Source of the DNA: a virus
Lineage: Duplodnaviria > Caudoviricetes
DNA length: 64,000 nucleotides
Strand: one strand, 5' to 3'
Virus record (IMG/VR): IMGVR_UViG_2524023245_000003
Span: 398 to 64,397 of that record
Shown here in pieces: positions 1 to 64,000 of this stretch. The translations under genes were made by a program, and so were the position numbers. The notes under the pieces were generated by a model. The model was given only the letters and a program-made list of their open reading frames with translations, did no database searches and was not told the DNA's origin. Each line of letters opens with the position of its first letter. Position 1 is the stretch's first letter.

Positions 1-74
1 TCGCGTGACGCGGCCCCCATTTCGGCAATCAGCTCGTCGGTGTCCCGCTGCTCGTGCGGCCTGCGCTTGCTCAT
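1..74 (-). CDS. Hypothetical protein, 3' truncated by window edge
   Basis: ATG at 74 preceded by GAGGAG; reads MSKRRPHEQRDTDELIAEMG off the edge. Confidence 0.5.
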   Translation of the reverse strand, partial: MSKRRPHEQRDTDELIAEMGAASR

Positions 75-196
75 GACGGCTCCGCTCCTCGGCGTGGTGG
101 TGGGTTGCCCCCGGGCCGCGCGGTGACGTGGCGCGGGCCGGGGACGGGCTCCGGGTGGCCGCGCCGGGGGCGGTCACGGCGGGCCGGAGCCGGTCT

Positions 197-463
197 TCAC
201 GCCGCATCCGGCGGCGGCGGTGCGGGCCGCAGGCGCGGGGCTGTGCGTCCCGCGTCGAGCGTGGCGAGGTCGTCGGCGAGCCAGCGGTGGCCCACGCCGT
301 GCAGCAGCAGCGTCCGGGCGCACGGCAGGCAGCCCAGCGGGACGCGCCCCGGGCCGGAGCCGCTTTCGATGTAGGCCACCGCGACCCGCTCCGGCGCGTG
401 CTCACCGCACAGGCAGCACACCCCGGCGGGTTCGATGAGGTCGTCTGCGGTGACGGCTGTCAT
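197..463 (-). CDS. Small Cys-rich hypothetical protein (CxxC...CxxC)
   Basis: MTAVTADD start overlaps upstream stop (ATGA); CCLC and CLPC motifs. Confidence 0.65.
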   Translation of the reverse strand: MTAVTADDLIEPAGVCCLCGEHAPERVAVAYIESGSGPGRVPLGCLPCARTLLLHGVGHRWLADDLATLDAGRTAPRLRPAPPPPDAA

Positions 464-888
464 GGGGTCCTCGGCTCGGTGGGGATGGTGCGCCAGGGGC
501 GGCGGATGATCTCCCGGTAGATGGTGTGGGTGGGCAGCCGTCCGCTGTGCTCGAGGGCCCAGCGTTGGGCGGCGGCGAAGTCCGTGTAGCCGGCGGAGGT
601 TTTGGCGCAGATGGTGCACTGCATGGCGTGGGTGACGGGTTCGGCGTCGGGGTGGTGGTCGGGGGTGCAGTGCCACTGGCGTGGGGGCTCTGCGGCTGGT
701 GGTGCGGGGCTGTCCAGGGGGACGTTGACCAGGAGGCGGTAGGTGATGCCGCCCTCGAAGAAGAGCAGCTTGTCCCCGCCCGGCAGGGCTCGCAGGTTGA
801 GTACGACGCGTGGGGCGCCGTAGACGCGGACGGTGTCCCCGATGTGCACCGTCTGCGCCGACACCACCGCCTCGGGCCGCCGGCTCAC
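460..888 (-). CDS. Hypothetical protein with C-terminal CxxC/H zinc-like domain typical of Streptomyces mobile elements
   Basis: GTGA overlap with upstream stop; MQCTIC...AQRWALEHSGR...PWR motif. Confidence 0.65.
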   Translation of the reverse strand: MSRRPEAVVSAQTVHIGDTVRVYGAPRVVLNLRALPGGDKLLFFEGGITYRLLVNVPLDSPAPPAAEPPRQWHCTPDHHPDAEPVTHAMQCTICAKTSAGYTDFAAAQRWALEHSGRLPTHTIYREIIRRPWRTIPTEPRTP

Positions 889-1247
889 CGCGGGGCCTCG
901 TCTTCGTCTTCGAGGTAGGCGAGGAGGGCGCGGCAGTCGGTGGTCAGGAGGAAGCAGTGCGCGTGCGCGATCACCGGCGTGGTCGCGGGCGGCCAGTCGA
1001 GGGTGTGCCGCACCATGTCCAGCCGGGAGCGCTTCTGCCACCAGGCCAGCGAGCCGTGCCACAGGTCCTCCGCCTTCGCTGCTGCCTCGGCTGCGGCTAG
1101 GAGCGCGGTGGCGTGGGCGCGTAACTCCTTCTCGAGCGGCGCCAGATCGGGTCGGCCGGGGTCGGCGAGCGCGGCCTGCGCGCGGTCTATCACCGCCCTC
1201 ACCACAGCGGCATCGGGCGGGGCAGGCACAGGTGGGGCGGGCGGCAT
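885..1247 (-). CDS. DUF6415-like protein; contains a TTA codon
   Basis: Helical protein with LRAH...L...CRALL pattern, next to an XRE regulator as is typical for this family; in-frame TTA at 1122-1124. Confidence 0.7.
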   Translation of the reverse strand: MPPAPPVPAPPDAAVVRAVIDRAQAALADPGRPDLAPLEKELRAHATALLAAAEAAAKAEDLWHGSLAWWQKRSRLDMVRHTLDWPPATTPVIAHAHCFLLTTDCRALLAYLEDEDEAPR

Positions 1248-1355
1248 CGGGCACCCCCGGGAGAGTGAGTGATCAGGTACTCACAGACCGTAGAGAAGGG
1301 TGTCGTGTGGTCACCATGACAATTTCCCGGCGCCGCACCACCAAGTATCAAGATT

Positions 1356-2552
1356 TCACAGCGGGAGCCTCACAGCGTCGGCCAACTCCCGCATCTGCGG
1401 CGTCAGCGTCCGGCGCCTCGCGACCACATCCGACATGATGTCTCGCGCGTACCGCTGCTTCCCGAGCCACTGCGGAGCATCCGTCCGGATCTCATCCAAG
1501 ATGCCTACGCACGCATCCGCTTCACGGAGCCGCAGATGGGCGTGGGCGACATCCAGCATGTGCCGATAGTGCCCGCTCTTCCCACCGCCGCGGGCTGGGC
1601 GCCAGCCCCGAACCTCCTGATGCAGAGTCAGCACCCGGTCTGGCCGCCCCTTGATCGTGGCGTGCTCCGCACGCTGTTGTACCACCGTGGAGGGCCCGAA
1701 GTGCCGCATGTAGTCCGGGCCCGTGATCACGTCGCGGCCTAGGGCCACGGCCGCCATCTGCGCCATACGCGTCGCTCGCTCCGCCTCCTTCGGGCGGTTG
1801 TCCCGCACAGCGGCGGCAGCCACACGGAGCATGAGCCCACCCCAGGCTGCCCACTCCTCCGGCCGGGCCGTCGACACGCGGGGCTCCACCTCTGCCGCCC
1901 ACCTCGTAGCCAGCTCCCCGACCACGCTCAACTGCCCCTGCGACAGCAGAGCCTGGCACTGCGAGTTGATGCTCGCGGCGCTCTCCAGCGCAGTGTCTGA
2001 CAGGCTCAGTGCCCGCTGGAGCGCGAGGTCCGCCGACTCACGCTGTCGGGCTTGCCCCAGCAGAGAGCCTGCCACCTGGTAGACCTGCACGCGCAAAGGG
2101 CGAGCTTCCGGCACATCGGCCAGAGCCTCCGCGTCCCGGATCAGCGCGGGCAGCAGCCCGGCCAGTTCGGCGTATCGCTCCGTTGCGAAAAGGGCGCGGG
2201 CGCCAGCGAGTGTGCCGGCCACTCCGACCTGCGTGGGTTGCTCGTCGCCCTGCTGAGCGGGCGGTGTTTCCAGAGCCCGGCTCACCTGACGCCACGGCGA
2301 GGCGGCTGGTTCAGCGGAGTGCGCTGCGTCGTGCCCGTCCCTGCTCACCAGGTCAGAGGTGGCGACATCGAGGGCGACGGCGAGACGGTGGGCGGTTTCC
2401 AGGCGAGTGTTCAGCAGCTCCCCCTGCTCCAGCTTGCTGACCAGGGACAGAGAGACGCCGGATGCACGAGCCAGCTCCCTCTGGCTCATTCCGCGCCTTT
2501 TCCGGGCTCCTCGAATTCGGGCGCCGATGTGCGTGTCACTGCTTTCGGGCAT
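1356..2552 (-). CDS. XRE-family HTH regulator with large helical (TPR-like) C-terminal domain
   Basis: IGARIRGARKRRGMSQRELARASGVSLSLVSKLEQG; RBS GAGGAG before ATG 2552. Confidence 0.9.
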   Translation of the reverse strand: MPESSDTHIGARIRGARKRRGMSQRELARASGVSLSLVSKLEQGELLNTRLETAHRLAVALDVATSDLVSRDGHDAAHSAEPAASPWRQVSRALETPPAQQGDEQPTQVGVAGTLAGARALFATERYAELAGLLPALIRDAEALADVPEARPLRVQVYQVAGSLLGQARQRESADLALQRALSLSDTALESAASINSQCQALLSQGQLSVVGELATRWAAEVEPRVSTARPEEWAAWGGLMLRVAAAAVRDNRPKEAERATRMAQMAAVALGRDVITGPDYMRHFGPSTVVQQRAEHATIKGRPDRVLTLHQEVRGWRPARGGGKSGHYRHMLDVAHAHLRLREADACVGILDEIRTDAPQWLGKQRYARDIMSDVVARRRTLTPQMRELADAVRLPL

Positions 2553-2671
2553 ACTGGTGCTCCTCGTTCTGGTGTCGGGCAGACACCCAGAACGGTACGC
2601 CCGCCCCGCAGTTGGGTGGTAGCGATCGGCCCTCACCTCACCCGGTGGGGGCCTTCGCCATGCCCGGCGCG

Positions 2672-3139
2672 TCAGCCGAGCGCGCGGTCTGGCCGGCACA
2701 CGTCGCAGGCCGCCGCCTGGCCCTCCTGGTGCGCCTGCTCCGCCTCCGCCGCCGTGATCCGCCGCATCTCCCCGTGCGCCTGCCAGCAGTCCGCGCGGTG
2801 CAGCCACCACGCCGGGCCATCCGCGGTGGGCATCCGCACCCGCGCGAGCAGCCACTGGCGGCCAGCCACCGCACCCGTGGTCGGCAGCGCGCCGTACCGC
2901 TCACCCGGGATGGGGGTGATGTGCTGCTCGTGCACGGTGATCGCGGTCGGCGCCGCCGTCGGTCGCGCGGCGCCGTCCGCGTCCTGCCACCGGTCCGGCA
3001 GCAGCACCTCGCAGGCGTACCACCAGGCCCCGTCAGGGGTGCGCTCCCGGCTGGTGACGATGACGTCCAGGGTCTGGCCGTCCGGGAGGGTGGCGCGGGC
3101 CCACGGCCCCGCACGCTCCCGCCAGCTGTCCCCGGTCAT
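2672..3139 (-). CDS. DUF6233-like protein
   Basis: C-terminal LHRADC...ACDVCRPDRALG signature. Confidence 0.8.
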   Translation of the reverse strand: MTGDSWRERAGPWARATLPDGQTLDVIVTSRERTPDGAWWYACEVLLPDRWQDADGAARPTAAPTAITVHEQHITPIPGERYGALPTTGAVAGRQWLLARVRMPTADGPAWWLHRADCWQAHGEMRRITAAEAEQAHQEGQAAACDVCRPDRALG

Positions 3140-3144
3140 CACGA

Positions 3145-3164
3145 TGTTCGATATTAGTTCGAAT
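3145..3164. promoter_or_regulatory. Degenerate LexA/SOS-box-like site between divergent genes
   Basis: AT-rich tgTTCGATATTAGTTCGAat; one perfect GTTCGA half-site of the actinobacterial TCGAAC-N4-GTTCGA box, other half imperfect. Confidence 0.4.
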
Positions 3165-3191
3165 GCAGTCCAGGGTGCCCGGTGGGCCAGG

Positions 3192-3395
3192 ATGACCCTC
3201 ATGGGATTCAGGCTGATGCCGCTGTACGGCGGCCCGCTGGACGGGCAGGAGCTGGACGCGTCCGCGCTGACGGATGCCGAGCTGCGCGAAGGGCTCGCGC
3301 TCATCGCCGAGGCGGGCACGTTCGGCCCTGGCGGGCGGGCGCTGTACTCCCTCGCGGAGGACGGGTGCATGCGGTGGGACGGGGACGTGCCGTGA
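3192..3395 (+). CDS. Small hypothetical protein (YGGPLDG motif)
   Basis: GGPLDG...GGRALY...WDGDVP pattern common in actinophage small proteins; start could be 3201. Confidence 0.65.
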   Translation: MTLMGFRLMPLYGGPLDGQELDASALTDAELREGLALIAEAGTFGPGGRALYSLAEDGCMRWDGDVP

Positions 3396-3400
3396 ACGGG

Positions 3401-3430
3401 TTGACACCTTGCAGCACGTGATGCAAGGAT
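3401..3430 (+). promoter_or_regulatory. Sigma70-type promoter overlapped by a 22-bp palindromic operator
   Basis: TTGACA (3401-3406), 18-nt spacer, AAGGAT; palindrome CCTTGCAGCACGTGATGCAAGG at 3407-3428. Confidence 0.7.
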
Positions 3431-3480
3431 TGGGTCATCGCCAAGGGCAACCGCCCAAGGCACAGGAGAAGGAGCCTCCC

Positions 3481-3912
3481 ATGACCACCACCCGCAGCGA
3501 CGTCCGCCACCAGGTCGCCACCGCCACCGACGCATCCGAGGGCACCTACGACGTCGACGCCATCGTCGCCGACATCATCGAGCAGCACGGCGCCGTCGAC
3601 ATCGACACCCTCGACCACGACGAGTTCTGGGCGACCGTCGGAAAGCACGCCACCGACGACACCGCGCACTACGCCATTGAGGTATCCGACGACGGCGTCA
3701 CCTGGCAGGCCGAGAAGGACGAGGCGCACGGCGCCCTCGCCCTGGATGGCGAGGCGCCGCAGACCGTCGCCGCCGACCTGCTGGACGACCGGATCACCGA
3801 CCTCCGCAACGCAGGCAGCCAGCCCGGCCCCATGCGCGTGATGATCTGGGAGAGCAAGGACTCGGCCGACAGCGGGGCGGACCCGATCGCGGTCGCCACC
3901 CACCAGATCTGA
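3481..3912 (+). CDS. Acidic hypothetical protein
   Basis: AGGAG RBS, high-GC3 coding frame. Confidence 0.8.
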   Translation: MTTTRSDVRHQVATATDASEGTYDVDAIVADIIEQHGAVDIDTLDHDEFWATVGKHATDDTAHYAIEVSDDGVTWQAEKDEAHGALALDGEAPQTVAADLLDDRITDLRNAGSQPGPMRVMIWESKDSADSGADPIAVATHQI

Positions 3913-3987
3913 CCCCCAGCGCAGCGAGCGGCCCGCCACCCGACGCATCCGGGGGCGGGCCGCTCCAGCACGGAAGGAGCCCGCACC

Positions 3988-4212
3988 ATGCCCGACGATA
4001 CGCCCGAGCCTGAGCTGTGGGACGTCCAGCAGGTAGCCGCCTACCTGGGCGTACAGCCCGGCTCCGCACGCGGCCAGCTCACCCGCTGGCGCATCCCCCG
4101 CACACACCGCGTCGGCCCCGACGGCCGCGCCCGCGCCTACGTTCACGCCGACGCCGTACGCGCCGCCCACGCCGCACGCCCCGGCCAAGGCGTCCGCCCC
4201 AACCGCACCTGA
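3988..4212 (+). CDS. Small HTH DNA-binding protein (excisionase/MerR-like)
   Basis: LWDVQQVAAYLGVQPGSARGQLTRW and C-terminal RPGQGVR; AAGGAG RBS. Confidence 0.8.
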   Translation: MPDDTPEPELWDVQQVAAYLGVQPGSARGQLTRWRIPRTHRVGPDGRARAYVHADAVRAAHAARPGQGVRPNRT

Positions 4213-4230
4213 CCCCGGACGCACGAACGC

Positions 4231-4264
4231 GCCCCCGCCGCCTGCCGAAGCAGGTGGCGGGGGC
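4231..4264. terminator. Bidirectional intrinsic terminator between convergent genes
   Basis: GCCCCCGCCGCCTGC-CGAA-GCAGGTGGCGGGGGC hairpin. Confidence 0.75.
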
Positions 4265-4273
4265 ACGGTGCGT

Positions 4274-4993
4274 CTACGGGTATTGGCGTCGTGTCGGGTC
4301 CAGCGCGCGGGCCTCGGGCGTGCCGGGGTCGCCTGCCGGGGGCGCGCCGTCGCGGCGGCACACCAGCGCATCCGGATCACCGGCCGGGGCCTGGAGGCTG
4401 TAGCCGTCCGGGCATGCCGGGCCCGGCTCCCCAGCGGGACCGCGCTCACCTGCGGGACCCTGCTCGCCAGCCGGGCCGCGATCTCCGGTCGGCCCCGGCG
4501 GGCCAGCCGGACCGGTCTCGCCCTGGGGTCCGTCGACGCCGTCCTGCCCGTCGGCGCCGTCAGTGCCGGGGTCTCCGGCCGGGCCCGACTCCCCGTCGCT
4601 GCCGGACCGGCCCTCACCGCCCTCGGCACCGGGCGTACCGGGCTTGCCCGAGGGGCCGCGCCCGCCCGGCTTCCCGTCTGATCCGGGTGGGCCGGGGATC
4701 GGCACCGGAACCTCCGCCCGCTCCGGCAAATCCGCCACCGCCTCCGCCGGGTCCGGCGCGTCCGGCACCTCACCGTCCGCCTTCAGCTGGGCGCGGAGCG
4801 TCCGCACGTCCGTGGCCAGAGTGGAGACGGCGGTACCGCGCCGGTCCGCTTCCGTCCGCAGCTCGTCCGCCCGTCTGGCTTCCTGGTCCACCCGCACCCA
4901 CACCACCGTCACCGCCCCGCCCAAGAAGAGCAGCGCCGCGACGATGTACAGCAGCCACCTTCGGCGGTACAGCATGTGCTCCGCGCGCGTCAC
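4274..4993 (-). CDS. Membrane-anchored collagen-like protein of the lysis cassette
   Basis: N-terminal TM helix, coiled coil, about 31 Gly-X-Y triplets, C-terminal C...C loop. Confidence 0.88.
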
Positions 4994-5256
4994 GGCGTCC
5001 CCCCGAGCTGCTGCACCAGCAGACGCAGCCGCGCGATCTCCAGCTCCAGCGTCGCGACCTTCGTCTCCGCCGCCGCCTGATCCCGCTCAGCCTTGTCCCG
5101 CTCAGCCGTCAGCCGGCCGGTGAGACTGTCGTATCCGGTGATCACTCCGCCCTCCCGCTGTGCCCGCCCGGCGAGCCGGGAGCCGTACACCGCCGCCGCC
5201 GCGGCCACCGGCGAGGCCAGCAGAGCACCTATCGCCGTGACCATGGCAGCGTCCAT
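4990..5256 (-). CDS. Small TM plus coiled-coil lysis-cassette protein
   Basis: Hydrophobic N-terminus, heptad-rich C-terminus, downstream of holin. Confidence 0.8.
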
Positions 5257-5287
5257 ACGCCCTCCCGGCCGCGCTCATCGGACAGGA

Positions 5288-5539
5288 TCAGACCCGGGGC
5301 GCCGCAGAGGCGCTCTGCCGGTCGCCGATCAGCCGGGACGCCAGGCCCTTCACCAGCGATCCGGCGGCAGCTACCCCCGCCGCGCCGACGGTCTCCCAGA
5401 AGCTCGCCGAGAACATGTCGGCGGGGCCGGCGGCTACGGCCACACCGGCAGCGGCCACCACGAAGGTGGAGGCGACGCGCTCGGCCAGGTCCACGGCGTA
5501 AGTACGGGCGCTGCGGAGGATAGTGGTAGGCGTGCTCAT
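5288..5539 (-). CDS. Holin (r1t-like)
   Basis: DLAERVASTF motif, two TM helices, directly after endolysin. Confidence 0.85.
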   Translation of the reverse strand: MSTPTTILRSARTYAVDLAERVASTFVVAAAGVAVAAGPADMFSASFWETVGAAGVAAAGSLVKGLASRLIGDRQSASAAPRV

Positions 5540-5541
5540 GG

Positions 5542-6507
5542 TCAGTTCTCCTTCGTCAGGGTGTCGCCGAGGCGGTCGAGGGCAGCTCGGGCGCCCGCTT
5601 CCGCAGCGGCGGTGATCTCGGCGGCGGTGAGCCCGCCGCCCGCGGCGAGCCGCTCCAGGACCGCGTCCCGGGCGGCACCCCGCGCGGCCAGCTCGGCCAC
5701 GGCGGCCTGGAGGCCCTTGACCCGGCTGCGGGTCTCCCGCGCCACCTCACCGACGTGCCGCAGCACGCTCTCCGGCGCCCACTCGGGGTTGGTGTCCGTG
5801 GCCCACGGCACGGTGAAGAACCCGTCCCTGCGCCACACCCGCTCCGCGATCAGGTCCGCATCTGCCCTGCTGATGGCCATGTCCTCGTCCTCCTGGTCTG
5901 TGTCTCCGCCCCAGCCGGGCGCGTGCTTGAGCCGCGCGGCCACATCCCGGCGGAAGGTGGCCATACTGAAGGTGGGGTCGATCTTGCGGCGGGTGCCTTC
6001 CTTGTGGCCGATCACGCTGTCCGCCGACCACTTGTGCGCCCGGCAGATCGCCGCAGCCCAGCGCACCGCCTGGTCGTACTGCACCGCCGGGTACGGGTCC
6101 TTCCCGTCACCGCGGTTCTCGATCTCGATGCCGTAGTAGTGCCGGTTACCGTCGACCGGCTCGGCCGCGTCGGGCCGCGGATGGGTGGACGACTCGGCGA
6201 CCACGGCGTCGTGCGCGTTCCGCGCGAACGTGCCCGCGTGGTTCGCCCGGCCCGCGCTGAGCATGGTGGCGGTGCCGTCCTTCGCCAGGTGGGTGTGGCA
6301 CAACGGACCCGGCAGCGAGCTGGTGCCCGACCAGCAGAGCGCCAGCGAATCCCGCCCGGCCGTGTGGTGGATGACCAGCCCGTTCACCCCGCCCCACGCA
6401 CCCTTGTGGTTCCGGTCGTGACTGCGCCAGCCCGAGCGCTCCTTCACGCGCACGCCCTCAGTCTTGAGCGCCGCCAGCAGCGCGGACGCGGACAACGGTG
6501 TAGCCAT
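5542..6507 (-). CDS. Endolysin, N-acetylmuramoyl-L-alanine amidase
   Basis: IHHTA, GRANHAG, YGIEIEN, VIGHKE...KIDP amidase_2 motifs. Confidence 0.95.
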   Translation of the reverse strand: MATPLSASALLAALKTEGVRVKERSGWRSHDRNHKGAWGGVNGLVIHHTAGRDSLALCWSGTSSLPGPLCHTHLAKDGTATMLSAGRANHAGTFARNAHDAVVAESSTHPRPDAAEPVDGNRHYYGIEIENRGDGKDPYPAVQYDQAVRWAAAICRAHKWSADSVIGHKEGTRRKIDPTFSMATFRRDVAARLKHAPGWGGDTDQEDEDMAISRADADLIAERVWRRDGFFTVPWATDTNPEWAPESVLRHVGEVARETRSRVKGLQAAVAELAARGAARDAVLERLAAGGGLTAAEITAAAEAGARAALDRLGDTLTKEN

Positions 6508-6516
6508 AGCGACTCC

Positions 6517-6852
6517 TCATGTGGCGGTCTTGGGTGGCGCCCCGGGTGGTGGCGGGGGTGCGGGCGTGCTGCCCTTGATCCACTGGACGACGGTGCCCAC
6601 CGTGGCCGTATCCAGCGCCGCCAGGGCGGTCACCGCGGCGGTATCCCGGGGCGCCAGGCGCACATCGGCGGCCTGGAGCGCGTCCAGGAGCATCCCCTCG
6701 TGGGTGTCCTCCCGCACGCTGTCGCGGCGGCGTTCGCGGCGGGCAGCCGCGCGGCCCCTCGTGGGTGCCGGGCCGCGGTTGAGGTCATGGAGGGTGCCCT
6801 GGTCGGCCGCCGGGGCTGCCCGTGGGCGGATCGGTGCAGGCTGGGCGGGCAT
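6517..6852 (-). CDS. Hypothetical protein
   Basis: GGAG RBS before ATG 6852; fills the gap between tail and lysis genes. Confidence 0.6.
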   Translation of the reverse strand: MPAQPAPIRPRAAPAADQGTLHDLNRGPAPTRGRAAARRERRRDSVREDTHEGMLLDALQAADVRLAPRDTAAVTALAALDTATVGTVVQWIKGSTPAPPPPPGAPPKTAT

Positions 6853-6863
6853 GAGATCTCCCA

Positions 6864-7475
6864 TCACAGGCTGTAGAAGCATCCGTTGAGGCTGATCCAG
6901 GGCGGCTTGTCATTCGTGCCGGTGCCGATGACGGCCAAGTGCCCGCCCGGCTGCGCGTCCAGCTTGAGTGAGGTCACCACGGACGAGAGCACCGAGCACG
7001 GCACACCGTTCGTCCGCAGGGTGGTGGGGCGGGCGGCCGTCGGCAGCGCTGTGGACGTCAGCAGTCCGCCGTTCGGCAGCGAGCCCGACGGATAGGTCAG
7101 GCCGACCCCGCCGCGGAGCATCACAGTCCGCTCCCCGAAGAGGTTGACGATGCGGTACTGGGCGGGGCCGTTGTCGTTTCCGTTATGGGAGTAGCCGGAC
7201 GCCAGCGGGATCGTCGTCCAGGCCTGCGTGCCCGCCGCGAGGACCACCCAGCCGGTGCCGTCGTACCCGGTGAAAATCTTCTCCGCGGTGCACCAGGCGA
7301 CCATGCCCGCGATCGGGCTGGTCAGGGTCGCGTTGCGCTCGGCGGCGTCCGCGAAGCGCATCACCGAGCGGGGTACCAGGCCGTCGGCGAGGTCGCGGGT
7401 AAGTCTGCTGGCATCCGGTGCATCAGTGAGCACGGCGAGCTGGACGCCCTGCCCGTAGTCGTCTGTGGTGGGCAC
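6864..7475 (-). CDS. Minor tail protein
   Basis: FADAAERNA...GMVAW motif plus LPTAARP...WISLNG C-terminal domain; synteny. Confidence 0.8.
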   Translation of the reverse strand: MPTTDDYGQGVQLAVLTDAPDASRLTRDLADGLVPRSVMRFADAAERNATLTSPIAGMVAWCTAEKIFTGYDGTGWVVLAAGTQAWTTIPLASGYSHNGNDNGPAQYRIVNLFGERTVMLRGGVGLTYPSGSLPNGGLLTSTALPTAARPTTLRTNGVPCSVLSSVVTSLKLDAQPGGHLAVIGTGTNDKPPWISLNGCFYSL

Positions 7476-7484
7476 GCGGCCCTC

Positions 7485-8084
7485 CTAGTCCAGGTAGTAG
7501 GTCCAGCCGTCCAGGCACACCCAGGTCGGCGGAGACGTCGATTCGAAAGTGCGCAGGCTGCGGGTGCCGGTGGCGATGGCCAGGCGCACCACGGCCGGGG
7601 AGACCGTCGAGTTCCGCACCCCCGCGTAGCCGATCTCGCCGGTGCTGGTGGGCACGATGTCGGTGGGGAGGGTCGCGAGTGTCGCGCCGCTGGCGATGGT
7701 GCCGCTGGTCGGCTCGATACGGCCGCGCAGCGTGATGCGTCGGCCCTCCCGCAGGTATGCGGCGGTGTAGCCGTGGCCGGGCCACCGGTAGCCGGCGGCG
7801 AGGGTGAGGGGCGTCCAGGCGCCGGGGCCGTCGTCGGTGGGGCCGATCGCGAGCCAACTGCCGGACCCGTTCCGGGTGATGACGATGATGTCGCCGACGG
7901 CGGGCAGGGGGTAGGTGGGCAGGCGGCGGGCGCGGATCTGCCCGCAGTCCACCGTCCCGTCCGACCCCACGGCGGTGACCGTGTTGAGGTGCCAGTCGGC
8001 GCCGCGCACCGCCGGGGTGCTCTCGCCCTGGTGGCGGGCCGCGCCCGCGATGGCTGACGCCAGAGAAGCGCTGCTGCTGGTCAT
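7485..8084 (-). CDS. Minor tail protein
   Basis: OB-like N-terminus (PAVGDIIVI), C-terminal ATLP...WVCLDG domain; ATGA overlap. Confidence 0.8.
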   Translation of the reverse strand: MTSSSASLASAIAGAARHQGESTPAVRGADWHLNTVTAVGSDGTVDCGQIRARRLPTYPLPAVGDIIVITRNGSGSWLAIGPTDDGPGAWTPLTLAAGYRWPGHGYTAAYLREGRRITLRGRIEPTSGTIASGATLATLPTDIVPTSTGEIGYAGVRNSTVSPAVVRLAIATGTRSLRTFESTSPPTWVCLDGWTYYLD

Positions 8085-9184
8085 GCGTCCTCCTTGCCGC
8101 CGATGAGCTGAATGTCGAAAGCGCCGCCCGGGGACAGGTCGAGGGTGAAGGCTTCGACCTGGTAGAGGGTGCGGCGGCCGTCTCCGTGCACGGCGCGCAG
8201 GACATCCCCGGGGGCGAGCAGAGGATTGGGCAGGCTGGAGAGGTCGGCGGTGTAGGCCGCCTTCACGCCGTCCCGCAAAAGTTTGTTCGCGGCGCCCTGC
8301 GCCGCGTTGGTGGTGGTGAGAGTGGGCGAGGAGTAGAAGTGCGGCACGCGCCCGAAAGGCCCGTCGACCCAGGTCGGTGACGTGGGGTCCTCGTCCTGCG
8401 CCATCGCCGACACCGGCGGGGTATCCGTCTCCGTGTTCTCGCCGGTGGCGACGACGATGTTGTAGATGCCGGTGCGGGACCAGCCGCGGGACACGGAGAT
8501 CAGCGCCCCGCCCTCGCCCGCCGCGACTTCCCACGCCACCGGAGCGGTCAGCAGATCCGGCAACTCCGCGATCACGAATTGGCCGTCCGCATCGCAGAAG
8601 GCCTCGGCGCCGACGGCGGTCGCCAGTTCCTGCACGGCCGTCCACCGGTCCGCCTGCGCGTCCCATGTGCGGGGCCCCAGCGGCTCGTCGGAGACGCTGG
8701 AGGTGATCACCGCGTCCGGGAGTGTCCCGCGGATCAGGCCGGTGATCGCGGTGACCGCCGCTGATGCGGCCCGCGTCGAATACGGCGCGGTGAACTTGTC
8801 GTCCGCGATGCTCGACTCGAGGCCGGAGGCGGTGAGGGTGACCGGGCCGGTGTCCGGATCGCCCTCCAGCGAGTCAAGGCGGCCGGTGAAGACCGGCACC
8901 AGCTCCGGCTCCTCCCACCCCGGATACCGGATACCGGAGAGGATGCGAACCCGGCACCCGGCGACCGCGAGGAACTCGGCCGGGCCATACGGCAGGAGGC
9001 CCGGGTCGGGAAGTTCCACTGTCGCGGTGCGGCGCACCGCCTGCCCCCGGTCGACCGTCACGCTGCCCCCGGTGTGCGGCAGGACGTCCACCCGCCCATC
9101 GGGCCAGTGCAGCTCCACCCGGGAGGCCAGCACATGCGACTCGGTCAGCGCCGCGAGAAATCGCGGTGAGGGCGGCGGATACAT
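8081..9184 (-). CDS. Tail hub/minor tail protein (DUF5047-like)
   Basis: GGSVTVDRGQAVRRTA, GPFGRVP, PNPLLAPGD motifs; position after distal tail gene. Confidence 0.85.
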   Translation of the reverse strand: MYPPPSPRFLAALTESHVLASRVELHWPDGRVDVLPHTGGSVTVDRGQAVRRTATVELPDPGLLPYGPAEFLAVAGCRVRILSGIRYPGWEEPELVPVFTGRLDSLEGDPDTGPVTLTASGLESSIADDKFTAPYSTRAASAAVTAITGLIRGTLPDAVITSSVSDEPLGPRTWDAQADRWTAVQELATAVGAEAFCDADGQFVIAELPDLLTAPVAWEVAAGEGGALISVSRGWSRTGIYNIVVATGENTETDTPPVSAMAQDEDPTSPTWVDGPFGRVPHFYSSPTLTTTNAAQGAANKLLRDGVKAAYTADLSSLPNPLLAPGDVLRAVHGDGRRTLYQVEAFTLDLSPGGAFDIQLIGGKEDA

Positions 9185-11433
9185 CACGCTCCCATCTGGG
9201 TGCCGAAGAAGACGTCTTCCCAGGTGGCGTACCGCTCCGAGACGTGCTGCCAAGTGTCGTGCTCAGAGAGGACGTCCTGCCAGGCGCGGCCGGCGGTGCC
9301 GGCCACCCCCACCGCGGTGGGCATATCGGCCTGCCGCAGCGGCAGCGTCCAGGCACGCCACGGCTCCAGCGCCGTGCCCGCCGTCCGCCCCTCCACCACG
9401 TCACCGACCGTCACATGCAGGCCCTCATCCAGGCCGTAGCCGGGCGCCGCCTGCACCAGGAGGGTGTGGCCCGAGTCCAGCAGCCAGTGCAGCGCCGCGC
9501 GCTGCGCGTCGTCCTGGGTCCACACCGCGAGGTCGCCCTCCAGTCCGCCCCGCACATCCGAGAGGGTCACCGGGTTGCGGCGCCCGCGCACCTGGTACTG
9601 GGCCTGGGCGATAGGCCTCGTCCAGTCGGGGCCCCGCTGCACCAGCACCTTCATGTTGCGGTGCGGCATCCCCGGGTCCTTCAGCCAGACCAGGTTGCCG
9701 TCGCCGGGGTCGATGGTCGCCGTGGCGGTCTGCCAGGTGCTGGTGACCGCGCCGGTGATCGGGTCGTACGCCTCGGCGTAGTAGGACACCGGCACGCCCA
9801 GCGGCGCCTCGTAGTCCTCGACCCTCAGCTCGTCGCCCTCCAGCGGCACCCGGTCCAGCAGCCCGGAGGGGCCGCGCACCAGCGTCCGCTTCCCGTCGGG
9901 CGTGATCCGCCACACGGTGATCAGGTCGCCCGTTGACGCCTCCCGCACCGTCACCGTCATCCGGGCCAGCAGCCCGTCCGGTACCGCCGATGACAGCGGC
10001 AGGACCTGCCGCAGCGACACCGCGTCCACATACAGCGCGGACGCGGCGGCCGTCGCCGTGACCTCGACCTCCAGCCGCGCCGACACCGCCCCCGCAGGCG
10101 GCAGCACGTCATCGGAGATGATCCACCACGAGCCCGTGGTAGGCAGGGTGAAAGTGCCGGTGTCGCCGCCGAGGGACAGCTCCGCCCCGCCCGCGTCGTA
10201 CCACCGAACCAGGAGGTCGACATCCCAGGAGGAGGCGCCCGCCGCGTGCGCCACGAAGATCTCCGCACGCCACGAAAGGCCCTCGGCGATCGGCCCGAAC
10301 TGCTGCGAGCGCAGCACGCTCGCACCGGCCGCCGAAGAGACCCGCATCGCGTAACTCCCCGCGGGCATCACGGCTGCCCACGGGGTGGTGCGGGCCGCCG
10401 TCGCAGCCCCCGAGGCGACCGACCACCCGCCCAGGCCCTGCTCGAAAGAGGCGTCCTCCTCCGGGATCACCGAGCCCGCCTTCAGCGGCGTCGCCGGCTT
10501 GATGACGACGCCCTCCACGTCCAGCTTCTGTCCGGCTGTCGCCCCGGTCATCCCCACCGCCACCTCGCAGGTGGCGGTGCCGACCGGGGAGATGCCCGAC
10601 ACCCGCTGCCGGTAGAAGCCGGTACCCGGAGGTGCCAGCACGCCGCGCTTGCTCAGCAGCAGCACCCCGCCCGCGTCGTAGAAGCGCAGCTCCACCCACG
10701 GCACGCTCACCGCCGTCGGTGGGCCCAGGTAGGCGTAGCCCTGGTAGTCGACATCCGGTGAGGCGATCACCCGCTCCGTGCACCGCATCACCGCATCACC
10801 GGCCGCCACTGCGGTGAGCGTCATCAGATGGCCGCCGGAGAGGTACCAGTCCACCGGCCACGACCGGACCGGAACCCTGCGGGTGACCGCGGCGTTGGTC
10901 TCCGCCTCCCACCCGGTGGTGTCCAGCTCCCCGCCGGACTCCACCTGAAACGGCAACAGGTTGCCCTGCGTGCGGATCGGCAGGCCCAGGTAGATGTTCT
11001 CCCAGTAGTGGACCGCTGGCGCGGCCGTGGTGCTGGAAAGAAGCAGGCGGGCGCGGGAGGCACCCGCCGGGCACACCCCGGCCACCGACACGCGGTGCCA
11101 CGTCGCGGACGCTGCTGTCGTTGTCATCGACCAGGTGATTGTGCCGACCGCCGCCAGCGACTCGTCCAGCCACTCGATGCCGATCCGCTCCGGCTGAGCA
11201 GCGCTGGAGGTGTCGGCGAAGGCGAAGTACACCTCTCCCGCCACCACGGGGTAGGCGGTGACCGTCTCCGCCTGCATCTCGCCCGCGGCGACGGACACCA
11301 GACCCAGCACGCCCGGACCGTTCCGCCCCCCAGCGCCCAGCGAGATCGTGCAGTTCAGGCGGACCCTCCACCCGCTCGTGTTCGGGTCGACCTGCTCCGT
11401 CGTGGGGGCCAGAAAATTCCCGGGGATCGCCAC
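9184..11433 (-). CDS. Distal tail protein with repeated carbohydrate-binding-like domains
   Basis: Three related ~170-aa beta-rich repeats then DYEAPLGVPVSY domain; follows tape measure. Confidence 0.8.
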   Translation of the reverse strand: MAIPGNFLAPTTEQVDPNTSGWRVRLNCTISLGAGGRNGPGVLGLVSVAAGEMQAETVTAYPVVAGEVYFAFADTSSAAQPERIGIEWLDESLAAVGTITWSMTTTAASATWHRVSVAGVCPAGASRARLLLSSTTAAPAVHYWENIYLGLPIRTQGNLLPFQVESGGELDTTGWEAETNAAVTRRVPVRSWPVDWYLSGGHLMTLTAVAAGDAVMRCTERVIASPDVDYQGYAYLGPPTAVSVPWVELRFYDAGGVLLLSKRGVLAPPGTGFYRQRVSGISPVGTATCEVAVGMTGATAGQKLDVEGVVIKPATPLKAGSVIPEEDASFEQGLGGWSVASGAATAARTTPWAAVMPAGSYAMRVSSAAGASVLRSQQFGPIAEGLSWRAEIFVAHAAGASSWDVDLLVRWYDAGGAELSLGGDTGTFTLPTTGSWWIISDDVLPPAGAVSARLEVEVTATAAASALYVDAVSLRQVLPLSSAVPDGLLARMTVTVREASTGDLITVWRITPDGKRTLVRGPSGLLDRVPLEGDELRVEDYEAPLGVPVSYYAEAYDPITGAVTSTWQTATATIDPGDGNLVWLKDPGMPHRNMKVLVQRGPDWTRPIAQAQYQVRGRRNPVTLSDVRGGLEGDLAVWTQDDAQRAALHWLLDSGHTLLVQAAPGYGLDEGLHVTVGDVVEGRTAGTALEPWRAWTLPLRQADMPTAVGVAGTAGRAWQDVLSEHDTWQHVSERYATWEDVFFGTQMGA

Positions 11434-11437
11434 CGCG

Positions 11438-14400
11438 TCACCTCCTTCCCGCGCGGAGCGCCGTCGCCAGCTGCTGCTCGCTGGTGCGCACCTCGGTGCG
11501 GACGATGTCGGTGATCTCGCGGTCGCCGACGTAGACGGCGACGTGCAGGTCACCGAGTGACGCGGCCCCGTCTGATCCGCGCGCAGCCGCACCCGTCAGC
11601 GCGGACATCTGCTGCCTCGTCAGCACGGGCTCGGGGCGGCCGGTGCCGTTGTAGACCGTGGACAGGCCCGGAGGGAGGTAGCCGCCGGAGTCGTAGCCGC
11701 CGGGCCGCGACATGCGCGCCGCCCAGCCCTTGCCGTACCGGGAGCGGGCGTACCTGATCCCGGCGTAGATGTTGGCGTACGGGTCATACGCACCGCGGCT
11801 CTTGTACCGCCCCGCGTACGCGTTGAAAGTGGGGTCGATCGTCTGGATCAGACCCTTCGACGGGGTGCCCCGATCCGCGTTGGAGTCCCACAAGTTGATC
11901 GCGCGCGGGTTGCCTCCGGACTCCTTCGCGATGGTGCGGAGCACGGCGTCGAGGTTGTATTTCGAGTAGATGCCCAGCTCGCGCAGCACCGCCGAGGCGA
12001 CGCCGCGCCAGCGTCCGGCGCCCTTCCCGGAGCCGCCCCCGCCGCCCGTCAGGTACGGCATCGGGTCGGTCGGCTTCCCGTGCCTCCGGGCTTCCAGGTG
12101 CAGGTGGGGGCCGGAGGTGTTGCCGGAGGCGCCGACCTTGCCGATGGTCTGCCCCCGGTCCACCGCACCGGACTTGAGCGCCATGGAGGAGAGGTGCGCG
12201 TACAGGCTGGACAGGCCGCCGCCGTGGTCGATCGCAATGTGCTGCCCGTAAGGGCCCCCGTTGCGCGCCGCCGCGACGCTGCCCTTGTCGACCGCGCGCA
12301 CCGTCTTCCCCGTCGGCGCCGGGAAGTCCAGGCCGGTGTGCCGACCGGAGGACCACATGGCGCCGCGCGCGCCGAAGCGTGTGCCGTACTTGGCGTCCAC
12401 CGGCTTGGCCCACTGCCCGGACCCCATCTGCGAGTCCTCGGACCCCTTGATCGCGTTCAGGGCCTCGTCCAGCAGGCCCTTCGGCAGCGCCGTCGCGAGC
12501 TTCCCGAATCCGGACTTCCCGCCGGGGATCTTCCCGATCAGGTCGCGGATCGGCTTCGCCGCAGCCTTCACCCCGGCATACACGCCGCCGAGGGCCAGAT
12601 CCTTCAACTTCCCGACAGCGCCCTTGACCTTGCTGACCGCGCCCTTCGCGGCGCCCTTGACGACCCCGGCCGTCCAGTCGATCGGGCCGCCATGCGCGCC
12701 GGTGGGGGCGACAGCGCCGCCCTTGGCGTAGGCGGTGCCGGACCGGCGGGCTGCGGCGCGCATGGACTCCATCGCCGCGTGACCGCCCGCACCCCGCACC
12801 TCCTTCGCCGTCCACACGTGCTCGTTGTGGGACAGCGCGGCGGGAATGGAGTCTGACGTCTCGGTACCCGCCCCGTAGACGGGGCCGCCTGTCGCCCAGC
12901 CATCGACCTTGAACTTGTCCTTGATTGGTTTAATCGGCAGGACCTTGGCGGCGGCATTCCAGAGACCACGAATGCCCTTGTTGTAGACCATGTCGATGAT
13001 CCAGGCGATCGGCTTCTTCGTCAAAGTCTTCAGCTTGTTCCAGGCTTTGCCGATGCCGTCCTTCGCCGTAACGAAAGCATCCTTGACCTTGCCGACGGCC
13101 GTCTTGATGGCGTCGAATTGAGGCTTGATGCCCTTCCGGTACAGCCATTTTGCTTTGTCGGAAATCCAGTTGAAGACCGGGCGGATCACCTTGTTCCACA
13201 GCCAGGAGGCGACAGATCCGATACCCCGGAATGCGGGGGCGAGGGCCTTTTGCCACAGCCACTTTCCCACCGCCGCGAGGAACCGGAGAATCGCTATCCA
13301 CGCGTTGACCTGCGGCCTGATGATCTTCTGCCACAGCCAGGAGGCGACCGCGGCGATCCCCCGGAAGACCGGGGCGAGCACCTTCTGCCACAACCACCTG
13401 CCGACCGCCGCAAGCAGCTGGAACGCGACGACGATCGGGCCGACGACGAGGACCGCCACGATCATCAGCAGCCACTTCGCGACAGTGGCGATGCCCTGGA
13501 AGGCGGGCCAGATCGCTTTCCGCCACAGCCACACGGCGATACCGCCCACGAATTGCAGCGCCGCCCAGATCGCGTCAAGTGCAGGCTTCAGGACGGAATT
13601 CCACGCCCACGACGTGGCTGCGGTGATCCCGTCCCAAGCCGCCTGCACCGCAGTGCGGAACCAACCAAAATTTTTGTACGCGTAGACGACGGAGGCGACG
13701 AGCAGCACGATCAGCGAGATGATCCGCACAATCGGATTCATGTTGATGACCAAATTGAGTAGGACGAGAGAGAGCGTCCACAGTTTGGTTGCGACCCATA
13801 CCAGGTAAAGGAGTTGGAGCAGCCAGGGCAGCGATTCCGAGATGGACGCGATCGCGCGCGCCACACCGCCGAGGATTTGCAGCAGCGGACCCGACAGCGG
13901 CGACAGTGCGCGCGATACTTCGAGTACCGCACTCGCGATGTCCCCGAAAGTGGCCGCGAGTTGTGGCCCCATCTCCGCCGAGTAGGAGAGGAACCCCTCG
14001 AACTCCGGCGATCCCTTCAGGTTGGTGCCCCAGTCGGCGAACCCTCCGGTGATCGACTGCATGCGGGCCGAGATCGAATCCATGTGCGGCAGGAACGCGG
14101 CGATGATGCCGCCGACGCCCTTGCCGATGTTGCCGAGGGCGACACCGAGACCGACGACCGCAGGCCGCACCGACCCGGACAGGTCCTTCTTGAACTCGGC
14201 CCAGCCAGCCGACTTGAAGCCCCTGCTCGCCTTGTCCTGGAGTTCTCCGATGGCCTTCGCGGCCTCCAGGACGAACGGCGTCAGCCCCGGCAGGCTGTTC
14301 CTCATCCCGTTCAGCGCGCGCGTGAAGATCGGCATGACCGCAGGCTGAAGAGCCCTCGACCATGCCGTGAACGCGCTGCGCAGAGACACGAACGCGTCGA

Positions 14401-16708
14401 ACGTGCCCCTCGCCGACGGAGTCAGCTTCGCCAACGCGGCCTGGTACTTGGCCTGCGCGGTCGCCGCAGCGTCCGCACCGCCAGCGGTCCGGATCTGCGC
14501 CGAGCGGACCTGCGCCTCCGCAGCGGCGATACTGTCCGCCGCCGACTGCCGTGCCGCCGCCACCTGCCGCTGAGCCCGCGCCACCGACTGCGCGGCCTGC
14601 TGCTCCGCCGCACCCACCGCCGCCTGAGCGCGCGCCACCGAGCGCGCACCCTCCTCCTGAACGCGAGCCACATTCCGCTGCGCGACCGCGACCCTCTCCT
14701 GCGCCGAAGCGATACCCCGCGAATTCGCGACCTGCTGGCGGGCCATCTCCTCCCGCGCCTTGGACAGGCCCGCCTCCTGGGAGGCGACACCGCGCTGCGC
14801 CGCGACCAGCCGCTCCTGCGCGGACCGCACCCGCTCCGTGCCGTCCACGCCGGACTTGTCGGCGGCGCGCTTGTCCGCGGCGAGGCGCTTCGTGTCCAAC
14901 TGCTGCTCGCGCAGGCGTTGGACCGCCTGGTCATACGCCAGCTGCGCGCGCTGCTGCTCCAGCAGCGTCGCCTTAGACCCGGCCACCTGCGTGGCGCGCA
15001 GCCGCGCCTGCGCCTCCTGCACGGACAGCGTCGCGTCCCGCTCGGACAGCTGCGCACCGGCGAGCCGAAGCGACAGATCCTGAAGCTCCGCCGCCGCATC
15101 CCGGCGGGCCTGAGTCAGATCCGTCTGCGCCTGCCGGGCCGTGCGCTGCGCATCCGCCAAGGACTGCTCGGCAGCCTGCACCCGCTCGCCCGCCGCGCGC
15201 ATCCGGTCCGCGGCCTGCTCGTAGGCGCCGGCGAGTGCCTGCCGGGCCGTGCGCACCTGCGCGGCAGCCGCCGTGCTGGCCTGCGCCGCCTGCCGCACCG
15301 CATCGGCCACGCCCTGCTCGGCCTGGGCAACACGCGCCGCACCATCCCGAACGGCGTCCGCGACACCCCGCTGCGCCTGGCCGATCTGCTGCCCCGCATT
15401 ACGGTGCGCCAGCGCCAGCTGCCGCTGCGCACCGGACTGCTGGAGTGCCTGCCGGGCCGCCGCCGCAGCAGCCTGCCCACCCTGGCCAGTCGACTGCGTG
15501 GCGGCGTCCTGCGCGGCCTTCTGCGCTTCCAGGGCCCCGGCGATGTCCTTGATGGCCGGGGCTGCGGCGAGTCCGAGCGCGCCGACGCCCGCCGCTGCGG
15601 CGGTTGCCGCTGCGGCGATCGACCCGATCCCGGCGGCCAGCACCGGTATGGCCGGGATGGCGGCGAGCCCGGCCACCGCGATGGCGAGCTGGAGCACCGC
15701 GCTCCGCGCCTGCCTCGTGGAGACGTTGATCTCGGCTCGCTGCCCGTCAAGGGCGGACACCATCGCCTGCACGGTGGCCAGCTGCGCCATCGCCGCAGCG
15801 GCATCCACACGCACAGCGACGTCCGCGTTAGACGCGGACAGCCGCTCCAGGCGGGCCTGGAGGTCGGCGACCTTGGCGGCGGCTGTTGCGGCGTCCATGT
15901 CGACGCCGATACGGACATCCCGCAGCGCGGTGAGCTGGCTGCGCAGGGATGCGATCTCCGCCTGCGCAGGGCTGGTGTCGGCCCCGATGTTGATGTTGGG
16001 GAGGGCAGCCTCGGCCTGCTGCACCGCGACGCGGAGCCGCTGCCCGAAGGTGCCATCGGTCTCGACCCGCACCCGCGCGGGATCAGCGGAGATGCGGTCG
16101 ATCTCCGCCCGGACGGCAGCCAGCTCAGCGCGGGCCCGCGCAGTGTCCGCGCGGACCGTCACGTCCGGGTGTGACGCGCCGAGCCTGCGCAGCTGCTCCT
16201 CGATCTCCTCGATCTCGGCGCGGGCCTCCGCCGCGTCCAAGTCGACGCCGATCGTGCGGCCGGACAGCGTCTCCATGCGGGCACGGAGCGCCTGAATATC
16301 AGCGTCAGCTTCCGAGGTGTCGGCGCCGATCGTGACGTCCGGCAAAGACCTGAAAGCCGCCTCGATCCGGGCACGGGCGGACCGCGCGAACGCCCCGCCG
16401 GTCTGCTCGCCCTGCCGGGTCGCCGCAGGACGGGCAGTGCGCCCGCCCTGGGTGATGCCGTCCCGCAGAGCGCCCCGGATCTCCGCCGTGATGCGGGCGG
16501 CGATCTGCGAGCCGATCTGCTGCCCGATCTGGAGGCCGATACCGCCGACCTCGGACCGCATCGCCGGGCCGAAGCTGCGGCCGGCGGCGTTGCCCGCGTC
16601 CTCCCCGGCGCGGGTCGCCGCCGGAACCAGCGCGCCCCGCAGCTGGGTGTAGATGCCGCGGGTGTTCGGGACGACATCGACCTCGACGCTGCCGACACTG
16701 ATCGCCAC
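11438..16708 (-). CDS. Tape measure protein with C-terminal M23 peptidase and lytic transglycosylase domains
   Basis: 1756 aa Ala-rich helical, TM region, HTGLD...YAHL...PHLHLE (M23), ESGGNPRA...GLIQ (SLT). Confidence 0.95.
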   Translation of the reverse strand: MAISVGSVEVDVVPNTRGIYTQLRGALVPAATRAGEDAGNAAGRSFGPAMRSEVGGIGLQIGQQIGSQIAARITAEIRGALRDGITQGGRTARPAATRQGEQTGGAFARSARARIEAAFRSLPDVTIGADTSEADADIQALRARMETLSGRTIGVDLDAAEARAEIEEIEEQLRRLGASHPDVTVRADTARARAELAAVRAEIDRISADPARVRVETDGTFGQRLRVAVQQAEAALPNINIGADTSPAQAEIASLRSQLTALRDVRIGVDMDAATAAAKVADLQARLERLSASNADVAVRVDAAAAMAQLATVQAMVSALDGQRAEINVSTRQARSAVLQLAIAVAGLAAIPAIPVLAAGIGSIAAAATAAAAGVGALGLAAAPAIKDIAGALEAQKAAQDAATQSTGQGGQAAAAAARQALQQSGAQRQLALAHRNAGQQIGQAQRGVADAVRDGAARVAQAEQGVADAVRQAAQASTAAAAQVRTARQALAGAYEQAADRMRAAGERVQAAEQSLADAQRTARQAQTDLTQARRDAAAELQDLSLRLAGAQLSERDATLSVQEAQARLRATQVAGSKATLLEQQRAQLAYDQAVQRLREQQLDTKRLAADKRAADKSGVDGTERVRSAQERLVAAQRGVASQEAGLSKAREEMARQQVANSRGIASAQERVAVAQRNVARVQEEGARSVARAQAAVGAAEQQAAQSVARAQRQVAAARQSAADSIAAAEAQVRSAQIRTAGGADAAATAQAKYQAALAKLTPSARGTFDAFVSLRSAFTAWSRALQPAVMPIFTRALNGMRNSLPGLTPFVLEAAKAIGELQDKASRGFKSAGWAEFKKDLSGSVRPAVVGLGVALGNIGKGVGGIIAAFLPHMDSISARMQSITGGFADWGTNLKGSPEFEGFLSYSAEMGPQLAATFGDIASAVLEVSRALSPLSGPLLQILGGVARAIASISESLPWLLQLLYLVWVATKLWTLSLVLLNLVINMNPIVRIISLIVLLVASVVYAYKNFGWFRTAVQAAWDGITAATSWAWNSVLKPALDAIWAALQFVGGIAVWLWRKAIWPAFQGIATVAKWLLMIVAVLVVGPIVVAFQLLAAVGRWLWQKVLAPVFRGIAAVASWLWQKIIRPQVNAWIAILRFLAAVGKWLWQKALAPAFRGIGSVASWLWNKVIRPVFNWISDKAKWLYRKGIKPQFDAIKTAVGKVKDAFVTAKDGIGKAWNKLKTLTKKPIAWIIDMVYNKGIRGLWNAAAKVLPIKPIKDKFKVDGWATGGPVYGAGTETSDSIPAALSHNEHVWTAKEVRGAGGHAAMESMRAAARRSGTAYAKGGAVAPTGAHGGPIDWTAGVVKGAAKGAVSKVKGAVGKLKDLALGGVYAGVKAAAKPIRDLIGKIPGGKSGFGKLATALPKGLLDEALNAIKGSEDSQMGSGQWAKPVDAKYGTRFGARGAMWSSGRHTGLDFPAPTGKTVRAVDKGSVAAARNGGPYGQHIAIDHGGGLSSLYAHLSSMALKSGAVDRGQTIGKVGASGNTSGPHLHLEARRHGKPTDPMPYLTGGGGGSGKGAGRWRGVASAVLRELGIYSKYNLDAVLRTIAKESGGNPRAINLWDSNADRGTPSKGLIQTIDPTFNAYAGRYKSRGAYDPYANIYAGIRYARSRYGKGWAARMSRPGGYDSGGYLPPGLSTVYNGTGRPEPVLTRQQMSALTGAAARGSDGAASLGDLHVAVYVGDREITDIVRTEVRTSEQQLATALRAGRR

Positions 16709-16736
16709 GAGAGGACCCCCTCTCGCGGTGGAGCGC

Positions 16737-17195
16737 CTATGCGGCGCCCCCGTTGATCAGCCGGAACAGCACCTCGGCGGCGCCGTCGGTCATGGCGGCC
16801 GTCTTCTTCTTCGGCGGCTTCGCACCCGGCCGACGGATCGGCTCCGGCGCTTCCGGCCGCTGGCTCTTCTTCTCGGTGTTGACGCAGATCAGCACGTACT
16901 CCAGGCGGGCGATCCGGTCAGCCATGAGCGCGAGGAGCTGCTCGGTCTGCGACCATCGGCCCCGCTCGGGCTCACCCTGCTCGGACTGCTCCGCCAACTC
17001 CTCGTCCGACATCGAGTTGCGGAGCGCGGTCATCGTGTGGGACTCGGGCGGCAGATGCTGGATCAGCACCCGCAGCCTGCGCCACGTCATGAGCCCTCGG
17101 TGCACATCAAGGACGTCGTGCCCGCGGTCGAGGAGGTCGGCCTCTACCGCCTCCGCGTGCTCCTCGAGGACCCGCGCGGTCCACTGGATTTCCCC
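16737..17195 (-). CDS. Tail assembly chaperone, -1 frameshift extension (gpGT-like)
   Basis: Slip at GGGGAAA opens EIQWTARVLEEHAEAVEADLL...WRRLRVLIQHLPPES, running to stop at 16737. Confidence 0.85.
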   Translation of the reverse strand, partial: GEIQWTARVLEEHAEAVEADLLDRGHDVLDVHRGLMTWRRLRVLIQHLPPESHTMTALRNSMSDEELAEQSEQGEPERGRWSQTEQLLALMADRIARLEYVLICVNTEKKSQRPEAPEPIRRPGAKPPKKKTAAMTDGAAEVLFRLINGGAA

Positions 17196-17500
17196 AGGGC
17201 CTCCCCGGACTTCTGCGCGACGTCCCCGGCAAACTTGCCGAACGAGTCCATGTCAGGGTCGAGATCCTCGAAGATCTCGTAGTCGTCCTCATGCAGGCTG
17301 GCCCGCATGAACGCGTCGATGTCGCCGTTGTTGAGTGCGCGGATTGTCGAGGAGCGCCAGCGGCCGGACGGGACGCAGCGGACATCCTTGGTGACCCCGT
17401 CATACCCCGCCAGCGGCACGGTGACGTACTCGACATCCTCCGCCTCCGCCTCCTGCGCTTCGGCGGCGGCTTCGGCGAGGGCTTTCTTCGTGGTGGGCAT
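17144..17500 (-). CDS. Tail assembly chaperone (gpG-like); alternative in-frame upstream start at 17680
   Basis: AGGAGG RBS, ends ALGKSSG...; between major tail and tape measure genes. Confidence 0.88.
   Translation of the reverse strand: MPTTKKALAEAAAEAQEAEAEDVEYVTVPLAGYDGVTKDVRCVPSGRWRSSTIRALNNGDIDAFMRASLHEDDYEIFEDLDPDMDSFGKFAGDVAQKSGEALGKSSGPRGSSRSTRRR
17189..17195 (-). other. Programmed -1 ribosomal frameshift slippery site G GGG AAA
   Basis: CTG GGG AAA TCC in chaperone frame; -1 frame is open into the downstream ORF. Confidence 0.85.
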
Positions 17501-17760
17501 GGCGCGGGCCTCCTGATGGCATTCGCATGAGCAGTAGAGGATGTAGTCGGAAGTGGTGAGCCAGGTACAGCCGCGGTGCAGGCCGTCGGCGCACATGCCG
17601 CTGAGGGCCTTGTGGCTTTGGAATTGAGTGCTGTTGATCAGGTCCGCGAGGAAGTCCTCGTCGGACATGTGTCTGCCCATGGCGCGGGCCTCCTTGTGGC
17701 GCGGGACTTGGTTGTGCAGGTGGCGGGCCGGGCCCGCGCCAGGGACGGCCCGCCACCCGT

Positions 17761-18345
17761 TCAGGACGCCGGTTCGGCGGGCGTGGCAGGTACGGAGTCG
17801 GCGTGGTAGACGGTGTTTCCGGCCTCGTCGGGGTAGGCGGTGACTGTGATCTCGTAGCCGGACATTTCGTCCTGCTTGAACGTCACGTCGGACCGGTCGG
17901 ACACCTCGCCCTGGGGGACGTAGAAGCCCTTCGCGGTCTCCCCGTCCATCACCAGGAACCACCAGGCGCGGCGGTCCGGGACCGGCGATGCGGTCTCCGC
18001 GAAGCTCGTGAGGCCGCCGACGGGCTCCAGGTCAGCGGCGGGCAGCCGGTACATGACGGACTGGACGGCGACGCGGGAGGTCTCCCACAGGGTCACCCCG
18101 AACGTCCGCACCGACTTGGTGATCATCGTGCGGAAAGGAGAGGTCAGACCCCACGGAGTGAACTCCTCGGAGTCCTCATCGAAGCCATAGACGAGCCCGT
18201 CGTCCGACGTCGCGCCGAGCGGCTCCCACGGAGTCAGAGGTTGAGTGAGCGGCGTCGCGGGCGCGGCCGTTCCGGTGGGCGCGACCCATCCGCCGCCGTT
18301 CGCGCCGACGACCGTAAGGTCCGAGGCGCGCGTGATGTTGACCAT
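17761..18345 (-). CDS. Major tail (tube) protein
   Basis: WEPLGATSDDGL...TPWG...YEITVTAYPD; synteny. Confidence 0.92.
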   Translation of the reverse strand: MVNITRASDLTVVGANGGGWVAPTGTAAPATPLTQPLTPWEPLGATSDDGLVYGFDEDSEEFTPWGLTSPFRTMITKSVRTFGVTLWETSRVAVQSVMYRLPAADLEPVGGLTSFAETASPVPDRRAWWFLVMDGETAKGFYVPQGEVSDRSDVTFKQDEMSGYEITVTAYPDEAGNTVYHADSVPATPAEPAS

Positions 18346-18420
18346 GAGGTCTCCCAACATGCAGAAACCCCAGCTCAGGGCTGGGGTTCAGGGGTTACAG
18401 GACCGGCGCGGGCCTGCCGG

Positions 18421-18819
18421 TCAGGAGACCGGGTGTGCGTAGATCTGATACGTCGCGCCCACACGGCGGAGGGCGGTGTTCTCGTAGGGCCTGGAGCTGG
18501 GGGCGGAGATGGTGACCACGCGGCCGACGACCGCCGTGTCCGTTGCGGAGCCCCGGAGGTCGGTGAGGAGCCAGCCGCGAACCTGCGCGGCCAGCGCGAC
18601 CGCCTCGCCGCGGGTCGCGGCGTACACGTCGACGTCGACCAGCGCGGCATCGAGTCGCAGCCCGTCATCGGCGCCGCCCACCCGCTCCACCTGAATCGTC
18701 GGCAGCTCGTCCACCAGGTTGTTGTCCAGCTCGTCACGGACCACGACCGACAGACCAGCGCGGGCCTGGAGCCAGCCGATCAGCAGCACCTCGACATCCA
18801 CCGAGCCGACGGCCGCCAT
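18421..18819 (-). CDS. Tail terminator protein
   Basis: LPTIQVERVGG...VDVDVYA motif; synteny. Confidence 0.85.
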   Translation of the reverse strand: MAAVGSVDVEVLLIGWLQARAGLSVVVRDELDNNLVDELPTIQVERVGGADDGLRLDAALVDVDVYAATRGEAVALAAQVRGWLLTDLRGSATDTAVVGRVVTISAPSSRPYENTALRRVGATYQIYAHPVS

Positions 18820-19151
18820 CAGTTCCGGCCCCCCACCTGGGCGGCGCGCAGCAGCACATGATGCGCAGGGACGCGCTCCGTGCCGTACTCCACCCACCGG
18901 GCGTACGCCGCCGAGTTGGACACGTACGCGACCGCCCGGTCCCGGTTCCTGCCGCCCCGCCGCGTCGACGTGACGTGCCAGGAGGACCGGTACAGGCCCG
19001 GGTGCGGGTCCCACGCCGCCGTACCCGTCGGCGAGGTAGACACCGCGACACCTCGAATGACGTGGGCGCGGCGCAGCATCTCCGCCTCCACCATCGGAGA
19101 CCGCAGCAGCTGGCCGACGCCTCTGCTCGACATCCTGAACTTCGCTGGCAT
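18819..19151 (-). CDS. HK97 gp10-like neck protein
   Basis: GLYRSSW...YARWVEYGT...HHVLLRAA. Confidence 0.85.
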   Translation of the reverse strand: MPAKFRMSSRGVGQLLRSPMVEAEMLRRAHVIRGVAVSTSPTGTAAWDPHPGLYRSSWHVTSTRRGGRNRDRAVAYVSNSAAYARWVEYGTERVPAHHVLLRAAQVGGRN

Positions 19152-19160
19152 AGCCGCCTC

Positions 19161-19517
19161 CTATCCGGTGATCCGGTCTGCGGCGAACTCCACCGGGGCG
19201 CCGGTGCCGGTGAACGGGCTGCGGAACCAGTTGCCGGGCTCGCCGGTGATCTCGCAGACTTCGCCGCGGACACGCACCTGGTCGGTGGTGAGCCAGTCCC
19301 GTCGATGCGGGTCATAGACGGTCCAGCCGACGATGACGGTGTCCCGCGCCTGCTGGTCCTCGCCCCCAGGTGTGGGTGTCTCGTCCACCCGCGGGGCAAC
19401 CACGCAGCCCGGCATGTCCGTCTCGATCAGCGGCCCGGGGATCGGCTGGCCGCGCGGGTCCCGGCCCGGTGACGGCCCGCGGCGTAGCCGTACCACCGTC
19501 TCGCCATGGGCGATCAC
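19161..19517 (-). CDS. Head-to-tail stopper
   Basis: DPRGQP...TDQVRVRG...GEPGNW.SPFTG; GTGA overlap. Confidence 0.85.
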   Translation of the reverse strand: MIAHGETVVRLRRGPSPGRDPRGQPIPGPLIETDMPGCVVAPRVDETPTPGGEDQQARDTVIVGWTVYDPHRRDWLTTDQVRVRGEVCEITGEPGNWFRSPFTGTGAPVEFAADRITG

Positions 19518-20134
19518 AGCGCTCTCACCTGAGTGGTCCCCGCAGCGCGCCGATAGCCTCCCGCGGTGAGCTGCGCACGGTCCTCGCCGGTCATCGCCAC
19601 GGCGGTTCCGGCTCCGGAGCCGTCCGTGCGGTAGGAGTAGGGGCCCATCGTCTCGCCGGTGACGCTGCCCGCCACGGTCGGCGCGGTCAGGGTGCGCAGC
19701 ACCATGCGGCACACGACTGCCAGGACGTCCGCCGGGGCGGTCGCCTGGCCGTGGGAGTACGTCACCTGGTAGGTATCCGGTAGCGGGCCGCTCCAGTTCA
19801 GGGGCCACGACCCGGACGGTCCTGCGCACGTCAGGTCGACCTTGTCGCGGCCGTCCCACACCCAGCCGGACAGCGCGCCCACCGTGCCCCCGTCCGGGCC
19901 CACCGCGGCGAGGGAGACGACGGCGGTCACCGGGCGCTGCGGAAGGCGCAGCACCGCACCCACCGGGCGCAGCACGATCACATCGTCCGCCACCGCGGTG
20001 AACTGCTGCCGGGTGTAGCCGCGCACCAGTGCGCTGGCGTCGGCCAGGAGTGCGTCCGCCCGAGCGGTCTCCTCTAGCGTGAGGTCCCGTCCGAGCCGGG
20101 CCTCCAGGTCAGTCGGGGTTGCGAGAGGTTCCAC
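19514..20134 (-). CDS. Head-to-tail adaptor
   Basis: LATPTDLEARLGR...LLADASALVR...LPQRPV...ETMGPYSY. Confidence 0.88.
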   Translation of the reverse strand: MEPLATPTDLEARLGRDLTLEETARADALLADASALVRGYTRQQFTAVADDVIVLRPVGAVLRLPQRPVTAVVSLAAVGPDGGTVGALSGWVWDGRDKVDLTCAGPSGSWPLNWSGPLPDTYQVTYSHGQATAPADVLAVVCRMVLRTLTAPTVAGSVTGETMGPYSYRTDGSGAGTAVAMTGEDRAQLTAGGYRRAAGTTQVRAL

Positions 20135-20792
20135 AGGACACCTCCCTCTCGGCGAGCAGGCCGGTCATGGCGCCTGGGGTGCGTGCTGCGCGGTAGCGCT
20201 GGTAGAGGGCACGCCCCGCGGGCGAGCCCCAGCGCAGGGACTCCCGCTGCTGGGGCGGGTGCCACAGATGGTGAAGCGGGGCGGTGCCTCGCCACGGGCG
20301 CCCGGCCAGCATGCGCAGGGCCAGCGCCCACGCCTCGTCCTCCTGACCCCACCCGGCGAACCGCGCGTCCAGCGGCACCCGTTCGTACGTGTCGCGGGGC
20401 AGGATGGTGATGCCGCCGCCTTCGTACCCCGGGTACGGAGGCCGGTCCAGACCTCCCGCGAGAGGGCCGCCCGCCAGAACATCAGCCGTGGCCGCTTCGC
20501 CCAGGCGTCTCACTTGCCCGTGCGGCACCGCCCACGGCGCCCCGGCGCGTACCGCGGCCACCGCGTCGGTGACGCCCTCGCACCACACGTCGGCGTCCGC
20601 GATGATCAGCAGGTCGCCGTCGGCGCGGTCGAGCCCAGCGGCGACCGCTGCGGCCTTGCACCACGGGCCGTCCGGCGCAGTACACAGCACAATTCCGTAT
20701 CCGGCCGCCTGCCATTGGCTCACCACCCACCGCAAAGCAGCCTCGCGGTGGGGGCAGCCGCCGCGCCACGGAATGATGACGGAGGCGGTCAT
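20109..20792 (-). CDS. GT-A fold glycosyltransferase (family 2/7-like)
   Basis: SVIIPW, IADAD (DxD), LDARFAGWGQED, HLWH motifs; ATGA-coupled to upstream gene. Confidence 0.88.
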   Translation of the reverse strand: MTASVIIPWRGGCPHREAALRWVVSQWQAAGYGIVLCTAPDGPWCKAAAVAAGLDRADGDLLIIADADVWCEGVTDAVAAVRAGAPWAVPHGQVRRLGEAATADVLAGGPLAGGLDRPPYPGYEGGGITILPRDTYERVPLDARFAGWGQEDEAWALALRMLAGRPWRGTAPLHHLWHPPQQRESLRWGSPAGRALYQRYRAARTPGAMTGLLAEREVSCGTSRNPD

Positions 20793-22822
20793 GGGCGGCA
20801 CTTGGTGACCGCGCGGCGCGATCCGGTGCCGGTGTGCGCGAACACGCCCGGCGTCAGCTGCGCCACCCCGCGCAGCCCGGCCGCATGCGCCCGAGCCTGC
20901 GCTTCCCGCTCGCCAGTCGCTGGCCAGAGCGCGGAGGCGGCGGCCGTGCGCACCAGCGTGGGGTTCGTCGTGTAGTGCGCCTGGGTCGCCTGACGCCAGG
21001 CGCCGCGGTCCCGCCACACCAGGCGCTGCTTCGTGTGCATGTGGTAGGGCAGCGTCCGCTCGACGGCGTGGCGCAGCCGCACCTGGAACACCTCGTCGTG
21101 GTCGGCCAGGATGCGGCGCGCGTCGTCCAGCCAGCCGTCGTGATCCGGGGTGGCCTTCCAGTCGTCCTCGATGTGCAGCCAGTAGGTGCGGCCTGATTCG
21201 GCGGCAAGCTTCGCCAGGTGCGAGGTGGCGTCGCCGATGGATGCCCGGTCCGCCCGGTGCTCGACGTGGTCGATGGCATCGCCGTGCTCGGCGAGGACCT
21301 CTGCGGTGTCCGGGTCGGCGCCGTTGTCGAGCGCCACCACGTGCGCGGTTTCCAGCAGCCCTGGCGCCGTAGCGCGAAGGGCGGACAGGGTGTCGGCGAG
21401 CAGTTCGGGGCGGTCGCCGGTCAGCAGCGTGACCACCACGTCGGAGGCGTCCACGCGTACGGCAGTGCGGGGGCGCACGAGGGCCATCGGCTTCCCACCG
21501 GTGGCCAGCCGTTCGACCTGTGCGCCGGCCCGTTCCCATGCGTCCAGTGCGGCGATCTCGCCGGGCCGGTCGGCATCGTCGAGGAGCAGCACGGCGTCCT
21601 GGGCCAGGTGCGGAGTGAGCGCGTCCAGCGCGGCGGCCCGACCGCCCTCACCTTCCGGCGGACCGTCCACCAGCGCCAGCCCGACACCGTCCGGCAGCAC
21701 GGTGTCGTACCACGGCCCGGCCGGCGTGTGGTGCAGCGGAGCCAGGCGCAGGTCCACGTGCTTGGACAGGCCCCGCTCGGCGAGGAGTCCGGCGGTTGCG
21801 TCCCGGTACTTCGCCTGGTGCTCCAGCGTGACGACGCTGGCCCCGGTGTCGCGGGCGTACTCCGCCAGCAGCACCGTCGAGGAGCCCGACCCGGCCTCCA
21901 CCACCACGGTCGGCTTGTGCTCGGCCAGCTGCGCGGCGAGCGTACGGGCTCCTCCCGCGTCGAGTGCCCAGCCCCGCCACAGCGCCGCATCGTCAAGCGC
22001 GCCCGCGGAGTCCGGTTCCGGCGTCACGCCGGAGAGCAGGCCGCGCAGCCGCTCGGCGTGGTGGCCGACGTCGGCCACCACGCCGGCGTCGAGGCCGTCG
22101 CGGAGTACCTCGCCGACCGCCGACGGTCCCTCTGCCGCGGCGGCCACCATGGGCGGCCACAGCCGCCGTAGCTGCGCGGTCACAGCCTTCCGTGACGGGG
22201 AGCCGGTGCCGGATGCGGGCGCGGTCGTCAGCGAGCCGCGCCGCCGGTACCGGTCATACAGCGGCTGCTCCACCACCGTGGCCGCGCCGGATGCCAGGGC
22301 TGTGCCCGTGAGCATCGTGTCCCAGGCGATGTCGTAGTCCGGCCGCGGCCCGCCCACCTTGCGTAGCCAGGAGGTACGCCACAGCCCGGCCATGTGTGCA
22401 TGGTGCCGGAACCTGCCGTCGCTCCAGGGCACCACCGGCTCCACCGTCGCCTGGCCCCGCAGCGCGTGCACCCGCTGAGCGGTGAGCACCACGTCCGCAC
22501 CCTCAGCGGCGTCGAGCATGCCGGTGAGCCAGCGCGGATCGGCGGCGTCGTCCGCGTCGTGCGGCGCGAACCACTCGCTGTCGCAGGCAGCCAGCACGAC
22601 CGCGTCCGCGAAGTACCGCCCGCGGCGCTCCGGCAGATCGAAGCGGACCAGCCGCGGGTCGTCGATGTCCTCCAGGGCGGGCCAGGGCGGCGACTCGCTG
22701 TCGCCGTCGTTGACGACTACGCATGTCAGATCCGTCCAGGTCTGGCCGAGGACCGCGTCCACGGCACGCCGGACGGTGTCCGAGCAGCCGTGGTACGGCA
22801 TGGAGACGGTCACGGTGGCCAC
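20789..22822 (-). CDS. Tri-domain protein: GT2 glycosyltransferase + class I SAM methyltransferase + second GT-A domain
   Basis: VSMPY...VVNDG...HDADD; VEAGSGSST...LEH...LVDGP...LLDDADRPGE; LLTGDRP...ALDNG...HIEDDW; GGAGG RBS before GTG 22822. Confidence 0.88.
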   Translation of the reverse strand: MATVTVSMPYHGCSDTVRRAVDAVLGQTWTDLTCVVVNDGDSESPPWPALEDIDDPRLVRFDLPERRGRYFADAVVLAACDSEWFAPHDADDAADPRWLTGMLDAAEGADVVLTAQRVHALRGQATVEPVVPWSDGRFRHHAHMAGLWRTSWLRKVGGPRPDYDIAWDTMLTGTALASGAATVVEQPLYDRYRRRGSLTTAPASGTGSPSRKAVTAQLRRLWPPMVAAAAEGPSAVGEVLRDGLDAGVVADVGHHAERLRGLLSGVTPEPDSAGALDDAALWRGWALDAGGARTLAAQLAEHKPTVVVEAGSGSSTVLLAEYARDTGASVVTLEHQAKYRDATAGLLAERGLSKHVDLRLAPLHHTPAGPWYDTVLPDGVGLALVDGPPEGEGGRAAALDALTPHLAQDAVLLLDDADRPGEIAALDAWERAGAQVERLATGGKPMALVRPRTAVRVDASDVVVTLLTGDRPELLADTLSALRATAPGLLETAHVVALDNGADPDTAEVLAEHGDAIDHVEHRADRASIGDATSHLAKLAAESGRTYWLHIEDDWKATPDHDGWLDDARRILADHDEVFQVRLRHAVERTLPYHMHTKQRLVWRDRGAWRQATQAHYTTNPTLVRTAAASALWPATGEREAQARAHAAGLRGVAQLTPGVFAHTGTGSRRAVTKCRP

Positions 22823-22859
22823 TGGCACCTCCAGCAGGAAGAAGAATGAGGAAGGGGGT

Positions 22860-22888
22860 GCGCGGCCCGCCATGGCGACGGGCCGCGC
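22860..22888 (-). terminator. Hairpin (terminator/attenuator) after major capsid gene
   Basis: GCGCGGCCCG-N9-CGGGCCGCGC followed by a pyrimidine-rich run on the mRNA. Confidence 0.6.
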
Positions 22889-22905
22889 GGGCCTGCGGAC
22901 TGCGA

Positions 22906-23889
22906 TCAGGACCCGGTGCCGTCGTCCAGCCCGGTGATCTTGCCGTGAGCCTTCTCGTTGCCGTACTTCAACCCGATCTCGCCGTAGACCTGGGAGCGTT
23001 CGGCCGCGCCCACCTTCGCCAGCGGCTCCACGAACAGGAACCCCTTGCCCGGGATGAGCAGGAACGTCGGGGCGCACTGCTCCAGGGACACGGCCGCGAT
23101 CGTGTCGGTGGGCATGTACCGGTTGAGCATCACGTTCAGCTCGCCGAAGTCGGTGATGATCCGCGATACGGACACGCCGCCGATCTCACGGGTCTGCTCC
23201 TGGTAGTTGGCATCCGTGACGAACAGCTTCGTGAGCATCCGCTTCTGGTAGCCGTTACACATCAGCGTCGCCGTCCCCGACTCCTGAATGCCACCGGACT
23301 CCCACACCATCTGGAGCAGGTCGATCACGGTGTCATGGGTCAGCGCGGCACCGGCCGCCGCGATAGCGTTCGTGGTGATCGCGGGCAGAATCCCACGGGT
23401 CTTCCGCGGCGTGCTGTTGTTCGCCGGGTTCTGGAACGTCCCCGCCAGGAAGGTGACCTCGATGTCCCGTGCGATCTGCTTCAGCGCCTGGCTGATCTGC
23501 CAGTCCGCCTCGTTCATCACCGGGTTCGCCCCGGCGATCCCCACGGAGCCGGGGTGTGTCGAGCCGGTCGAGTTGTACTGGCCGCTCGCGGCCAGCTTCG
23601 TGTAGGAGATCTCGACGGCCTCCTGGTGGATCTCCACGACGTTCGTGACGTTGAACCGCGCCCGCCCTTCGGCGGTCGGCGCGTTCGCGCCCTCCACCCG
23701 CTGCCGGTCAACGGCAGCGTCCCGCAGGTCGTAGCCCTGCCACTGGAACAGGGTGGTCGCCGCAGCTTCGCCGCCGGTCAGCCCGCCGATCGCGGACAGA
23801 AACGGGGTGTCCTGCGGGCTCTCGGCGAACAACTCTCCGACGTAGTTCGGCAGGTTGAACGTGGTCCCCTGCCCGGTGATCCCGGCCAT
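22906..23889 (-). CDS. Major capsid protein (SU10/DUF5309-like)
   Basis: TPFLSAIGG...NVVEIHQEAVEISY...YGEIGLKYG; follows scaffold gene. Confidence 0.92.
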   Translation of the reverse strand: MAGITGQGTTFNLPNYVGELFAESPQDTPFLSAIGGLTGGEAAATTLFQWQGYDLRDAAVDRQRVEGANAPTAEGRARFNVTNVVEIHQEAVEISYTKLAASGQYNSTGSTHPGSVGIAGANPVMNEADWQISQALKQIARDIEVTFLAGTFQNPANNSTPRKTRGILPAITTNAIAAAGAALTHDTVIDLLQMVWESGGIQESGTATLMCNGYQKRMLTKLFVTDANYQEQTREIGGVSVSRIITDFGELNVMLNRYMPTDTIAAVSLEQCAPTFLLIPGKGFLFVEPLAKVGAAERSQVYGEIGLKYGNEKAHGKITGLDDGTGS

Positions 23890-23923
23890 TTCGGCCTCAC
23901 TTTCTGGCAGGGGGCTCCTGCCG

Positions 23924-24568
23924 TTAGGTCCCGCTGGTCATGTTGATCAGTTGCTGTGTCTTGAGCCGCCGCGCCTGCCCCCAGTCGCCGGCCTGCTCGG
24001 CGGCGGTGATCTGCTCGGGGAGCGTCGGAGGCTTCGGCGTGGGCAAGCCGCCAGGCCGGAGGCGCTCGGGCGGCGTAGGCGGTGCGGGCTCGCCCTCCGG
24101 TGCGGCGTCCGTACCGGCGGCGGGCTCTGGCGTAGGAGCCTTGTTGGCGCTGAACACGGTCAGCAGGTCTTCCGCATCAGCCTCCAGTTCCTCGCGGGTC
24201 GCACCCACAAGGCGCCGGGCCTGCGCCGCGGTCAGCCCCTTCTCGGCGGCGACCTCGTTGCGCAGCAGCTTCTGCTCGGCCTCAGCCGCGCGCTTCTGCG
24301 CCTCGGTGAGCTGCTCGTTGAGCTTCTCCTCAGCGGACTTCCGCGCCTCGCGCGCCTTCTCCGCCTCGGCCGCCAGCGGCTCCAACTCCTTGAGTCGGGC
24401 CTCCAGCTCCTTGCGCTGCCGCGTCTCTTCCCGGCGTGCCTGGCGCTCTTCCGCCAGCGCCTTCTTCCCGGCGTCCCCGAGGCCAGCGCTCTCCTGCTTG
24501 GGTGCCGCCTCGTCGCCCGTCGCAGGCGTCTCCGGCGTCTCGTTGTTCTCGATCTCCTCGTCAGCCAT
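23924..24568 (-). CDS. Capsid scaffolding protein
   Basis: Acidic N-terminus, LGDAGKKALAEER, coiled coil, RLVGATREELEADA. Confidence 0.9.
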   Translation of the reverse strand: MADEEIENNETPETPATGDEAAPKQESAGLGDAGKKALAEERQARREETRQRKELEARLKELEPLAAEAEKAREARKSAEEKLNEQLTEAQKRAAEAEQKLLRNEVAAEKGLTAAQARRLVGATREELEADAEDLLTVFSANKAPTPEPAAGTDAAPEGEPAPPTPPERLRPGGLPTPKPPTLPEQITAAEQAGDWGQARRLKTQQLINMTSGT

Positions 24569-24615
24569 CGCGGCCAACTCCCTTTCCTTCACCCCCGCCC
24601 TCGCGACGGGGAAAC

Positions 24616-25350
24616 TCATGCAGCCTGGCGGCGCTGTGCGTTCACATGCGCACGCCACGCGCGCAACGCTGCCGGGCCCGAAGTACCGCGCGTCGCCTGC
24701 TGCCACTGCCGGTACAAGTCCTGCACCTCCGGCGGCTCCGCCTCGCGCCGGTAGAGCAGCTCCGGCGTACACGCACACCAGTCATGCGCCTGAAAGCGGG
24801 CGGTCGCCTTGGTGTACACGGCCCCACGGCCGATCAGCGCCAGGCAGAAGGGGCACGGCTGCGCCCGCCCGGCGATCCGCCGCCAGCCCGCCACATCCCC
24901 CGAGTCCTGGGCCGTGCGCAGCACCGTGCCGCGGTCGCCCTCCCGGACCAGCCTCGTCGCCGACCCCGCCAGCTGGTCGGCCATCGTCCGAACGCTGGCG
25001 TCCGGGCTGCCGCTGATCCTCATGTGCTCCCGGAAGGCCACCGGCCCGGTGACGCGCAAGCTCGTGGCCACCTGCTCGGGCACCGGCTGCCACTGCGCCA
25101 CACCGTCCAGCCGTACGCCCTCCAGCCGGGCATGCTCCACCAGGTATCCGCGCGCCAGCCGCGCCAGCGCAGACTGCCCGGCCAGGATCTCCTCCTGCAC
25201 GGCCGGCGCGATACGGTCCCACCAGCCGTCAATGTTCTCCGCGTCGGCCCGCAGCGCGGCCGTACGCAGGCGGCGCGCCAGCAGCTCAGCCAGCCGCACC
25301 ACGGTCTGCCGGTGCCGGCGCGTCAGCGCCCGGGCCCGCGAGTTCGGCAT
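24616..25350 (-). CDS. Minor head (MuF-like) protein
   Basis: WRR...PCPFC...RGAVY...FQAHDWCAC. Confidence 0.85.
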   Translation of the reverse strand: MPNSRARALTRRHRQTVVRLAELLARRLRTAALRADAENIDGWWDRIAPAVQEEILAGQSALARLARGYLVEHARLEGVRLDGVAQWQPVPEQVATSLRVTGPVAFREHMRISGSPDASVRTMADQLAGSATRLVREGDRGTVLRTAQDSGDVAGWRRIAGRAQPCPFCLALIGRGAVYTKATARFQAHDWCACTPELLYRREAEPPEVQDLYRQWQQATRGTSGPAALRAWRAHVNAQRRQAA

Positions 25351-26806
25351 CCTCCACCCCCGGCGTCTCCTCGGCGCCCGGCAGCGGCGAAGCCAGCAGC
25401 GCGGCCATCTCCTCCATACCGGCGCGCTCGTCCGCACTCTTCTCCCACCGCTGGATGTCCTGCTGCGTCACGCCCGGGACCCGCTCCCACAACTCCCGCG
25501 GCGGGATCTCCAGCTGCGCCGCGAGTTTGCCCAGCGCGTCAGCAATCTGCGCGAGGGACCGCGGCGTGGTGTCACGCCACACCACCTGCGCGGACCGGTC
25601 CTCCCACGCGGCCTCGTCGCCCATGGCGCGCCCGCACAGCCGCAGCAGCTGCTCATTCGACTCCCCGAAGCTGGTCTTATGCTCGGCGATGTCCTGCTGA
25701 TGCCCGGCCTCCAGCGCGGCCAGAGCCTCAGCAGACACGTTGCTCACCGCGTTGCCGACGACCAGGGAGTGCGGCGGGATCTGCCGCGCACTGGCGACGT
25801 AGAGCAGCGTCTTGTCCCGGCTGTCCAGGTAGCCACTGAGGTTGGTCTCGGCGAAGTCACCGAACTTCGTGTCCGGCGACTCGGCGTGCCACACCCGGTT
25901 GACCGCCGCGTTCCACGGCTCGACCGGATTACCGTCCGCATCCTCCGGGATCGCCATGCCCGTGACCCACCGCTGCCGGAAGGCTTCGTACAACTCAGCC
26001 ATGCTCAGACCGAACGTCGTCTGGTTCAACTGCCGCTGCGCGGGCAGCATCGGCCACACCACGCCCTCCGGCCCGTCATCCAAGTCACCGAACGAGTCGA
26101 GATAGCGCACCACCGGACACACGCCCATGCCGTGTTCGGCGACCGTGACCCTCGCCGCGTCGATCGCCAGGCCCTCGAACGGCAGATACTCCGAAAACGC
26201 CCCGTGCGCCGCCGGAGTCACCATCTCGGCCGGCACCTCGAACGTGTACACCGCCACATCGTCATGCACGGTGATGTCGGTGACCATGTGGGGACTCTTC
26301 GCGTCCAGCACCGGCCGCGGAATCCCCACCGACACCGCGTACCGCGGCCACTCGTCGTTGATCGGATCCGCGTACAGCGCCGTCATCCGCCGCGGCGACC
26401 ACGGCGTGATCACCGGATGGCCCTCCTCCGCGTCCTCCTCGGCCGGCAGCACCGTGGCGTAGGAGTAGCCGTACCGCAGCGCGGCCCGGTACAGACCCGC
26501 CTGGCGGGCATCCATCCGGTTCGCCTGCCACACCGTCCACGTCCCGGCGTTCGCCGACAGGCCCGCCGGCCGGTAGCCGTCCACGAACAGGTTCTGCGCC
26601 AGGGAGCTGACGAGCAGCGGCAAAATGTTGAACCGCGCCTGAGCGACCAGCTTGCGGTACTCCGCCGTCGCCGAGGCCGGCACGTAGATGTCGTGCACCT
26701 CGCCGCGCACCCACTGGTGGATCAGTGACAGGCGCCCCGACTCCGCGCGGCGGGCGGACAGCAGCCAGGAGGAGATGTTCGTCAGCTCGGACTCGGTCAT
26801 CGGCAC
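25286..26806 (-). CDS. Portal protein (SPP1-like)
   Basis: WQANRMD...ALRYGYSY...SAEALAA...WRDT...DALGKL; follows terminase. Confidence 0.93.
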   Translation of the reverse strand: MPMTESELTNISSWLLSARRAESGRLSLIHQWVRGEVHDIYVPASATAEYRKLVAQARFNILPLLVSSLAQNLFVDGYRPAGLSANAGTWTVWQANRMDARQAGLYRAALRYGYSYATVLPAEEDAEEGHPVITPWSPRRMTALYADPINDEWPRYAVSVGIPRPVLDAKSPHMVTDITVHDDVAVYTFEVPAEMVTPAAHGAFSEYLPFEGLAIDAARVTVAEHGMGVCPVVRYLDSFGDLDDGPEGVVWPMLPAQRQLNQTTFGLSMAELYEAFRQRWVTGMAIPEDADGNPVEPWNAAVNRVWHAESPDTKFGDFAETNLSGYLDSRDKTLLYVASARQIPPHSLVVGNAVSNVSAEALAALEAGHQQDIAEHKTSFGESNEQLLRLCGRAMGDEAAWEDRSAQVVWRDTTPRSLAQIADALGKLAAQLEIPPRELWERVPGVTQQDIQRWEKSADERAGMEEMAALLASPLPGAEETPGVEDAELAGPGADAPAPADRGAAG

Positions 26807-26813
26807 GGCTCGC

Positions 26814-28520
26814 TCACCCCCATGTCACGACGCGGCCTGCCCGCTTCTTCGGCCCCGCCTTGTACTTCGCCCACGCCGTGCTCGCCAGCAGCACCCTGCG
26901 CACCATCCGTGCCCCGATCGCGCACACCGCCAGGTCGATCTTCTTCGGGGACTCGCGGCCCTCCTTCGCGATGGACACGCCGTACTTGTTGGGGCGGCGC
27001 CGCGCGTTGAGGATGTGCCGCTGGAGCCGGGAGTCCCCGTCGTGCGTCACATCCCGCTCCCGAATGTCCAGCTCCATCCGCTCACACGCCTCAGTGAAAT
27101 CCCGCCCCCGGGCCCGCATGTCCCACGCGACCGAGTGTGCGTACCGGCCGACCGTCCCCTGAACCAGCAGCTGCTCGCCGAAGGCTTCCGCCCACGCGTC
27201 GATGTAGGACTCGAACTCGGCCAGGTCGGCGAAGAACGCGACCACGCTGCGGGTGGCGAACACCTGCCGCACCACGCGGTCGACGTCCGCCCGGTCCACC
27301 TGCCACCCCTTGCCCGCAGGTCCTAGGGGCTTCTCCCAGCAACCCAGGGTCATCAGGTGCCCGGTCTCCACATCGCAGCCCACCAGTGCGCTGGCGTCAT
27401 CCGACTTGGACCCGTCGAAGAACATCACCATCGGCGCATCATCCGCGACGATCCGCTCGACGTCCGCGCACGCCGCCCACAGCGGATGCGTCGTCCACGC
27501 ATCCCGGTCCGCGGTCGGCTGGTTGAAGAAGTACCGGCGGGATTCCTCGATGTCCTTCTCGATGTTCCAGAACTCCGACTCGATGATGCCGTCCAGGTCC
27601 AGCGCATCGGCGTGCGGCCCGTACACCTCCCGCAGCGCGGCACGCATCTGCTCCAGGTCCGACAGGTCCACCTCGGCCGGGGCCTCGCGGTGGTCCAGCA
27701 GCAGGCGGTGCTCACGCGTCTTGCCTTCCGCAATGAGCTTCGCTCGCTCGTGGAGCTTCTCCAGCACGCTGTCCTCGCCCGGCTGGTACATGGTCGAGGT
27801 CAGCAGCGCCCATGGGGCCGCCTCGCGGCGCTTCCGCAGGTTCCGGTCCACCGTGCGGTACATCTGCCGCAGCTCGGGCAGCACGTACAGGTGCGGCTCG
27901 TCGAAGACCGCGAGGGTCTCCTTGCCGCCGTCCCGGGAGGCCGCCGCAGCAGTGGAGGGCCGGATCTCCCCACCCTGTGGAAGGAAGATCCGCGTCATCC
28001 CGGCGACACCGGACGGCAGATCCTCCGCCAGCGGCCCGTGCTCCAGGTTGAACAGGATGTTGTCGTAGGTGTTGCCTGACTGGGACTCCTCCGTCGCCAG
28101 GCACCGGATGAACGGGTACGTGATCGGCCGGCCCATCGGCTCGCCCGGCTCGTACTCGTATACGAAGTCCCGCCAGCGGTACTGCTCGCCGCCGGTGGCC
28201 CACCCGGCGAAGCGGACCGGCGCGAACGCCTCACCCAGGCCGATGAACCCGGCCAGCTCCGACTTCGCCCGGCCCTTCGCCCGCGAGATCGCCACCGTGT
28301 CGTACAGGCGCCGCCCGGTCTCATCGTGCGCGTAGCAGTCCAGGATCAGCCCGGCGAACTCGTCATCCAACGGCAGAGACTCGCCGCCGTGCCGCGGATG
28401 CAGCGGAACGCCCTGCACATCACCCGGGCCGTGGACGCAGAACCATTCGATCCACGCCAGCGCCACCCCGAGAGACCGCGTCCGCGTGTGTCCCGGGGCG
28501 CGGACCAGTTCACGAGGCAT
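26814..28520 (-). CDS. terL: Terminase large subunit
   Basis: SRAKGRAKSE (Walker A-like), FDEPH (Walker B), FDGSKSDD and KIDLAV nuclease motifs. Confidence 0.95.
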   Translation of the reverse strand: MPRELVRAPGHTRTRSLGVALAWIEWFCVHGPGDVQGVPLHPRHGGESLPLDDEFAGLILDCYAHDETGRRLYDTVAISRAKGRAKSELAGFIGLGEAFAPVRFAGWATGGEQYRWRDFVYEYEPGEPMGRPITYPFIRCLATEESQSGNTYDNILFNLEHGPLAEDLPSGVAGMTRIFLPQGGEIRPSTAAAASRDGGKETLAVFDEPHLYVLPELRQMYRTVDRNLRKRREAAPWALLTSTMYQPGEDSVLEKLHERAKLIAEGKTREHRLLLDHREAPAEVDLSDLEQMRAALREVYGPHADALDLDGIIESEFWNIEKDIEESRRYFFNQPTADRDAWTTHPLWAACADVERIVADDAPMVMFFDGSKSDDASALVGCDVETGHLMTLGCWEKPLGPAGKGWQVDRADVDRVVRQVFATRSVVAFFADLAEFESYIDAWAEAFGEQLLVQGTVGRYAHSVAWDMRARGRDFTEACERMELDIRERDVTHDGDSRLQRHILNARRRPNKYGVSIAKEGRESPKKIDLAVCAIGARMVRRVLLASTAWAKYKAGPKKRAGRVVTWG

Positions 28521-28941
28521 CGGTCAGGCGCCGGCGGCGCGACGTCAGATCTGCCACGCCGGCCGGAGCCGCGGACGGCGGCGGCTTCGGCGCCTCCACC
28601 TTGATCCGGCCCCGCAGGCGGTCCATGTGCGTTGCGCCGAGAAGGCCTTCGTTGAGCCGGATCTCCGCCAGCAGCTTCGTGGACGGCTCCAGAAAGTAGG
28701 CATCCACCAGCGGCGCGAGCATGATGAGGCGCTGCCAGTCCGTCCCGCCGAACGCGGCAGCCTGGGGAGCGGAGCGCCACGTGTCGTACCAGGCGAGGGT
28801 CTGCGGCCCGAACAGCGCGGCGTGCGGCAGCTCCGGGCCCCGCAGCTCGGTGTCCGCCGAGACGGTCACCGACTGGTCCTCGAACTCGTCCGCGTTCCGG
28901 CGCCGCTTGTTCTCGCTCGGCGGGGGTCCGTAGCCAGACAT
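28510..28941 (-). CDS. terS: Terminase small subunit
   Basis: GPPP...RRN, WYDTWRSAPQA...TDW, EIRLNE..LGAT..DRLR. Confidence 0.88.
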   Translation of the reverse strand: MSGYGPPPSENKRRRNADEFEDQSVTVSADTELRGPELPHAALFGPQTLAWYDTWRSAPQAAAFGGTDWQRLIMLAPLVDAYFLEPSTKLLAEIRLNEGLLGATHMDRLRGRIKVEAPKPPPSAAPAGVADLTSRRRRLTDAS

Positions 28942-28960
28942 GGCCACCACCCCCTCGCCG

Positions 28961-29560
28961 TCACGTCAGTTCTGCAACCACTTCGGACAGGTCAGCCAGC
29001 AGGGCCGGGCAATCCCCGTACCGCTGCTCCGACATGGCGATGTACCGGCCCTGCCCGTACACCTCGATATGCGCGCCATCCGCGCGCCGAATCCGGCGAC
29101 CCTGCCGCACCTCGCCACGCCCCCAGATGTGCAGGCCCGTCCCCGACGGGGACACCTCCACGAACGTCTCCGGGCACCGCTCCAGAATCCGCCGAGCCCA
29201 CGGAGCCAGTCGGCCGCCGTCCAGGCAGTGGTCCAAGTCGATGCACACGATGCCATCACCCTCGGCAAGCACGAAGCCCAGCCCGACACCGTGCGACGAG
29301 GCGGCAGCCGCACGGTACGGCGACCAGGTAGAGGGCGCCGACACCGACGCCAACGCCCGCGGGCAGTCCACCCGCAGCGGCTCCTTCGCCGGACCGCGGC
29401 GCACCCACCGATCACGCTGACGCAGCTCGGCCGGCGCCCGCCGATCCCGGTGAGCAGCCACGCGGCAACGCGGTGAGCAGTACGTAGGCACCCGCCCCCG
29501 CCCGGCGACGGGAAGAGACTCCCCGCACCGACCGCACCCAGGACGCTCCGTAGCTGACAT
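28961..29560 (-). CDS. Zn-finger plus standalone primase-polymerase (PrimPol/NrS-1-like) domain
   Basis: CxxC...CSPRC N-terminus; GLGFVL...IDLDHC...EVSPSGTGLHIW...IEVY...RY. Confidence 0.82.
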   Translation of the reverse strand: MSATERPGCGRCGESLPVAGRGRVPTYCSPRCRVAAHRDRRAPAELRQRDRWVRRGPAKEPLRVDCPRALASVSAPSTWSPYRAAAASSHGVGLGFVLAEGDGIVCIDLDHCLDGGRLAPWARRILERCPETFVEVSPSGTGLHIWGRGEVRQGRRIRRADGAHIEVYGQGRYIAMSEQRYGDCPALLADLSEVVAELT

Positions 29561-29824
29561 GTCCTCAGTCTACCGTAGCTGTGTAACGACTAGGAGCCCT
29601 GAACAGGCGTTTCCCCTTGAACCCTCTCACGCCGACCGCGACGCTCCGGCATCACCGCAGGTCATAGACCCGTACAGACCGCGAGTTGCTATGCCAACCC
29701 GATGGCCTGACTGGGATGATCTTGGGTCACCCCCCAGGGGTGATCTTGGTCAGGTGGTCGACCGAACGGTCGGCGGATGGGATCTCCCCTGGTCAGAGTC
29801 CCGGCCACCGTGCACGTGTGCAGC
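29561..29824. other. Non-coding region upstream of terS, candidate cos/packaging-initiation region
   Basis: Intergenic gap between the HNH-containing cluster and terS; GGGTCACCCCCCAGGGGTGATC flanked by GATCTTGG repeats. Confidence 0.4.
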
Positions 29825-30169
29825 TCATCCGCCGGCCTGGTGCTGCGGGTCGGCGTCGATGCGTGTGATGGTGGCGCCGCTGGCTGAGGGGATGGCGAGG
29901 CAGGGTCCGTGCGGGTCGGCGAGTACGGCCCAGCCGTCGCGGATGTCGAGGGTGAGGTGCTGGTCCTCGATGAGGAGGTCCTCGCCCTTGCCCTTGGGGT
30001 ACCGGATCAGGTAGGCGGTCGGCGTCTCCCGCTTGACCCGGATGCACCCTCCGAGGCCGCCGCATCCGCAGTTGGCGCAGTGCTCACAGAAGGGCATGTC
30101 CTTGTAGTTGCGGTAGACGACCTCGGGGCTTCCGCAGACGCAGCAGACTTCACTCGGGGCGGCGGCCAT
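29825..30169 (-). CDS. Cys-rich hypothetical protein
   Basis: Co-directional tightly packed ORF; CCVC, CEHCANCGC. Confidence 0.7.
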   Translation of the reverse strand: MAAAPSEVCCVCGSPEVVYRNYKDMPFCEHCANCGCGGLGGCIRVKRETPTAYLIRYPKGKGEDLLIEDQHLTLDIRDGWAVLADPHGPCLAIPSASGATITRIDADPQHQAGG

Positions 30170-30174
30170 GGCGC

Positions 30175-30330
30175 TCAGCTTCCGTTGCCGACGCTGCCGA
30201 GCATGACCGTCTTGGTCAGCTCGAAGGCTTGGGGTTCGGTGAATCCGGCGGCGATGTAGGCGGTGTACAGCTCGTGGAGCTGGGCTGCCGCTGCGGCGAG
30301 TTCGGTGATGGGGTCTTCGGGTTCACCCAT
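30175..30330 (-). CDS. Small helical hypothetical protein
   Basis: MGEPEDPITELAAAAAQLHELYTAYIAAGFTEPQAFEL; preceded by the start-associated motif. Confidence 0.75.
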   Translation of the reverse strand: MGEPEDPITELAAAAAQLHELYTAYIAAGFTEPQAFELTKTVMLGSVGNGS

Positions 30331-30348
30331 GGGCGCGGGCCTTCCTGC

Positions 30349-30702
30349 TCAGTCGTCGTGTTCGGCGCGGATGGACACGCGGCGGGCGAAGAGGGTGAGG
30401 GTGACGCGCACCAGCTCGTCGGATCGGGTGCTCATCTCGTGCACGATGACGGGGTCGTCGGCTGATGCGGCGAGCGACTGTCCGTTGATGCGTACGTCGT
30501 TGGGTGCGATGACGCTGCCGCCGGTGGTGTCGTCTGTGGCCCGGCCCTTCTCGATGATCTCGATGACGGCGCCCCGCGGTGGCGTGCTGTCGTCGGCGCG
30601 CCAGGTGCAGGTGCACGGCGCGCCGTTGATCAGGAGGCGGTCGCAGTCGGGCTTGGGGCACTTGTCCGTGCTGTGCACGGGGTCGCCCATGCGGTAGGCC
30701 AT
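30349..30702 (-). CDS. Hypothetical protein
   Basis: Start-associated motif; PNDVRING...VTLTLFARRV. Confidence 0.75.
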   Translation of the reverse strand: MAYRMGDPVHSTDKCPKPDCDRLLINGAPCTCTWRADDSTPPRGAVIEIIEKGRATDDTTGGSVIAPNDVRINGQSLAASADDPVIVHEMSTRSDELVRVTLTLFARRVSIRAEHDD

Positions 30703-30717
30703 GGCGTGGGCCTTTCG

Positions 30718-31029
30718 TCAGAGGAGTCCGGGGTGTTGTTCGGGGGGCCGTCGTCGTCCTGGTGGGGGGTTGGCTGCTCGTGCGGCGTTGCCTTCGGCGC
30801 TGGACTTGTACCGGTGGCAGTGGGGGGGCACTCGGTCGTGGGCCCAGTCGAGGTTGTCGAGGCTGTGATCGTCGCCCGGCTGCTTGTGGTCGAGGTAGTC
30901 CCCGCCCGGGTCTCCGCACAGGTGGCAGATGTGATCGGGATTGCGGGCGTGTGCTGCGGGGCGGATACGGGTGCGCCAGTCTGCCGGGAGCCGGGATCGG
31001 CGCGTGCTGCCCTGCCAGCCGCCGCTCAT
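30718..31029 (-). CDS. HNH endonuclease (terminase-associated type)
   Basis: RLPADW...CHLC...DH...DDHSLDNL...CH..KSSAEG. Confidence 0.85.
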   Translation of the reverse strand: MSGGWQGSTRRSRLPADWRTRIRPAAHARNPDHICHLCGDPGGDYLDHKQPGDDHSLDNLDWAHDRVPPHCHRYKSSAEGNAARAANPPPGRRRPPEQHPGLL

Positions 31030-31337
31030 GGCGCTGGCCTTCCGTCAGTGTCGCCTCGGTACTTGGCGAGGGCTTGGCTCACGCGTTCCTCGCCCCAGTC
31101 GCTGGAGTCCCACCACTCGACTGCCTTCCACACCTCGGTGAGCCGTTCTAGGCGTGCGGTTGCTCGCACTTCCCACTGCCGCAGCAGGAGGAGGAGTCCT
31201 TCGGTTTCGCGTGCAGCGTCTTGTGCGTAGCCGAGTCCGGCGAGCCGGGTGGCCATCTCTTCGAGGTCGTAGCGGTGGGCTTGGAGGTCTTCAAGGTCTT
31301 GGACCGCGCAGAGGTAGTTGTACGAGCCGCCGCTCAT
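31026..31337 (-). CDS. Hypothetical protein
   Basis: MSGGSYNYL...VWKAVEWWDSSD phage family pattern; ATGA coupling. Confidence 0.75.
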   Translation of the reverse strand: MSGGSYNYLCAVQDLEDLQAHRYDLEEMATRLAGLGYAQDAARETEGLLLLLRQWEVRATARLERLTEVWKAVEWWDSSDWGEERVSQALAKYRGDTDGRPAP

Positions 31338-31558
31338 GGTGCGATCAGCGGCCCCGTGTTGACCTTGCAGTCCGGGTGGTGCGGTACGTCCCCAGTTTGA
31401 AGTGCTCGCCACGGTTCGCATGTGCAGGTGACGGCCGGATCAATCCGGTCGGCGATGTGGTCGTAGGTGCATCGGGGGCAGCCGAGGCCGCCATTGCACA
31501 TGTAGTGCTCTGGCGCCGCCTGGCGGATCGCTTCGGCGACGACGCGCAGTTCAGTCAC
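31334..31558 (-). CDS. Small Cys/His-rich hypothetical protein
   Basis: GTGA/ATGA coupling on both sides. Confidence 0.6.
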   Translation of the reverse strand: MTELRVVAEAIRQAAPEHYMCNGGLGCPRCTYDHIADRIDPAVTCTCEPWRALQTGDVPHHPDCKVNTGPLIAP

Positions 31559-31860
31559 AGCGTGGCCTCCGAATGCTCGGCGGCGGGCCATCGGATCGGC
31601 TGCCCATCGGCGTCGACCGCCACCTCGTTGGCGGGGATGGCGATGGTCTCTTCGAAGACGAGGACGCAGCGGGCGCCGATCTGCTCGGCCACGGACGGGC
31701 GGCTCAGCAGTCGCTGTTCGCCTTCCACCGGGATGAACGGCCCTTCGGTCATGCCGAGGGCGGCGGCGATGGTTTCGTCGGCTTGGTCGACGATGAGCAC
31801 GAACGGCGGCCGAGCGTCGTCGGCGCCTTCGGGCAGTTCGAGGATCTGGAGGCGGGCCAT
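31555..31860 (-). CDS. Hypothetical protein
   Basis: MARLQILELP...PFVLIVDQ...VLVFEETI; coupled starts. Confidence 0.75.
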   Translation of the reverse strand: MARLQILELPEGADDARPPFVLIVDQADETIAAALGMTEGPFIPVEGEQRLLSRPSVAEQIGARCVLVFEETIAIPANEVAVDADGQPIRWPAAEHSEATL

Positions 31861-32081
31861 CAGGTCACCGCCTCAGCTTCGTCCTGGCGCTCGGCCCGGA
31901 GGATGTCGCCGATCTCCAACAGGGCCTGCGCGACGGCGACGGTGGCGATGGCCTGCGCCTTGGCGGCGCGCGCTTGAATCTCGGCGCTGGCCACCTGGCC
32001 CTGCGGCATTGCGTTGAGGTCTTCGGCGGCCTGCCCGAGAGTGCGGCTGGCGAGTTCGCGGTAGCTGGGTACGGCGGCCAT
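31860..32081 (-). CDS. Small helical hypothetical protein
   Basis: TGATG coupling on both sides. Confidence 0.7.
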   Translation of the reverse strand: MAAVPSYRELASRTLGQAAEDLNAMPQGQVASAEIQARAAKAQAIATVAVAQALLEIGDILRAERQDEAEAVT

Positions 32082-32269
32082 CAGTCGGCCACCTTCTCGT
32101 CGCCCGGCATGCGGACGATGCTGAGGACGTTGCTGTCGGGCACGAGCGCGACGGTGCCGTCATCGTCGTCGACGAACCTGTAGTGGTCCTCGGACGCTTC
32201 GTGCTGGACGGATGCGGCGGCGACTTGCTCTTGGTCACCACTGGTGTAGGCGATCGTGTAGCGGGCCAT
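32081..32269 (-). CDS. Small hypothetical protein
   Basis: Start-associated motif. Confidence 0.75.
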   Translation of the reverse strand: MARYTIAYTSGDQEQVAAASVQHEASEDHYRFVDDDDGTVALVPDSNVLSIVRMPGDEKVAD

Positions 32270-32284
32270 GGCGCGGGCCTTTCG

Positions 32285-32524
32285 TCAGTCGTCGTCTTCG
32301 TCGGTGAGGGCGTAGCCGGAGTTCTCGACGGCTTGCGCGGCGGTGATCATGCCGAGGCCGGTGATCCAGTCGAGGGATTCGGAGCGGCCCTTGGTGATCG
32401 ATACGCTGCCGTCGGCTTTGAGGGTCTTGATGATGACGATGGCGTCGAGAGGCATGTCGTCGCCGTCGATGTCTACGGTGACGCCGAGGGTGTCGAGGAT
32501 CTGCCCGACGGACTGGTAGGCCAT
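32285..32524 (-). CDS. Small acidic hypothetical protein
   Basis: GGAGG RBS. Confidence 0.75.
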   Translation of the reverse strand: MAYQSVGQILDTLGVTVDIDGDDMPLDAIVIIKTLKADGSVSITKGRSESLDWITGLGMITAAQAVENSGYALTDEDDD

Positions 32525-32641
32525 GGCGGCTCACCTCCGGCTAGCACGGACGTCGGGAAGTGGGTGGTGGCCCGCCCGCCGCCTCGGTTCGGGCGGGCCA
32601 CTCGCGCCGCGCGCCGCTGGTGGGGCCAGGGCGGGCGCGTC

Positions 32642-32830
32642 TCAGTCGTCGTCGGGTGCGCGTTCGGTGTCGGAGGCGAGCGCGAACCCGATGCCGGGCT
32701 TCGATGCAGGCTCGGGTGCGGCGTCGAGGAGGCGGCGGGCGGTGCCTTCTGCCGCAGCGAGCTTCTTCCGGGACTTGCCCTTGATGCGGACGTGGACCTC
32801 GCGGTCGCCGGAGGTGACAGAGATGCGCAT
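32642..32830 (-). CDS. Small hypothetical protein
   Basis: Co-directional, ends PGIGF..DTERA. Confidence 0.65.
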   Translation of the reverse strand: MRISVTSGDREVHVRIKGKSRKKLAAAEGTARRLLDAAPEPASKPGIGFALASDTERAPDDD

Positions 32831-32835
32831 GCCGG

Positions 32836-33150
32836 TCAGGCGGGGTCGTACGTGGCGGCGAACACGTCCGGCTTGCAGGGGTAGAACCTGCCGGGCTGCT
32901 TCTCGGGGATGATCCAGTCGCCGTGACGGGCAACCGCGAGTTCACCGTGGACGGTCCGGACATTCATGGCGATGAAGTTCGGACCATCTTCACCGCAGGT
33001 GTCGGACGCCTCGCTGGCGCTGATCTCACGCGCACCACCGGGGTTGGCGTCCTTGAAGGCGTCGCCGAGGAACTCGCACACCTCGCTCCAGGTAGTCCAG
33101 CGGAGCTGCACGGCGTCGATCTCTACGGGGCGCTTGCGGTAGCGGGCCAT
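32836..33150 (-). CDS. Conserved phage protein (RKRPVEIDAVQ...GDWII...YPCKPDVF family)
   Basis: Characteristic motifs; start-associated motif. Confidence 0.85.
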   Translation of the reverse strand: MARYRKRPVEIDAVQLRWTTWSEVCEFLGDAFKDANPGGAREISASEASDTCGEDGPNFIAMNVRTVHGELAVARHGDWIIPEKQPGRFYPCKPDVFAATYDPA

Positions 33151-33248
33151 GGCGCGGGCCTTCCTGTCGGCAGAGGTTGGGCCGTGCAGGGCGGGGCCAG
33201 CAGCACCCTTGCTTGTGGACGTCCCGCCCTGCGCGGGGTACTGGGGGG

Positions 33249-33491
33249 TCAGGCGGCGGCGCGGTCGAGAACGCGGGCGGCGCGGGGCCGGACGGTCTTC
33301 TCGGCGGCGGCGATCTGCTGCTGGGTGTAGATGCGGCGGCCGTGCTCGTCCCGGTGGGGGTCGGTGAGGATGCCGCGCCGTTCCCAGCTGTAGATGGTCT
33401 GCACGGAGCGGCCGGTGAAGGCGGCGGCCTGCCGGATGGTGAACCACAGGGTGCCGGCCGCGTCTTCGCGCGCGGTGTCGTCCACTGTCAC
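33249..33491 (-). CDS. MerR-like HTH protein
   Basis: FTIRQAAAFTGRSVQTIYSWERRGIL...GRRIY. Confidence 0.85.
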   Translation of the reverse strand: MTVDDTAREDAAGTLWFTIRQAAAFTGRSVQTIYSWERRGILTDPHRDEHGRRIYTQQQIAAAEKTVRPRAARVLDRAAA

Positions 33492-33566
33492 CTCCCGGGT
33501 ACGACGAACCCCCGCACGGTGGCGGGGGTCCGGGTGGCTGTGGGCGCACGTGTGGCGCTGCTGCCG

Positions 33567-33595
33567 ATTATGCGTAGCACCAATCAGCTAGTCAA
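33567..33595 (-). promoter_or_regulatory. Near-consensus sigma70/HrdB promoter, candidate late promoter
   Basis: TTGACT-17 nt-CATAAT pointing into the morphogenesis operon; hairpin at 33505-33530 downstream. Confidence 0.8.
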
Positions 33596-34203
33596 GCGCC
33601 AGCCTGGATGGTGCCGGTGAATTCCGGGGACGTTCCCTCGCCGAGGGGGTCGGCTTCGCTGACTCGCTCGAGGAGCACGACGATCTTCCGGCCGTACCGC
33701 TTGCCGAAGCCGTAGTCCTCGGTTTTCACGGTGGTGACGCCTGGTGCGAGGCGTCCTTCGAGTGGGTCCATTTCGTCGGTGGCGTAGGCGGACGCTTCGC
33801 CGCCGGAGGTGCCGCCTTCGACGGTCGTGCTGAGGTCGTCGAGCACGGCGGGCTGGTCGCCGCTGTTGGTGATCTTGATCTTGAGGCGGAAGCCCAACTC
33901 GCCGGGCTCTTCGTCCCAGCCGGGGATTTCGCGGGCCTCGGTCACGGTGACCTTGATGTCGCCCCAGTCGTACGTCTGACCGAAGGTCAGGTCCGTCTTC
34001 TGCGCCTCCTGGTCCTCGCCGCACTGCTTCATCCATTCGGCTTGGGAGAGCTGGGAGTCAGGGCCGCAGTCGGCTGCGGCGCCCTTGGTGGACGCGGGCT
34101 TCTCGTCGGTGGCCGGCGAGCTGGTGTCGTCGCTGCCGCAGGCGGCGGTGAGCGCGAGGCCTGTTGCCAGCGCCACGGCGGAGCAGGTTCGTCGGATTCT
34201 CAT
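33592..34203 (-). CDS. Lipoprotein with Ig-like (DUF4352-like) domain
   Basis: Signal peptide with lipobox LTAAC; FGQTYDW..IKVTV...KITNSG. Confidence 0.8.
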   Translation of the reverse strand: MRIRRTCSAVALATGLALTAACGSDDTSSPATDEKPASTKGAAADCGPDSQLSQAEWMKQCGEDQEAQKTDLTFGQTYDWGDIKVTVTEAREIPGWDEEPGELGFRLKIKITNSGDQPAVLDDLSTTVEGGTSGGEASAYATDEMDPLEGRLAPGVTTVKTEDYGFGKRYGRKIVVLLERVSEADPLGEGTSPEFTGTIQAGA

Positions 34204-34357
34204 GTGCGGTCGCTCCAAGGCGTGATCATGGCGGAGCGGGGGGTGACGGTGACGACCATGCCAGATGACGCCGGGCTATGTGGGCGCTTCTGGGTGGAAT
34301 GCGCTGGCCCCGCCCAGGGGTTGGGCGGGGCCGTTGGAGGTCAGCCGGAGGCGGCGG

Positions 34358-34462
34358 TCACGACTTCTCGGGCGGGGGCTGCTTCTCCGCTTCCCGCTTC
34401 TCCCGGCTCTGCTCGTTGCGGCGGGCGAGGTCCTCGCGGCTGATGGTGCGCTGGAATGCCAT
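34358..34462 (-). CDS. 34-aa charged peptide
   Basis: AGGAG RBS; hairpins on both sides. Confidence 0.45.
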   Translation of the reverse strand: MAFQRTISREDLARRNEQSREKREAEKQPPPEKS

Positions 34463-34547
34463 GATCAGTAGTCCTGTCTCCTGGTTGGGGATGGGCCGGG
34501 GCGGCCGTTGCTTGGCGGTAGGGGCCGCCCCGGAGCTGGCGGTGTGC

Positions 34548-35411
34548 TCAGGTCTGGTCGACGGTCGGATCGGCGCCCGGTGGCGCCGGAGTCGTGCTCG
34601 GGGCGATAGCCGCGTCGAGGGCGGCGGCGGCCTGGCGGGCGATGTCGTTTGACTGCGTCGGCGTCGGCGTCGTCGTCGGCGCCGGCTTCGGCTTCGGCGG
34701 CTTCGGCCGCTGCTCGGACAGCGCCGGTACGCCCGCGGCTTCGGCGGCCTGGGCGTACAGCGCGGCGGAGACGAGCAGGAGGGTCGCCAGGAAGTGGAAG
34801 CCGAGTGTCTGCAATGGGCCGGCGAGGTACTCGTTCCAGAAGGCGGTCAGTTCGGCGTCAGGGATGTGGACGAGCAAGAAGTCGCGGGCCACTCTGCTGT
34901 AGAAGACGGTGAAGGCGAGCAGCATCACCGCTGCCAGTGGGGCTCGGAGCGCGATGTGCAGGGCCACGCGGGGGCGGGACATCGCGCCTGCCGCGCGGGC
35001 GGCGGCCAGGGGGCCGTAGAGCTTGCTGCACGCCTCGTCGAACTTCCTGTCGCCGGTCGACCGCTTCGCTGCTCCTGCTGCTTTGGTGATGGGCTCGAAC
35101 AGGTCGGCAAGGTTCCGGTGGTAGTACGGCGAGTTGAGCAGGCGGTGACCTTCTCGGGCGTGCTTGCGGATCTGCCGGTCTTCCTCAGCGCTCAGCTTCT
35201 CGACGGGCACGGTGGCGACGGGGGTGATGTCGGGTACGCGGCCTTGAGCGCCGAGCGCGTTGATCCATACCCGCATGGCGGGGTTGCTGGGTGAGGCGAG
35301 GTGGCCGCCGAGGCGGTCGAGGACAGGTTGCGTGGTCTTGCCCACGTAGCGGATGGTCCCGTCGCGGGGGTCGCTGAGGGTGTAGATCGTGCCGTCGCCG
35401 GTCTTGGTCAC
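34548..35411 (-). CDS. GIY-YIG nuclease domain fused to C-terminal membrane segments
   Basis: IYTLSDPRDGTIRYVGKT...RL..H...E...LLN, then two hydrophobic helices. Confidence 0.8.
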   Translation of the reverse strand: MTKTGDGTIYTLSDPRDGTIRYVGKTTQPVLDRLGGHLASPSNPAMRVWINALGAQGRVPDITPVATVPVEKLSAEEDRQIRKHAREGHRLLNSPYYHRNLADLFEPITKAAGAAKRSTGDRKFDEACSKLYGPLAAARAAGAMSRPRVALHIALRAPLAAVMLLAFTVFYSRVARDFLLVHIPDAELTAFWNEYLAGPLQTLGFHFLATLLLVSAALYAQAAEAAGVPALSEQRPKPPKPKPAPTTTPTPTQSNDIARQAAAALDAAIAPSTTPAPPGADPTVDQT

Positions 35412-35428
35412 GAGGGTGGGTTCCTTGG

Positions 35429-36208
35429 TCAGTGAGTGAGGTGGATGGCGCTGCCGAAGTGCCGCCCGAGATCGGTGTCATCCACACCGGACCCCTTCTG
35501 AGAGGGGTCGGGAGTGGGGCCGCCGCGTGTGGATTCCCGCAGGTCAGAATCGCTCTCCACGTGCGGAGAGCGGGGATGTGGAGCGGGGTCGGGGAGTGGG
35601 CCGGGCAGATCCTCGAGCAGCTGCTCGATGGTGCTCCTGCGCACCCCTGTGCGTCCGCTGATTCGCCCTACCCGGAGGGTGCGGTCGACGCCCACCTCGA
35701 AGTGGTCGAGCATGCGCCGCATCTGGGGGTCGGTGAGGTGGGCCAGGGCGGGCCTCGCGCGCAGCCTGGCGTAGAGGTCGGACAGGTGGATGCCGGCGCG
35801 GTCGCGGGTGGCCTCGTCCAACCAGCGGGCGAGGGCTGCGCGGAGCCTGTCGTGCTCGGCGGCGCTGTGCTCGCCGTGCCCCGTCTTGTGGCTGCCGTCC
35901 TGCTTGGGGTCCTCGGCGGACGGCGGGGCCGCGCGCCAGGCGGCCCAGCACCACCAGCCGGTCAGCGCCCACATCAGCCACGGCAGGGCGCGGAGAATCT
36001 GACAGGCGAGCCAGGCCGCGCCCGCCAGCACCGCGAGGCGCAGGAGGGGGCCGAGGACTGCGCGCCAGCCGGTCAGGTCTTCGCGACGCCCGGCCCGTAT
36101 CCAGGCGATGAGGCGTTCACGCTGTCGGGCGGCCAGGATGCTGGAGCCTGCGGCCAGGCGGCGGGCGGCGCGGGTACGTCCAGCCCACGCGGTGATCAGG
36201 CGCTTCAC
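35429..36208 (-). CDS. Membrane protein with wHTH-like C-terminal region
   Basis: Two TM segments; GIHLSDLY...LRVGR...GVRR. Confidence 0.7.
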   Translation of the reverse strand: MKRLITAWAGRTRAARRLAAGSSILAARQRERLIAWIRAGRREDLTGWRAVLGPLLRLAVLAGAAWLACQILRALPWLMWALTGWWCWAAWRAAPPSAEDPKQDGSHKTGHGEHSAAEHDRLRAALARWLDEATRDRAGIHLSDLYARLRARPALAHLTDPQMRRMLDHFEVGVDRTLRVGRISGRTGVRRSTIEQLLEDLPGPLPDPAPHPRSPHVESDSDLRESTRGGPTPDPSQKGSGVDDTDLGRHFGSAIHLTH

Positions 36209-36714
36209 AGCAGGCCCTTACCGGAGTTGAGCGCGGCGACGGCGTGCGCGCCGAGGGTGTTGATGCTGTCGGGCAGCCACGAGAGGGCCGCGGCGACTCC
36301 GGGCAGGAACCCGAGGATCGCGAAGGTGACGAGGCCGCCGAGGATGCGGCGGCGGTCCTTCTTCCCGGAGGCGCGGTAGAGGAGGATCACGCCGACCAGG
36401 ATGAGGCAGACGACGGCGCCGCCTGCGGGGGTGAGGACGCCCATGCGGGCGGTCTCCAGCGGGGCGCTGCCGGTGCCGGTCGTGGAGGTGACGGCCTTGT
36501 CTCCGGCGCGGGTGGAGAGCCCGGCGATACCGGAGGCGCCCCAGCCGAGCGCGCCTCCTACGCAGATCGTGGCGAGCGCGCCGAGAATCGCGCCGGACCC
36601 GTAGGGCAGCAGGGCCTTCGGGTCGCGCTTCCCTTCGGTCCACCAGGGGCGGAGGTTGGCCCAGAGGATGGCGAGGGCGACGACGATGCCGCCGAGGCTC
36701 AGTGCGACGTTCAC
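36205..36714 (-). CDS. Multi-pass membrane protein
   Basis: About four TM helices; GTGA coupling. Confidence 0.75.
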   Translation of the reverse strand: MNVALSLGGIVVALAILWANLRPWWTEGKRDPKALLPYGSGAILGALATICVGGALGWGASGIAGLSTRAGDKAVTSTTGTGSAPLETARMGVLTPAGGAVVCLILVGVILLYRASGKKDRRRILGGLVTFAILGFLPGVAAALSWLPDSINTLGAHAVAALNSGKGLL

Positions 36715-37289
36715 GGGTGGACTCCGGTGAGTGCGGTGATCGGGTCGAAGAGGCTGATGGCGCCGGTGGCGCCGATGCAGGTGGTGACCAGGAGGAGTCG
36801 CGCCCACCAGGTGCGGCGACGCAGGTCGGCGAGCACCGCGAAGGTGAGGGCGAGTCCGGCGAGGGTGTAGGCGGCGGGGATGCCGGCCTCGGTGCGGCAC
36901 TGGTGGGTGGTGGCGGCCCAGGCGGTGGCGGTGCTGTGGCCGGACGGGGGGATGGGCATGACGGCGAGTGCGGCGGCGATGAGGGTCTGCCAGGGGCGTA
37001 TCCAGGCGCGGAGCCAGGACCAGTCGCGGCGGGGACGCTCCGGCTCGATGTGCGGCTCGGCGAGCTGGACCGTGACGTGGACCTCGAGCGGTGCCGGGCG
37101 CTCCGGCGGGGCGGGCCAGGGCCACGCCGCCGCCGGCGGGGGGATCGGTGGCGGGGGTGGTGGGGCGGCGGGTGCGGGGGTGCGCCAGGGGGGTATCGCG
37201 TCTGCGGCGGGCGGGCCGGGCGGCAGGGGCGCGGGCAGCGACTGCCCGGCGGGGATGATGCGGCTCGGAACGATCGGCCCGTCAGTCAC
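36711..37289 (-). CDS. Pro-rich membrane protein
   Basis: Pro-rich N-terminus, three TM segments. Confidence 0.75.
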   Translation of the reverse strand: MTDGPIVPSRIIPAGQSLPAPLPPGPPAADAIPPWRTPAPAAPPPPPPIPPPAAAWPWPAPPERPAPLEVHVTVQLAEPHIEPERPRRDWSWLRAWIRPWQTLIAAALAVMPIPPSGHSTATAWAATTHQCRTEAGIPAAYTLAGLALTFAVLADLRRRTWWARLLLVTTCIGATGAISLFDPITALTGVHP

Positions 37290-37656
37290 GGCGCACCCCG
37301 CACTCGTGCCCGCGGGCGTCGGCGAGTGCGCGGGCGAAGGCGCGTGCCGGGTAGCCGGTGGTGACGTGGCGGCAGGTGCCGCAGCGCCAGGCGTAGCCGT
37401 GCTCGGTCCACTCCCCGCGGGTGCTGCGCAGGGTGTACTCGGCCCGGTGGAGGTGCACGGCGGCGCCGGAGCGGCCGGTGACGGTGGTGATCACCCCGGA
37501 CAGCGGCGGCCCGCCCGCGGCACGCTGTACGGGCGCGAGGTGCGGCACGGGGCCGCGGTCGTCGGCGGGGTGCCGCTCGGGCGCGTACGAGTAGCCGGGC
37601 GGGAGCGGCGGCAACGCTGCGGCAGCAACGGTGTTGCGGTCCTGGAGTCGCATCAC
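37282..37656 (-). CDS. Zn-finger-like hypothetical protein
   Basis: WRCGTC...H..C; coupled. Confidence 0.65.
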   Translation of the reverse strand: MMRLQDRNTVAAAALPPLPPGYSYAPERHPADDRGPVPHLAPVQRAAGGPPLSGVITTVTGRSGAAVHLHRAEYTLRSTRGEWTEHGYAWRCGTCRHVTTGYPARAFARALADARGHECGVRRD

Positions 37657-38339
37657 TGGTCTCCGGTGTTGGTGGTGCCACGCTCGGCTGTGAGCTGGCG
37701 TTGCAGGCGCTGCGCGGTCTTCTGTCCGATGCCCAGCGCACGGATGAGGGTTCGCAGCGAGGGCACGTCCCGGTCCGGCGCGGATGGCAAAGCCCGAGCG
37801 GCTGCGAGGTGGTCTTGTTGCGGCGGTCGTTGCGCGTTACGTCGCCTTGCAGGCCGTGTTGCGGTGGGCCGCTGCTTCGCGATGTACCGGAACACCTCGG
37901 GTGCCAGGTCGAACCACTCGGTATTGCCGTTGCGGTAGTCGGCGAAGCGGGCGTGCAGCGCGCGCTCCAGTTCGGGACCGCCGTGCAACGCCAGTAGCAC
38001 GCTGTCCGGGCGCAGCGCGAGGGAACCGAGGCGACTGGCGAGGTTCGAGGTGTACCCGATCTTGACTCGGCCGCCGTTCGCCACGAAATAGACGATGGTG
38101 TCGTGTACGCCGCCCAGCAGCGCATCGATTGCTGCAACGCGTGCCGCCCCTATGAGGTCCATGCGTGGCGGCGGCGTGGCGGTGTGCTGTTGCGCCGCGG
38201 CAAGCTGGTCCCGGAGAACTTCGGGGACGACCGTCAGGGCGACTTCGAGGCGATGGGGTTCGCAGAGCGGCACGGGGTGTTGCATGACTGGCTCGCGGTG
38301 GCAGCGACGACCGTCGTCGTCGGCGTTGCAGTGCTTCAT
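37653..38339 (-). CDS. GIY-YIG superfamily (T5orf172/MUG113-like) protein with C-terminal HTH
   Basis: VYF...VKIGYT...RL...ERALHARF...EWF; PSLRTLIRALGIGQKTAQ. Confidence 0.85.
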   Translation of the reverse strand: MKHCNADDDGRRCHREPVMQHPVPLCEPHRLEVALTVVPEVLRDQLAAAQQHTATPPPRMDLIGAARVAAIDALLGGVHDTIVYFVANGGRVKIGYTSNLASRLGSLALRPDSVLLALHGGPELERALHARFADYRNGNTEWFDLAPEVFRYIAKQRPTATRPARRRNAQRPPQQDHLAAARALPSAPDRDVPSLRTLIRALGIGQKTAQRLQRQLTAERGTTNTGDQ

Positions 38340-39730
38340 GTCGGTCCTTCTTGGAGGGCGGCAACGTGCTCGGGCGCGAAGTGGAGCCGCCCGCTGGCGT
38401 CACGGTGGACAGGTGCGATGCGTTTCCGGTTGACCCAGGAGCGGACTGTTGCGGGGCTGACGCCACGGGCTTCGGCGACTTCGGCCACGGTCATCAGGCG
38501 GGCGTGGGTGGCGGATTCTGCATCGGGCGTTGCGTCGGGGAGCGTGGCGTGCACGTCGACGCGGCGGGGTGTTGTTGCAAGGGCTGCGACGGGTGCCGAC
38601 ATCGCGGTGTGCGGGTGCGTTCCCATGGGCGCGAGATCGAGGATGAGCCTGCGCTTCGGCGCGGGATCGGGGCCGCGGGTGGCAGGCGTGGCAGGGGGCG
38701 TTGCGTATGTTGCGGTGCTGTCGCGGTGGGTGCCGATGGCGATGCGGACCTGCGTCTCGGAGACGACCACGCCGTGCTCCGTGCACAGGGAGGCGATCTC
38801 TGCCGGAGTCGCTTCGGGTTTGGCGGCGGCCACTCGGCGCACCGCGTCGAGTGGGTGCATGTGGGTGAGTTGCTGGTGCACGAGTGCGGCCGGGGTGCGC
38901 GGGGTGGCGGGCGGCTGCTCGGGCTGCCACGGGGAGGCCAGCTCGACCGTGGACAGCTGCGCAGCGCCGCGGCGCCCGGCGAGCTGCCGCATCAGCTGAT
39001 GCCGCTGCTCCCCGTCGAGTGCAGCGCCGGAGCGGGTGACGGCGGCGGCGAGGCGGGCGCGTCCCCAGGGCGAGAGCCAGCGGCGGGAGGCGAGGCGCAC
39101 CGCGCGGGCGGTGGCGCGGTCACGCGAGATTTGCTCCGCGCTCCGGTCCCGCACCGCGAGGCCGAGGCGGGACAGCAGCCGCTCGCGAAGCTCGCGGGCG
39201 AGCACTGCGGGCAGGCCGGAGGAGCGCGCGCCGGGCTTCGCGTGGCGCAGTTCGATCCCCATTGCCAGGTGCCACAGCAGCGCGGCGAGTACCGGCCCGA
39301 CGAACGCGCGGACCGTTCCGCCGACCGCGCCGGATTCCGAGAAGGCTGGCACGATCTGCACCCCGGTGATCACCCACACCAGGACGCCGGGCGTTCCGGG
39401 GGCGCCGGACTGCCGCAGGTTCTGTCGGGCCATCAGCGCGCACGAGAACAGGGCCAGCTCGGCCGCGGCGAACATGGCGGCCCGCTCGATCGAGTCGGTC
39501 ATGCCGAGCCGGTGTTCGGCGAACGCCCAAGAGGTGTCCGCGCTGTAGGCGGTGCAGGCTGCCGCGGCGAGCCCGGCGACGAGCACGGCGGCCGGGGGAC
39601 GGCGGGCGGCCCGAACGGCGCACACCGTCGACCAGATGGCAGTGGTGGCCAGCAGGAGTACGGCCGCGCCGAGCCCGGCTGCGGGGTAGGGGTGCGTACC
39701 GGCCCAGCGGACAGCGGTGTCCAGGTCCAT
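38336..39730 (-). CDS. Polytopic membrane protein with C-terminal HTH (SpdB2/DUF2637-like)
   Basis: Several TM helices in N-terminal half, Pro/Thr linker, LMTVAEVAEARGVSPATVRSWVNR. Confidence 0.7.
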   Translation of the reverse strand: MDLDTAVRWAGTHPYPAAGLGAAVLLLATTAIWSTVCAVRAARRPPAAVLVAGLAAAACTAYSADTSWAFAEHRLGMTDSIERAAMFAAAELALFSCALMARQNLRQSGAPGTPGVLVWVITGVQIVPAFSESGAVGGTVRAFVGPVLAALLWHLAMGIELRHAKPGARSSGLPAVLARELRERLLSRLGLAVRDRSAEQISRDRATARAVRLASRRWLSPWGRARLAAAVTRSGAALDGEQRHQLMRQLAGRRGAAQLSTVELASPWQPEQPPATPRTPAALVHQQLTHMHPLDAVRRVAAAKPEATPAEIASLCTEHGVVVSETQVRIAIGTHRDSTATYATPPATPATRGPDPAPKRRLILDLAPMGTHPHTAMSAPVAALATTPRRVDVHATLPDATPDAESATHARLMTVAEVAEARGVSPATVRSWVNRKRIAPVHRDASGRLHFAPEHVAALQEGPT

Positions 39731-39787
39731 GACGAAGGGGCTCCCGGGGAGGGGCCGGGCCGCCATGCGCGGCCCGGCCGGGGTGGG

Positions 39788-39961
39788 TCAGCTGCGGTCG
39801 GCTCCGGCGGCCTCGTTGCCGTTGCTGCGGGCCTGGCCGAGCTGCTCCCGGGCGGTGGCGGCGCGGGCCGTGGCCCCGGCGTAGTCGTCAGCGGCCTGCG
39901 CGAGGATGCGCGCCGCCTCCGGGCTGGGCGCGGTCGTGGGCTGGTCGGTACGATCCGACAT
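39788..39961 (-). CDS. Small hypothetical protein, first gene of the accessory operon
   Basis: AGGAG RBS; MSDRTDQPTT... Confidence 0.6.
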   Translation of the reverse strand: MSDRTDQPTTAPSPEAARILAQAADDYAGATARAATAREQLGQARSNGNEAAGADRS

Positions 39962-40061
39962 GGTCATCTCCTGGTGAAGTCAGGTGGATGGCTGGCCCCG
40001 GTGGAGGTGCAACTTCGCCGGGGCCGTTCTGTTCACGGACGGAGGAGGGTCCCCGAGCCGT

Positions 40062-40098
40062 TGTGTAGGCAGACTACACACGTGTAGGCTCACTACAC
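40062..40098. promoter_or_regulatory. Two tandem 17-bp palindromic operators GTGTAG-N5-CTACAC
   Basis: GTGTAGGCAGACTACAC (40063-40079) and GTGTAGGCTCACTACAC (40082-40098) between divergent genes. Confidence 0.8.
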
Positions 40099-40142
40099 AA
40101 GACGGCAGGACGACCGCCTCCCGAGCCCGGAGAGGTGCGGAG

Positions 40143-40406
40143 ATGAGCGACCAGGCGAAGGAGGTGGAGCGCGTGCTCGAAGCGGTCGATGCGGTTGCAG
40201 CGGGCGAGCCCCCGGCGGTACGGGCCAAGCGGCTGGCCAAGATGCTGGACTCGGTACGCGAGCGGGTTCGCAGGGAGCGGCAGCAGGCGGTGCGGGAGAT
40301 GCACCAGAGCGGAATGACCTACCGGCAGATCGCCAAGGAGTTGGAGATCAGCTTCGGCCGTGTTCGGCAGATCCTCGCCGAGGAGACCGGGCCGCCGCCG
40401 GAATGA
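40143..40406 (+). CDS. Small HTH regulator
   Basis: GMTYRQIAKELEISFGRVRQI. Confidence 0.88.
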   Translation: MSDQAKEVERVLEAVDAVAAGEPPAVRAKRLAKMLDSVRERVRRERQQAVREMHQSGMTYRQIAKELEISFGRVRQILAEETGPPPE

Positions 40407-40470
40407 GAGAAGGCCGAGCGGTGTGGAAGACCGCCCGGCCGAGAGCACCCAACAGAGAGAAAGGCGCTCC

Positions 40471-40863
40471 ATGGGCGTACCGAATGGGTCAGTGAGTGGC
40501 GCAATGGTTCACCCTGGCGCCGCCATCAAAGGTAGTAGCGAAACGGCTGTCTACCGGCTGTACGGCAAGTCGGATCGCCTGTTGTACGTGGGTATCGGCC
40601 GAAGCCCGATGGCCCGTTGGGGCGCGCACGCAGAACTCCCGTGGTGGCTGGACGTCGCCCGGTTCACGGTGACCTGGTTCTCCACGAGGCGGGAGGCACT
40701 CGCAGAGGAGTTGAAGGTTCTCCACGAGGAAGACCCGTTGCATAACGTTCAGGGGACAGCGCGCGGTGCGCTGGCCACCGGCAACGGCGTACGTGCGGCG
40801 TTGGCCCGATCTCGCCAGCATCAACAGCAGGCGTCCGAGCAAGCCGAAGGAGACTCCCCCTGA
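40471..40863 (+). CDS. GIY-YIG family protein
   Basis: TAVYRLY...LLYVGI...RW..H...WW...E...P.HN. Confidence 0.85.
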   Translation: MGVPNGSVSGAMVHPGAAIKGSSETAVYRLYGKSDRLLYVGIGRSPMARWGAHAELPWWLDVARFTVTWFSTRREALAEELKVLHEEDPLHNVQGTARGALATGNGVRAALARSRQHQQQASEQAEGDSP

Positions 40864-41816
40864 TGAAACTCGCGACGGAACGGGATAGGCCCGCCGCTGT
40901 GTACCGGCTGTACGACGCAGACGAAACCCTCTTGTACATCGGGTCGAGCTACGACCCGGACCGTCGTTGCCGAAACCACTACGGCAAACCGTGGTGGTCC
41001 CAAGTCGCCCGCCGGGTGGATCAGTGGTGCCCGTCCAAGACAGCGGCTCTCGCCGCAGAGGCGGCAGCCATCACGGCAGAGAACCCAGCCCATAACGAGA
41101 TCGGCACGCCCCGCTATGAACCGCCCGCGAAGAAGGCGGAGGCTCGGGTTGCGAGCGCAGACCTGTCGATAGCGCAGATCGTTGCGCGGCACGGGGTCAC
41201 CCGTCAGACGGTTCACACGTACCGCCGCCGTGGCGTCTTCCCTCGGCCGGTCGAGGGTGAGGGCAGTACGCGCCCTCGGTTCCATGCGCAGGAGGTGGCG
41301 ACCTTCTTCGCGCAGAACCCGAAGCAGCCGGGCAAGCGAACAGACCGCGCCCCTGACCAGCAACGAGGAGCCACCATGGCCGACACCTTGACCGCGTTCA
41401 TCCGCGCCCGGCTGGCCGAGGACGAGCAGGCGGCGCGGCTCATGGAGGAGCACTATCCGAGCCCTTGGGATCTTGCTGACCGTGGGTGGATGGCGCATGT
41501 CGTCGCCGATCGCCCGGACTACCGTGAGGTGACGCGGCTGGAGCGGTGGGCCGGGCAGCCGGAAGGGTCGGGGGCCCCGGACTTGGGGGAGATCGTCGCT
41601 CACATCGCCCGGCATGATCCGGCCCGCGTGCTGCGCGAGGTCGAGGCGAAGCGGCGGATCGTGGCCCTGCACGAGCGGCTGCCTGTCGGGGAGTTCTGCG
41701 CCACGTGCGACGCCCCACTGGGCATCCCCGGTCTCTCTGATGGGTGTGCCACGCTCCGGCTCCTCGCCACGACGTACGCCGATCACCCTCAATTCCGTGA
41801 GGAGTGGCGGCCGTGA
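40863..41816 (+). CDS. GIY-YIG + HTH protein in frame with a DUF6221-like ORF (internal start 41376)
   Basis: VYRLY...LYIG; HGVTRQTVHTY; FIRARLAEDE...HIARHDPARVLREVEAKRRI...YADHP. Confidence 0.8.
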   Translation: MKLATERDRPAAVYRLYDADETLLYIGSSYDPDRRCRNHYGKPWWSQVARRVDQWCPSKTAALAAEAAAITAENPAHNEIGTPRYEPPAKKAEARVASADLSIAQIVARHGVTRQTVHTYRRRGVFPRPVEGEGSTRPRFHAQEVATFFAQNPKQPGKRTDRAPDQQRGATMADTLTAFIRARLAEDEQAARLMEEHYPSPWDLADRGWMAHVVADRPDYREVTRLERWAGQPEGSGAPDLGEIVAHIARHDPARVLREVEAKRRIVALHERLPVGEFCATCDAPLGIPGLSDGCATLRLLATTYADHPQFREEWRP

Positions 41817-42070
41817 CCGACGGCCCGATGTGGAGTCGTGACGTCTGGGAGGCGGTGCTGGAGGCGCAGGACGGCCGGTTGGCCTACTTCTGCCCGTTCT
41901 GTCCGAATGACGGTCTAGTCGTCTTCGGGTCCGGCCGCGTGCTCCAGCTGCCCGTGTACCGGAATGCAACGGGTTTCACGATCACGGTGGAGGGTGACGG
42001 GCCGTCCGTGGTGACGTGGCGACCATGCGGCCACCGTGTCGTGGTGGAGGGGCGCCTCGACCAGCCGTAG
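41813..42070 (+). CDS. Small hypothetical protein
   Basis: GTGA coupling; CPFC...PCGH. Confidence 0.6.
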   Translation: MTDGPMWSRDVWEAVLEAQDGRLAYFCPFCPNDGLVVFGSGRVLQLPVYRNATGFTITVEGDGPSVVTWRPCGHRVVVEGRLDQP

Positions 42071-42087
42071 CCGCGCCCGTACGCACG

Positions 42088-42119
42088 GAAGCGCCCACCC
42101 CAGCCGGGGCGGGCGCTTC
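42088..42119. terminator. Bidirectional terminator between convergent operons
   Basis: GAAGCGCCCACCCC-AGCC-GGGGCGGGCGCTTC. Confidence 0.7.
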
Positions 42120-42131
42120 GTCGTGCCGGGG

Positions 42132-42386
42132 CTAACCAGCGTCGGGTTTCCGGCAGGTGTGGAAGCGGTAGGTGCGTCCGCCCCAGGTGCGCCACTCGCC
42201 CGTGAAGCCGTCGCAGTCCTTGGTGAGGCACACGGTGCTGGGGCGCCGTCGACGCGGCGGCTCGGGTGTGGCGTCTCCTGGCGGGGCCAGGACCGATTCC
42301 GCCCGCCACGGGGGCGTGTTGACGGCACGCTGCGGTCCGGCGGGGAGCCAGCCGCCCTCGTCGTACTGCTCCGAGACTGGGCTCAC
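42132..42386 (-). CDS. Hypothetical protein
   Basis: GTGA coupling, ends before terminator. Confidence 0.55.
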   Translation of the reverse strand: MSPVSEQYDEGGWLPAGPQRAVNTPPWRAESVLAPPGDATPEPPRRRRPSTVCLTKDCDGFTGEWRTWGGRTYRFHTCRKPDAG

Positions 42387-43060
42387 GCGATGGCCTCCTG
42401 CTCATCTCGGGTCGCGATGGCGACGCGGGCGGCGAGGGCGAGATCGTCTCGGGTGTACAGGCTGCCGCAGGCACAGCACTCCACGTACGTCTGCCAGTCC
42501 TCCTCCACGAGCGCCAGCTCGGAGCAGGCCGCGCGGGGGCAGGGTTGGGTGACGGGGCGCCGGCGGGGCCGGGTGCGGGTGATGCCGCGGATGGTGGCCA
42601 TCATGTCGCTGATCTCGCGCGTCATCTCGGGTATCCACGGCTGCGCGCAGCACCAGTCGAGGTGGGGCGCGAGCCAGGCGGCGAGCTGTGCTTCGTCCGC
42701 CCGGATGGGTCCGCGTAGGCGCCGTTTCTCGGCGACGAGCCGCACCCAGGAGGTGAGGGTGCTGGAGATGGGCAGCGGCCCGTGCTGGTCGCCGTACGCG
42801 TCGCGGACGTCACCGCGGGCCGCCGGGCCGAGGAGGTTGAGGACGTCCTCTCGTCCGGGGAGCGGGGCGGTGCGGCTTCCGGCGACGCGGGTGCCGCCGC
42901 CGGTCTCCCGCTGACGGGACCCGCGCAGCACAACCATTTGCGCGGGGAGTTCGGCGAGCCAGCCGCGCATGCGGTGTTCGCAGGGGTGGCAGGCCCAGCG
43001 GCCGTGCTCGTCGTCGCGGAGGGTGCGCGGGCAGCAGGCGCAGAGGGTGGTGTGGTCCAC
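42383..43060 (-). CDS. Zn-binding phage regulator, candidate late-gene activator/antiterminator
   Basis: CxxC pairs at both termini; near the end of the early operon. Confidence 0.6.
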   Translation of the reverse strand: MDHTTLCACCPRTLRDDEHGRWACHPCEHRMRGWLAELPAQMVVLRGSRQRETGGGTRVAGSRTAPLPGREDVLNLLGPAARGDVRDAYGDQHGPLPISSTLTSWVRLVAEKRRLRGPIRADEAQLAAWLAPHLDWCCAQPWIPEMTREISDMMATIRGITRTRPRRRPVTQPCPRAACSELALVEEDWQTYVECCACGSLYTRDDLALAARVAIATRDEQEAIA

Positions 43061-43131
43061 GAGGGTGCTCCCTTGGTGCGGGCGGTACGGGGTGCGGGGC
43101 CCGGCCGCAGGGGGACGGCCGGGCGAGGGGG

Positions 43132-43572
43132 TCAGCGGTGTCGGGGGGGCGGGCCCGCGGTGTCGTCTTCCCATGGGCGTATGTGGCACCAGGTCTCGCA
43201 TCCGGTGGCGCGGCCAGCCGAGCAGTACCAGCAGGTGTGGGGGCAGGTGTACGGGTCGGCGCACGTGCACGGGGCGGCTGTGTGCCCGTCTGAGGCTCGA
43301 ACTCCCGTCCCGGCGACCGCTGGTGTGTCCGCGCCCTTCTGGGGCGTCACAGCGCCCGTGTGGCCTGCGTGGCGGGGCGGTTGGGCGGCCCGGTGGGGCG
43401 CGTCGTTGGCGGCGGCCTTCGCGGCGAGCCGCTCCCGCTGGACACGGAGCAGCGCCTGGTGCGGCGTCTCCGGCTGGGTGAGCGCGTCGGCGGAGGCGTC
43501 CGCCCACGCGGCGAGGGCGCGCATCTGGCGGGCGGCGGCGCGCAGGTGATGCGCCTCGTACTGCTCGGTCAT
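43132..43572 (-). CDS. Hypothetical protein
   Basis: AGGAGG RBS; Cys-rich C-terminus. Confidence 0.65.
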   Translation of the reverse strand: MTEQYEAHHLRAAARQMRALAAWADASADALTQPETPHQALLRVQRERLAAKAAANDAPHRAAQPPRHAGHTGAVTPQKGADTPAVAGTGVRASDGHTAAPCTCADPYTCPHTCWYCSAGRATGCETWCHIRPWEDDTAGPPPRHR

Positions 43573-43700
43573 CTGCGCCTCCTGGTGAGCCGTTGGGTGG
43601 CGGCGCGTATGGGGTCGGGTCCGGGGGTGGCGGCGGTGTGGCCGAGGGGCAGCGCGGTGACGGTGCACACCAGCGCCACGTAGGCGAGCAGGGTCAGCAC
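43569..43700 (-). CDS. Small membrane peptide
   Basis: Hydrophobic N-terminus; GGAG RBS. Confidence 0.45.
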   Translation of the reverse strand: MLTLLAYVALVCTVTALPLGHTAATPGPDPIRAATQRLTRRRR

Positions 43701-44149
43701 GGCGGTCTCCCCGGGCCGGTGACTTGGGCGAGGAAGTACGCCGTGCCGCTCTTGCTGCGGCAGTACGTCTCGCGGTGCCCGGCGGGGCGAGCGCAAGGCG
43801 GGTAGTTGGTGCCGCACGCGGACTCCGTTCGGCCGCACAGAGGCACTTCGCGGTCCGCCTCGGGCTGCTGGGCGCTGTCGAGGTGCCTGCGGATGCGGTC
43901 GGCGAGGGCGCATCCGGCGCACGCCAGGTCGGGGCCGAGGCGGTCGTGCGCTCCGCCGTGCCGGTGCAAGGCATCGGTGAGGCGCAGCTGCTCGGCGAGG
44001 AGTTCGCGGGCGGCGGCGAGGTGCTGCTCGAGGCGGGCGCCGTCTTGCTCGAGCGTGACGGCCACCGTGCGGGCGCGGTCCCGCTCGGCGTACAGGGCGT
44101 CGAGCTGGTCGTCAGTGATCTCGCTGGCGGTCGGGCGGTCGGCCATCAC
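43694..44149 (-). CDS. Hypothetical protein
   Basis: TASEITDDQLDALYAE actinophage motif; CARPAGH C-terminus. Confidence 0.75.
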   Translation of the reverse strand: MMADRPTASEITDDQLDALYAERDRARTVAVTLEQDGARLEQHLAAARELLAEQLRLTDALHRHGGAHDRLGPDLACAGCALADRIRRHLDSAQQPEADREVPLCGRTESACGTNYPPCARPAGHRETYCRSKSGTAYFLAQVTGPGRPPC

Positions 44150-44346
44150 GCACTCCTCGTCTGCTGGCTGATGGGGTTGGGGCGCTTCGCGCAGGCAGCG
44201 CAGACCGCGAGGCGGGCGCCGTTGCCGACGGGCACGTCGCGCTTGCCGCAGGCGGTGGTCACGAAGTTGCTGTTCGGCACGTAGCGGCCGACATGGCGGA
44301 CTCGGCCGCCGAGGAAGGCGACGCGCAGCGGGTAGGGGTCGGTCAT
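44146..44346 (-). CDS. Small Zn-ribbon-like protein
   Basis: H...TACG...CAAC. Confidence 0.65.
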   Translation of the reverse strand: MTDPYPLRVAFLGGRVRHVGRYVPNSNFVTTACGKRDVPVGNGARLAVCAACAKRPNPISQQTRSA

Positions 44347-44347
44347 G

Positions 44348-44803
44348 TCAGGCTCCGGTGGTGTCGTCGGGGCGGTGGGTGAGGTAGTGGCAGGGGCACT
44401 GCCGTGTCACGCGGGGGTCGCAGCCGTCCGTGCAGTCGGCCGGGTCCGGGGCGGTGCAGTCGCATTTCGCGTCACGGCGCCAGCGCTCCCAGACGCGGCG
44501 GTCGTAGGTCTCGGCGGGGCGGGCGGTTGGTGCCAGGACGCAGCGGCTCGGGGTGCTGGTCTGCCAGCCGGTGCCGGGCATGTCGCATGCGATGACGGCG
44601 GGGTGGCGGTCGACGTAGTCGTAGGTGGTGGCCAGGCCCTCCATGTGGGCGTCGCAGACGAGACTGAATCGGCCTGCCGGGGCGAGGAGCCAGGCGATGT
44701 GCCACTTGGCGGCGTGGTCACACCGCGGGTCGGTGGGCCAGGTGCGGCCTCCGCAGCGGAGCTCACCGGAGTAGGGAACGGTGCTGCCTGTCGGGGTCCT
44801 CAT
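44348..44803 (-). CDS. Cys-rich hypothetical protein
   Basis: ATGA coupling. Confidence 0.65.
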   Translation of the reverse strand: MRTPTGSTVPYSGELRCGGRTWPTDPRCDHAAKWHIAWLLAPAGRFSLVCDAHMEGLATTYDYVDRHPAVIACDMPGTGWQTSTPSRCVLAPTARPAETYDRRVWERWRRDAKCDCTAPDPADCTDGCDPRVTRQCPCHYLTHRPDDTTGA

Positions 44804-45060
44804 GCTGTGCCCGTGGTGTCGTCGGGGCGGGCGAGGCGGCGGAGTTCGGTGGCTACTGCCCCGGCGCCGTTGCTGGCCTCGGAGTTCGCGGCTGCGTGGT
44901 ATCCGGCGGCGATCTCCTCGGCCACGTCAGCGGCGTCGTCGTTCGCGGCGGCGCGGACCTCGGCGGCCTGGGTGGCGAGCTGCGCGGTGAGGCGGGCGAT
45001 CTGGCCCTGCTGGTCGAGCAGGGTCTGGGCAATCCGCGTGTGGTCGAGGTAGTTGGTCAT
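44800..45060 (-). CDS. Small coiled-coil hypothetical protein
   Basis: GGAGG RBS. Confidence 0.7.
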   Translation of the reverse strand: MTNYLDHTRIAQTLLDQQGQIARLTAQLATQAAEVRAAANDDAADVAEEIAAGYHAAANSEASNGAGAVATELRRLARPDDTTGTA

Positions 45061-45102
45061 CGGGTCCTCCGGTGGGTGTGGTGTGCTGGCGGTGGGCCCG
45101 CG

Positions 45103-45570
45103 CTACTGCTTCAGCAGTGGGTTGCCGGTTCCGTAGGTGGCGAGGTACTCAAGCGCCGCCTGGTGATGGTTTTCGTGAACACCGACGACGAAGTTGCAGT
45201 AGGTGCAGAGCAACGCTCGGACGACGCCGGTGGCGTGGCAGTGGTCGACGCTGAGCCGCTTGCCTGGAGCGGGGGGCTTGCGACAGATCGCGCACATGCT
45301 GTCTTGGGCATTGACCATCGCCGCGTACTGCTCGGCGGTGAGTCGGTAGTCCTCCCACAACTTCCGCTTGAGGCGTTGCTCCCGCGTTTCCCGACGCTTC
45401 TCGCGACCCTTCTGCTTGCGGTAGGCAGCGCGGCAGAGACGGCATATCGTCATGAACTTCTTGTCTCTGCCGTTCTTGTGAAATCCGGACTCGGGCTGGG
45501 ACTCACCGCACCGGCGGCAGCGTTTGAGGACTTCTACGGGTTCGAGGAAATCGAACAGGGTAAGGGCCAT
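45103..45570 (-). CDS. Endonuclease VII-family protein
   Basis: CAIC...LSVDHCHATGVVRALLCTYCN; lower GC than neighbours. Confidence 0.9.
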   Translation of the reverse strand: MALTLFDFLEPVEVLKRCRRCGESQPESGFHKNGRDKKFMTICRLCRAAYRKQKGREKRRETREQRLKRKLWEDYRLTAEQYAAMVNAQDSMCAICRKPPAPGKRLSVDHCHATGVVRALLCTYCNFVVGVHENHHQAALEYLATYGTGNPLLKQ

Positions 45571-45669
45571 GAGCTCTCCGGCGTGGTTGGGTTCGAGGCG
45601 TGGTCCACTCCCGGCTCGAACGGGAGTGGACCGCTTGCACATCTCGCCTCGGGGCGGGCCTGCTGCGGG

Positions 45670-46353
45670 TCAGCGGATGGCGCCGCGGGTGACCTTGGCG
45701 GCCAGGCGGGTCAAGTAGTCCGCGGTGGACTCCCGCGAAGTGGCGGACTCGCGGGCCTTCTTCAGCAGCCACGCGGCGAACTTCGCGTCGCGGGCCTGCG
45801 CGACCTCGGCGTCGTACGCGCCTGGCACCTCGCGGGCCTCGTCTCCGTCGCGGTGCCAGGCGGAGACGGCGGCCTGGGTAAGGACGCCAGCGCGTAGCCG
45901 GTCAATCTCGGCGAGGAGCGCGGGCACGTCCTGCCGGGCCTGGGCCATGAACTCGGCGTCGGCGACGTCGCCTTCGGTCGCAGCGATGCGGCCGATCGCT
46001 CTAAAGGCCGGACTGCTGCTCTCGCCGGCCCAGACTTGGCATGTGAAGGAGTCGGTGCACTCCACCTGCTTCCACGGGCCAGGCGTCGCCGCGGATTCAC
46101 GGGCGCGGATCTCCTGTTCGCGTGCGGGTGTCAGGTGGGTGATGGGCTGGGTGGTCATCGGTGCCTCCAGGGCGAGTTGTCCGGTCACGGGTGCGGCCGG
46201 GTGTCGGGACGGGACGGCGCCGGACGGCGGCGCCGGGGGGTGAGTCTTGCGATGGCACACCCGGCCCAGCCCGCGGCGGACCGACTCCGGGTCCCGCAGC
46301 GGACGCTTGCAGGCAAGGCACTTCGGCGGCGGGTCGGGGTCGGGGGCGGTCAC
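45670..46353 (-). CDS. DUF6011-like Zn finger in frame with an Ea22-like protein (internal start 46158)
   Basis: CLACKRPLRDPESVRRGLGRVC; AATPGPW...DAEFMAQARQDVPALLAEIDRLR. Confidence 0.75.
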   Translation of the reverse strand: MTAPDPDPPPKCLACKRPLRDPESVRRGLGRVCHRKTHPPAPPSGAVPSRHPAAPVTGQLALEAPMTTQPITHLTPAREQEIRARESAATPGPWKQVECTDSFTCQVWAGESSSPAFRAIGRIAATEGDVADAEFMAQARQDVPALLAEIDRLRAGVLTQAAVSAWHRDGDEAREVPGAYDAEVAQARDAKFAAWLLKKARESATSRESTADYLTRLAAKVTRGAIR

Positions 46354-46532
46354 CGCTTGCCCTCCGCCCAGCAGGCGGGACAGATGTCCCTGCCGCCGGG
46401 CCGCAGCCGCCAGCCGTCGGAGCGTCGCAGCCTGCGGACATCGCCGACGGTGTACGCGAAGGCGTGATGCGTCTCGGCGTCACATTCCGGCCGACCGTCG
46501 CAGCGGATGACGGGGTACGAGGCGGCGGTCAC
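46350..46532 (-). CDS. Small Zn-finger protein
   Basis: IRCDG...GW...DICPAC. Confidence 0.7.
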   Translation of the reverse strand: MTAASYPVIRCDGRPECDAETHHAFAYTVGDVRRLRRSDGWRLRPGGRDICPACWAEGKR

Positions 46533-47491
46533 GCGGGCACCTCGCCGAGGTCGAGCACGCCCTGGGCGAAGCGGTCGCGAGCGAGGTCGTGGTACTCGGC
46601 GTTCAGGTCGATGCCCACGTACTTGCGGCCGAGCTGCCGGGCCGCGGCGCCCGTGGTGCCGCTCCCGCTGAACGGGTCGGCCACGACGCCGCTCGGTCGG
46701 CAGCCGGCCTTGATGCAGCGCAGCGGAATGTCGATCGGGAACACCGCGAAGTGCGCAGCGGGATACGGGCGGGTTGCGATCTCCCAGACGTCGCCGGGGT
46801 TGCGGCCGCGGGCGTCGGGCCCGGCGTAGGCACCAGTCGCGGTGCGCCGGTGATTCAGGTCGCGAGCCCGGAACGCTCGGCTGCCTGCGCGCCGCTCGGG
46901 AGCGGTGTGCGGCTCACGGATCGCGTCGAGGTCGAACCGGTACCGCGGGCTGCGGCTGAACATGAACAGGTGCTCATGCCGACCGCTGAGCCGGTCGGTC
47001 ACGGACTCCGGCATCGCGTTGGGCTTGGCCCAGATGATCTCGTTGCGGAGTATCCACCCGTCGTCCTGGAGTGCGAACGCCACCCGCCACGGGATGCCGA
47101 GCAGCTGCTTCGCTGCCAGCCCGCCGCCGGACTTGCCGCCGCTTCCGGCGGGGGTGGTGCCGTGGTTGCTGCGCCCTGCCAGCCCATCGGTCTTGGACTC
47201 GCTCCCCTTCGGCGGACAGGCGTAGCTGTCGCCCAAGTTGAGCCACAGCGTGCCGTCGTCGGCTAGCACCCGGCGCGCCTCGGCGAAGACGGTGCGCAGC
47301 TGGTCCACGTAGGCCGCGGGGGTGTCCTCCAGCCCGTACTGGCCGGGCGTGCCGTAGTCGCGGAGTCCGTAGTACGGCGGGCTGGTCACGATGCAGTCCA
47401 CGCTGGCGTCGGGGAGCGTGCGCAGTACCTCCAGCGCGTCGCCGAGGAGCAGGGTCACCTGCTCGTCGCGGTAGTACGGCACGGTCGTCAC
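46529..47491 (-). CDS. DNA methyltransferase, N4-C/N6-A beta class
   Basis: VTSPPY catalytic motif precedes HFAVFP and DPFSGSGTT SAM motif. Confidence 0.95.
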   Translation of the reverse strand: MTTVPYYRDEQVTLLLGDALEVLRTLPDASVDCIVTSPPYYGLRDYGTPGQYGLEDTPAAYVDQLRTVFAEARRVLADDGTLWLNLGDSYACPPKGSESKTDGLAGRSNHGTTPAGSGGKSGGGLAAKQLLGIPWRVAFALQDDGWILRNEIIWAKPNAMPESVTDRLSGRHEHLFMFSRSPRYRFDLDAIREPHTAPERRAGSRAFRARDLNHRRTATGAYAGPDARGRNPGDVWEIATRPYPAAHFAVFPIDIPLRCIKAGCRPSGVVADPFSGSGTTGAAARQLGRKYVGIDLNAEYHDLARDRFAQGVLDLGEVPA

Positions 47492-47547
47492 TTGTCCTCC
47501 AGGGGGAGCAGGGTGAGTTGGTCGGGGTGCAGGTCGTGCGGGGGCGG

Positions 47548-47811
47548 TCACGCGGCGGCGTCCAGGTCCAGGACGAGCTGGTCGGCGGCGAGGTCGCGCC
47601 AGCGCGACGGCTCGTGCACGAGCGTCCACCGGTAGCCCCGCCCGCCGTCCGCGTCCGCGAGGTCCAGCCGCCACACGGTGAGGCCGCGGGCCATCGGCTG
47701 GAAGATGTACACGTGGGCGCCGATGGTGCGCTGCCACTGGCCGGGCGCGTCGTGGTAGCCGAAGCCGCGGCCGTAGAGCCGCATCCCGCCAAGCCGGGCG
47801 GGGGCGGTCAC
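47548..47811 (-). CDS. Hypothetical protein ending QLVLDL
   Basis: GTGA coupling between the two MTase genes. Confidence 0.65.
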   Translation of the reverse strand: MTAPARLGGMRLYGRGFGYHDAPGQWQRTIGAHVYIFQPMARGLTVWRLDLADADGGRGYRWTLVHEPSRWRDLAADQLVLDLDAAA

Positions 47812-48671
47812 GCGGCACCCCCTGCGCGGCCGGCGACGGGGACCACGGTCAGCGGGGCCTCGCTGAAGAGGTCCAGCGCCCCCTGGCCGGCCAGGGGGCG
47901 GTTGGACCACACGACTTCGGTGCGGCTCTTCGCGCCGATGGCGTTGCCGGTCATGGTCTGCTGCTCGTATCGGTGCCAGCCGTCGTACAGCTCGGCGTAC
48001 AGCGGGCTGGCGTAGCCGGAGAGCACCACCGCGGCGGCGCAGTCCCGGAGCGCGGCCGCGAGTTCACGGTGATCCGTCTCGCCGCGCATCTCGCAGCGGT
48101 AGTTCGAGTGCGGCCGCGTACTGCCGAGGTAGGGCGGGTCCACGTACAGCAGCACCTCGGGCTGCGCCCCGTACTTCCCAATGAGCGTCAGCGCGGGCAG
48201 GCACTCCAGAGACACGCCCTGGAGGCGCTCCGCAGCGGCGGCGAGCCGGTCGACGTAGGCGGCCATGTAGCCAGGCATCGAGGCTCCTGATCCGGCCGGG
48301 TCGATGTAGTGCCGCCAGCCCGTGGTGCGAAGCGTTCCGGAGCGGCCTTGCGCCAGGCGGCACCAGATCCGCCGGGCCAGCTCCAGCTCGTCAGTGGTCG
48401 GCTCGAAGGTGGCGGCCAGCTCGGTGCGTGAGTGCGGGGTCAGCGCGCAGGCGCGGACCAGGTCGTCCGGCCGGTCGCGCAGCACCCGCCACATGGTCAT
48501 CAGCTCGCCGTCGAGGTCGTTGACGGTCTCCATCGCGCTGGGGCGCTTGGCCAGCAGCACGGACAGGCCACCGCAGTACGGCTCCACGTAGTGCCCGTGC
48601 GCCGGGAGCAGCCCGGCAATCCAGGACGCGATGCGGGCCTTGCTGCCGAAGTACGGCACCGGCGGCTTCAC
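47808..48671 (-). CDS. Dam-like (D12 class) DNA adenine methyltransferase
   Basis: PYFGSK, YVEPYCG, VNDLD, YVDPPY. Confidence 0.95.
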   Translation of the reverse strand: MKPPVPYFGSKARIASWIAGLLPAHGHYVEPYCGGLSVLLAKRPSAMETVNDLDGELMTMWRVLRDRPDDLVRACALTPHSRTELAATFEPTTDELELARRIWCRLAQGRSGTLRTTGWRHYIDPAGSGASMPGYMAAYVDRLAAAAERLQGVSLECLPALTLIGKYGAQPEVLLYVDPPYLGSTRPHSNYRCEMRGETDHRELAAALRDCAAAVVLSGYASPLYAELYDGWHRYEQQTMTGNAIGAKSRTEVVWSNRPLAGQGALDLFSEAPLTVVPVAGRAGGAA

Positions 48672-49084
48672 GCGGCACCGCCTGCGCGGGCCGGGCCGGA
48701 ACCGGATACCGCGGCGGCGGGCCAGAGTGCGGCGGTCGGGTCTTCCCCGCGTACGACGGCGAGCAGTAGGACCCCGTGGCAGTGGTCCGGCTCGCCGGGC
48801 TCCGGTACGGCGCACCAGCAGGCAATGTCCCAGCCCGCCAGCTCGGCGCGGATCTCCTCGTCCGACGGGTACGCGACGAGGAGTTCCGGCTGCGGGAAGC
48901 TGCGGCGCGCGACGAGGAGGTTCGCCAGCAGCAGGGTGGCGCCGTACCGCTCGGCCGGGCTGGAGTCGTACGCGCGGTACGGGGTGCCGTACTTCGAGCC
49001 GCGGCCGACGTACTTCGCACCGGCGGGCATGCCGCCGCCCTTGGTGCGGGTGCGCTGGACTCGGCGTGGGGTGCGGGTGGTCAT
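48668..49084 (-). CDS. DUF4326-like protein
   Basis: YVGRGSKYGTPY...LAGWDIACWC...CHGVLL. Confidence 0.85.
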   Translation of the reverse strand: MTTRTPRRVQRTRTKGGGMPAGAKYVGRGSKYGTPYRAYDSSPAERYGATLLLANLLVARRSFPQPELLVAYPSDEEIRAELAGWDIACWCAVPEPGEPDHCHGVLLLAVVRGEDPTAALWPAAAVSGSGPARAGGAA

Positions 49085-49344
49085 CAGGCGGCGCTCCTGG
49101 CGGTGTCGGTGTCGGCGGTCGTTGTGGCGGCTATCTGTTGTGTGGTGGGTATGGCGTGGAGGTGGCGGGGGCGGTGGGCCTCGTCGTAGACCCAGGTGCC
49201 GAGCGCGGCTGCGAGGTCGGCGGCGTGGCGCAGCTGCTCGTCGGCGGGGGTGGCGTACGTGCGGGGCGGCTGCGGTGCGGTGTACTCGCCGCCGAAGGTG
49301 CCGGTGGGCAGCTCCTCCAGCAGCAGCCGCTCCTGGGGCGTCAC
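49084..49344 (-). CDS. Hypothetical protein
   Basis: GTGA coupling; ERLLLEELPTGTFGG. Confidence 0.65.
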   Translation of the reverse strand: MTPQERLLLEELPTGTFGGEYTAPQPPRTYATPADEQLRHAADLAAALGTWVYDEAHRPRHLHAIPTTQQIAATTTADTDTARSAA

Positions 49345-49631
49345 GACGAGGCCCTCGCGTGCGCGGCGCATTCCCAGCGGGAGCGGAGGTTGTCGCGGTA
49401 GTAGTCCATGGTGATCAGCTCGGTGGTGATCCCTTGGCGGGCGGCTTGCTCGCGGTCGCCTCGGGTGGGGTTGAAGTGCCGGTGCGCCTGGTCGGCGGTC
49501 GCGAGAGTGCGGCTGTTGACGACGGCGAGGACGACGGAGACGACGCAGCCGCAGGGCCGTCGTTCGAGCCAGCCGCAGTCGTCGAGCGGGACGGACTCGC
49601 CGTTGACGGTGACGGTCAGGGTGTTGGTCAT
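49341..49631 (-). CDS. Hypothetical protein
   Basis: ATGA coupling; PCGC. Confidence 0.65.
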   Translation of the reverse strand: MTNTLTVTVNGESVPLDDCGWLERRPCGCVVSVVLAVVNSRTLATADQAHRHFNPTRGDREQAARQGITTELITMDYYRDNLRSRWECAAHARASS

Positions 49632-50512
49632 GAGGCGCTCCGGATCTTGGCGGTGGTGGTGCCTGCGCAGCGGGCGCAGCGGTGGTCTGTGCGGCGTGGG
49701 AGGTGGCGGGTGCCGCAGTCGGGGCAGCGGGCGAAGTCGGTGACGGTGCCGAGCGGTTGAGCGGCGGGTGGCGGCGCGGTGTCGTGGTCGTCTTGTCCTG
49801 GGACTGGATGATCGTTTTGGGGTCCGGCACCCGGATCTACCTGAGGTGGGGAAGAGACCTCGGCCGCGTCATGGGGTAGTTCCTTGGCTATCCCTGGGTT
49901 GTTCGGGTCGCGGGGGCCCGAACCAATCGGGTCGCGGGGGCCCGAACTCGGTGGGGTCGCGGTCACCCGAACTTCGTCGTCCGTACCGCCGGTAAGTTCG
50001 GGTCGCGGGGGCCCGAACTGGTTCGGGTCGCGGTCACCCGAACTTTCTTCGTTGTCCTGCCACGGCGCGGGGCTCTTTCCTGACTTCCTCGGGGCTGCCG
50101 CCAACACCGCCTCACCCGCTGCCCAGTCCGGCCACGGCGTGAGTACGAGGACGTACAGCGTCGCCTTCCCGCGCTTCTGCTCGCCCTTCACCGCGACGAC
50201 ACCAGCGGCGATCGCAGCCCGCAGATAGCGGCGGGTGTCCTTCTCGCTCGCGCCGGCCGCCCGTGCGATGTCCTGGATGCGGATCGGTTTCCGGTCGCCG
50301 GAGAACCGCAGCTCCCCCGAGGCGTTGGCCATGGCGCGGAGGGCGTAGAGCAGGGTCAGGATGCTGCGGCGCAGCCTGGTCGGCATGGCGGGCGCCCACT
50401 TCCACGCGAGTGCGTTCCCGAACGCGTTGGGGACGCTCCCGGGAGCCCTGCCGTCCTGACCCTGCTCTGTGCTCAACTCGACCTCGGATCGTGCGTGCGT
50501 ACGGGGGGGCAA
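49628..50512 (-). CDS. Replication initiator (wHTH, lambda-O-like organisation)
   Basis: RIQDIARAAGASEKDTRRYL HTH, internal iterons, C-terminal Zn ribbon; start uncertain. Confidence 0.75.
   Translation of the reverse strand: MPPRTHARSEVELSTEQGQDGRAPGSVPNAFGNALAWKWAPAMPTRLRRSILTLLYALRAMANASGELRFSGDRKPIRIQDIARAAGASEKDTRRYLRAAIAAGVVAVKGEQKRGKATLYVLVLTPWPDWAAGEAVLAAAPRKSGKSPAPWQDNEESSGDRDPNQFGPPRPELTGGTDDEVRVTATPPSSGPRDPIGSGPRDPNNPGIAKELPHDAAEVSSPPQVDPGAGPQNDHPVPGQDDHDTAPPPAAQPLGTVTDFARCPDCGTRHLPRRTDHRCARCAGTTTAKIRSAS
49901..50043. repeat. Five 23-bp palindromic iterons GTTCGGG-N9-CCCGAAC, candidate origin of replication
   Basis: Copies at 49901, 49925, 49950, 49996 and 50021. Confidence 0.85.
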
Positions 50513-50528
50513 TGCCGGGATGGTGGTG

Positions 50529-52028
50529 CTACTCGCGCTGCCTATCGAGCAGCGGGTACTCGTCCGGGAACTGCATGCCGGGGCGGCCGTTGACGAGGTT
50601 CGGCTTCAGGTGCACGCGGCAGCCGGCCTCGCGGGCCTGGATGACGATGCGGGCGACCCAGTCGAAGGGCGGAGCGAACGCGGGCACGACACCGCCGGGC
50701 TGCCGCGTCTCGGTCTGCGCGCCGATGACGACCCAGTCGAAGACGGACAGGTCGGTGAACTCCAGCGGCTCCTTGAGGGGCTCCAGCGACAGCCACTTGA
50801 CCGCAGGACCGTCGATCTCCCGGAAGGCGTTCTCGGCGATGCGTACGCGCTTCTGCTCGTCCACGCTGGTGCCCACCCAGGCGCCCGGCGGCATGTCCAA
50901 CCCGACGTAGCGGGCCGGGAACTTGGTGAGGGTGATGTACTGCCAGGCCGGGTTGGCGCACATGGAGGCGTGGACGGCCTGGATCCACTCGTCGGGGACC
51001 CAGCGTCCGTAGAGGTCGGCCATGGAGCAGACGAAGACGCGGCGGTAGGCGCACACCTTGCATTCGCCGTCGGCGCATCCGGGGTGCTGGTCGTCGCGGT
51101 ACGCGGCCGGGATGACGGTGTTCGCCGGGGCGTCGAGGCGCTCGTGGTGGTAGAGCGGGGTGAAGCCGGTCGGGTAGGCGCCGGCGTACCGCTCGTCGGT
51201 GGCGATGGCGCGGGCGTAGCAGTAGTTGCAGCCGTGGAGGCAGCCGGTGACGGGGTTCCAGGACCAGGCGGCCCAGGAGATGCCGGTGCCGCGGGACTCG
51301 TTGAATGTGGCCTTGGCGGCGGGCTGCGGGTAGTTCACCGGCTCGCCGGTGTGGGTGCGCAAGGTGAGCGTGACCGGGCTGGGCTTCGGCGCGGGCTCGG
51401 GCTTGGGCAGGGCGGCTATGCGCTGCTTCCGCTGCCGGTCCGCCGCGTCCAACGCCAGAGCACCCGCACGAACCTGGGCGGCGAGATCCGGCGAGTCCCG
51501 CACGACGGCCTTCGCCTGCTGCACCGCCCGACCCGACGCGCCGACAGCGCGCGCGGCCATAGTGGTCGACTCCCGCTCGCGGCGGTCCGGTCCAGCTTCC
51601 CGCAGATCTGCGGGAACCGTCGAGCTTGTGACCTGCGCATTCACCTTCTCTGCGGTCTGACGGCCAGCCGCTCGCTGCGCTTCCTTCGCTGCCGCCGAGT
51701 AGTGCCGCTCGTACTCCAGTGCCATCAGCGCTTTCTGTCCGGCGTTGAGCTGGCGGCGGGCGAGGTTCTTCGACACGATCAGGTCGAGGACCATCGCCTC
51801 GGTGTAGCGCTCCGGCAGGGCTTCGAACACCGGGTCCGCTCCGGCTGCTTCGCACGCCCGGTACCGGTTGCGGCCGTCGATCAGGACCGTCCGGTCGTGG
51901 TTGAGGGCGATCGGCTCGCGCAGGCCGTTGCGCTTGACGTCGCGGACGAGTTCTTCGAATTCCTCGCCGTCGATCAGCGGGAAGGCGTCAGCGAACGGGT
52001 GCACCTCGTAGGGCCCGAGCTTCGCCAT
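50529..52028 (-). CDS. ParB/Srx-like domain fused to Gp37/Gp68 (DUF5131) radical-SAM-like domain
   Basis: GLREPI...IDGRNRYRAC; ISW...SWNPVTGCLHGCNYCYA, VFVCSMADL, LTK.P, WLSLEPL, DWVVIG. Confidence 0.9.
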   Translation of the reverse strand: MAKLGPYEVHPFADAFPLIDGEEFEELVRDVKRNGLREPIALNHDRTVLIDGRNRYRACEAAGADPVFEALPERYTEAMVLDLIVSKNLARRQLNAGQKALMALEYERHYSAAAKEAQRAAGRQTAEKVNAQVTSSTVPADLREAGPDRRERESTTMAARAVGASGRAVQQAKAVVRDSPDLAAQVRAGALALDAADRQRKQRIAALPKPEPAPKPSPVTLTLRTHTGEPVNYPQPAAKATFNESRGTGISWAAWSWNPVTGCLHGCNYCYARAIATDERYAGAYPTGFTPLYHHERLDAPANTVIPAAYRDDQHPGCADGECKVCAYRRVFVCSMADLYGRWVPDEWIQAVHASMCANPAWQYITLTKFPARYVGLDMPPGAWVGTSVDEQKRVRIAENAFREIDGPAVKWLSLEPLKEPLEFTDLSVFDWVVIGAQTETRQPGGVVPAFAPPFDWVARIVIQAREAGCRVHLKPNLVNGRPGMQFPDEYPLLDRQRE

Positions 52029-52029
52029 G

Positions 52030-52293
52030 TCAGTTCTCCTTGCCGTGGATCTTGCAGTGGCAGCGGTGGCACACCGCCGCAAGGTTTTCCGGGACGTCGA
52101 ACGCGCCCCAGGGCGGATAGCGCCAGTGGTGCGGTTCTGTCGGCGGGCGCACTCCGCAGTGCTCGCAACGGCCACCGGCCCGCTCGAACACCGCGCGCCG
52201 CACCGTGAGGAACCGCGGGTGCCGCAGGTACTCGGCGTAGGTGCGGTACGGCTGGTCGACGCCGGGGCGGGGTGGCGCGTAGTGGCGGGTCAC
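52030..52293 (-). CDS. Small HNH endonuclease
   Basis: YAEYL...RCEHC...HH..Y...ENL..VCHRCH. Confidence 0.85.
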   Translation of the reverse strand: MTRHYAPPRPGVDQPYRTYAEYLRHPRFLTVRRAVFERAGGRCEHCGVRPPTEPHHWRYPPWGAFDVPENLAAVCHRCHCKIHGKEN

Positions 52294-53279
52294 GCCGCGG
52301 CGTCCAGGTCGAACAGCGTCAGGTCCCCACCGGAGTCGGGCAGGGCATCGGCGGTCGGCGCGACGGGGCGCGGGATCATCGCGAGCCGCTGGTCGCTGCT
52401 CGCCGCCATCCATTCGCGTTCCCGGCCACTGATCTGCTTCAGCTCCGACTTCTGCAAGAAGAGCCGCAGGAGAAGGTCGTCGAACTCGCCGCAGTCCTGC
52501 CGCCACCAAGCAATGCTCACGGACCGGTTGCAGCCCTTCGCGCTTTTCCGGGCCGCGTGGTCGGTCTTGTGCCGCCACTTCTCGGCTGTCGCCACGAGAT
52601 ACGCCCACTGCGCTTCGTCCTGGTCGAGCGCGGCGAGTGACAAGTCGCGGTACTCGGGCAGTGCGTACTGCTGTTCCCGCACAGTGGAGAACCACTTGAT
52701 GCGGACGTCGATGCTGTTCCGCTTCAGGCCGGCCGGGTTGCACCCCATGGTGGACAGGCAGCGGAACAGCCTTGCCCTGGAAGCAATCTCCGCCGCGAAG
52801 GTGGAACGCATCGCCCACTCAGTGATCGCGTTCGGGTCGTTGACGACGAATACGGCGGTGTCTCGGCCGATGTCGGTGACGTCGGCGTCCGCGCCGCTGC
52901 CGAACTGGGCGACGACGGTGGACTTGCTGACCGGGTGGGCCCACGTCTCGGAACCAACTGCGAGGTAGCCGAGACCCGGCAGGTTCGCGTCGAGATTCCC
53001 GAGGAGCCGGTCGTAGTTGGCCACGGCGATTTCGTGGAGGCGAACGCTCACCGGTATGCGGCAGGTCGCCGCGTAGTAGGAGAGGATGCCCGGCGAGCAG
53101 GCGCGGTACCAGGTCTCGCCCTCAACGGGAGCGGCGTCACCCGCGGTGAGGTCGTACCAGATCCCGCGGCGAACGCCGAGGCGCGGGATGACCCCGGCCT
53201 CCTGGCCGACGATGCTCCGCAGGTAGTCGTGTTTGATGGGTGTGCGCCAGCTGCGGCCGACGTCCATGTGCTTGGTCAC
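52290..53279 (-). CDS. Divergent TcmP-like (three-Cys-motif partner) methyltransferase-fold protein
   Basis: TPIKHDYL...YDLTAGD...SPGI...HEI...FVVNDP resembles TcmP T.xKH...DxxAG...GSP...E...DP; adjacent to DUF5131. Confidence 0.65.
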   Translation of the reverse strand: MTKHMDVGRSWRTPIKHDYLRSIVGQEAGVIPRLGVRRGIWYDLTAGDAAPVEGETWYRACSPGILSYYAATCRIPVSVRLHEIAVANYDRLLGNLDANLPGLGYLAVGSETWAHPVSKSTVVAQFGSGADADVTDIGRDTAVFVVNDPNAITEWAMRSTFAAEIASRARLFRCLSTMGCNPAGLKRNSIDVRIKWFSTVREQQYALPEYRDLSLAALDQDEAQWAYLVATAEKWRHKTDHAARKSAKGCNRSVSIAWWRQDCGEFDDLLLRLFLQKSELKQISGREREWMAASSDQRLAMIPRPVAPTADALPDSGGDLTLFDLDAAA

Positions 53280-53497
53280 GGGATGTCCTTCCGGTGGGTG
53301 CAGGTGGCCGCGTGGGTGCGGCGGATGGTGGTGACGAAGGCGGCCACTGCGTCCCCGCTGGCCGAGTCCGCCCAGCCGCAGCGCAAGCAGAGGTAGTCGG
53401 CGGCGGGGTACCGCACCCAGCTGGCGCCGCCGCGGGACTGCTGGCCGCAGTCGACCCGCAGCCACGCCGTGACGGTCACGGCACCCCGCCGCGTCAC
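53276..53497 (-). CDS. Small Zn-binding protein
   Basis: ADYLCLRC...H...C; GTGA coupling. Confidence 0.65.
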   Translation of the reverse strand: MTRRGAVTVTAWLRVDCGQQSRGGASWVRYPAADYLCLRCGWADSASGDAVAAFVTTIRRTHAATCTHRKDIP

Positions 53498-53772
53498 GCG
53501 GCGGCCCTGGTTTCGGCGCGGCGGGTGCGCCGGTAGAGCAGGGAGCGCTCGTCCTCCGTGAGGCCGCCGCGTACGCCCCACCTCGACTCGGCGCGCTGAC
53601 CGCCCTCGTCCCGCATCGCCTCGGCGAGGCAGGCGGCGCGGACACGGATCGGGCAGGCCGCGCACACTTCGCGGGCCTCCCGGATACCGGATGCGTCGGC
53701 GGGCGAGGGGTACATCGCGTCCGGGTCGATGTCCGGCCAGGCGCAGCGCTCCTCAGCGCGCCAGGCGGTCAT
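53494..53772 (-). CDS. WhiB-family transcription factor
   Basis: C...CAACP...C...WGVRGGLTEDER. Confidence 0.92.
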   Translation of the reverse strand: MTAWRAEERCAWPDIDPDAMYPSPADASGIREAREVCAACPIRVRAACLAEAMRDEGGQRAESRWGVRGGLTEDERSLLYRRTRRAETRAAA

Positions 53773-54344
53773 GACGCACCGCCCGTCGCCGGCTGAGGCG
53801 CCTTCCGCTTCCGCTGGCGGTTGCACGCCTTGCAGTAGGTGGTGCCGTCCGGCGCGTACCGGCCGTGGACGTCCTGGTCGTGCCCGTGGGCGCACTCCTC
53901 GGCCCGCTTCTGGCCGCCCGTGAGGTACCGCAGCTGCTCCCTGGTGCGGAGTCGGGCGGCGGTGTCGTCCACGTGCTCGGGGGCGACGCAGTGGGGGATG
54001 CCGCACTCGGCGCGGGCGTATCCGACTGGGTCTCGGCCGGTGCGGATGCGGAACGCGATCCGGGCCGCGGTGAACTTTTCCTCCCGGTAGCTCAGGATCG
54101 GCGTGTGGCTGACGGGCTGTCGCTGGCCCAGCCATTCCAGGTGCCCGCCCCTGACGGGCCGTGTCAGCGTCCGCCACCTCTGCTCCAGCGTCAGCGGCTG
54201 CGGGGACACGTTCGGGATGCCCAGGTCGCGGCGGATGCGGGCCACGCGGTGCCGGTCGCAGCGCAGCCGCTGGCTGATGGCGGTGTTGGTCAGGCCCTGA
54301 TGCAGCAGGACAGCGATCTCGGCCTCGGTCGCGTTCTGATTCAC
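53769..54344 (-). CDS. HTH plus degenerate HNH/Zn-finger protein
   Basis: GLTNTAISQRLRC; HLEW.G...AARIAF...CG.PHCVAPEH; CAHGH...CKAC. Confidence 0.75.
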   Translation of the reverse strand: MNQNATEAEIAVLLHQGLTNTAISQRLRCDRHRVARIRRDLGIPNVSPQPLTLEQRWRTLTRPVRGGHLEWLGQRQPVSHTPILSYREEKFTAARIAFRIRTGRDPVGYARAECGIPHCVAPEHVDDTAARLRTREQLRYLTGGQKRAEECAHGHDQDVHGRYAPDGTTYCKACNRQRKRKAPQPATGGAS

Positions 54345-54733
54345 CGCCGCACCTCCTCATGGTCGGGCAGCACGAACAGCGCGTCCGGCCCTTCGGGCCC
54401 GGGCAGGCTCACCGCGGCCACAGGCTGGGCCGGGGCAGACAGCGGCGCCGTCTCACCCCGTTCGACCTCGGCCATGTCCGCTTCTTCGGCGAGCCACGCC
54501 AGCCCGGCCGGGGAAGACTTCCACTCATCGAGTCGCCTCCGGCCTTCCTCTGTGAGGACGAGGCCGTCGCAGCCGTACGCGAGGAGTCCGCACCAGCGGC
54601 CGGTCACAGCGTTGTTGGACACGCCGTGGACCCGGTAGCTCTCGAAGTCGTATGTCAGGGTTCCGGCCTCGGCCATCAGGAGGTAGCCCAGGTGGTACCA
54701 GGTGAGGCGCTCGGGAGGCTGCTGGTACTTCAC
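54341..54733 (-). CDS. Hypothetical protein
   Basis: GTGA coupling on both sides. Confidence 0.65.
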   Translation of the reverse strand: MKYQQPPERLTWYHLGYLLMAEAGTLTYDFESYRVHGVSNNAVTGRWCGLLAYGCDGLVLTEEGRRRLDEWKSSPAGLAWLAEEADMAEVERGETAPLSAPAQPVAAVSLPGPEGPDALFVLPDHEEVRR

Positions 54734-55260
54734 GCGGCATCGCCTCCGATGCGCCAGATGCGGATGACCGCGCCGGGCCCCGAGCGCAGCACGTCGCTCG
54801 CGTCGTCTCCGACGTAGTGCTTAGCGAGGCGGCGGTACTCCACCACGCGGGCGTCGTCCTTCCACGCCCCGGCGTCGGTGAGCGCGTCCTCGGTCGACCG
54901 CAGCAGCTTCGAGAGGTCCGGCATCGAGGCGGGCCGCCACATCAAGGTCTTGGACCAGCGGACTCCGGCCGGCCACCAACTCGGCTTACTCGTCGGGCGG
55001 TGCCTGATGGTGAAGGTGACGGCGACGGAGAGGGGGCCGTCCAGGGGCTGCCATGTCTCGTCGCCGGTGTGCATGGCCTGGAGCGCGGCCGTTTTGACGT
55101 CCTGCCGCCAGGGCTTGACCTTCTTGGAGGACTCGACCATCACCCCGCGGCCGACGTGGCGTTTGCTGCCTTGGGGGCCGGGGGTGCCGTGGACGGTGAT
55201 GGTGAGGGCGGGGGCCGCCCCCGCCGTGGTGGCGGGGGCGGCAATCTGCGGGGTGGTCAC
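54730..55260 (-). CDS. rusA: RusA-like Holliday junction resolvase
   Basis: GTPGPQGSK...KPWR...PDLSKLLRSTEDALT...DDARVV. Confidence 0.92.
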   Translation of the reverse strand: MTTPQIAAPATTAGAAPALTITVHGTPGPQGSKRHVGRGVMVESSKKVKPWRQDVKTAALQAMHTGDETWQPLDGPLSVAVTFTIRHRPTSKPSWWPAGVRWSKTLMWRPASMPDLSKLLRSTEDALTDAGAWKDDARVVEYRRLAKHYVGDDASDVLRSGPGAVIRIWRIGGDAA

Positions 55261-55517
55261 CGGATATCTCCCGCCGGGCGCAGCTCGGCGAGGGCCTGCC
55301 CGTACAGGGCGCAGAAGCCCGTGCAGTACCAGCGGGCGGGCTCACGGGAGCTGGTGATGTGTACCCGGGTCATCCGGGTGGGGGTGCGGCGGCCGGGGGT
55401 GACCACGATGCCGCACCGCTCGGCCGTGCACGTTCCGGGGCGGGTGACTTCCCGGCCCGGCGCGGAGGGCCCGGTCATGCCCCGGTTCCACTCCTGGCGC
55501 GTCTGCGGGGCGGTCAC
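55257..55517 (-). CDS. Small Cys-containing hypothetical protein
   Basis: GTGA coupling; WYCTGFC. Confidence 0.6.
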   Translation of the reverse strand: MTAPQTRQEWNRGMTGPSAPGREVTRPGTCTAERCGIVVTPGRRTPTRMTRVHITSSREPARWYCTGFCALYGQALAELRPAGDIR

Positions 55518-55636
55518 CGTGCACTGCCTGCGTACGGGCGGGGGCGCGGGAGGGGGCGGCCGGTGCCGCACGTGCACGTCTCCATGTCCCCGCCGCAGGG
55601 GCACCGCGGGGCGGTGGTCTCGGGCTGCTCAGACAT
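55514..55636 (-). CDS. 40-aa Cys-rich peptide
   Basis: MSEQPETTAPRCPCGGDMETCTCG; GGAGG RBS and GTGA coupling. Confidence 0.5.
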   Translation of the reverse strand: MSEQPETTAPRCPCGGDMETCTCGTGRPLPRPRPYAGSAR

Positions 55637-55639
55637 GGG

Positions 55640-55969
55640 TCAGTCCTCCGTGGTGGTGGTGAGGTGGGTGACGGCGCCGCACAGGGCGCACGTGTACTCG
55701 CCGTCGCCGGACGGCTCGTGCGGGGCCTCGGAGGGGCCGCGGTCAGCGCAGGGCATCCACGCCACGTCAGCCGCCTCGAGGGCGGCGGCGTCCGCGTACG
55801 CACGCTCGCGAAGCGCCGCGATGACCTCGTCCTCGGTCAGCCAGCGGGCGACCCGCGGCCGGTCGAGGTGATGGAGGCGGCGGCGCAGCCGGGCCGCGCG
55901 GGCCCAGGCGCCGGCGGCGGCGAGCGACGCGCCCAGCCACAAGGCGGCCACGTACAGGGCGGTCGTCAC
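55640..55969 (-). CDS. Hypothetical protein with N-terminal TM and Zn ribbon
   Basis: Coupled start; C...H...CALC. Confidence 0.65.
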   Translation of the reverse strand: MTTALYVAALWLGASLAAAGAWARAARLRRRLHHLDRPRVARWLTEDEVIAALRERAYADAAALEAADVAWMPCADRGPSEAPHEPSGDGEYTCALCGAVTHLTTTTED

Positions 55970-56583
55970 GTCGTCACCTCGCCCGGCCCGCGGGTGACCG
56001 CGTCGTACACGTCGCGGGCCCAGCGGGCGTCACCCATCGCGGTGTGCGCCACACCCCAGCCCGGCGGCTCGACACCCACCGCGCGGGACACGCCGTGCGA
56101 GGAGTACGGCACAGCCGGCGCCGGTTTCCTGCCGGGGTCCTGGGCGCCATCGCGGGCGCCGTGCATGTACCCGGCCGCCAGCGTCGTCACGTCGACCGTC
56201 CGGTAGTGCCAGGGCGGCTGCATGCCGCTGGCGCGCAGGATCTTGGCGAGGAACGCAGCGTCGAAAGCGGGATTCGAGCCGATCAGGATCGCGTCCTCCA
56301 GCGCGAGGCGGATCTCACCGGCGAGTTCGTACGGCCCCAGCGCGCCAGGGGGCGAGCACGTCATGTCCGCAGCCGGGTAGGGGCCCTGGACGGCGTGCCG
56401 CTGGTAGTAGCCGCCGATGGTCAGGGCTTCGGGCTGGGCGAAGTGCAGCGGCACGCGGGCCTGCCACAGGTACTCGCGCTCGGTGCCGTCCGCTTCGCGG
56501 CGGATGACGGCGATCTCCCACGCGTCGTGCAGGCGCGGGTCCAGGCCGGTGGTCTCGGTGTCGGTGAAGGCGAGCGCGGTCAC
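55966..56583 (-). CDS. DEDD 3'-5' exonuclease (DnaQ-like)
   Basis: DTETTGL, GSNPAFD, HTAMGDA. Confidence 0.92.
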   Translation of the reverse strand: MTALAFTDTETTGLDPRLHDAWEIAVIRREADGTEREYLWQARVPLHFAQPEALTIGGYYQRHAVQGPYPAADMTCSPPGALGPYELAGEIRLALEDAILIGSNPAFDAAFLAKILRASGMQPPWHYRTVDVTTLAAGYMHGARDGAQDPGRKPAPAVPYSSHGVSRAVGVEPPGWGVAHTAMGDARWARDVYDAVTRGPGEVTT

Positions 56584-57431
56584 TGGGCACCGCCCGAGCC
56601 AGGCTGAGCAGCGGCCGGCCAGCCGGCCGCGGGCTCGTCCACGAACTCCGCGTCGATCGGACCCTCGTCGTCGGCGAGTTCCACGGGCTGCGGCGGCATC
56701 GGCGCGTCCGCGGCGGCCAGCTCGCCCGCGACTTCCGCCGCAGCACGCAGCTGTTCCCGACGGAACTCCGCGCTCGTGGGAACCCACTTCGTGAGCCTGC
56801 GCACGGCGGTCTTGAGCCACATCGCCTCCTCGTTCGTGTTCCACGGGGAGTACTCCGAATTGCGGCCATCCGACTTGGCCTTGGCCTCCATCACCTGCTG
56901 GCGGTTGAGGATGACCACCTTGGAGGTGGCGCCGTCCTTCATGACCGCGTACGCGTACACGCCGACCAGGTCACCGCGGTCCCCGCCGAACCAGTCGACA
57001 TCGTGGACGGGCCGGTCGTCCTGGCCCAGGACGTACCGGAAGGAGTCACGCTCGCGGACGGATTCCACGATCACGCTGGAGACGGCCCCAGCCCGGTAGA
57101 TCAGCTCGATGAACCCCTGGTAGCCGACGATGCCCTTGACGACCATCCGCCCCTTGACCTTGCGGGGGGTCAGGTAGAACTGCTCAGTGCCCGGCTCCAG
57201 CCCGAGGCGGGCGGCGGTGCGCAGCTCGCGGAGGAACGTGCCGATGTCGTTGGTGGCGGCCTGGACGAGCTTGACGTCGCCGCGGATCGCGCCGACCGCC
57301 AGGCGCACCCACTGGTCGGGATTGATGTGGGAGGGCATCAGGGCGGCGTACTCGTCGCGGTACTGCTCGACCATGGCGGCCGGGCCGGTGTCGCGGACGG
57401 CGACAGCGGCGGTCACGGTGTTCTCGGTCAT
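56580..57431 (-). CDS. recT: RecT-family single-strand annealing protein
   Basis: AARLGLEP...YL.P...GYQG.IELIYR...MWLKTAVRRL.KW.P.S. Confidence 0.93.
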   Translation of the reverse strand: MTENTVTAAVAVRDTGPAAMVEQYRDEYAALMPSHINPDQWVRLAVGAIRGDVKLVQAATNDIGTFLRELRTAARLGLEPGTEQFYLTPRKVKGRMVVKGIVGYQGFIELIYRAGAVSSVIVESVRERDSFRYVLGQDDRPVHDVDWFGGDRGDLVGVYAYAVMKDGATSKVVILNRQQVMEAKAKSDGRNSEYSPWNTNEEAMWLKTAVRRLTKWVPTSAEFRREQLRAAAEVAGELAAADAPMPPQPVELADDEGPIDAEFVDEPAAGWPAAAQPGSGGAQ

Positions 57432-58342
57432 CGGGCGTTCCTTCGGGTGCGGGCGGGCAGGAGCTGGTAGGTGCGTCCTCCGCGGACGGTGCGGGTGGCG
57501 ATCCGGTCGCCTTCGTAGGTGGCGCGGCGGCCGGTGCCGATCGCGTCCAGCAGCAGGGACTTGCAGGCGGTGAGTTCGTCCTCGGCCGCCCACGCGCCGT
57601 CTTGCGCGGCGTGGAAGCGGCCCCGCAGCTGCTCGGGGATGGGCACGTCGACGTCGTCCATGCCGTCCGGGATGGCCTTGACGGCCTGGTAGGTGGCGGT
57701 GTGGCCGTCGATCGGCGGCGGCGTACCGGCGGCCAGGGACGCCATGAACGCGGCGCCGCGGGTGAGCATCAGCTCGGTGTCGGCCTGGTCCGGCTCGATG
57801 ACGTACTCGCGGTACTCGCACCCGGCGATCAGCACCGCCACATGGGCCCGTCGGGCGCCGAGTGCTGCGCAGTACCAGCGGACCTGCGCCCGGTAGTGCA
57901 CCGGGATGTCATCGGTACCGGGCTCGCCCCAGCCCTCGTCATCCCGGCTGGTCTTGGCTTCCACGATCTCGACCGCGCCGTCTGCGGCGACGGCGAGCCG
58001 GTCGGGGTTGGCGATGTGCCAGGGGCGGCCGGCGGCGGCGTAGGTGGGCGCCGGGTGCAGCACCACCTCGGGGTGCCGCCGGGCGAACTCGTCGCAGATG
58101 GTGGGCTCGTGGCGCTTCCCCCAGTACATGACCTCCGTCTCCTCCGGCGGCGGCACCGTGCCGCGCTTGCGGTGCCACAGCGAGAACGGGGACTCGTAGG
58201 GGGAGAGGCCGAGGACGGCGGCGATCTCGCTCCCGCCGATCCCCGCCGCTCGGGCCGCGTGCCACTCCGGCGACCCGGGCTCGAACCAGCCGACGACGGC
58301 GGCCGGGGCCGAAGCGGCCCCGGCCAGCACGGTGGTGGTCAT
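57428..58342 (-). CDS. YqaJ/RecE-like exonuclease
   Basis: WHAAR..GIGGSE...G...E...ANPD...EAKT...Y..QV. Confidence 0.93.
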   Translation of the reverse strand: MTTTVLAGAASAPAAVVGWFEPGSPEWHAARAAGIGGSEIAAVLGLSPYESPFSLWHRKRGTVPPPEETEVMYWGKRHEPTICDEFARRHPEVVLHPAPTYAAAGRPWHIANPDRLAVAADGAVEIVEAKTSRDDEGWGEPGTDDIPVHYRAQVRWYCAALGARRAHVAVLIAGCEYREYVIEPDQADTELMLTRGAAFMASLAAGTPPPIDGHTATYQAVKAIPDGMDDVDVPIPEQLRGRFHAAQDGAWAAEDELTACKSLLLDAIGTGRRATYEGDRIATRTVRGGRTYQLLPARTRRNAR

Positions 58343-58653
58343 CGACTCAGCTCCCCGCCGTGCTCAGCGATCAGGGACCGCAGCAGGTGAGACGGCACGG
58401 ACCGGTAGTCGCCCGACCCCTCGGGGTCGGCGTACGGAGCCCACGACGCGGGCGGGATCACGTACGTGCCCAGCAGGACGTCGAACCAGTTGAACTGGCC
58501 ATCGGCCGGGTGCTCACCGTCAGGGCAGGGCATGGACGTCACCGACATCCAGTACTTGCTGCGTCCGGGGCCGTCCCCGTCGGCGAGGTGGATCATGCGC
58601 GGGTAGATGCCAGTCCCGTCCAGGACCAGGCGATCGAGGAGTGTCATGCTCAT
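58339..58653 (-). CDS. Hypothetical protein
   Basis: GGAGG RBS before MSMTLLDRL; frame stays open upstream to 58971 through a wHTH-like region. Confidence 0.6.
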   Translation of the reverse strand: MSMTLLDRLVLDGTGIYPRMIHLADGDGPGRSKYWMSVTSMPCPDGEHPADGQFNWFDVLLGTYVIPPASWAPYADPEGSGDYRSVPSHLLRSLIAEHGGELSR

Positions 58654-58967
58654 GCGCTGCCTCCGGTACGTGCTGCGCGGCGGGCGCGCATGCGGGTGAG
58701 GATCTGGGGCTGGGTGGGCTTGGCCCAGCGGTGCCAGCGGGCCATGGGCGTCTTCTGGGCGTGGCCTCGGGCGGGCGGTGTAGTAGCGGCGCCCGTGGGC
58801 GTCGTGCAGCGTGAGGGCGCCCCGTCGGGCGAGCGTCTTGAGGTCGCCGCGCGCGGTGGCGCGGCCGGGGGCGGCTCCGGTGGTCCGGTAGAGCCGCATG
58901 ACGCGGCCGGTGGTCCACTGCCCGCCGGCGCGGGCGACCTCGTGCCGCAGCAGGTCGAGGCGGGCGG

Positions 58968-59327
58968 TCACTGGCTACCGCCTTCGGTGGCGATCCCGGT
59001 GAGCCAGTCGTCGCCGGTGAGGTACTCAGGGCGGCACGCCGCCCACAGGGCGATGGCCGCGGCCAGGTCCCGGCGAGAGAACTCGTCCAGCCCCCGCTGG
59101 CTGATGTGGTGCCGCCACGAGGCGCGGCAGGCGGTGTAGGCGCGGTAGGAGACGTCGTAGCCCGCGCCGGGGTCGACGTCAGCGGCGGGCACACCGCGGG
59201 CCAGGCACACGGCGGCCCGCGCGTCAGCGAGCGCGGTGTCCCGGTCAGCGGCGGTGGCGGCGTCGTGGGCGGGCCACAGGAGGAGGATGTCGGCCATGCG
59301 CTGCGCGGCGCGCTGGGCGGGCGTCAT
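58968..59327 (-). CDS. Hypothetical protein
   Basis: Coupled on both sides. Confidence 0.65.
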   Translation of the reverse strand: MTPAQRAAQRMADILLLWPAHDAATAADRDTALADARAAVCLARGVPAADVDPGAGYDVSYRAYTACRASWRHHISQRGLDEFSRRDLAAAIALWAACRPEYLTGDDWLTGIATEGGSQ

Positions 59328-59506
59328 CGGGGGTCTCCCGAGCGGTGCCGGGCGGGGTTGTCGCGCCGGTCGGCGCGGCGGTGGCGCCAGTCGCCGATCA
59401 GGTCACCCGCGGTCGGCACCGCGACGAAGACGAGCGCAACGGTGCCGCCGAACAGGGCGATGGAGGCGAGGACGGTCCAGAGGATGTCCCAGATGGATTG
59501 CGTCAC
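59324..59506 (-). CDS. Small membrane protein
   Basis: One TM helix; GTGA coupling. Confidence 0.6.
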   Translation of the reverse strand: MTQSIWDILWTVLASIALFGGTVALVFVAVPTAGDLIGDWRHRRADRRDNPARHRSGDPR

Positions 59507-60333
59507 GACGCACCGCCCGTCGTCTCGTCGCGCGCGGCCTGGTCCTCGGCAGCGCGCTGCCGGGCGAGCGTCGGGCAGGACGGGCACGACTCGCAGCACG
59601 GCCCGCAGTCCTCCGGGTCACAGCAGCCGTCCGCCCGGTGCAGGTGACAGCACACGGCCGCGCCCTCGCCCAGCTCGTACGGCACCGGCCCGGCCAGGTC
59701 GGCGCGGAGTGCGGCGGCCCGCTCCGGGTCCAGCTCCAGCACGTACGGCCCGCCGGACGGGCCGGACAGCAGCACCGTCACCGAGTCGTCGTCGCCCCAC
59801 TCGATGTCCTGCGGCGACCAGCGCAGCTCCAGCGGCGGCACGTCTCCGGTGTCCTGCTCGGCGTCGTCGGCCATGCCGTACAGCGCCTGGGCTGCCTGCG
59901 CGGCAGCCCACTCGCGGTCCTCGGCCAGGTCACCGCCCCTGGAGCGGAGTTCCTCGGCTACCTCACCGACCGCAGTGCCAGCCTCGCGCAGCACCTCGGC
60001 GCGGCGGGGGCGGGCGGCCAGCTCGGCGCGCAGCCGGTCGATCTCGGCGAGCAGCTCCGGGACGTCCTCGTGCGTCTCGGTGCCCCGCGCCAGCGCTGCG
60101 AACACCCGCACGTACGGGTATACGGGGTGGCCCGGCAGCAACGCGCGGCCCCGCTCCTCGATCGCGGCAGCGACCTGCTCCCGCGTATCGCGCTCCAGCG
60201 CGGCGGCACCCTCCGGTGTCTGGTGCATTCCGGCCGCGTCGACCGCGAACGCGATGCCCATCGGCGTCCGATCCTGCGCCAGCGCCCGGTGGATCACGCC
60301 TGCCAGCGCGTTCAGCGCCCTCGCGGTACTCAC
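59503..60333 (-). CDS. Hypothetical protein
   Basis: DVPELLAEIDRLRAEL segment, Cys-rich C-terminus; coupled. Confidence 0.7.
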   Translation of the reverse strand: MSTARALNALAGVIHRALAQDRTPMGIAFAVDAAGMHQTPEGAAALERDTREQVAAAIEERGRALLPGHPVYPYVRVFAALARGTETHEDVPELLAEIDRLRAELAARPRRAEVLREAGTAVGEVAEELRSRGGDLAEDREWAAAQAAQALYGMADDAEQDTGDVPPLELRWSPQDIEWGDDDSVTVLLSGPSGGPYVLELDPERAAALRADLAGPVPYELGEGAAVCCHLHRADGCCDPEDCGPCCESCPSCPTLARQRAAEDQAARDETTGGAS

Positions 60334-60752
60334 GCCGTCACCCCGAGGTCAGCCGTGCGGCACACCGAGTCCCGATCCAGGTCCACCAGCTGGTGGTGCT
60401 GCTCAGCCGCACGGCCCTCACTCAGGTACGCGTCCGACACCGCCAGCGGGATGATCGCGGTCACCTCGATGCGCACATCCCGCCACACCGTGGTCAGCAC
60501 GTGGCTGCGGTACCGCTCGCCGCCGTGCTCGTAGTCGCGTCCACGCGGCCGGATGCAGCCGCCGAGGGCATGGGCGTAGGCGCCCAGCGCCTCGAAGTTG
60601 GCGTACGCGCCCTGGAGCCAGCCGCGCAGGACGGGCCGCTCCTGGTCGATGCTCCAGCTCGCGGGGAACCGGCCGGCGAGATCAGGCTGAGAGGTGAGGA
60701 GTTGCACCAGCGCGGTGGCCGGGGCGGTCTGCGGGATAACCTTGGCGGTCAT
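60330..60752 (-). CDS. Hypothetical early protein
   Basis: GAAAGGA RBS; AEQHHQL.D motif. Confidence 0.75.
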   Translation of the reverse strand: MTAKVIPQTAPATALVQLLTSQPDLAGRFPASWSIDQERPVLRGWLQGAYANFEALGAYAHALGGCIRPRGRDYEHGGERYRSHVLTTVWRDVRIEVTAIIPLAVSDAYLSEGRAAEQHHQLVDLDRDSVCRTADLGVTA

Positions 60753-60830
60753 GGCCCGTCCTTTCGAGGTTGTGGGTGGGTCAGGGGTCGCTCGGGGATC
60801 AGCCGGGCGGCCCCGCTTGTACGTGGGGGG

Positions 60831-61280
60831 TCAGGCGCTGATTGGCTGCACCGCACCGAGCACCGAGTTGAGGCGGATGTCCTCGGCGGTGAATGTGATC
60901 CGGCCACCGTCGTTGTGGTGGTGCACCTCACGTCGGTACGCCTTGATCTTCAGAACGCGCGGGCTGCCGTACGGCATCAGCCGCTTCTCGACGACTTCCT
61001 CGGGGGTGTAGCGCCGCAGCTCGGACTCGCTGGTGGGGTCCGGGGCGGGGGGCTTGTGCGTGGCCGTGGTGGACACGTCTTCTCCTCGGGTGATGTCTGC
61101 GGGCGGCACCCCCAGCGCCTCCGCGATGCGGAGAAGCCTGTCGGCGGATGGTTCCTTGATCAGTCCCCGCTCCAGGCGAGACAGGTATCCGTGATCAAGT
61201 CCGGTGAGCTGCGAAAGGCCACGGATGCTCAGTCTCTGGACCTTCCGGTGGGCTCGAATGGCGGTGCCGTTTGGTGTCAC
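60831..61280 (-). CDS. Cro-like XRE protein in frame with an excisionase-like domain (internal start 61076)
   Basis: LSIRGLSQLTGLDHGYLSRLERG; RYTPEEV...GGRITFTAEDI. Confidence 0.8.
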   Translation of the reverse strand: MTPNGTAIRAHRKVQRLSIRGLSQLTGLDHGYLSRLERGLIKEPSADRLLRIAEALGVPPADITRGEDVSTTATHKPPAPDPTSESELRRYTPEEVVEKRLMPYGSPRVLKIKAYRREVHHHNDGGRITFTAEDIRLNSVLGAVQPISA

Positions 61281-61481
61281 GTTCAGAGACTAGGCATTCA
61301 GGGTGCACGATGGCAAGTGTCTGTGCTCAGTTTACGTACAGAGAATGCACATGGTGACGCGTGTAGTGCACTCGGGGCGCACTCTGCGTTCGTCGCGTGC
61401 AACCCGTGCGCTGCGAATGCGCTGCTCACTAGGCGAGATGTGGCCTGCCGTGGTGCATTCGGATGCGGCATGATGTGCCGC
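61281..61481. promoter_or_regulatory. Genetic switch: divergent promoters and repeated GCA(T/C)TC operator half-sites
   Basis: Leftward TTGCCA-18 nt-TAGTCT ending 6 nt before cro GTG; six GCAYTC/GAATGC copies. Confidence 0.65.
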
Positions 61482-62006
61482 ATGACCCGAGACTGGGCGC
61501 GACTGGGCGCACAACTGAAGGCGGCGAGTAGGCATCGCGGCCTTCAGCAGCAGGATGTTGCCCAAGCCGTAGGTGTGGGGCGTGGGGCGATTCGCAACAT
61601 CGAGCAGGGCAGCGTCGCGAAGATGACGCTGACGATCAGGGAGTACGCACGCCTCGTCGGCTGGACTGATGACTCGCCCGAGGTTGTACTTGCAGGCGGC
61701 GAGCCGACCATGCGCGGCGAGCCGCCCTCAGGCGCCGACACCCAGATTCCGCCTGCGGGGGCGTTCTCGCCCGACGCGGATGACCTGTCACTCGCAGTGA
61801 GGCACGCGCTCGGTGAAGGGCCGCTGCTGGACTCGAAAGTGATCACCGTGCCGACCGCTGGCGGCGCCCTCACCGCCACCATCGTCGTACGCGGCCAGCC
61901 GGACGCGAGTGACGAGGACCTGCACCGTGCGCTGCGGGAATGGCGCGACCGAGAGCCAGACCTGCGACGTCTGGAAGATGACGACACGTCAACTCCCGGG
62001 CAGTAG
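61482..62006 (+). CDS. Immunity repressor (XRE HTH)
   Basis: GLQQQDVAQAVGVGRGAIRNIEQG...GWT..S...L.GGEP; divergent from cro, upstream of integrase. Confidence 0.88.
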   Translation: MTRDWARLGAQLKAASRHRGLQQQDVAQAVGVGRGAIRNIEQGSVAKMTLTIREYARLVGWTDDSPEVVLAGGEPTMRGEPPSGADTQIPPAGAFSPDADDLSLAVRHALGEGPLLDSKVITVPTAGGALTATIVVRGQPDASDEDLHRALREWRDREPDLRRLEDDDTSTPGQ

Positions 62007-62110
62007 TACAGGGTTCAGATTCTTTGCCCCCATACCTACACAACCCGTCACTCATATGGTCTGATGTGATTTCTCAGAGTGAGGGGACCACCGCTAGGTC
62101 TGGGGGATCT

Positions 62111-62311
62111 ATGCGGACACTCCACCGGGCCCGCGTCCACCGCGTCCAGGGCATGCCGCACGGCGTGCGCATGTGGATCGAGCCCACCGGACCCAACCGG
62201 GCCGACGTGTACCTCTGCGCCGACACGTTCACCGAAGAGGAGGCCCACAGATTGGAAGTACAGCTCAACGACGAGACAGGGGGACATGGGGATGGACTCC
62301 CCAGCAGGTGA
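62111..62311 (+). CDS. Small hypothetical protein between repressor and integrase
   Basis: GGGGGA RBS. Confidence 0.6.
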   Translation: MRTLHRARVHRVQGMPHGVRMWIEPTGPNRADVYLCADTFTEEEAHRLEVQLNDETGGHGDGLPSR

Positions 62312-62395
62312 CTTAGCTGAGACGCTGCGTCCCCCCCACCACCCCGGATCTCACCGGGGTGCCGCGCAGCTCTCCACGGATGAGAGCAGCACGCA

Positions 62396-64000
62396 GTGGC
62401 ATACCCGGAGAAGCGCAGGGGCCGAGACGGCAAGGACTACTACCGGGCCCGCTACAAGCGGCCCGACGGCAAGACGGGGACCGTCTGCGGCGCAGACGGC
62501 AAGGCCATCAAGTTCCCCACCAAGCGCACCGCACTGAAGGCCGGCCAGGAGACTGAGCGGGAAGCGGACGCCGCCGTAGGCCGCGGGGGGTGGGTCGCAC
62601 CCGAAGTCGGCCGCATCACCTTCCACGAGTTCGTCCTCGGCGAGCCCGATACCACCGACGAGGGCTGGTACGCCGAGCAGGAACTCGCTGACTCGACGCT
62701 TCAGACGTACGGGCACAGCCTCAAGCATCTGCTGCCGACCTTCGGCGACATGGCGCTCGCGGCGATCACCCGAAAGCACGTCGAGTCCTGGGAGCGTGCC
62801 AAGCGAGCGGAGGGGGCCACAAGCGTTGACGCATACCGCTCCCTGCTGCACCTCATACTCGGCGACGCCGTAGATCAAGGGCTGATCGGCTCCAATCCGG
62901 CGGCCCGCCGCCGCAATCGAGGTAAGCGCGCCGGGCGGACATCCGCCCGCGGGCCCGAGAAGGCGATCACGGGCCCGCTGGGCGCACTGCTGCTCGCCGA
63001 ACGGGCATCGCTACTGACCGGCCGGGGCGATGAGTTCGTCGCCACGATCATGAAGTTCTACACCGGCATGCGCTGGGGTGAAGTCGTCGGCCTGGAGCCC
63101 GAGTACGTCCGCGAGCGGCTGATCCGCGTCGAGTGGCAGCTCTACGAACTCGACTCGGGCGCGCTGGTGCGCTGCCCGCCCAAGGACGACAGCTACCGGG
63201 GCATCGATACCCCCGAGTGGCTCGCCCGCCTCGTCGCCGGGGCCGCGGCCCCGGCGAAGTGTCCATGCCACGGCCGCGCCTACGTCTACCGCGGCCGTGG
63301 CCCGGCCGGAGGAGGAGCGCGCAGGGACGGCGCGACACTGGCCGACGTCGCCCGCGAGGCGGGCGTCTCCGCCGGCACCGTTTCCAACGTCCTGAACCGG
63401 CCCACCCGCGTCTCCGAGCTGACACGGGCGCGGGTGGAGAAGGCCGTCGCCCAGCTCGGGTTCGTGCGCCGGACGGGCATCTCTGGGGACGGGGTCCACT
63501 GGAAACGATCCGGGTACTCGACCTGGGTTTTTGAGCCTGCCGCGACGGGCTGGTACCCGCCGAAGGCGCCGTACGAGCGGCGGCCGGTGCCCGTGACCGC
63601 GACTCCGTGGCCGGGCGTACCCGTTCGCGGGCGCGGCTCGGCCGCGCGGGCGGAGGCGTGCTGGCTGCCGATCCGGCACGGTCTCACGCGGCACGGCCTG
63701 CGGCACGCCCACCGCACGCTGATGGAAGACCTGGGCACGCCCAAGGTGCTCATGGACGAGCGGATGGGTCACTCGGACAGCTCGGTGTCGGGCCGGTACG
63801 CGCACGTGACGGACTCCATGCGGATCAGGCTCGTGGATGCCCTGACAGAGCAGTGGGAGGTGTCGCTGGACGAGCGCCTGGCCCTGTGCCGGACCTCGGC
63901 GGTGCCGGTGCTGGAGCGGCTGCTGCGGGAGCGGGAAGCGGTGCATGACGGCTCTGTGGGAGTCGTCTCCCAGCTGGCTCCCAGAAGGCACCGCACATAG
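62396..64000 (+). CDS. int: Tyrosine integrase with an inserted LacI-type HTH
   Basis: GMRWGE, HGLRH, MGH, RYAH catalytic motifs; TLADVAREAGVSAGTVSNVLN insertion. Confidence 0.93.
   Translation: MAYPEKRRGRDGKDYYRARYKRPDGKTGTVCGADGKAIKFPTKRTALKAGQETEREADAAVGRGGWVAPEVGRITFHEFVLGEPDTTDEGWYAEQELADSTLQTYGHSLKHLLPTFGDMALAAITRKHVESWERAKRAEGATSVDAYRSLLHLILGDAVDQGLIGSNPAARRRNRGKRAGRTSARGPEKAITGPLGALLLAERASLLTGRGDEFVATIMKFYTGMRWGEVVGLEPEYVRERLIRVEWQLYELDSGALVRCPPKDDSYRGIDTPEWLARLVAGAAAPAKCPCHGRAYVYRGRGPAGGGARRDGATLADVAREAGVSAGTVSNVLNRPTRVSELTRARVEKAVAQLGFVRRTGISGDGVHWKRSGYSTWVFEPAATGWYPPKAPYERRPVPVTATPWPGVPVRGRGSAARAEACWLPIRHGLTRHGLRHAHRTLMEDLGTPKVLMDERMGHSDSSVSGRYAHVTDSMRIRLVDALTEQWEVSLDERLALCRTSAVPVLERLLREREAVHDGSVGVVSQLAPRRHRT

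Follow-up and report, generated by a model that had tools for sequence, protein, structure and literature searches.

Organization of the tail locus

The window analyzed in our study, that is, the whole stretch of 64,000 nucleotides, carries on its minus strand a tail gene region in which the major tail (tube) protein gene (MTP, 18360-17761) is followed by a chaperone ORF with two in-frame starts (17680/17500-17144), a chaperone T part, and the tape measure ORF (16708-11438). The MTP gene encodes 199 aa and was identified by its matches to Pfam Phage_TTP_17 (E 1.2e-19) and phrog_117 (E 1.5e-40). Just 3' of its stop codon lies a conserved hairpin (17719..17757) formed by a 12-nt inverted repeat of 100% complementarity, and beyond it box 1, TCCCGCGCC (17698..17706), whose 9 nt are 100% complementary to positions 17733-17741 of the hairpin loop. 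Two in-frame initiation units come next, each composed of an SD sequence (AGGAGG), the spacer CCCGCGCC and ATG: the first (17678..17694) is the start region of a Cys/His-rich ORF, and the second, an exact match at 17498..17514, is the canonical chaperone start. Between them, translation gives a stop-free segment of 60 codons (P0002, 17501..17680) in frame with the G part of the chaperone (P0003, 118 aa; 17144..17500, stop codon included). GGGGAAA (17189..17195) is a candidate -1 slippery run that would link the G part to the T part (16737..17105), which lies in the -1 frame relative to G. The tape measure protein gene (1756 aa) was assigned from its position and size.

The assignment of this gene as a tail assembly chaperone (TAC) rests on its position between the tube and tape measure genes and on the T part, which matches the TAC PHROGs phrog_5813, 3656, 393, and 1326 with E 4.7e-19 to 2.9e-8, the match to phrog_5813 covering profile positions 173-259 of 318 and all of the TAC PHROG matches being C-terminal in the profile. 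The G part matched phrog_10551 weakly (E 1.3e-3; 1.2e-5 for its relative P0007), and no match to it was found in Pfam or NCBIfam. In the AF2 model of the fusion, pLDDT exceeds 90 over residues 80-160, which belong to the G part; Foldseek returned no match to this model at E <= 1e-3, and the HK97 TAC 2ob9 ranked 17th (E 2.3). A slippery candidate, G GGA AAG, occupies the equivalent position in a related locus, L011.

The nearest cultured phage for the TAC is the distant Streptomyces phage Samy (36% over 69%), and those for the MTP are Gordonia phages (~40%). A blastn search of 16700-18400 against phage genomes gave a single 43-nt match, to a Gordonia phage, and no close genome. Because the closest cultured phages, distant as they are, infect Streptomyces and Gordonia, and because the GC content of the window is 0.714, the host would be a high-GC actinobacterium and the prophage of actinobacterial type.

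The initial annotation described the 60 codons as a mini-cassette of lower GC that is flanked by a perfect direct repeat, encodes a Cys/His-rich domain, and is fused in frame to the chaperone. Each of these descriptive points was borne out. The 17-mer AGGAGGCCCGCGCCATG is duplicated exactly, with 0 mismatches, at 17694-17678 and 17514-17498 of the minus strand; the copies are 180 bp apart and bracket 60 codons (17680-17501) that contain no stop and continue in frame into the chaperone ORF. The translated peptide, MGRHMSDEDFLADLINSTQFQSHKALSGMCADGLHRGCTWLTTSDYILYCSCECHQEARA, is followed directly by the chaperone Met, and it contains both C-x4-H-x2-C and CSCECH within a core pattern of C-x4-H-x2-C-x11-C-x-C-x-C-H; the second motif copy is embedded in the codons Q-E-A-R-A-M. 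The insert is thus bounded exactly by the duplicated ribosome binding site and start of the chaperone, whose own RBS is preserved, and a deletion between the copies would restore the architecture of an empty site. When up to two mismatches are allowed, the 17-mer matches three times in the window against 0.04 expected (0/100 shuffles reach three), and the full provirus record of 64,397 b holds two copies at <=1 mismatch, both of them at the insert. A repeat search extended the repeat to 23 nt at 91% identity.

The GC content of the insert is 0.59, compared with 0.67-0.69 in the flanks, as had been claimed. Its GC3 (0.84) is close to that of the flanks (0.87-0.89), so the dip reflects amino-acid composition, with no sign of foreign DNA. 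The filled site is also not an assembly artefact of the record, since a 399-nt Logan contig of run X1, assembled independently, covers 17405-17803 in the filled form with 0 differences.

Filled and empty sites among related loci

We collected related loci with the chaperone as a query, which gave 7 loci, each with a single motif copy immediately ahead of the chaperone ATG; a second type of chaperone, taken from L011 and L012, gave 80 more, and P0007 another 4, after which the set was deduplicated. This left 84 distinct loci represented by DNA. Five of them (the window, L011, L012, L023, and L101) are filled, a share that is inflated by the fact that L011, L012, and L101 were found through peptide or P0007 queries; 78 are empty, and L075 is unscorable because it is cut off inside the chaperone. 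Empty sites with a single motif copy are, consequently, the rule (78 of the 83 scorable distinct loci). The initial annotation had named a lack of empty-site alleles in relatives as the observation that would speak against an insertion; such alleles were found, and the objection falls. An exhaustive profile search provided a sixth filled form, the database protein P0007 (168 aa). In all six filled forms, the segment lies at the same junction, in frame and stop-free, with the internal Met retained.

The internal initiation unit is retained in all filled loci. Almost every relative has GGAGGCCCGCGCC(A/G)TG ahead of its chaperone, and in the five filled loci the internal GGCCCGCGCCATG is identical, preceded by GGAGG in four of them, synonymous sites included. 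The upstream copy has decayed in L011 (14/17), L023, and L101 (which has a GTG start), mostly in the SD, which is weak in L011 (AGGCAG) and in L101 (GAAGAG, with GTG). A start codon is retained upstream in 4/4 loci whose upstream end is visible. This combination of an intact internal copy and decayed upstream copies fits a canonical internal start to which a weaker one was added. The two starts of L023 and of P0007 remain similar for a few codons beyond the ATG; L101, the DNA relative of P0007, has no such extended repeat.

At the same place, most relatives carry a different N-terminal extension, basic and rich in Ser, Thr, and Arg, and L012 has both; the chaperone N-terminus, therefore, tolerates accessory modules. 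We also considered the 'PAEPAS'-type C-terminal tail of the tube protein as a marker of filled loci and rejected it, since the empty loci L015, L016, and L102 share it.

Coding constraint on the Cys/His segment

The sequence comparisons among filled loci indicate that the segment is under constraint at the protein level. Over 32 core codons, dN/dS was 0.37-0.63 and below 1 in 6/6 pairs, values of about 0.4 from 32 codons being a modest signal. Five Cys and two His are invariant in the five DNA-derived copies and in P0007, as are columns with S, G, D, L, W, Y, and S, and all seven Cys/His positions are fixed over six copies that differ at about 25-35% of their nucleotides. Between the window and L011, there are two synonymous differences within the ...YCSCECH... 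stretch. Across the filled loci, the GC3 of the segment is 0.80-0.94 (0.87-0.95 in the flanking genes) and its overall GC 0.59-0.66 (0.67-0.72 in the flanks).

These data bear on the possibility that the segment is a decaying and functionless relic, in which the downstream start alone is used and the upstream frame is open by chance in GC-rich DNA. The invariance of the seven Cys/His positions in spite of the nucleotide divergence, the dN/dS below 1 in every pair, a GC3 that marks the coding frame, the start codon kept in all four loci with a visible upstream end, and a profile-level match to annotated phage proteins (see below) all argue against it. Its support comes from the weak upstream SD of L011 and L101, from the low AF2 confidence for the segment, and from the frequency of stop-free frames at 70% GC, the empty loci L010 and L009 having 57 and 30 open codons upstream; on balance, we consider a relic unlikely.

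The annotated proteins in question are those of PHROG 15767. P0002 matches its 37-position profile with E 0.0047; in single-sequence searches at E <= 1, P0002 gave this match, and the copies of L011, L023, and L012 did not. Through weak tblastn matches, we reached Arthrobacter phage Judy gp66 (69 aa) and LittleTokyo gp29 (44 aa), free-standing 'hypothetical proteins' that belong to phrog_15767 (E 3.8e-15 and 1.6e-11, respectively). When the five cassette copies were compared with gp66 and gp29 by hhalign, the probability was 89.9% (E 1.7e-6) over 32 columns, and every ligand position was aligned. The pattern of gp66 and gp29 is C-R-D-G-K-H-x2-C ... W-D-T ... D-C-P-C-x-C-H, and what they have in common with the cassette is C-x-D-[GD]-x-H-x2-C ... 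W ... D ... C-x-C-x-C-H; LittleTokyo gp29 terminates exactly at ...CECH*. A relationship between the cassette and PHROG 15767 is thus likely but not proven. The genomic contexts differ: PHROG 15767 proteins are encoded by separate genes with their own stop, in early or replication regions, by a primase/polymerase, resolvase, or HNH gene, whereas the module of the window is stop-free and fused to a structural-assembly gene, as it is in 6/6 copies. Word-index protein searches yielded neither a stand-alone homologue of 33-105 aa nor a fused one.

Because the Cys/His pattern is invariant, the module is probably a small Cys/His-rich domain that binds zinc or another metal. The AF2 models of the fusion and of the core, both made without metal, gave a pLDDT of 46-56 for the Cys/His part and lend no structural support to a fold or to metal binding. 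The module had no match in Pfam or NCBIfam, and no PDB sequence matched it at E <= 10. Its look-alikes in the Atlas are small viral clusters with scores of 0.87-0.90, which we regard as a lead only.

A conserved leader RNA between the tube and chaperone genes

The hairpin that follows the MTP gene has a 12-bp stem, GGTGGCGGGCCG / CGGCCCGCCACC, and a 15-nt loop that contains GGCGCGGGCC (17740-17731). Alignment of 34 empty-site leaders revealed three nearly invariant elements: the loop GGCGCGGGCC, box 1 GCCCGCGCC, which lies 31-38 nt after the loop start, and box 2 GGCCCGCGCC, which lies at 50-61 nt and corresponds to the 3' end of the SD plus the spacer to the start codon. Box 2 is the core of the 17-mer, and like box 1 it is the reverse complement of the loop. 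The complementarity of the window's loop extends over 14 nt at 93% with motif copy 1 (17731-17744), reaching the AUG, over 11 nt at 100% with copy 2, and over the 9 nt given above with box 1.

The pairing is accompanied by covariation. Among the 34 relatives, 95.8% of the cells in the stem are paired and 5 of its 12 pairs have changed on both sides; the helix between the loop and box 1 is 99.0% paired (2 pairs changed on both sides), and that between the loop and box 2 is 99.4% paired (1 pair). None of 500 shuffles reached the observed covariation score of the whole structure. The consensus loop is present in 70 of 77 leaders. One clade, made up of L018, L020, and L064, carries the variant GGCGCGGTCC together with a matching C>A in both boxes. 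In L010, the loop varies in another way, and box 1 and the end of box 2 have changed to match it. These compensated variants represent two independent lineages, which is suggestive, not conclusive. Thermodynamic folds gave z-scores of -2.3 and -1.5, and nested folding models, which cannot represent a pseudoknot, gave no agreement among loci on how accessible the two starts are. Rfam had no match in 16600-18500, and no T-run terminator was matched at the hairpin. Taken together, the motif appears to be a conserved regulatory unit in its own right, with an RNA pairing that may act in regulation.

This has a consequence for the interpretation of the repeat. The perfect identity of its two copies need not point to a recent event: at the chaperone start, the same stretch of 16 nt hardly varies among the 34 diverse relatives. 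If the motif is a constrained regulatory unit, the identity of the 17-mers does not date the insertion.

The leader also raises the possibility that the upstream ORF is itself regulatory, with translation from copy 1 remodeling the loop/box RNA and setting initiation at copy 2, while the peptide sequence is secondary. The complementarity of both start regions and box 1 to one hairpin loop agrees with this, as does the upstream copy of the filled loci, in which CCGCGC(C/A) is better kept than the SD. The conservation we observed is at the amino-acid level, however, and Cys and Ser codons carry synonymous changes; moreover, without a stop, ribosomes from copy 1 would run through the chaperone rather than terminate and re-initiate, and the nested folding models show no consistent difference in accessibility. 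We find this reading very unlikely.

A broader proposal would treat the loop and its two (here three) CCCGCGCC boxes as a translational switch or pseudoknot of a kind not described before, one that determines the tube:chaperone ratio across a large actinobacterial prophage group. The Cys/His module would then act as a zinc knuckle that binds RNA and exerts feedback on the leader, and the boxes would be a recombination substrate, so that recombination at the box repeats would be the route by which chaperone N-terminal modules are gained and lost. We offer this proposal as speculation with a very low probability of being correct as a whole.

Age, mobility, and history of the segment

The initial annotation interpreted the segment as a cassette integrated by recombination at the start-associated motif and able to excise precisely. 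Two parts of that claim, the empty sites and the exact bounding repeats, stood up; the active mobility it implied did not, given that the segment is found at one junction only and that its copies have diverged like their flanks. Nucleotide identity between filled loci is 63-77% in the cassette core, 72-76% in the MTP gene, 59-78% in the chaperone, and 63-77% in the 600 nt downstream. Because the copies have diverged in step with the flanks, the cassette is an old indel and not a currently mobile element or a recent invader.

Searches for the peptide at other junctions, which covered viral, genome, and metagenome contigs, protein databases (by word index and by exhaustive profile search), and a phage collection, found none. 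A broader rescan of viral contigs added no new filled locus (L108 was spurious). Genome contigs gave one spurious Lachnospiraceae match that shares 'DYILYCSC', in a search whose narrow patterns could miss variants of the L023 or L101 type, and all five matches in metagenome contigs were spurious. P0008-P0010, from the exhaustive profile search, were rejected as cysteine-rich repeat noise. Within the window, a third near-copy of the motif (33148-33164) starts an unrelated ORF that has no Cys/His segment.

The insert also lacks the parts of known mobile elements. None of 6 inverted-repeat pairs found in 17400-17800 bounds it, and it contains no recombinase or transposase, its 180 bp encoding the peptide alone. 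A transposon or MITE-like element, which would have terminal inverted repeats or a transposase, was rejected on these grounds. We likewise rejected the reading of the segment as a moron: 17100-18400 contains 0 sigma-70-like promoters and 0 T-run terminators, in a scan that omits actinobacterial promoter types.

In a quick ML tree of the MTP with 79 rows, the three filled rows fall in three separate well-supported clades, each with empty loci as its nearest relatives, and a minimum of 3 changes of any kind is required, with shuffled labels doing no worse. The MTP parsimony is compatible with independent gains, and a loss-only history would require many losses. When kinship of the chaperone and T part was judged by identity ranks, the nearest chaperone relatives of each filled locus were empty, and the nearest filled locus ranked 4th to 59th. 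The closest comparison of the two states is that of L011 (filled) with L015 (empty): they are 88-90% identical on both flanks and 93-98% at the junction, and they differ by a clean indel. No foreign patch was seen, and the junction of L015 (...GCCCGCGCCATGATCTTGGAGGCCCGCGCCATG) differs from what simple recombination between the two copies in L011 would produce. Two histories would fit these observations: a single ancient origin followed by many losses, for which the flanking 17-bp direct repeats offer an easy mechanism, or rare homologous transfers via conserved leader and start sequences.

A mini-cassette that is mobile in the full sense, integrating by recombination at RBS/start motifs, excising precisely, and moving between phages as a unit, would account for direct repeats that bound the insert exactly, for the common single-copy empty sites, for filled MTP loci in three separate clades with empty nearest chaperone relatives, and for the similarity past the ATG in L023 and P0007, which resembles a local target duplication. 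There is a precedent as well: in T4-type phages, recombination between repeated regulatory motifs shuffles ORFs (Arbiol et al. 2010, PMC2839356). Against such mobility, the contig, protein, and phage-collection searches placed the peptide in no other site or context, the third motif copy starts an unrelated ORF, the copies have diverged like their flanks with a GC3 close to theirs and no bounding inverted repeat, and L101 has no extended repeat. We therefore judge it quite unlikely.

The PeSLs of T4-type phages are promoter-plus-terminator units found at many sites with many different ORFs and with detectable mini-circles (Arbiol et al. 2010, PMC2839356). The likeness is that a small optional ORF lies between copies of a regulatory sequence, recombination between which would delete or move it. 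The locus studied here differs in that its repeat is a unit of SD, spacer, and start, present at one site with one ORF family. The multi-site character of PeSLs is not seen here: the record has two exact copies, and the near-copy at 33148-33164 lacks the Cys/His segment.

A probable optional N-terminal module with its own start

The explanation that we favor, and consider reasonably probable, is that the 180 bp are an optional N-terminal Cys/His module of the TAC that was joined to it long ago and has its own duplicated start, giving rise to long and short isoforms. The joining event would have duplicated the chaperone initiation unit, that is, the SD, the 8-nt CCCGCGCC spacer, and the ATG; with the unit duplicated, the module would have a start of its own and the chaperone would keep its canonical start within the fused frame. 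Initiation at the upstream start would yield Cys/His-G and, through the -1 frameshift, Cys/His-GT, and initiation at the internal start the ordinary G and GT. With the weak upstream SD of L011 and L101, the long forms would be a minor product in these two loci. The absence of the module from most relatives is most likely due to deletion between the motif copies or to homologous exchange via the conserved flanking leaders, and a dedicated mobility mechanism is less likely than either. The motif itself may be kept identical as a regulatory element whose spacer pairs with the loop of the hairpin 3' of the MTP gene, the hairpin and the loop-box pairing limiting chaperone translation relative to that of the tail tube protein.

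The tail assembly chaperones of the lambda type, gpG and gpGT, are produced by a programmed -1 frameshift, and such chaperones are a textbook case of recoding, in which two proteins are made from one gene. The gene studied here resembles them in its location between the tube and tape measure genes, in its T part in the -1 frame, and in the candidate G-rich slippery run near the end of G, and it differs from them in the extra N-terminal Cys/His module with its own start. Since a second initiation site lies within the frame, four products would be possible rather than the two of the lambda type. Nested in-frame dual starts are also known in phage genes, such as lambda S107/S105 and T7 gene 4A/4B. 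As in those cases, the two in-frame starts would lead to proteins of two lengths that have their C-terminus in common; unlike them, the long form here is defined by an added domain that is indel-polymorphic, and the use of both starts is a prediction. In the literature covered by our search, which left most subscription journals outside, we came across neither a TAC bearing a zinc or N-terminal module nor a description of small Cys/His actinophage proteins, nor a leader stem-loop of a similar kind between tail tube and chaperone genes.

Our results do not overturn current views; they add a well-documented variant and one possibly new cis-regulatory motif. If true, the combination of a duplicated start with an N-terminal domain that is indel-polymorphic would place a second layer over frameshifting, with up to four isoforms, and it would be a clean natural case in which a small phage gene, free-standing elsewhere, was captured as a domain and the start of the recipient was preserved. 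The leader RNA, which is absent from Rfam and combines a covarying hairpin with a loop matching the SD-to-ATG spacer, provides a testable model for how siphophages may make less chaperone than tail tube protein.

Leader RNA and motif copies

The stretch that separates the tail tube gene from the chaperone gene carries a conserved leader RNA (17757-17681, minus strand), with counterpart leaders in the related loci L004-L103, and its 12-bp hairpin shows covariation. The hairpin loop, GGCGCGGGCC, reads as the reverse complement both of box 1 (17698..17706, minus strand) and of the spacer between the SD and the ATG, and changes in loop and box are compensated in L018/L020/L064 and in L010. Rfam holds no entry for this leader RNA.

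A third near-copy of the 17-mer SD, spacer and ATG motif (GGAAGGCCCGCGCCATG) was found on the minus strand at 33148-33164, 3' of a different GC-rich hairpin, where it forms the start of an ORF with the N-terminus MARYRKRPVEIDAVQLRW. The Cys/His segment is absent at this near-copy, and GGCGCGGG is absent from the loop of the GC-rich hairpin that precedes it.

Starts and extensions of the chaperone

In the window, the ORF listing gives a 272-aa ORF (17144-17962, minus strand) from a GTG at 17962, which was called because the chaperone frame lacks a stop back into the tail tube gene; we rejected this ORF as a GC-rich open-frame artefact. The SD-backed ATG at 17680 is the plausible first start. 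Most relatives carry a basic, Ser/Thr/Arg-rich N-terminal extension of the chaperone of 35-50 aa (e.g. ...TSRKPRTAARAASRP...), seen in many loci from L024 to L087 at roughly 100-130 nt 5' of the chaperone match; in L037, L072 and L079, its 'AARAA' codons constitute an additional perfect GGCCCGCGCC box, 106-117 nt past the loop.

P0007, a database protein in which the Cys/His segment is fused to the chaperone, contains 'MDDAT' twice, once opening the Cys/His segment (residues 1-5) and once opening the chaperone part (residues 50-54), whereas its DNA relative L101 has VDDAT at the upstream start only and MTSTT at the downstream one. This difference hints at conversion between both start regions in one lineage.

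A candidate -1 slippery site was located from sequence within the chaperone gene (17195-17189; about 3398-3404 in the related filled locus L011). It reads GGGGAAA in the window and in L012, which in the G frame does not fit the canonical X XXY YYZ heptamer, and takes the lambda-like form G GGA AAG in L011.

Distribution of empty sites and of the Cys/His pattern

The contig found in run X6, a relative within the assembly of another organism, aligns with window positions 17100-17745 but jumps from 17514 to 17722, with 42 other letters in between; it is a further empty-site form. P0011, a lysine-rich protein of 151 aa from the representative library, matches the profile built from the Cys/His segment copies (E 7.2e-4) and presents the pattern C-x-D-x2-H-x2-C ... 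C-x-C-x-C-H twice, which suggests that the Cys/His module is distributed more widely than the actinophages.

Follow-up and report, generated by a model that had tools for sequence, protein, structure and literature searches.

A candidate pseudoknot-forming RNA element beside the major tail protein gene of Streptomyces prophages and other actinobacteriophages

Described systems and the tail gene locus

The start-associated sequences of Cluster K mycobacteriophages (SAS) and of Cluster EF Microbacterium phages (ESAS) are, in those sections of the reports that treat the motifs, conserved asymmetric motifs that include or abut the Shine-Dalgarno (SD) sequence a few bases before the ATGs of several genes; they lie in one orientation, with a single opposite copy, and their function is given as unknown, binding of RNA or of a protein having been considered by the authors (PMC3203893, PMC7302621). 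According to the same sections, SAS accompany only non-structural genes of the right arm, at 11-19 per genome, and the inverted repeats of ESAS were judged not supportive of RNA pairing (PMC3203893, PMC7302621). In the present analysis, the lone reverse SAS copy of Anaya, Adephagia and CrimD proved to lie in a conserved hairpin, at its apical loop. The tail element described here resembles SAS and ESAS in having an unusually conserved, asymmetric motif that includes or abuts the SD sequence, is start-linked and lies in one orientation, with a single antisense copy; as in these three Cluster K phages, that copy is in a hairpin loop. Unlike those of SAS, its conserved copies stand on either side of the major tail protein (MTP) gene, and site 1 among them is away from any start; the motif itself, GGCCCGCGCC, is unrelated to the GGGAUAGGAGCCC given for Cluster K in the sections named. 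Unlike the ESAS inverted repeats, as there described, the hairpin of the tail element covaries.

The rpmI-rplT (L35-L20) operon of E. coli has a pseudoknot, formed by a hairpin loop and its single partner, a distant stretch of the mRNA, that controls a nearby ribosome-binding site (RBS), with L20 binding as the repressor. The arrangement proposed here may likewise be a pseudoknot between a loop and a distant site near an RBS, although two or three partners would compete and no protein is implicated. In the 'Min Jou' interaction of phage MS2, the downstream start region is paired to an upstream-cistron sequence inside the coat ORF, and translating ribosomes open the pairing. The downstream start region of the tail element is similarly complementary to sequence of the upstream cistron, which may link expression of the two genes, but the masking sequence would lie in a loop after the stop codon rather than inside the ORF. 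Hairpins are common after MTP genes and, like the terminators and 3′ stabiliser hairpins of highly expressed phage structural genes, the present one is a GC-rich stem directly 3′ of the gene for the most abundant tail protein; it differs from them in having no U-tract in the window and in its long, conserved loop, which is complementary to flanking repeats. A full-text literature search found no description of the tail-gene element, which is also not mentioned in the part of the main text of the paper on phage Samy that the search covered (PMC11302927).

The window, that is, the whole stretch of 64,000 nucleotides analysed, is a Streptomyces prophage in which the element lies on the minus strand, the mRNA strand. 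Its only DNA similarity to isolated phages is to Gordonia phage Archimedes, over 43 nt within the MTP gene. The features referred to below are as follows.

16737-17500, minus strand: tail assembly chaperone gene; the G frame extends to 17144, and the T part, in another frame, covers 17105-16737
17498-17513, minus strand: second identical 16-mer, GGAGGCCCGCGCCAUG, at the conserved chaperone start (AUG 17500-17498)
17501-17680, minus strand: Cys-rich ORF of 60 aa with no stop codon, an insertion that separates the element from the chaperone gene
17680-17695, minus strand: SD sequence AAGGAGG (17695-17689) overlapping site 2, GGCCCGCGCCA (17690-17680), with AUG at 17680-17678
17697-17705, minus strand: site 1, CCCGCGCCA, a 9-nt complement of the loop that overlaps no RBS
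17717-17759, minus strand: hairpin S1, 14 bp, with core arms 17757-17746 and 17730-17719, beginning 1-3 nt past the MTP stop codon
17731-17741, minus strand: anti-site, UGGCGCGGGCC, the 3′ part of the 15-nt loop (17745-17731), flush with the 3′ arm
17761-18360, minus strand: MTP gene, with the start of the longest ORF at 18360 and the stop TGA at 17763-17761
18367-18387, minus strand: T1, a terminator-like hairpin (ACCCCAGC/GCUGGGGU, then UUCUGC) just upstream of the MTP SD sequence
18403-18415, minus strand: site 0, AGGCCCGCGCCGG, a motif copy in the MTP 5′ untranslated region, complementary to the hairpin loop
18417-18432, minus strand: inverted repeat CCGGUCUCCUGACCGG, containing the stop codon of the preceding gene
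30329-33163, minus strand: five further copies of the start motif, (A/G)AAGGCC(C/A)(G/A)CGCC(C)ATG, at the starts of small genes upstream of the terminase gene

The 12-bp stem, the loop and the two downstream targets of the original prediction are all present on the mRNA strand, and the stem extends to 14 bp (17759-17717; -36.8 kcal/mol). S1 comprises the 5′ arm GGUGGCGGGCCG (17757-17746), the loop UCCCUGGCGCGGGCC (17745-17731) and the 3′ arm CGGCCCGCCACC (17730-17719), and within the anti-site GGCGCGGGCC is invariant or co-varies with the sites. Duplex energies of the loop are -29.6 kcal/mol with site 0, -20.5 kcal/mol with site 1 and -32.6 kcal/mol with site 2, the last base of which is the A of AUG.

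The element had been placed between the major tail and chaperone genes, and the hairpin does follow the MTP gene, which was identified by profile matches (Pfam Phage_TTP_17, 1.2e-19; phrog_117, 1.5e-40) and whose conserved start ATGGTCAAC, located by alignment of upstream regions, is 18345. The AUG at 17680, however, begins a 60-aa extension, and the conserved chaperone start is the AUG at 17500. The extension runs in frame and stop-free into the chaperone, and its final codons, QEARA-M, are the second motif copy: the 16-mer GGAGGCCCGCGCCATG at 17513-17498 is identical to the start motif at 17680 and gives a duplex energy of -27.5 kcal/mol with the loop. An insertion homologous to this ORF is also present in locus L098. 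The chaperone gene matches phrog_5813 (4.7e-19) and, weakly, phrog_10551 (0.0038), chaperone homologues occur in 42 related loci, and the downstream ORFs are chaperone homologues in all 43 of those examined.

When the 47 nt downstream were shuffled 20000 times by mononucleotide, a complement of at least 11 nt arose 13 times. Across the whole window, on both strands, two unrelated hairpins (53485 and 56380, plus strand) were found to have an 11-nt complement downstream, and about a dozen further hairpins one of 9-10 nt; the minimum free energy (MFE) z-score of the 131-nt region was only -1.48, for a nested fold in which ViennaRNA scores no pseudoknots. Because of the other 11-nt hairpins and this z-score, the single sequence is suggestive at most, and it is the comparative data that set the feature apart from chance. 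No Rfam match was obtained with cmscan for 16500-19000 on both strands at E up to 10.

The same numbers bear on the view that an ordinary terminator hairpin stands beside a repeated RBS cassette, the complementarity being a by-product of repeats spread by recombination at module borders. The ORF inserted between two identical 16-mers in the window, the similar insertion in L098 and the chance complements of 9-11 nt elsewhere in the window would all suit this view. Yet the stem is followed by UGCACAACCAAG, with no U-tract of the kind that defines an intrinsic terminator, and a promoter and terminator scan of 16000-20000 placed no site at 17717-17759. The compensatory changes and the recurrence of the layout with at least five unrelated motifs, both described below, are also contrary to it, and this explanation, already disfavoured by the comparative data, is extremely improbable.

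Conservation and covariation in related Streptomyces prophages

Among the related Streptomyces prophages (lineage A), a hairpin with an anti-site occurs in 199 of 201 parsed loci, corresponding to 160 of 162 distinct junction sequences. The stem begins 1-4 nt past the stop codon in 117 of the 160 distinct sequences, so that a terminating ribosome would open the hairpin. Some relatives, for example L015 and L017, have U-richer tails after the stem.

The original prediction had proposed covariation analysis as a check, and for the hairpin the outcome bears it out. Seven of the 13 pairs of S1 change on both sides, 97.4% of the cells are paired, and none of 500 shuffles reaches that value; over the whole 23-pair structure, 94.0% of the cells are paired, against 41-47% in slid controls. 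Alignment A1 contains 28 G·U cells in S1 and only three true non-pairs. In these comparisons S1 is an RNA helix of the sense strand. The complementarity of the loop to its targets is also conserved, with five compensated changes.

The predicted complementarity of the loop to two downstream sites is conserved and co-varying, with at least 8 contiguous pairs for site 1 in 122 of 133 haplotypes and for site 2 in 125 of the 129 haplotypes having a site 2 call. A third partner, site 0, had escaped the prediction; its complement is usually the longest of the three, reaching 12 contiguous pairs in 83 of 133 haplotypes and 10 or more in 122 of 133. Sites 1 and 2 are of near equal length in most lineages, which fits the need of a bistable design. 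A pure RBS switch would leave site 0 without a role, even though it usually complements the loop best.

Five independent loop changes are each mirrored in at least one site. In the T-clade (L013, L090, L091, L208 and L213), the loop reads GGCGCGGUCC and all three sites read GACCGCGCC. The loop GGCGCGAGG of L158 is matched by site 1, CCUCGCGCC, only; that of L047, GGCGCGGGA, by site 1 (UCCCGCGCC) and site 0 (UUCCGCGCC); that of L104, AGCGCGGG, by site 2 (CCCGCGCU); and that of L005 and L006, GCGCGGGGC, by site 1 (GCCCCGCGC). Uncompensated are a C·A mismatch in site 2 of L032 and, in L158, site 2 and site 0, which do not track the loop. The loop-site helices are nearly invariant in lineage A, most pairs never varying, and the covariation between loop and sites therefore rests on about five events. 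The T-clade event is a joint change of all copies, which is also expected under a co-evolving DNA-binding protein.

Motif sets that change together are a pattern of repressor/stoperator co-evolution. The motif copies might accordingly be DNA-level, stoperator-like operators for a lineage-specific phage DNA-binding protein, with the hairpin an unrelated terminator or stabiliser, and this would suit the change of all T-clade copies together, the differences in motif between lineages and the single orientation of the sense copies. Against it, the loop changes of L158, L047, L104 and L005/L006 are mirrored in single sites and not in all copies, and core positions 1-8 contain 20 G·U and two A·C cells among distinct anti-site/site pairs, a bias towards G·U that operators leave unaccounted for. 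The spacing between sites is also variable, at 17-24 nt in lineage A and 15-36 nt elsewhere.

The geometry of the loop bears on the same question. In 153 of the 160 distinct lineage-A sequences, the anti-site stops at -1 to +1 nt from the 3′ arm, and the 5′ part of the loop is at least 4 nt long in 157 of 160. A flush anti-site and a 5′ loop part of at least 4 nt are exactly what a pseudoknot needs, and a DNA site needs neither. A linker of at least about 8 nt leads to site 1, steric sufficiency being judged from A-form geometry, and the layout of the loop in other lineages is similar as judged by eye. The loop thus described fits an H-type pseudoknot, as do a covarying first helix (S1), a co-varying complementarity between loop and site that would form the second (S2), and the loop lengths and adjacency of S1 and S2.

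A U or C invariably precedes the anti-site and is opposite G in 101 of 116 cases. The original prediction had extended the site 2 pairing to the A of AUG, which holds in the window and is not conserved: comparison of haplotypes revealed no association between the base before the anti-site and the first base of the start codon, so that pairing to the A of AUG is ruled out as a conserved feature. Pairing of the motif with 16S rRNA beyond the SD sequence was also considered and set aside, no complementarity to the 3′ end of 16S rRNA being apparent.

The same layout in distant tail gene relatives

The layout is kept with different motifs in distant relatives of the MTP gene, namely in the Gordonia phages Wocket, Blino, Frizzle and Archimedes, in Streptomyces phage Samy, in Corynebacterium phage BFK20 and in two metagenomic lineages. 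In lineage B (L035-L044), GCCGUCAC faces GUGACGGC three times, and in L045 UGGUGGUC faces GACCACCA twice. Wocket and Blino have CCUGGCAGGUCCG against CGGACCUGCCAGG, GGACCUGCC and GGCCUGCC; Frizzle and Archimedes have AGCAGGUCAG against UGACCUGCU, CUGACCUGC and UGACCUGC; and Samy has UGCGCGGGUC against GACCCGCGCA, twice. BFK20, GRU1 and TinaLin have a single site, and in GRU1, TinaLin and Gsput1 only site 1 is found, with no site at the RBS. A complement of at least 8 nt between the loop and downstream sequence, with a shuffle P of at most 0.0125, is present in nine of 15 lineage representatives; the feature is missing in five of the 15 (Catfish, AbbeyMikolon, StAB, Kromp and r1t), and also in L034 and L133. 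By this comparison, the whole motif has been replaced in eight other lineages, with at least five unrelated motifs in use.

Wherever site 2 is present, it sits between the SD sequence and the start codon. All nine lineages have the inverted copy in the hairpin loop and flush against the 3′ arm, which operators for a DNA-binding protein do not explain. In Cluster A mycobacteriophages, stoperator-like sites number over 20 and are asymmetric sites spread across the genome in intergenic gaps. The copies around the tail gene are instead few and local. Wocket contains four exact sense copies and one near-exact one within 2 kb of the tail gene, and one antisense copy, with none elsewhere in its 49.8 kb, and three T-clade prophages (G001-G003) have three sense copies and one antisense copy around the MTP gene. 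Operators of this kind are very unlikely.

If the loop pairs as RNA, its main partner might still be site 0. A helix between the anti-site and site 0, stacked on S1 to give about 25 bp, would then bracket the MTP cistron as a device for mRNA processing or stability: either this bracket, or a pseudoknot of S1 with site 1, would shield the MTP message from exonucleases, or else cutting by a double-strand-specific RNase would uncouple the abundance of MTP mRNA from that of chaperone and tape-measure mRNA. The length of the site 0 complement in lineage A favours such a role, as do the 13 nt it reaches in Wocket, the 10 nt in both lineage B and Archimedes, its co-variation with the loop in the T-clade and L047, and the U or C that precedes the anti-site and usually opposes G. 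The lineages with site 1 only, which still keep the putative pseudoknot, and the structural operon of Wocket, where the only large gaps are those flanking the MTP gene, point the same way. Site 0 was not found, however, in L045, Samy (where only a degenerate copy inside T1 is seen), BFK20, GRU1 or TinaLin, and the exact placement of site 2 between SD sequence and start is left unexplained. A processing or stability device is rather unlikely.

Proposed control of tail protein synthesis

Long-tailed phages need hundreds of tube subunits per virion and far fewer chaperone and tape-measure molecules. The reading preferred here, given about an even chance, is that the late tail mRNA contains a conserved RNA element that acts in cis, competing pairings between loop and sites occluding or freeing the chaperone RBS; in broader terms, the element likely sets how much of each tail protein is made. 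In the proposed mechanism, a GC-rich hairpin of 12-16 bp right after the MTP stop codon would present an anti-site of 10-12 nt on the 3′ side of its loop. The anti-site would pair with one partner at once: site 0 in the MTP 5′ untranslated region, site 1 about 10-25 nt past the hairpin, or site 2 in the spacer between the SD sequence and the start of the chaperone gene. With site 1 or site 2 as partner, the product would be an H-type pseudoknot whose second helix is stacked on the hairpin. Because the site 2 helix would bury the end of the SD sequence and the spacer, translation of the chaperone gene, and of genes coupled to it, would be initiated less, and pairing with site 1 or site 0 would leave the chaperone RBS open. 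How strong the competing helices are relative to one another would then determine how much tube protein is made for a given amount of chaperone and tape-measure proteins. We infer formation of the helices in vivo, repression of translation when site 2 is paired, and a regulated or tuned equilibrium between the alternatives.

The two-state RBS switch originally envisaged agrees with two sites that are conserved, co-varying and nearly equal, but it does not extend to GRU1, TinaLin and Gsput1, which have no RBS site; the core or universal function therefore cannot be an RBS switch alone. Working as proposed, the element would be a compact, protein-free RNA device in which two or three targets compete for one loop, and at least five different sequences would mark its re-invention or retargeting across Streptomyces, Gordonia and Corynebacterium phages. 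It would also give a rationale for the two conspicuous intergenic gaps flanking the MTP gene, and it is a candidate new RNA family for annotation. Since the element is present in cultured, tractable phages (Wocket, Blino, Frizzle, Archimedes and Samy), the proposal is directly testable.

The start motif recurs in the window as predicted: the identical 16-mer at 17513-17498 is joined by near-copies before the ATGs at about 30330, 30700, 31027, 32267 and 33148, and one of the small genes so marked at 30-33 kb encodes an HNH endonuclease. The suggestion that the loop is antisense to these other copies is thus borne out as to their existence, but the copies are not conserved. Seven start-linked copies, all on the mRNA strand, face one antisense copy in the window, and in the T-clade relatives the start-linked motif occurs only at the chaperone gene: a search of G001-G003 for other starts with the variant motif returned none beyond the chaperone start. 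This argues against a conserved trans regulon, although one is possible in the lineage of the window.

Such a regulon would make the loop, on the abundant MTP mRNA or on a fragment derived from its 3′ part, a trans-acting antisense hub that seeds on motif-bearing RBSs for late shut-down, its targets being the genes at 30-33 kb and both chaperone starts of the window and gene 11 of Wocket. The seven-to-one ratio of copies would be in keeping with this, and gene 11 of Wocket starts with GGACCUGCCAUG; Cluster K offers a parallel, since in Anaya, Adephagia and CrimD the single reverse start-associated copy occupies the 10-nt apical loop of a long hairpin. The lack of conservation of the distant copies and the result for G001-G003 weigh against the hub, as does the fact that every universally conserved partner is in cis, no more than 0.8 kb away, and a hub of this kind is improbable.

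A wider proposal would treat the hairpin loop as the missing partner of start-associated sequences in general, actinobacteriophages commonly carrying one antisense loop on a stable hairpin that pairs with RBS-embedded motifs in cis and in trans. This generalisation is tentative and more doubtful than believable at present. Were it true, the tail element and the reverse SAS of Cluster K would be one principle, a small RNA-only translational regulon that times or balances expression, and a motif class with a function open since 2011 would be explained; for the unexplained mycobacteriophage start-associated sequences it would in any event be a concrete hypothesis.

Two further structures lie upstream of the MTP gene. 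The inverted repeat CCGGUCUCCUGACCGG is kept in most lineage-A loci, and its GGUCUCC is complementary to GGAGACC of the MTP SD region, a pairing that appears in the MFE structure of the window and is conserved. Long-range masking of the MTP SD sequence by this pairing was considered and rejected, and is mentioned as an aside only, because the pairing overlaps coding sequence and is uncompensated in L100 and L102. The terminator-like hairpin T1, just upstream of the same SD sequence, is conserved in an RNAalifold analysis of 46 upstream regions.

The hairpin and its setting in the window

The stretch downstream of the major tail protein (MTP) gene most probably encodes a selected sense-strand RNA hairpin whose loop has retained complementarity to two or three sites close by, a reading that we hold with high confidence from sequence comparison. 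The IMG/VR provirus concerned is 64.4 kb long with a G+C content of ~71%, and all relatives of the window are Streptomyces prophages. Its tail genes, all minus-strand, run in the order MTP, RNA element, tail assembly chaperone and tape-measure gene, and every string quoted in the original prediction is found there at its place.

Features of the tail-gene junction (minus strand, window positions)
18415-18403: site 0, AGGCCCGCGCCGG, upstream of the MTP gene
18360/18345-17761: MTP gene (Pfam Phage_TTP_17, phrog_117)
17757-17746: 5′ arm of the hairpin, GGUGGCGGGCCG
17745-17731: loop, UCCCUGGCGCGGGCC
17730-17719: 3′ arm, CGGCCCGCCACC
17705-17697: site 1, CCCGCGCCA
17695-17689: Shine-Dalgarno (SD) sequence, AAGGAGG
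17690-17680: site 2, GGCCCGCGCCA
17680-17678: start AUG
17513-17498: second identical 16-mer, GGAGGCCCGCGCCAUG
17105-16737: tail assembly chaperone, frameshifted T part
16708-11438: tape-measure gene

The hairpin does lie between the MTP and chaperone genes as predicted. The AUG at 17680, taken for the chaperone start, instead opens a 60-aa Cys-rich extension, which is in frame with the chaperone and joined to it with no intervening stop; the second 16-mer supplies the AUG of the conserved chaperone start (MPTTKK...). This stop-less Cys-rich module (40-60 aa, ...LYCSC(E/H)CHQEARA; 17501-17680, minus strand), in frame between the RNA element and the chaperone, ends in codons (QEARA-M) that are the start motif itself. 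A homologous module occurs downstream of the MTP gene in Streptomyces lavendofoliae (locus L098), and the two modules are fused to chaperones with differing N-termini. The module looks like a small mobile ORF between start-motif copies, and its insertion could yield long and short chaperone isoforms; a Pfam search with the 178-aa fusion of module and chaperone gave no match.

The full stem comprises 14 bp (-36.8 kcal/mol), and the loop duplexes amount to -20.5 kcal/mol with site 1 versus -32.6 kcal/mol with site 2; in the window, the first codons 3′ of the AUG also match the whole loop. An 11-nt complement was reached in 13 of 20000 shuffles. Taken by itself, however, the window sequence is only suggestive, because a chance control on both of its strands yielded two unrelated hairpins with 11-nt downstream complements and the nested MFE of the region has a z of only -1.48. 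The control hairpins (plus strand, 53485-53525 and 56380-56430) have stems of 10-11 bp and loop complements at most 40 nt downstream. An Rfam search of the element region, proposed with the original prediction, returned no matching family, and a terminator scan found no terminator at the hairpin.

Covariation and loop geometry in lineage A

Searches with the MTP and an MTP alignment retrieved 214 loci (L-numbers); 201, the window included, had enough downstream sequence, the 11 distant loci L035-L045 being left out of this count. The hairpin and its anti-site, the loop segment complementary to the sites, are present in 199 of the 201 loci (160 distinct sequences); the two exceptions are L034 and L133, the latter from Streptosporangium. 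Each of the 43 ORFs inspected downstream encodes a chaperone homologue, and the N-termini of these proteins vary.

In a MAFFT alignment of 43 distinct junctions, 7 of the 13 hairpin pairs changed on both sides, 97.4% of cells were paired, none of 500 shuffles was as good, and 28 G.U cells are compatible only with sense RNA, so that the predicted sense-strand structure is borne out. The 11 non-pairs in one column pair arose where MAFFT shifted the register of 12-bp stems. The whole 23-pair structure was 94.0% paired, versus 41-47% with the partner slid. The loop-site helices were 89.5% (site 1) and 96.0% (site 2) paired, variation in them being rare; in the larger set, five independent variants carry a loop change mirrored in one or more sites.

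Loop changes mirrored in the sites
L013, L090, L091, L208 and L213 (one clade): loop GGCGCGGUCC; GACCGCGCC in all sites
L158: loop GGCGCGAGG; site 1 CCUCGCGCC, sites 2 and 0 unchanged
L047: loop GGCGCGGGA; site 1 UCCCGCGCC and site 0 UUCCGCGCC
L104: loop AGCGCGGG; site 2 CCCGCGCU
L005/L006: loop GCGCGGGGC; site 1 GCCCCGCGC

Most changes on one side only are compatible with G.U pairing (20 G.U versus 2 A.C cells at core positions, distinct pairs), a skew that by itself carries little weight, the anti-site being rich in G. Site 2 of L032 has an uncompensated C.A mismatch.

The third partner, site 0, is found in nearly all lineage-A loci, the window's own family of junctions. It is flanked by an inverted repeat enclosing the preceding gene's stop codon and by a terminator-like hairpin (T1, 18387-18367) before the MTP SD, and is usually the longest complement, its contiguous pairs numbering 12 in 83 of the 133 haplotypes and 10 or more in 122. 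The base preceding the anti-site is always U or C, opposite G in 101 of 116 cases, and site 0 tracks the loop in the five-locus clade and L047.

T1 (minus strand) is conserved across lineage-A loci, has a U-rich tail and lies only ~10 nt 5′ of the MTP SD; it is a candidate attenuator or 5′ stabiliser. The T1 3′ arm of many relatives, GCGCGGGC, is similar to the anti-site and could therefore form an alternative duplex with site 0. The string GGUCUCC, located at the pre-MTP gene's stop codon (18417-18432, minus strand), is complementary to the MTP SD region GGAGACC (18348-18356, minus strand); the two are paired in the window MFE, enclosing site 0 and T1, and may couple translation through RBS masking. 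This pairing overlaps coding sequence and shows no compensation in L100 or L102.

Among the 160 distinct sequences, the stem is 12-16 bp long in 155 and begins 1-4 nt past the stop codon in 117, the anti-site ends at most one base from the 3′ arm in 153, and the 5′ part of the loop, which may accommodate hairpin insertions as long as 36 nt, has at least 4 nt in 157. By A-form geometry, a second helix of 9-11 bp in an H-type pseudoknot calls for an anti-site that directly abuts the 3′ arm and for no fewer than ~4 nt on the opposite side. The loop geometry thus appears to be a pseudoknot requirement, for which a double-stranded DNA site would have no need. With a typical pseudoknot penalty of ~+10 kcal/mol, the stem plus the site 2 duplex would, by rough addition, fall below the best nested fold (-48.4), and the pseudoknot with site 1 would about equal it.

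The same layout with other motifs

In distant MTP relatives, the layout is kept with unrelated motifs.

Anti-sites and sites in distant relatives
Lineage B (L035-L044, 63% G+C; stem GGGGUGGGUGG/CCACCCACCCC): anti-site GCCGUCAC; site 0 GUGACGGC upstream of MTP; site 1 GUGACGGC past the hairpin; site 2 GUGACGGC between AAAAGG and AUG
L045: anti-site UGGUGGUC; site 0 not found; site 1 GACCACCA; site 2 GACCACCA directly before AUG
Gordonia phages Wocket, Blino: anti-site CCUGGCAGGUCCG; site 0 CGGACCUGCCAGG (13 nt); site 1 GGACCUGCC; site 2 GGCCUGCC-AUG
Gordonia phages Frizzle, Archimedes: anti-site AGCAGGUCAG; site 0 UGACCUGCU(A), at the preceding stop codon; site 1 CUGACCUGC; site 2 UGACCUGC or AACCUGC before the start
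Streptomyces phage Samy: anti-site UGCGCGGGUC; site 0 only a degenerate copy within T1; site 1 GACCCGCGCA at -46; site 2 GACCCGCGCA at -10 of AUG
BFK20, GRU1, TinaLin, Gsput1: anti-site and site 1 present; site 0 not found; site 2 none clear

A downstream loop complement of at least 8 nt (shuffle P ≤0.0125) occurs in 9 of 15 lineage representatives, with a significant upstream match as well in four lineages; Catfish, AbbeyMikolon, StAB, Kromp and Lactococcus phage r1t have no loop complement. Across the complete genome of Wocket, sense copies of the motif are confined to 7598, 7887, 8823, 9615 and 9636 and the antisense motif to the loop; the copies form a local cluster rather than an operator set spread through the genome. 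That the motif copies are DNA-level sites is an explanation weakened by this local distribution, by variable spacing, by the site-specific compensations and by the embedding of the anti-site in a hairpin loop.

Wocket gene 11 begins, ~1.3 kb upstream of MTP, with GGACCUGCC-AUG (7598-7609), the same motif as the MTP-flanking sites, and the copy at 7887 lies inside gene 12. In lineage B (L035, L038, L044, ~760-830), a second hairpin, GGGGGUG...CACCCCC, follows the stop codon of an upstream gene ~1.7 kb before MTP and holds the GCCGUCAC string, partly in its stem. Ahead of the terminase gene in the window lie five small genes (30329-33163, minus strand) that open with TGAC-(G/A)(A/G)AAGGCCCGCGCC-ATGG directly after the previous stop codon; their products include an HNH endonuclease (phrog_333) and a protein of phrog_1810.

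Proposed competing pairings and known systems

Competition among the loop-site pairings would be the most economical mechanism, because site 2, where present, invariably occupies the spacer between SD and start codon of the chaperone gene and sites 1 and 2 are of near-equal length in most lineages (9-10 versus 10-11 in lineage A, 10/10 in Samy, 8/8 in lineage B and L045, 9/8 in the Gordonia phages). With the loop paired to site 2, the chaperone RBS would be masked; with the loop on site 1 or site 0 instead, it would stay accessible, the balance setting chaperone and downstream expression relative to MTP. A candidate toggle is the terminating ribosome, which would be forced to open the stem base in most lineage-A members. 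The core of the original prediction, RBS control by alternative pairing, is thus retained as partly supported, with site 0 added and pairing to the A of the AUG, for which no association was found, dropped.

From the lineages with site 1 alone it follows that the pseudoknot must be useful in its own right, for instance by serving as a 3′ cap or barrier, and a processing or stability device is therefore given real weight. Translational control at the RNA level by long-range or pseudoknot pairing, of which the element would be a new variant, is partly supported, and the element is directly testable in cultured phages.

The full-text literature searched held no description of the element. The closest described system is the start-associated sequence (SAS) of Cluster K mycobacteriophages; its function is stated as unknown and a single copy in opposite orientation is noted (PMC3203893), and a similar motif is mentioned for Cluster EF Microbacterium phages (PMC7302621). 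We found that this lone reverse copy in Anaya (L235, record position 59870), Adephagia (L242, 58682) and CrimD (L243, 58835) makes up the 10-nt loop (CCUCCUAUCC) at the apex of a long predicted hairpin, much as the tail-element anti-site lies in a hairpin loop, and the stem has compensating differences between Anaya and Adephagia/CrimD. This position motivates a bolder, rather unlikely reading, in which the hairpin loop would be an antisense partner of start-associated sequences in the tail-gene element and Cluster K alike. The Cluster K hairpin is located in a large intergenic gap close to the right genome end, and its loop contains an anti-SD-like CCUCC.

What the first reader, a model, noticed from the sequence alone, without database searches (positions are those of the whole stretch)
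50529..53279. TcmP-like MTase-fold + HNH + ParB-radical-SAM trio: candidate novel DNA modification/restriction module
Seen: three tightly coupled genes next to the replication initiator. They encode a divergent SAM-binding TcmP-like protein, an 87-aa HNH nuclease, and a ParB/Srx domain fused to a Gp37/Gp68 (DUF5131) domain with a canonical CxxxCxxC motif (CLHGCNYC). Known: DUF5131 and TcmP genes co-occur and, to my knowledge, their chemistry is unresolved; ParB-like domains are often fused to phage DNA-modifying enzymes. Inference: an Fe-S/SAM-dependent base hypermodification with a nuclease that discriminates unmodified DNA.
Basis: partly seen in the sequence, partly recalled or inferred. Interest (0 to 1): 0.8.

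Follow-up and report, generated by a model that had tools for sequence, protein, structure and literature searches.

The report
DNA-tethered radical SAM enzyme pair
A prophage of a high-GC actinomycete carries a conserved, uncharacterised gene module, namely a methyltransferase-fold protein, a small HNH nuclease and a DNA-binding ParB domain fused to a radical-SAM enzyme that resembles a DNA-repair lyase, and it most likely modifies DNA chemically in a way not yet described.

Summary
Three translationally coupled minus-strand genes occupy 50529-53279. They encode a 329-aa protein ("X329"), an 87-aa HNH nuclease, and a 499-aa ParB(N+HTH)-DUF5131 fusion with a canonical CX3CX2C motif.

- **X329:** it matches no Pfam, NCBIfam, PHROG or PADLOC model. 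Its AlphaFold model (pLDDT 85.6) is a Rossmann methyltransferase fold closest to RlmJ (Z 14.3). Remote links tie it to TcmP.
- **DUF5131 domain:** it folds as a radical-SAM barrel closest to spore photoproduct lyase (Z 13.6), a DNA-acting enzyme.
- **Conservation:** X329 directly precedes ParB-DUF5131 in 26 of 26 distinct related loci, and two relatives fuse them into one protein. The HNH lies between them in 17 of 26, so it is an accessory of a phage-borne clade, not part of the core.
- **Context:** the loci sit in replication modules of prophages, plasmids and integrated elements.

Best reading (0.45): a DNA-tethered, two-SAM base-modification machine. Rivals are a defence system, DNA repair and RNA modification. 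The chemistry is untested. I found no paper on TcmP or DUF5131 function. It is a new variant of a known but uncharacterised gene pair.

The parts
52290..53279 (-). X329: 329-aa RlmJ-like Rossmann (SAM methyltransferase-fold) protein, a divergent TcmP-like partner
   Evidence: GTG start and homologue coverage. No hit in Pfam, NCBIfam, PHROG or PADLOC. AF2 pLDDT 85.6, pTM 0.84. Best PDB match RlmJ: Foldseek 1.8e-7; VIA Z 14.3, 213 aa, rmsd 3.3. 6 of 52 distant relatives hit TIGR04474.
53133..53153 (-). X329 motif I, D43-L-T-A46-G47-D-A, the SAM-binding loop after strand 1
   Evidence: D43, A46 and G47 are invariant or nearly so across 52 distant relatives. The same D-x-x-A-G-x-G signature aligns with a phage TcmP-like protein and with E. 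coli RlmJ (local alignment only).
52830..52841 (-). X329 motif-IV position, N147-D148-P149-N150, after strand 4 (model strand 141-147)
   Evidence: D148 and N150 are invariant and P149 is conserved in at least 90% of 52 relatives. Strand position. RlmJ has DPPY here (PMC3814359 abstract). The phage TcmP-like protein has DPFG.
52311..52325 (-). X329 C-terminal tail motif D319-L-T-L-F323 in a disordered acidic tail
   Evidence: pLDDT is below 50 for residues 312-329. The motif [DE][LMW]x[LF][FW] occurs in the last 35 residues of 63 of 137 family members of 300 aa or more, against 1.4 in shuffled tails and 3 of 1086 body windows. Many of the 63 are close relatives. Any partner is untested.
52030..52293 (-). 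87-aa HNH endonuclease, an accessory component
   Evidence: PHROG HNH 2.1e-8. Zinc and catalytic residues conserved in 18 of 18. Present between the two core genes in 17 of 26 distinct related loci.
50529..52028 (-). 499-aa ParB(N+HTH)-DUF5131 radical-SAM fusion protein
   Evidence: 1768 proteins at E <= 0.001. The 120 listed cover 97% or more of the query in 119 cases (one covers 45%). Sources name them 'DUF5131 family protein' or 'protein gp37/ParB-like chromosome segregation protein Spo0J'.
51414..52028 (-). ParB-like N-terminal domain (DGRNRYRA arginine patch, KNLARR box) plus central HTH, about residues 1-205
   Evidence: Profile match to Caulobacter ParB 6t1f over residues 22-183, E 3.5e-6, and to other ParB/Noc chains. 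G52, R53, N54, R55, R57, A58, N88, R91 and R92 are invariant in 13 of 13.
50529..51356 (-). DUF5131 radical-SAM domain, residues 225-499
   Evidence: AF2 pLDDT 87.5, pTM 0.86. Best PDB match spore photoproduct lyase: Foldseek 3e-4; VIA Z 13.6, 219 aa, rmsd 3.4. The next best are LIAS, viperin-like and RlmN at Z 11.3-11.5.
51219..51242 (-). CX3CX2C cluster motif, C263-L-H-G-C267-N-Y-C270
   Evidence: Invariant in 13 of 13 orthologues. The 14 canonical DUF5131 proteins aligned have CX6CX2C at the same place; this subfamily has a 3-residue deletion.
51051..51089 (-). Cys-rich insertion Q314-HPGCADGECKVC-326 (C-x4-C-x2-C) inside the radical-SAM domain
   Evidence: Present in the window and 6 other sequences (P0326, P0340, P0363, P0368, P0370, P0388). 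L013 has a shorter insertion, CVTCDGPDC. It is absent from the other 14 ParB-fused sequences and from all 14 canonical ones aligned. Function unknown.

Best explanation
The core is a two-protein enzyme that uses SAM in two ways and acts on the DNA of the mobile element that carries it.

Proposed mechanism:
- The ParB-like N-domain and HTH tether the fusion protein to DNA.
- The SPL-like radical-SAM domain holds a [4Fe-4S] cluster on C263/C267/C270. It cleaves SAM to a 5'-deoxyadenosyl radical and abstracts a hydrogen from a flipped-out base or from a substituent on it.
- X329 has an RlmJ-like methyltransferase fold with an intact motif I, a motif II acid and a 'DPN' motif IV. It binds a second SAM and supplies or prepares the group that is modified. 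It evolves faster than its partner and probably carries the target specificity.
- The product is a covalent base modification made during or just after replication. It protects the element's DNA from host nucleases.
- In the phage-borne clade, an 87-aa HNH nuclease is an added accessory.

Shown here: gene structure, folds, motifs, gene linkage, fusions and genomic context. Inferred: DNA as the substrate, complex formation, both catalytic activities, and the protective role.
For: - **Linkage.** X329 directly precedes ParB-DUF5131 in 13 of 13 genome loci, in 14 of 14 IMG/VR loci and on a linear Streptomyces plasmid. One contig occurs in both sets, which leaves 26 of 26 distinct loci.
- **Fusions.** P0240 is X329 fused to DUF5131. 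P0226 is X329 fused to ParB and DUF5131.
- **X329 fold.** It is a methyltransferase fold closest to the m6A methyltransferase RlmJ. Pocket residues are invariant across 52 relatives of 27-46% identity.
- **DUF5131 domain fold.** It is a radical-SAM barrel closest to SPL by about 2 Z units over the next matches. RadicalSAM.org places DUF5131 (Megacluster-5-2) beside SPL (5-3) (PMC9477430, passage).
- **DNA binding.** The ParB N-domain and HTH are homologous to chromosome-partitioning ParB.
- **Context.** The module sits in replication regions. In L012 a primase-helicase, X329, ParB-DUF5131 and a family A DNA polymerase are consecutive same-strand ORFs whose coordinates overlap by four bases. 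Elsewhere DnaB, DciA, ParA or Ku and ligase lie nearby. In the window the module sits between WhiB/RusA and an initiator-like gene, DUF4326 and two DNA methyltransferases.
- **Precedent.** Phage M6 gp53 is an SPL-like radical-SAM enzyme that remodels a thymidine hypermodification on DNA (PMC8989533, passages).
- **Divergence rates.** X329 is 38-75% identical to the window protein in loci where ParB-DUF5131 is 63-80% identical. That pattern fits a specificity subunit.
Against:
- X329's motif IV is NDPN, not the (D/N)PP(Y/F) of amino-methyltransferases. hhalign against E. coli RlmJ is not significant (probability 0.2-0.3%). It may therefore not be a methyltransferase at all.
- Where canonical DUF5131 proteins have 'GGESG', this subfamily has 'GAQTE'.
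- The DUF5131 part matches component B of two PADLOC candidate defence systems. A canonical pair in Gordonia phage ThankyouJordi lies between the integrase and the immunity repressor, a typical place for a lysogeny-expressed defence gene.
- RlmJ and RlmN, both among the structural matches, act on RNA.
- No cultured phage among 50,697 records carries X329 or the fusion, so no DNA sample is at hand.
Confidence: 0.45

Rival explanations
1. The module is an anti-phage or exclusion system. The ParB-tethered radical-SAM enzyme and its partner attack or mark incoming foreign DNA or nucleotides, and the HNH acts as effector. The prophage or plasmid carries it to exclude competitors.
For: - The DUF5131 domain hits PADLOC candidates PDC-M41B (4.1e-29) and PDC-M30B (1.7e-27).
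- A canonical TcmP-like/DUF5131 pair in Gordonia phage ThankyouJordi sits between the integrase and the repressor.
- TcmP is listed next to the Hna defence gene in S. meliloti (PMC12445080, table passage) and among prophage cargo (PMC12429752).
- Viperin-like enzymes are among the fold matches (Z 11.5).
Against: - X329 itself hits no PADLOC model.
- This subfamily sits inside same-strand early and replication operons, not at lysogeny or moron loci.
- The HNH, the putative effector, is absent from 9 of 26 loci.
- PDC entries are candidates. I found no test of them: PDC-M30 occurs in two survey papers (search listing only, not read) and PDC-M41 in none.
Confidence: 0.2
2. The module is a restriction-modification-like trio. 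The pair modifies the phage's own DNA and the HNH cuts unmodified (host or competitor) DNA.
For: - The HNH is translationally coupled to both neighbours.
- Its catalytic residues are conserved in 18 of 18 sequences at 61-83% identity.
- It is present in 12 of 14 viral-contig loci.
Against: - It is absent from 7 of 13 genome loci, from 2 of 14 viral loci and from the plasmid copy, all of which keep the pair.
- At 87 aa it has no recognition domain.
- Small HNH genes are common free-standing phage genes. In L013 a second nuclease-like gene (MUG113/T5orf172) is inserted at the same spot, which suggests a hotspot for mobile nucleases.
Confidence: 0.15
3. The module is a DNA repair or lesion-processing enzyme linked to replication. 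It would be an SPL-like lyase that reverses a base adduct or crosslink, brought to DNA by ParB, with X329 as a non-catalytic or SAM-sensing partner.
For: - SPL is the closest fold.
- The cluster region gives weak hits to the PA0069 and Rv2578c families. By recall, not from a call, these belong to the SplB-like group.
- On the plasmid the pair lies next to Ku and a DNA ligase.
Against: - No SPL-family model is matched. The hits above are 20-23 bits against cut-offs of 360-430.
- An obligate methyltransferase-fold partner with a conserved pocket is not expected for a lyase.
- The module is carried on mobile elements, not in core genomes.
Confidence: 0.1
4. The substrate is RNA, not DNA. The pair modifies a tRNA or rRNA base, as RlmJ and RlmN do, to reprogramme translation during infection.
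For: The best match for X329 is the rRNA m6A methyltransferase RlmJ. RlmN is among the matches for the radical-SAM domain (Z 11.3). By recall, the TYW1/TYW2 pathway is a precedent for a radical-SAM enzyme working with methyltransferase-fold enzymes on tRNA.
Against: The ParB N-domain and HTH fusion and the replication-gene context point to DNA. SPL ranks above RlmN.
Confidence: 0.08

Closest known systems
TcmP (TIGR04474) + DUF5131/'Gp37/Gp68' (PF07505) gene pairs
   Same: A methyltransferase-fold partner is encoded next to a three-Cys DUF5131 protein. In a 301-genome sample of the phylum, TcmP lies within 1 kb of DUF5131 in 27 of 39 TcmP-bearing genomes (24 of 36 without the three flagged unpublished genomes). 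Remote homology of X329 to TcmP.
   Different: - X329 is not detected by TIGR04474. Genome G001, which holds an X329 homologue, gives no TIGR04474 match.
- The DUF5131 part has CX3CX2C instead of CX6CX2C and 'GAQTE' instead of 'GGESG'. Pfam aligns only positions 2-184 of 243.
- A ParB N-domain and HTH are fused to it, and an HNH is often inserted between the two genes.
- The function of the canonical pair is itself unknown.
RlmJ, 23S rRNA m6A2030 methyltransferase (PDB 4blw and others)
   Same: It is the best structural match (Z 14.3, 213 aligned, rmsd 3.3). The two share the D-x-x-A-G-x-G motif I. An acidic residue follows strand 2 and an Asp follows strand 4.
   Different: There is no significant sequence or profile similarity. 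RlmJ has DPPY at motif IV (PMC3814359, abstract) and X329 has NDPN. X329 adds a C-terminal helical region and a disordered tail. RlmJ works alone, on RNA.
Spore photoproduct lyase (PDB 4fhf/4fhg)
   Same: It is the best structural match of the radical-SAM domain (Z 13.6, 219 aligned). Both have CX3CX2C. SPL acts on a flipped-out lesion in DNA. The two families sit in neighbouring RadicalSAM.org clusters.
   Different: Identity is 12-13% and no SPL-family model matches. SPL repairs a lesion and needs no partner. This protein has a ParB fusion and an obligate partner.
Pseudomonas phage M6 gp53, a radical-SAM isomerase of thymidine hypermodification
   Same: It is a phage-encoded, SPL-like radical-SAM enzyme with CX3CX2C that acts on bases in DNA after replication (PMC8989533, passages).
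   Different: It is not a DUF5131 relative (hhalign probability 4%; Pfam gives only a weak Radical_SAM match). It works in a 5-hmdU, kinase and amino-acid pathway whose genes I did not see around this module.
PADLOC candidate systems PDC-M30 and PDC-M41
   Same: Their B components are DUF5131 proteins that match this domain (E 1.7e-27 and 4.1e-29).
   Different: X329 matches no PADLOC model, so the A components are not met. These are candidates, and I found no experimental account. Their definitions may lie in supplements that I could not see.

Membership tests
TcmP (TIGR04474) | Scores over the family model's cut-off (53 bits) | tested here: not met
   X329 gives no NCBIfam hit even at E <= 10. 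G001, which holds an X329 homologue, gives no TIGR04474 match.
TcmP (TIGR04474) | Encoded next to a PF07505 three-Cys protein | tested here: met
   26 of 26 distinct related loci, plus a plasmid.
TcmP (TIGR04474) | Detectable homology to bona fide members | tested here: met
   - 6 of 52 distant X329 relatives hit TIGR04474 (best 3.4e-8).
- hhalign to the Gordonia phage TcmP-like gp42 gives probability 77%, E 2e-5.
- The family HMM hits the neighbours of canonical DUF5131 in 7 of 30 loci (5 of 27 without the flagged genomes).
- An ESM Atlas TcmP cluster scores 0.91.
DUF5131 (PF07505) | Scores over the Pfam gathering threshold | tested here: met
   110 bits against 28.9, but only profile positions 2-184 of 243.
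DUF5131 (PF07505) | Three-Cys motif in WNPxxGC...GCxxCYA | tested here: met
   Present and invariant, but spaced CX3CX2C. The 14 canonical members aligned have CX6CX2C.
Radical SAM superfamily | CX3CX2C and a partial TIM-barrel fold | tested here: met
   Sequence. The model matches SPL, LIAS, viperin, RlmN and others at Z 10-13.6.
Radical SAM superfamily | [4Fe-4S] cluster and reductive SAM cleavage | not testable with these tools
   Needs anaerobic reconstitution, EPR and a 5'-deoxyadenosine assay.
RlmJ family (PF04378) | Family model or profile similarity | tested here: not met
   No Pfam hit. hhalign probability 0.2-0.3%.
RlmJ family (PF04378) | Motif IV DPPY | tested here: not met
   X329 has N147-D-P-N150 at the end of strand 4. 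DPPY is from the PMC3814359 abstract.
RlmJ family (PF04378) | RlmJ-type Rossmann fold | tested here: met
   Z 14.3, about 2 units above the next methyltransferases.
ParB/Spo0J | N-terminal ParB domain plus HTH | tested here: met
   Profile match to solved ParB and Noc chains (E 3.5e-6 to 4.6e-3). Pfam ParB_N falls below its cut-off.
ParB/Spo0J | GERRxRA arginine patch and ENxxR box as in CTP-dependent clamps | tested here: inconclusive
   The aligned motifs read DGRNRYRA and KNLARR. CTP binding is not testable here.
ParB/Spo0J | C-terminal dimerisation domain | tested here: not met
   The C-terminal half is the DUF5131 domain.
HNH endonuclease | Catalytic His, Asn and His with two CxxC zinc pairs | tested here: met
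   Conserved in 18 of 18. PHROG HNH 2.1e-8. Pfam HNH is below its cut-off.
Restriction-modification system | The nuclease is obligatorily linked to the modification genes | tested here: not met
   The HNH is absent from 9 of 26 loci that keep the pair.
Restriction-modification system | The nuclease spares modified DNA | not testable with these tools
   Needs nuclease assays on modified and unmodified DNA.
PADLOC PDC-M30 / PDC-M41 | All components match | tested here: not met
   The B component matches. X329 and the HNH match no component model of these systems.

The most novel reading that the evidence does not exclude
A radical-SAM enzyme carried on a ParB-type DNA clamp, together with a fast-evolving methyltransferase-fold specificity partner, travels along newly replicated mobile-element DNA. 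The partner's C-terminal tail resembles a sliding-clamp-binding peptide. Together they install a base modification of a chemical type not yet seen in DNA, for example a carbon-linked or methyl-derived adduct made by hydrogen abstraction from a base or from a freshly added methyl group. Canonical TcmP/DUF5131 pairs would then form a widespread, overlooked family of DNA-modifying enzymes.
Probability: 0.2. Interest if true: 0.85.

Novelty: new variant of a known kind. Interest (0 to 1): 0.6.

Why it matters
According to PMC8989533 (passage), only two radical-SAM enzymes were known to act on DNA: SPL, and phage M6 gp53 as the first one that installs a modification.

DUF5131 and TcmP are common on mobile elements. 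In the 301-genome sample, 47 genomes had DUF5131 and 39 had TcmP. Neither has an assigned function.

This variant gives the clearest pointers to a substrate:
- It carries a true ParB and HTH DNA-binding module.
- It has a canonical radical-SAM motif.
- It sits in replication operons.
- It has single-chain fusions with its partner.

These features make the open question of what TcmP/DUF5131 pairs do directly testable with two or three genes. The answer could reveal a new DNA modification, with consequences for phage-host conflict and for tools to label or protect DNA.

Tried and rejected
Binding therefore rests on gene linkage and fusions only.
I repeated the scan with A1.
- A profile of X329 against PDB sequences gave only chance hits to hemopexin (E 0.17).
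- hhalign of the X329 family against E. coli RlmJ was not significant. Residue equivalences such as K16/H17 with RlmJ K18/H19 therefore remain a guess.
- The BFVD fold search gave only generic methyltransferases.
- Mycobacterium phage TChen gp65, next to its DUF5131 gene, is an AAA_24 ATPase and not TcmP-like. The two genes upstream of DUF5131 in Enterocloster phage CB473P3 are not TcmP-like either. Not every DUF5131 protein has a TcmP partner.
- M6 gp53 is not a DUF5131 homologue.
- The window HNH and the TChen HNH share only the generic HNH core.
- The four palindromes at 49901-50043 could be ParB sites. The pattern occurs in none of the 51 loci held at that time. Their position inside the initiator-like gene fits origin iterons equally well, so this is undecided.
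- Literature searches found no functional study: DUF5131; TcmP, 'three-Cys-motif partner', PF07505 and 'Gp37 Gp68'; COG4422, IPR011101, TIGR04474 and IPR031009; radical SAM with ParB; PDC-M30 and PDC-M41.
The definitions of the PADLOC PDC candidates and the RadicalSAM.org cluster tables may lie there.


Full report
**What is there**

The window is an IMG/VR provirus record of 64.4 kb with about 70-75% G+C. Three genes lie on the minus strand between 50529 and 53279, joined by a GTGA overlap and then a one-base gap:
- X329, 53279..52290, 329 aa.
- An HNH gene, 52293..52030, 87 aa.
- A 499-aa gene, 52028..50529.

X329's own start also overlaps the stop of a small upstream ORF. The whole region is one same-strand early operon. 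It holds a WhiB-like gene, an HTH-HNH gene, RusA, an initiator-like gene, DUF4326, a D12-class (Dam-like) methyltransferase and an N6_N4 methyltransferase. Tight coupling is therefore not special in itself. The argument rests on conservation elsewhere.

**The 499-aa protein**

Pfam finds DUF5131 at residues 297-488 (E 1.7e-31) and a sub-threshold ParB_N match. Several results confirm the ParB part:
- PHROG ParB families match at 2.7e-8.
- TIGR00180 matches at 7.4e-6.
- A 13-sequence profile matches solved ParB, Spo0J and Noc chains. Caulobacter ParB 6t1f scores E 3.5e-6 over residues 22-183.

The match covers the N-terminal domain and the central helix-turn-helix. The arginine patch reads DGRNRYRA and is invariant in 13 of 13 orthologues.

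C263-x3-C267-x2-C270 is also invariant. In an alignment with 14 canonical DUF5131 proteins from other actinomycete genomes, the canonical proteins have CX6CX2C and a 'GGESG' motif. This subfamily has a three-residue deletion that yields the classical radical-SAM spacing, and it has 'GAQTE' in place of 'GGESG'.

An AlphaFold model of residues 225-499 has pLDDT 87.5 and pTM 0.86. Its best PDB match is spore photoproduct lyase, at Foldseek 3e-4 and VIA Z 13.6 with 219 residues at rmsd 3.4. Lipoyl synthase, viperin-like enzymes and RlmN follow at Z 11.3-11.5. RadicalSAM.org lists DUF5131 as Megacluster-5-2 beside SPL at 5-3 (PMC9477430, one passage read).

The fusion is widespread. 1768 proteins score E <= 0.001, and 119 of the 120 listed cover 97% or more of the query. 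Sources name them 'DUF5131 family protein' or 'protein gp37/ParB-like...'.

**X329**

No Pfam, NCBIfam, PHROG or PADLOC model matches X329, even at permissive thresholds. It nevertheless belongs to a sizeable family:
- 251 proteins score E <= 0.001 in the 90%-identity clustered database. Every source name among the 120 listed is 'hypothetical protein'.
- 256 representatives match at 50% identity clustering.

The model has pLDDT 85.6 and pTM 0.84. It is a class I Rossmann methyltransferase fold. RlmJ is the best match, at Foldseek 1.8e-7 and VIA Z 14.3 with 213 residues at rmsd 3.3, about 2 units above MnmM and other methyltransferases.

Across 52 relatives of 27-46% identity, the invariant or nearly invariant residues sit at the expected cofactor and active-site positions:
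- D43, A46 and G47 at motif I.
- S62.
- E83 at the end of strand 2.
- D148, P149 and N150 after strand 4.
- G179, N181, G184, R193, D212, D221, W225 and Y227.

Motif IV reads NDPN, not the DPPY of RlmJ (PMC3814359, abstract and passages).

Four results link X329 to TcmP:
- 6 of 52 relatives hit TIGR04474, best E 3.4e-8.
- The family profile aligns with the 'methyltransferase' gp42 that lies next to the DUF5131 gene gp41 of Gordonia phage ThankyouJordi (probability 77%, E 2e-5).
- The family HMM hits the neighbours of canonical DUF5131 genes in 7 of 30 loci, or 5 of 27 without the flagged genomes.
- An ESM Atlas 'TcmP family' cluster scores 0.91.

Direct profile comparison with E. coli RlmJ is not significant. 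The relation to RlmJ is therefore structural only.

**Conservation**

X329 is immediately followed by ParB-DUF5131 in 13 of 13 loci from species-representative genomes and in 14 of 14 IMG/VR loci. L002 and L057 are the same contig, which leaves 26 of 26 distinct loci.

The HNH lies between the two genes in 6 of 13 genome loci and 12 of 14 viral loci, or 17 of 26 distinct loci. Its catalytic and zinc residues are conserved in all 18 sequences, counting the window and both copies of the shared contig. The loci without it are the more distant ones, with X329 identity of 30-47%.

On a linear Streptomyces caniferus plasmid the pair stands alone, next to Ku and a DNA ligase.

Two relatives are fusions. 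P0240 joins X329 to DUF5131, and P0226 joins X329, ParB and DUF5131.

X329 diverges faster than its partner. Identities to the window proteins are 52% against 80% in L004 and 45% against 74% in L010.

For the canonical families, a sample of 301 genomes of the phylum gave DUF5131 in 47 genomes and TcmP in 39. By my reading of the two tables, they lie within 1 kb of each other in 27 of the 39. Three of those genomes (G004, G021, G271) are flagged unpublished. Without them the count is 24 of 36.

**Context**

The module sits among replication genes:
- In L012 the consecutive same-strand ORFs, whose coordinates overlap by four bases, encode a primase-helicase (D5_N/DUF5906), X329, ParB-DUF5131 and a family A DNA polymerase.
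- Other loci carry DnaB, DciA, ParA or a CoiA-like nuclease nearby.

No record among 50,697 cultured-phage genomes holds X329 or covers 80% or more of the fusion. 128 phage records carry a DUF5131 domain alone.

**How it most likely works**

The shown facts are:
- a DNA-binding ParB and HTH module fused covalently to a radical-SAM barrel whose nearest solved relative works on flipped-out bases in DNA;
- an obligate, sometimes fused, methyltransferase-fold partner with a conserved pocket;
- a home among replication genes of mobile elements.

From these I infer a two-SAM, DNA-directed base-modifying enzyme. One SAM is cleaved to a 5'-deoxyadenosyl radical. The other is used by X329 as an alkyl donor or bound as a cofactor.

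Phage M6 gp53 is a published precedent for an SPL-like radical-SAM enzyme that remodels a base in phage DNA (PMC8989533, passages). It is not homologous at the family level. By recall, wybutosine synthesis shows a radical-SAM enzyme abstracting hydrogen from a methyl group that a methyltransferase has just installed. A sequence of that kind is a concrete possibility here.

I put this reading at 0.45. The rivals are:
- a defence or exclusion system (0.2), because of the PADLOC PDC-M30B and M41B matches and the lysogeny-locus position of the Gordonia phage pair;
- DNA repair (0.1);
- RNA modification (0.08).

**Comparison with what is known, and novelty**

The TcmP/DUF5131 pairing is already encoded in database models, and the ParB fusion is visible in automatic annotations. 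What is new here:
- The partner family lies outside every curated model.
- This branch has the canonical CX3CX2C spacing.
- The ParB part includes an HTH and aligns with partition ParBs.
- The core is a pair, with an HNH accessory in a phage-borne clade.
- Single-chain fusions exist.
- The module has a consistent replication context.

I found no functional study of TcmP or DUF5131 in the library searched. The only mentions were tables of gene names and a cluster list. Subscription journals and supplements were not searchable.

**Limits**

The adjacency counts for canonical pairs are my reading of the coordinates. The residue equivalences with RlmJ are positional inferences from the model, not an alignment.

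Noticed in passing
window 49901-50043: Four copies of a 23-nt palindrome lie inside the initiator-like gene (49628-50512). The start-to-start spacing is 24, 71 and 25 nt. There are 4 matches against 0.15 expected, and none elsewhere in the window. This looks like origin iterons inside an O-like initiator gene. The copies could also be binding sites for the adjacent ParB-HTH protein. The pattern is absent from the other loci held.
   Followed up: partly
window 52311-52325 and family tails: The disordered acidic C-terminal tail of X329 carries a conserved motif, D/E-L/W-x-L-F. It occurs in 63 of 137 long family members, against 1.4 in shuffled tails. By recall it resembles a beta-clamp-binding peptide. 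The two fused relatives and the roughly 294-aa short forms lack it.
   Followed up: partly
protein P0369 (homologue of window 50529-52028): One ParB-DUF5131 homologue is 826 aa long and carries a LAGLIDADG_3 domain (PF14528) in the precomputed Pfam list. This looks like an intein or homing endonuclease inserted in the radical-SAM protein.
   Followed up: no
L002 / L057, about 5172-6601: In the Actinomadura contig the ParB-DUF5131 gene is split between two reading frames, with the ParB part at 5172-6335 and the DUF5131 part at 5666-6601. This is a frameshift, a pseudogene or a sequencing error.
   Followed up: no
L013 1394-2089: An extra gene with MUG113/T5orf172 nuclease-like domains sits between the HNH and ParB-DUF5131 in this Streptosporangium locus. 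The junction may be a landing site for mobile nucleases.
   Followed up: no
window 51051-51089: A Cys-rich insertion (C-x4-C-x2-C, preceded by a His) lies inside the radical-SAM domain. It is found in the window and 6 other ParB-fused sequences, with a shorter variant in L013. The other 14 ParB-fused sequences and all 14 canonical ones lack it. It could be an auxiliary metal site.
   Followed up: no
window 46529-49084: Just downstream in the same operon are an N6_N4 DNA methylase (E 6.3e-53), a D12-class adenine methyltransferase (3.5e-19) and a DUF4326 protein (4.6e-9). The element thus carries at least two conventional DNA methyltransferases besides the module.
   Followed up: no
L016 (Gordonia phage ThankyouJordi) 3534-5401: The canonical DUF5131 gene gp41 and the TcmP-like 'methyltransferase' gp42 are convergent and lie between the integrase and the immunity repressor. 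gp42 ends in a GMT-like wHTH domain. This context differs from that of the ParB-fused subfamily.
   Followed up: partly
L015 (Mycobacterium phage TChen) 2671-4822: Here the DUF5131 gene gp66 is flanked by an AAA_24 ATPase (gp65, not TcmP-like) and an HNH endonuclease (gp67). This is another partner set for DUF5131.
   Followed up: partly
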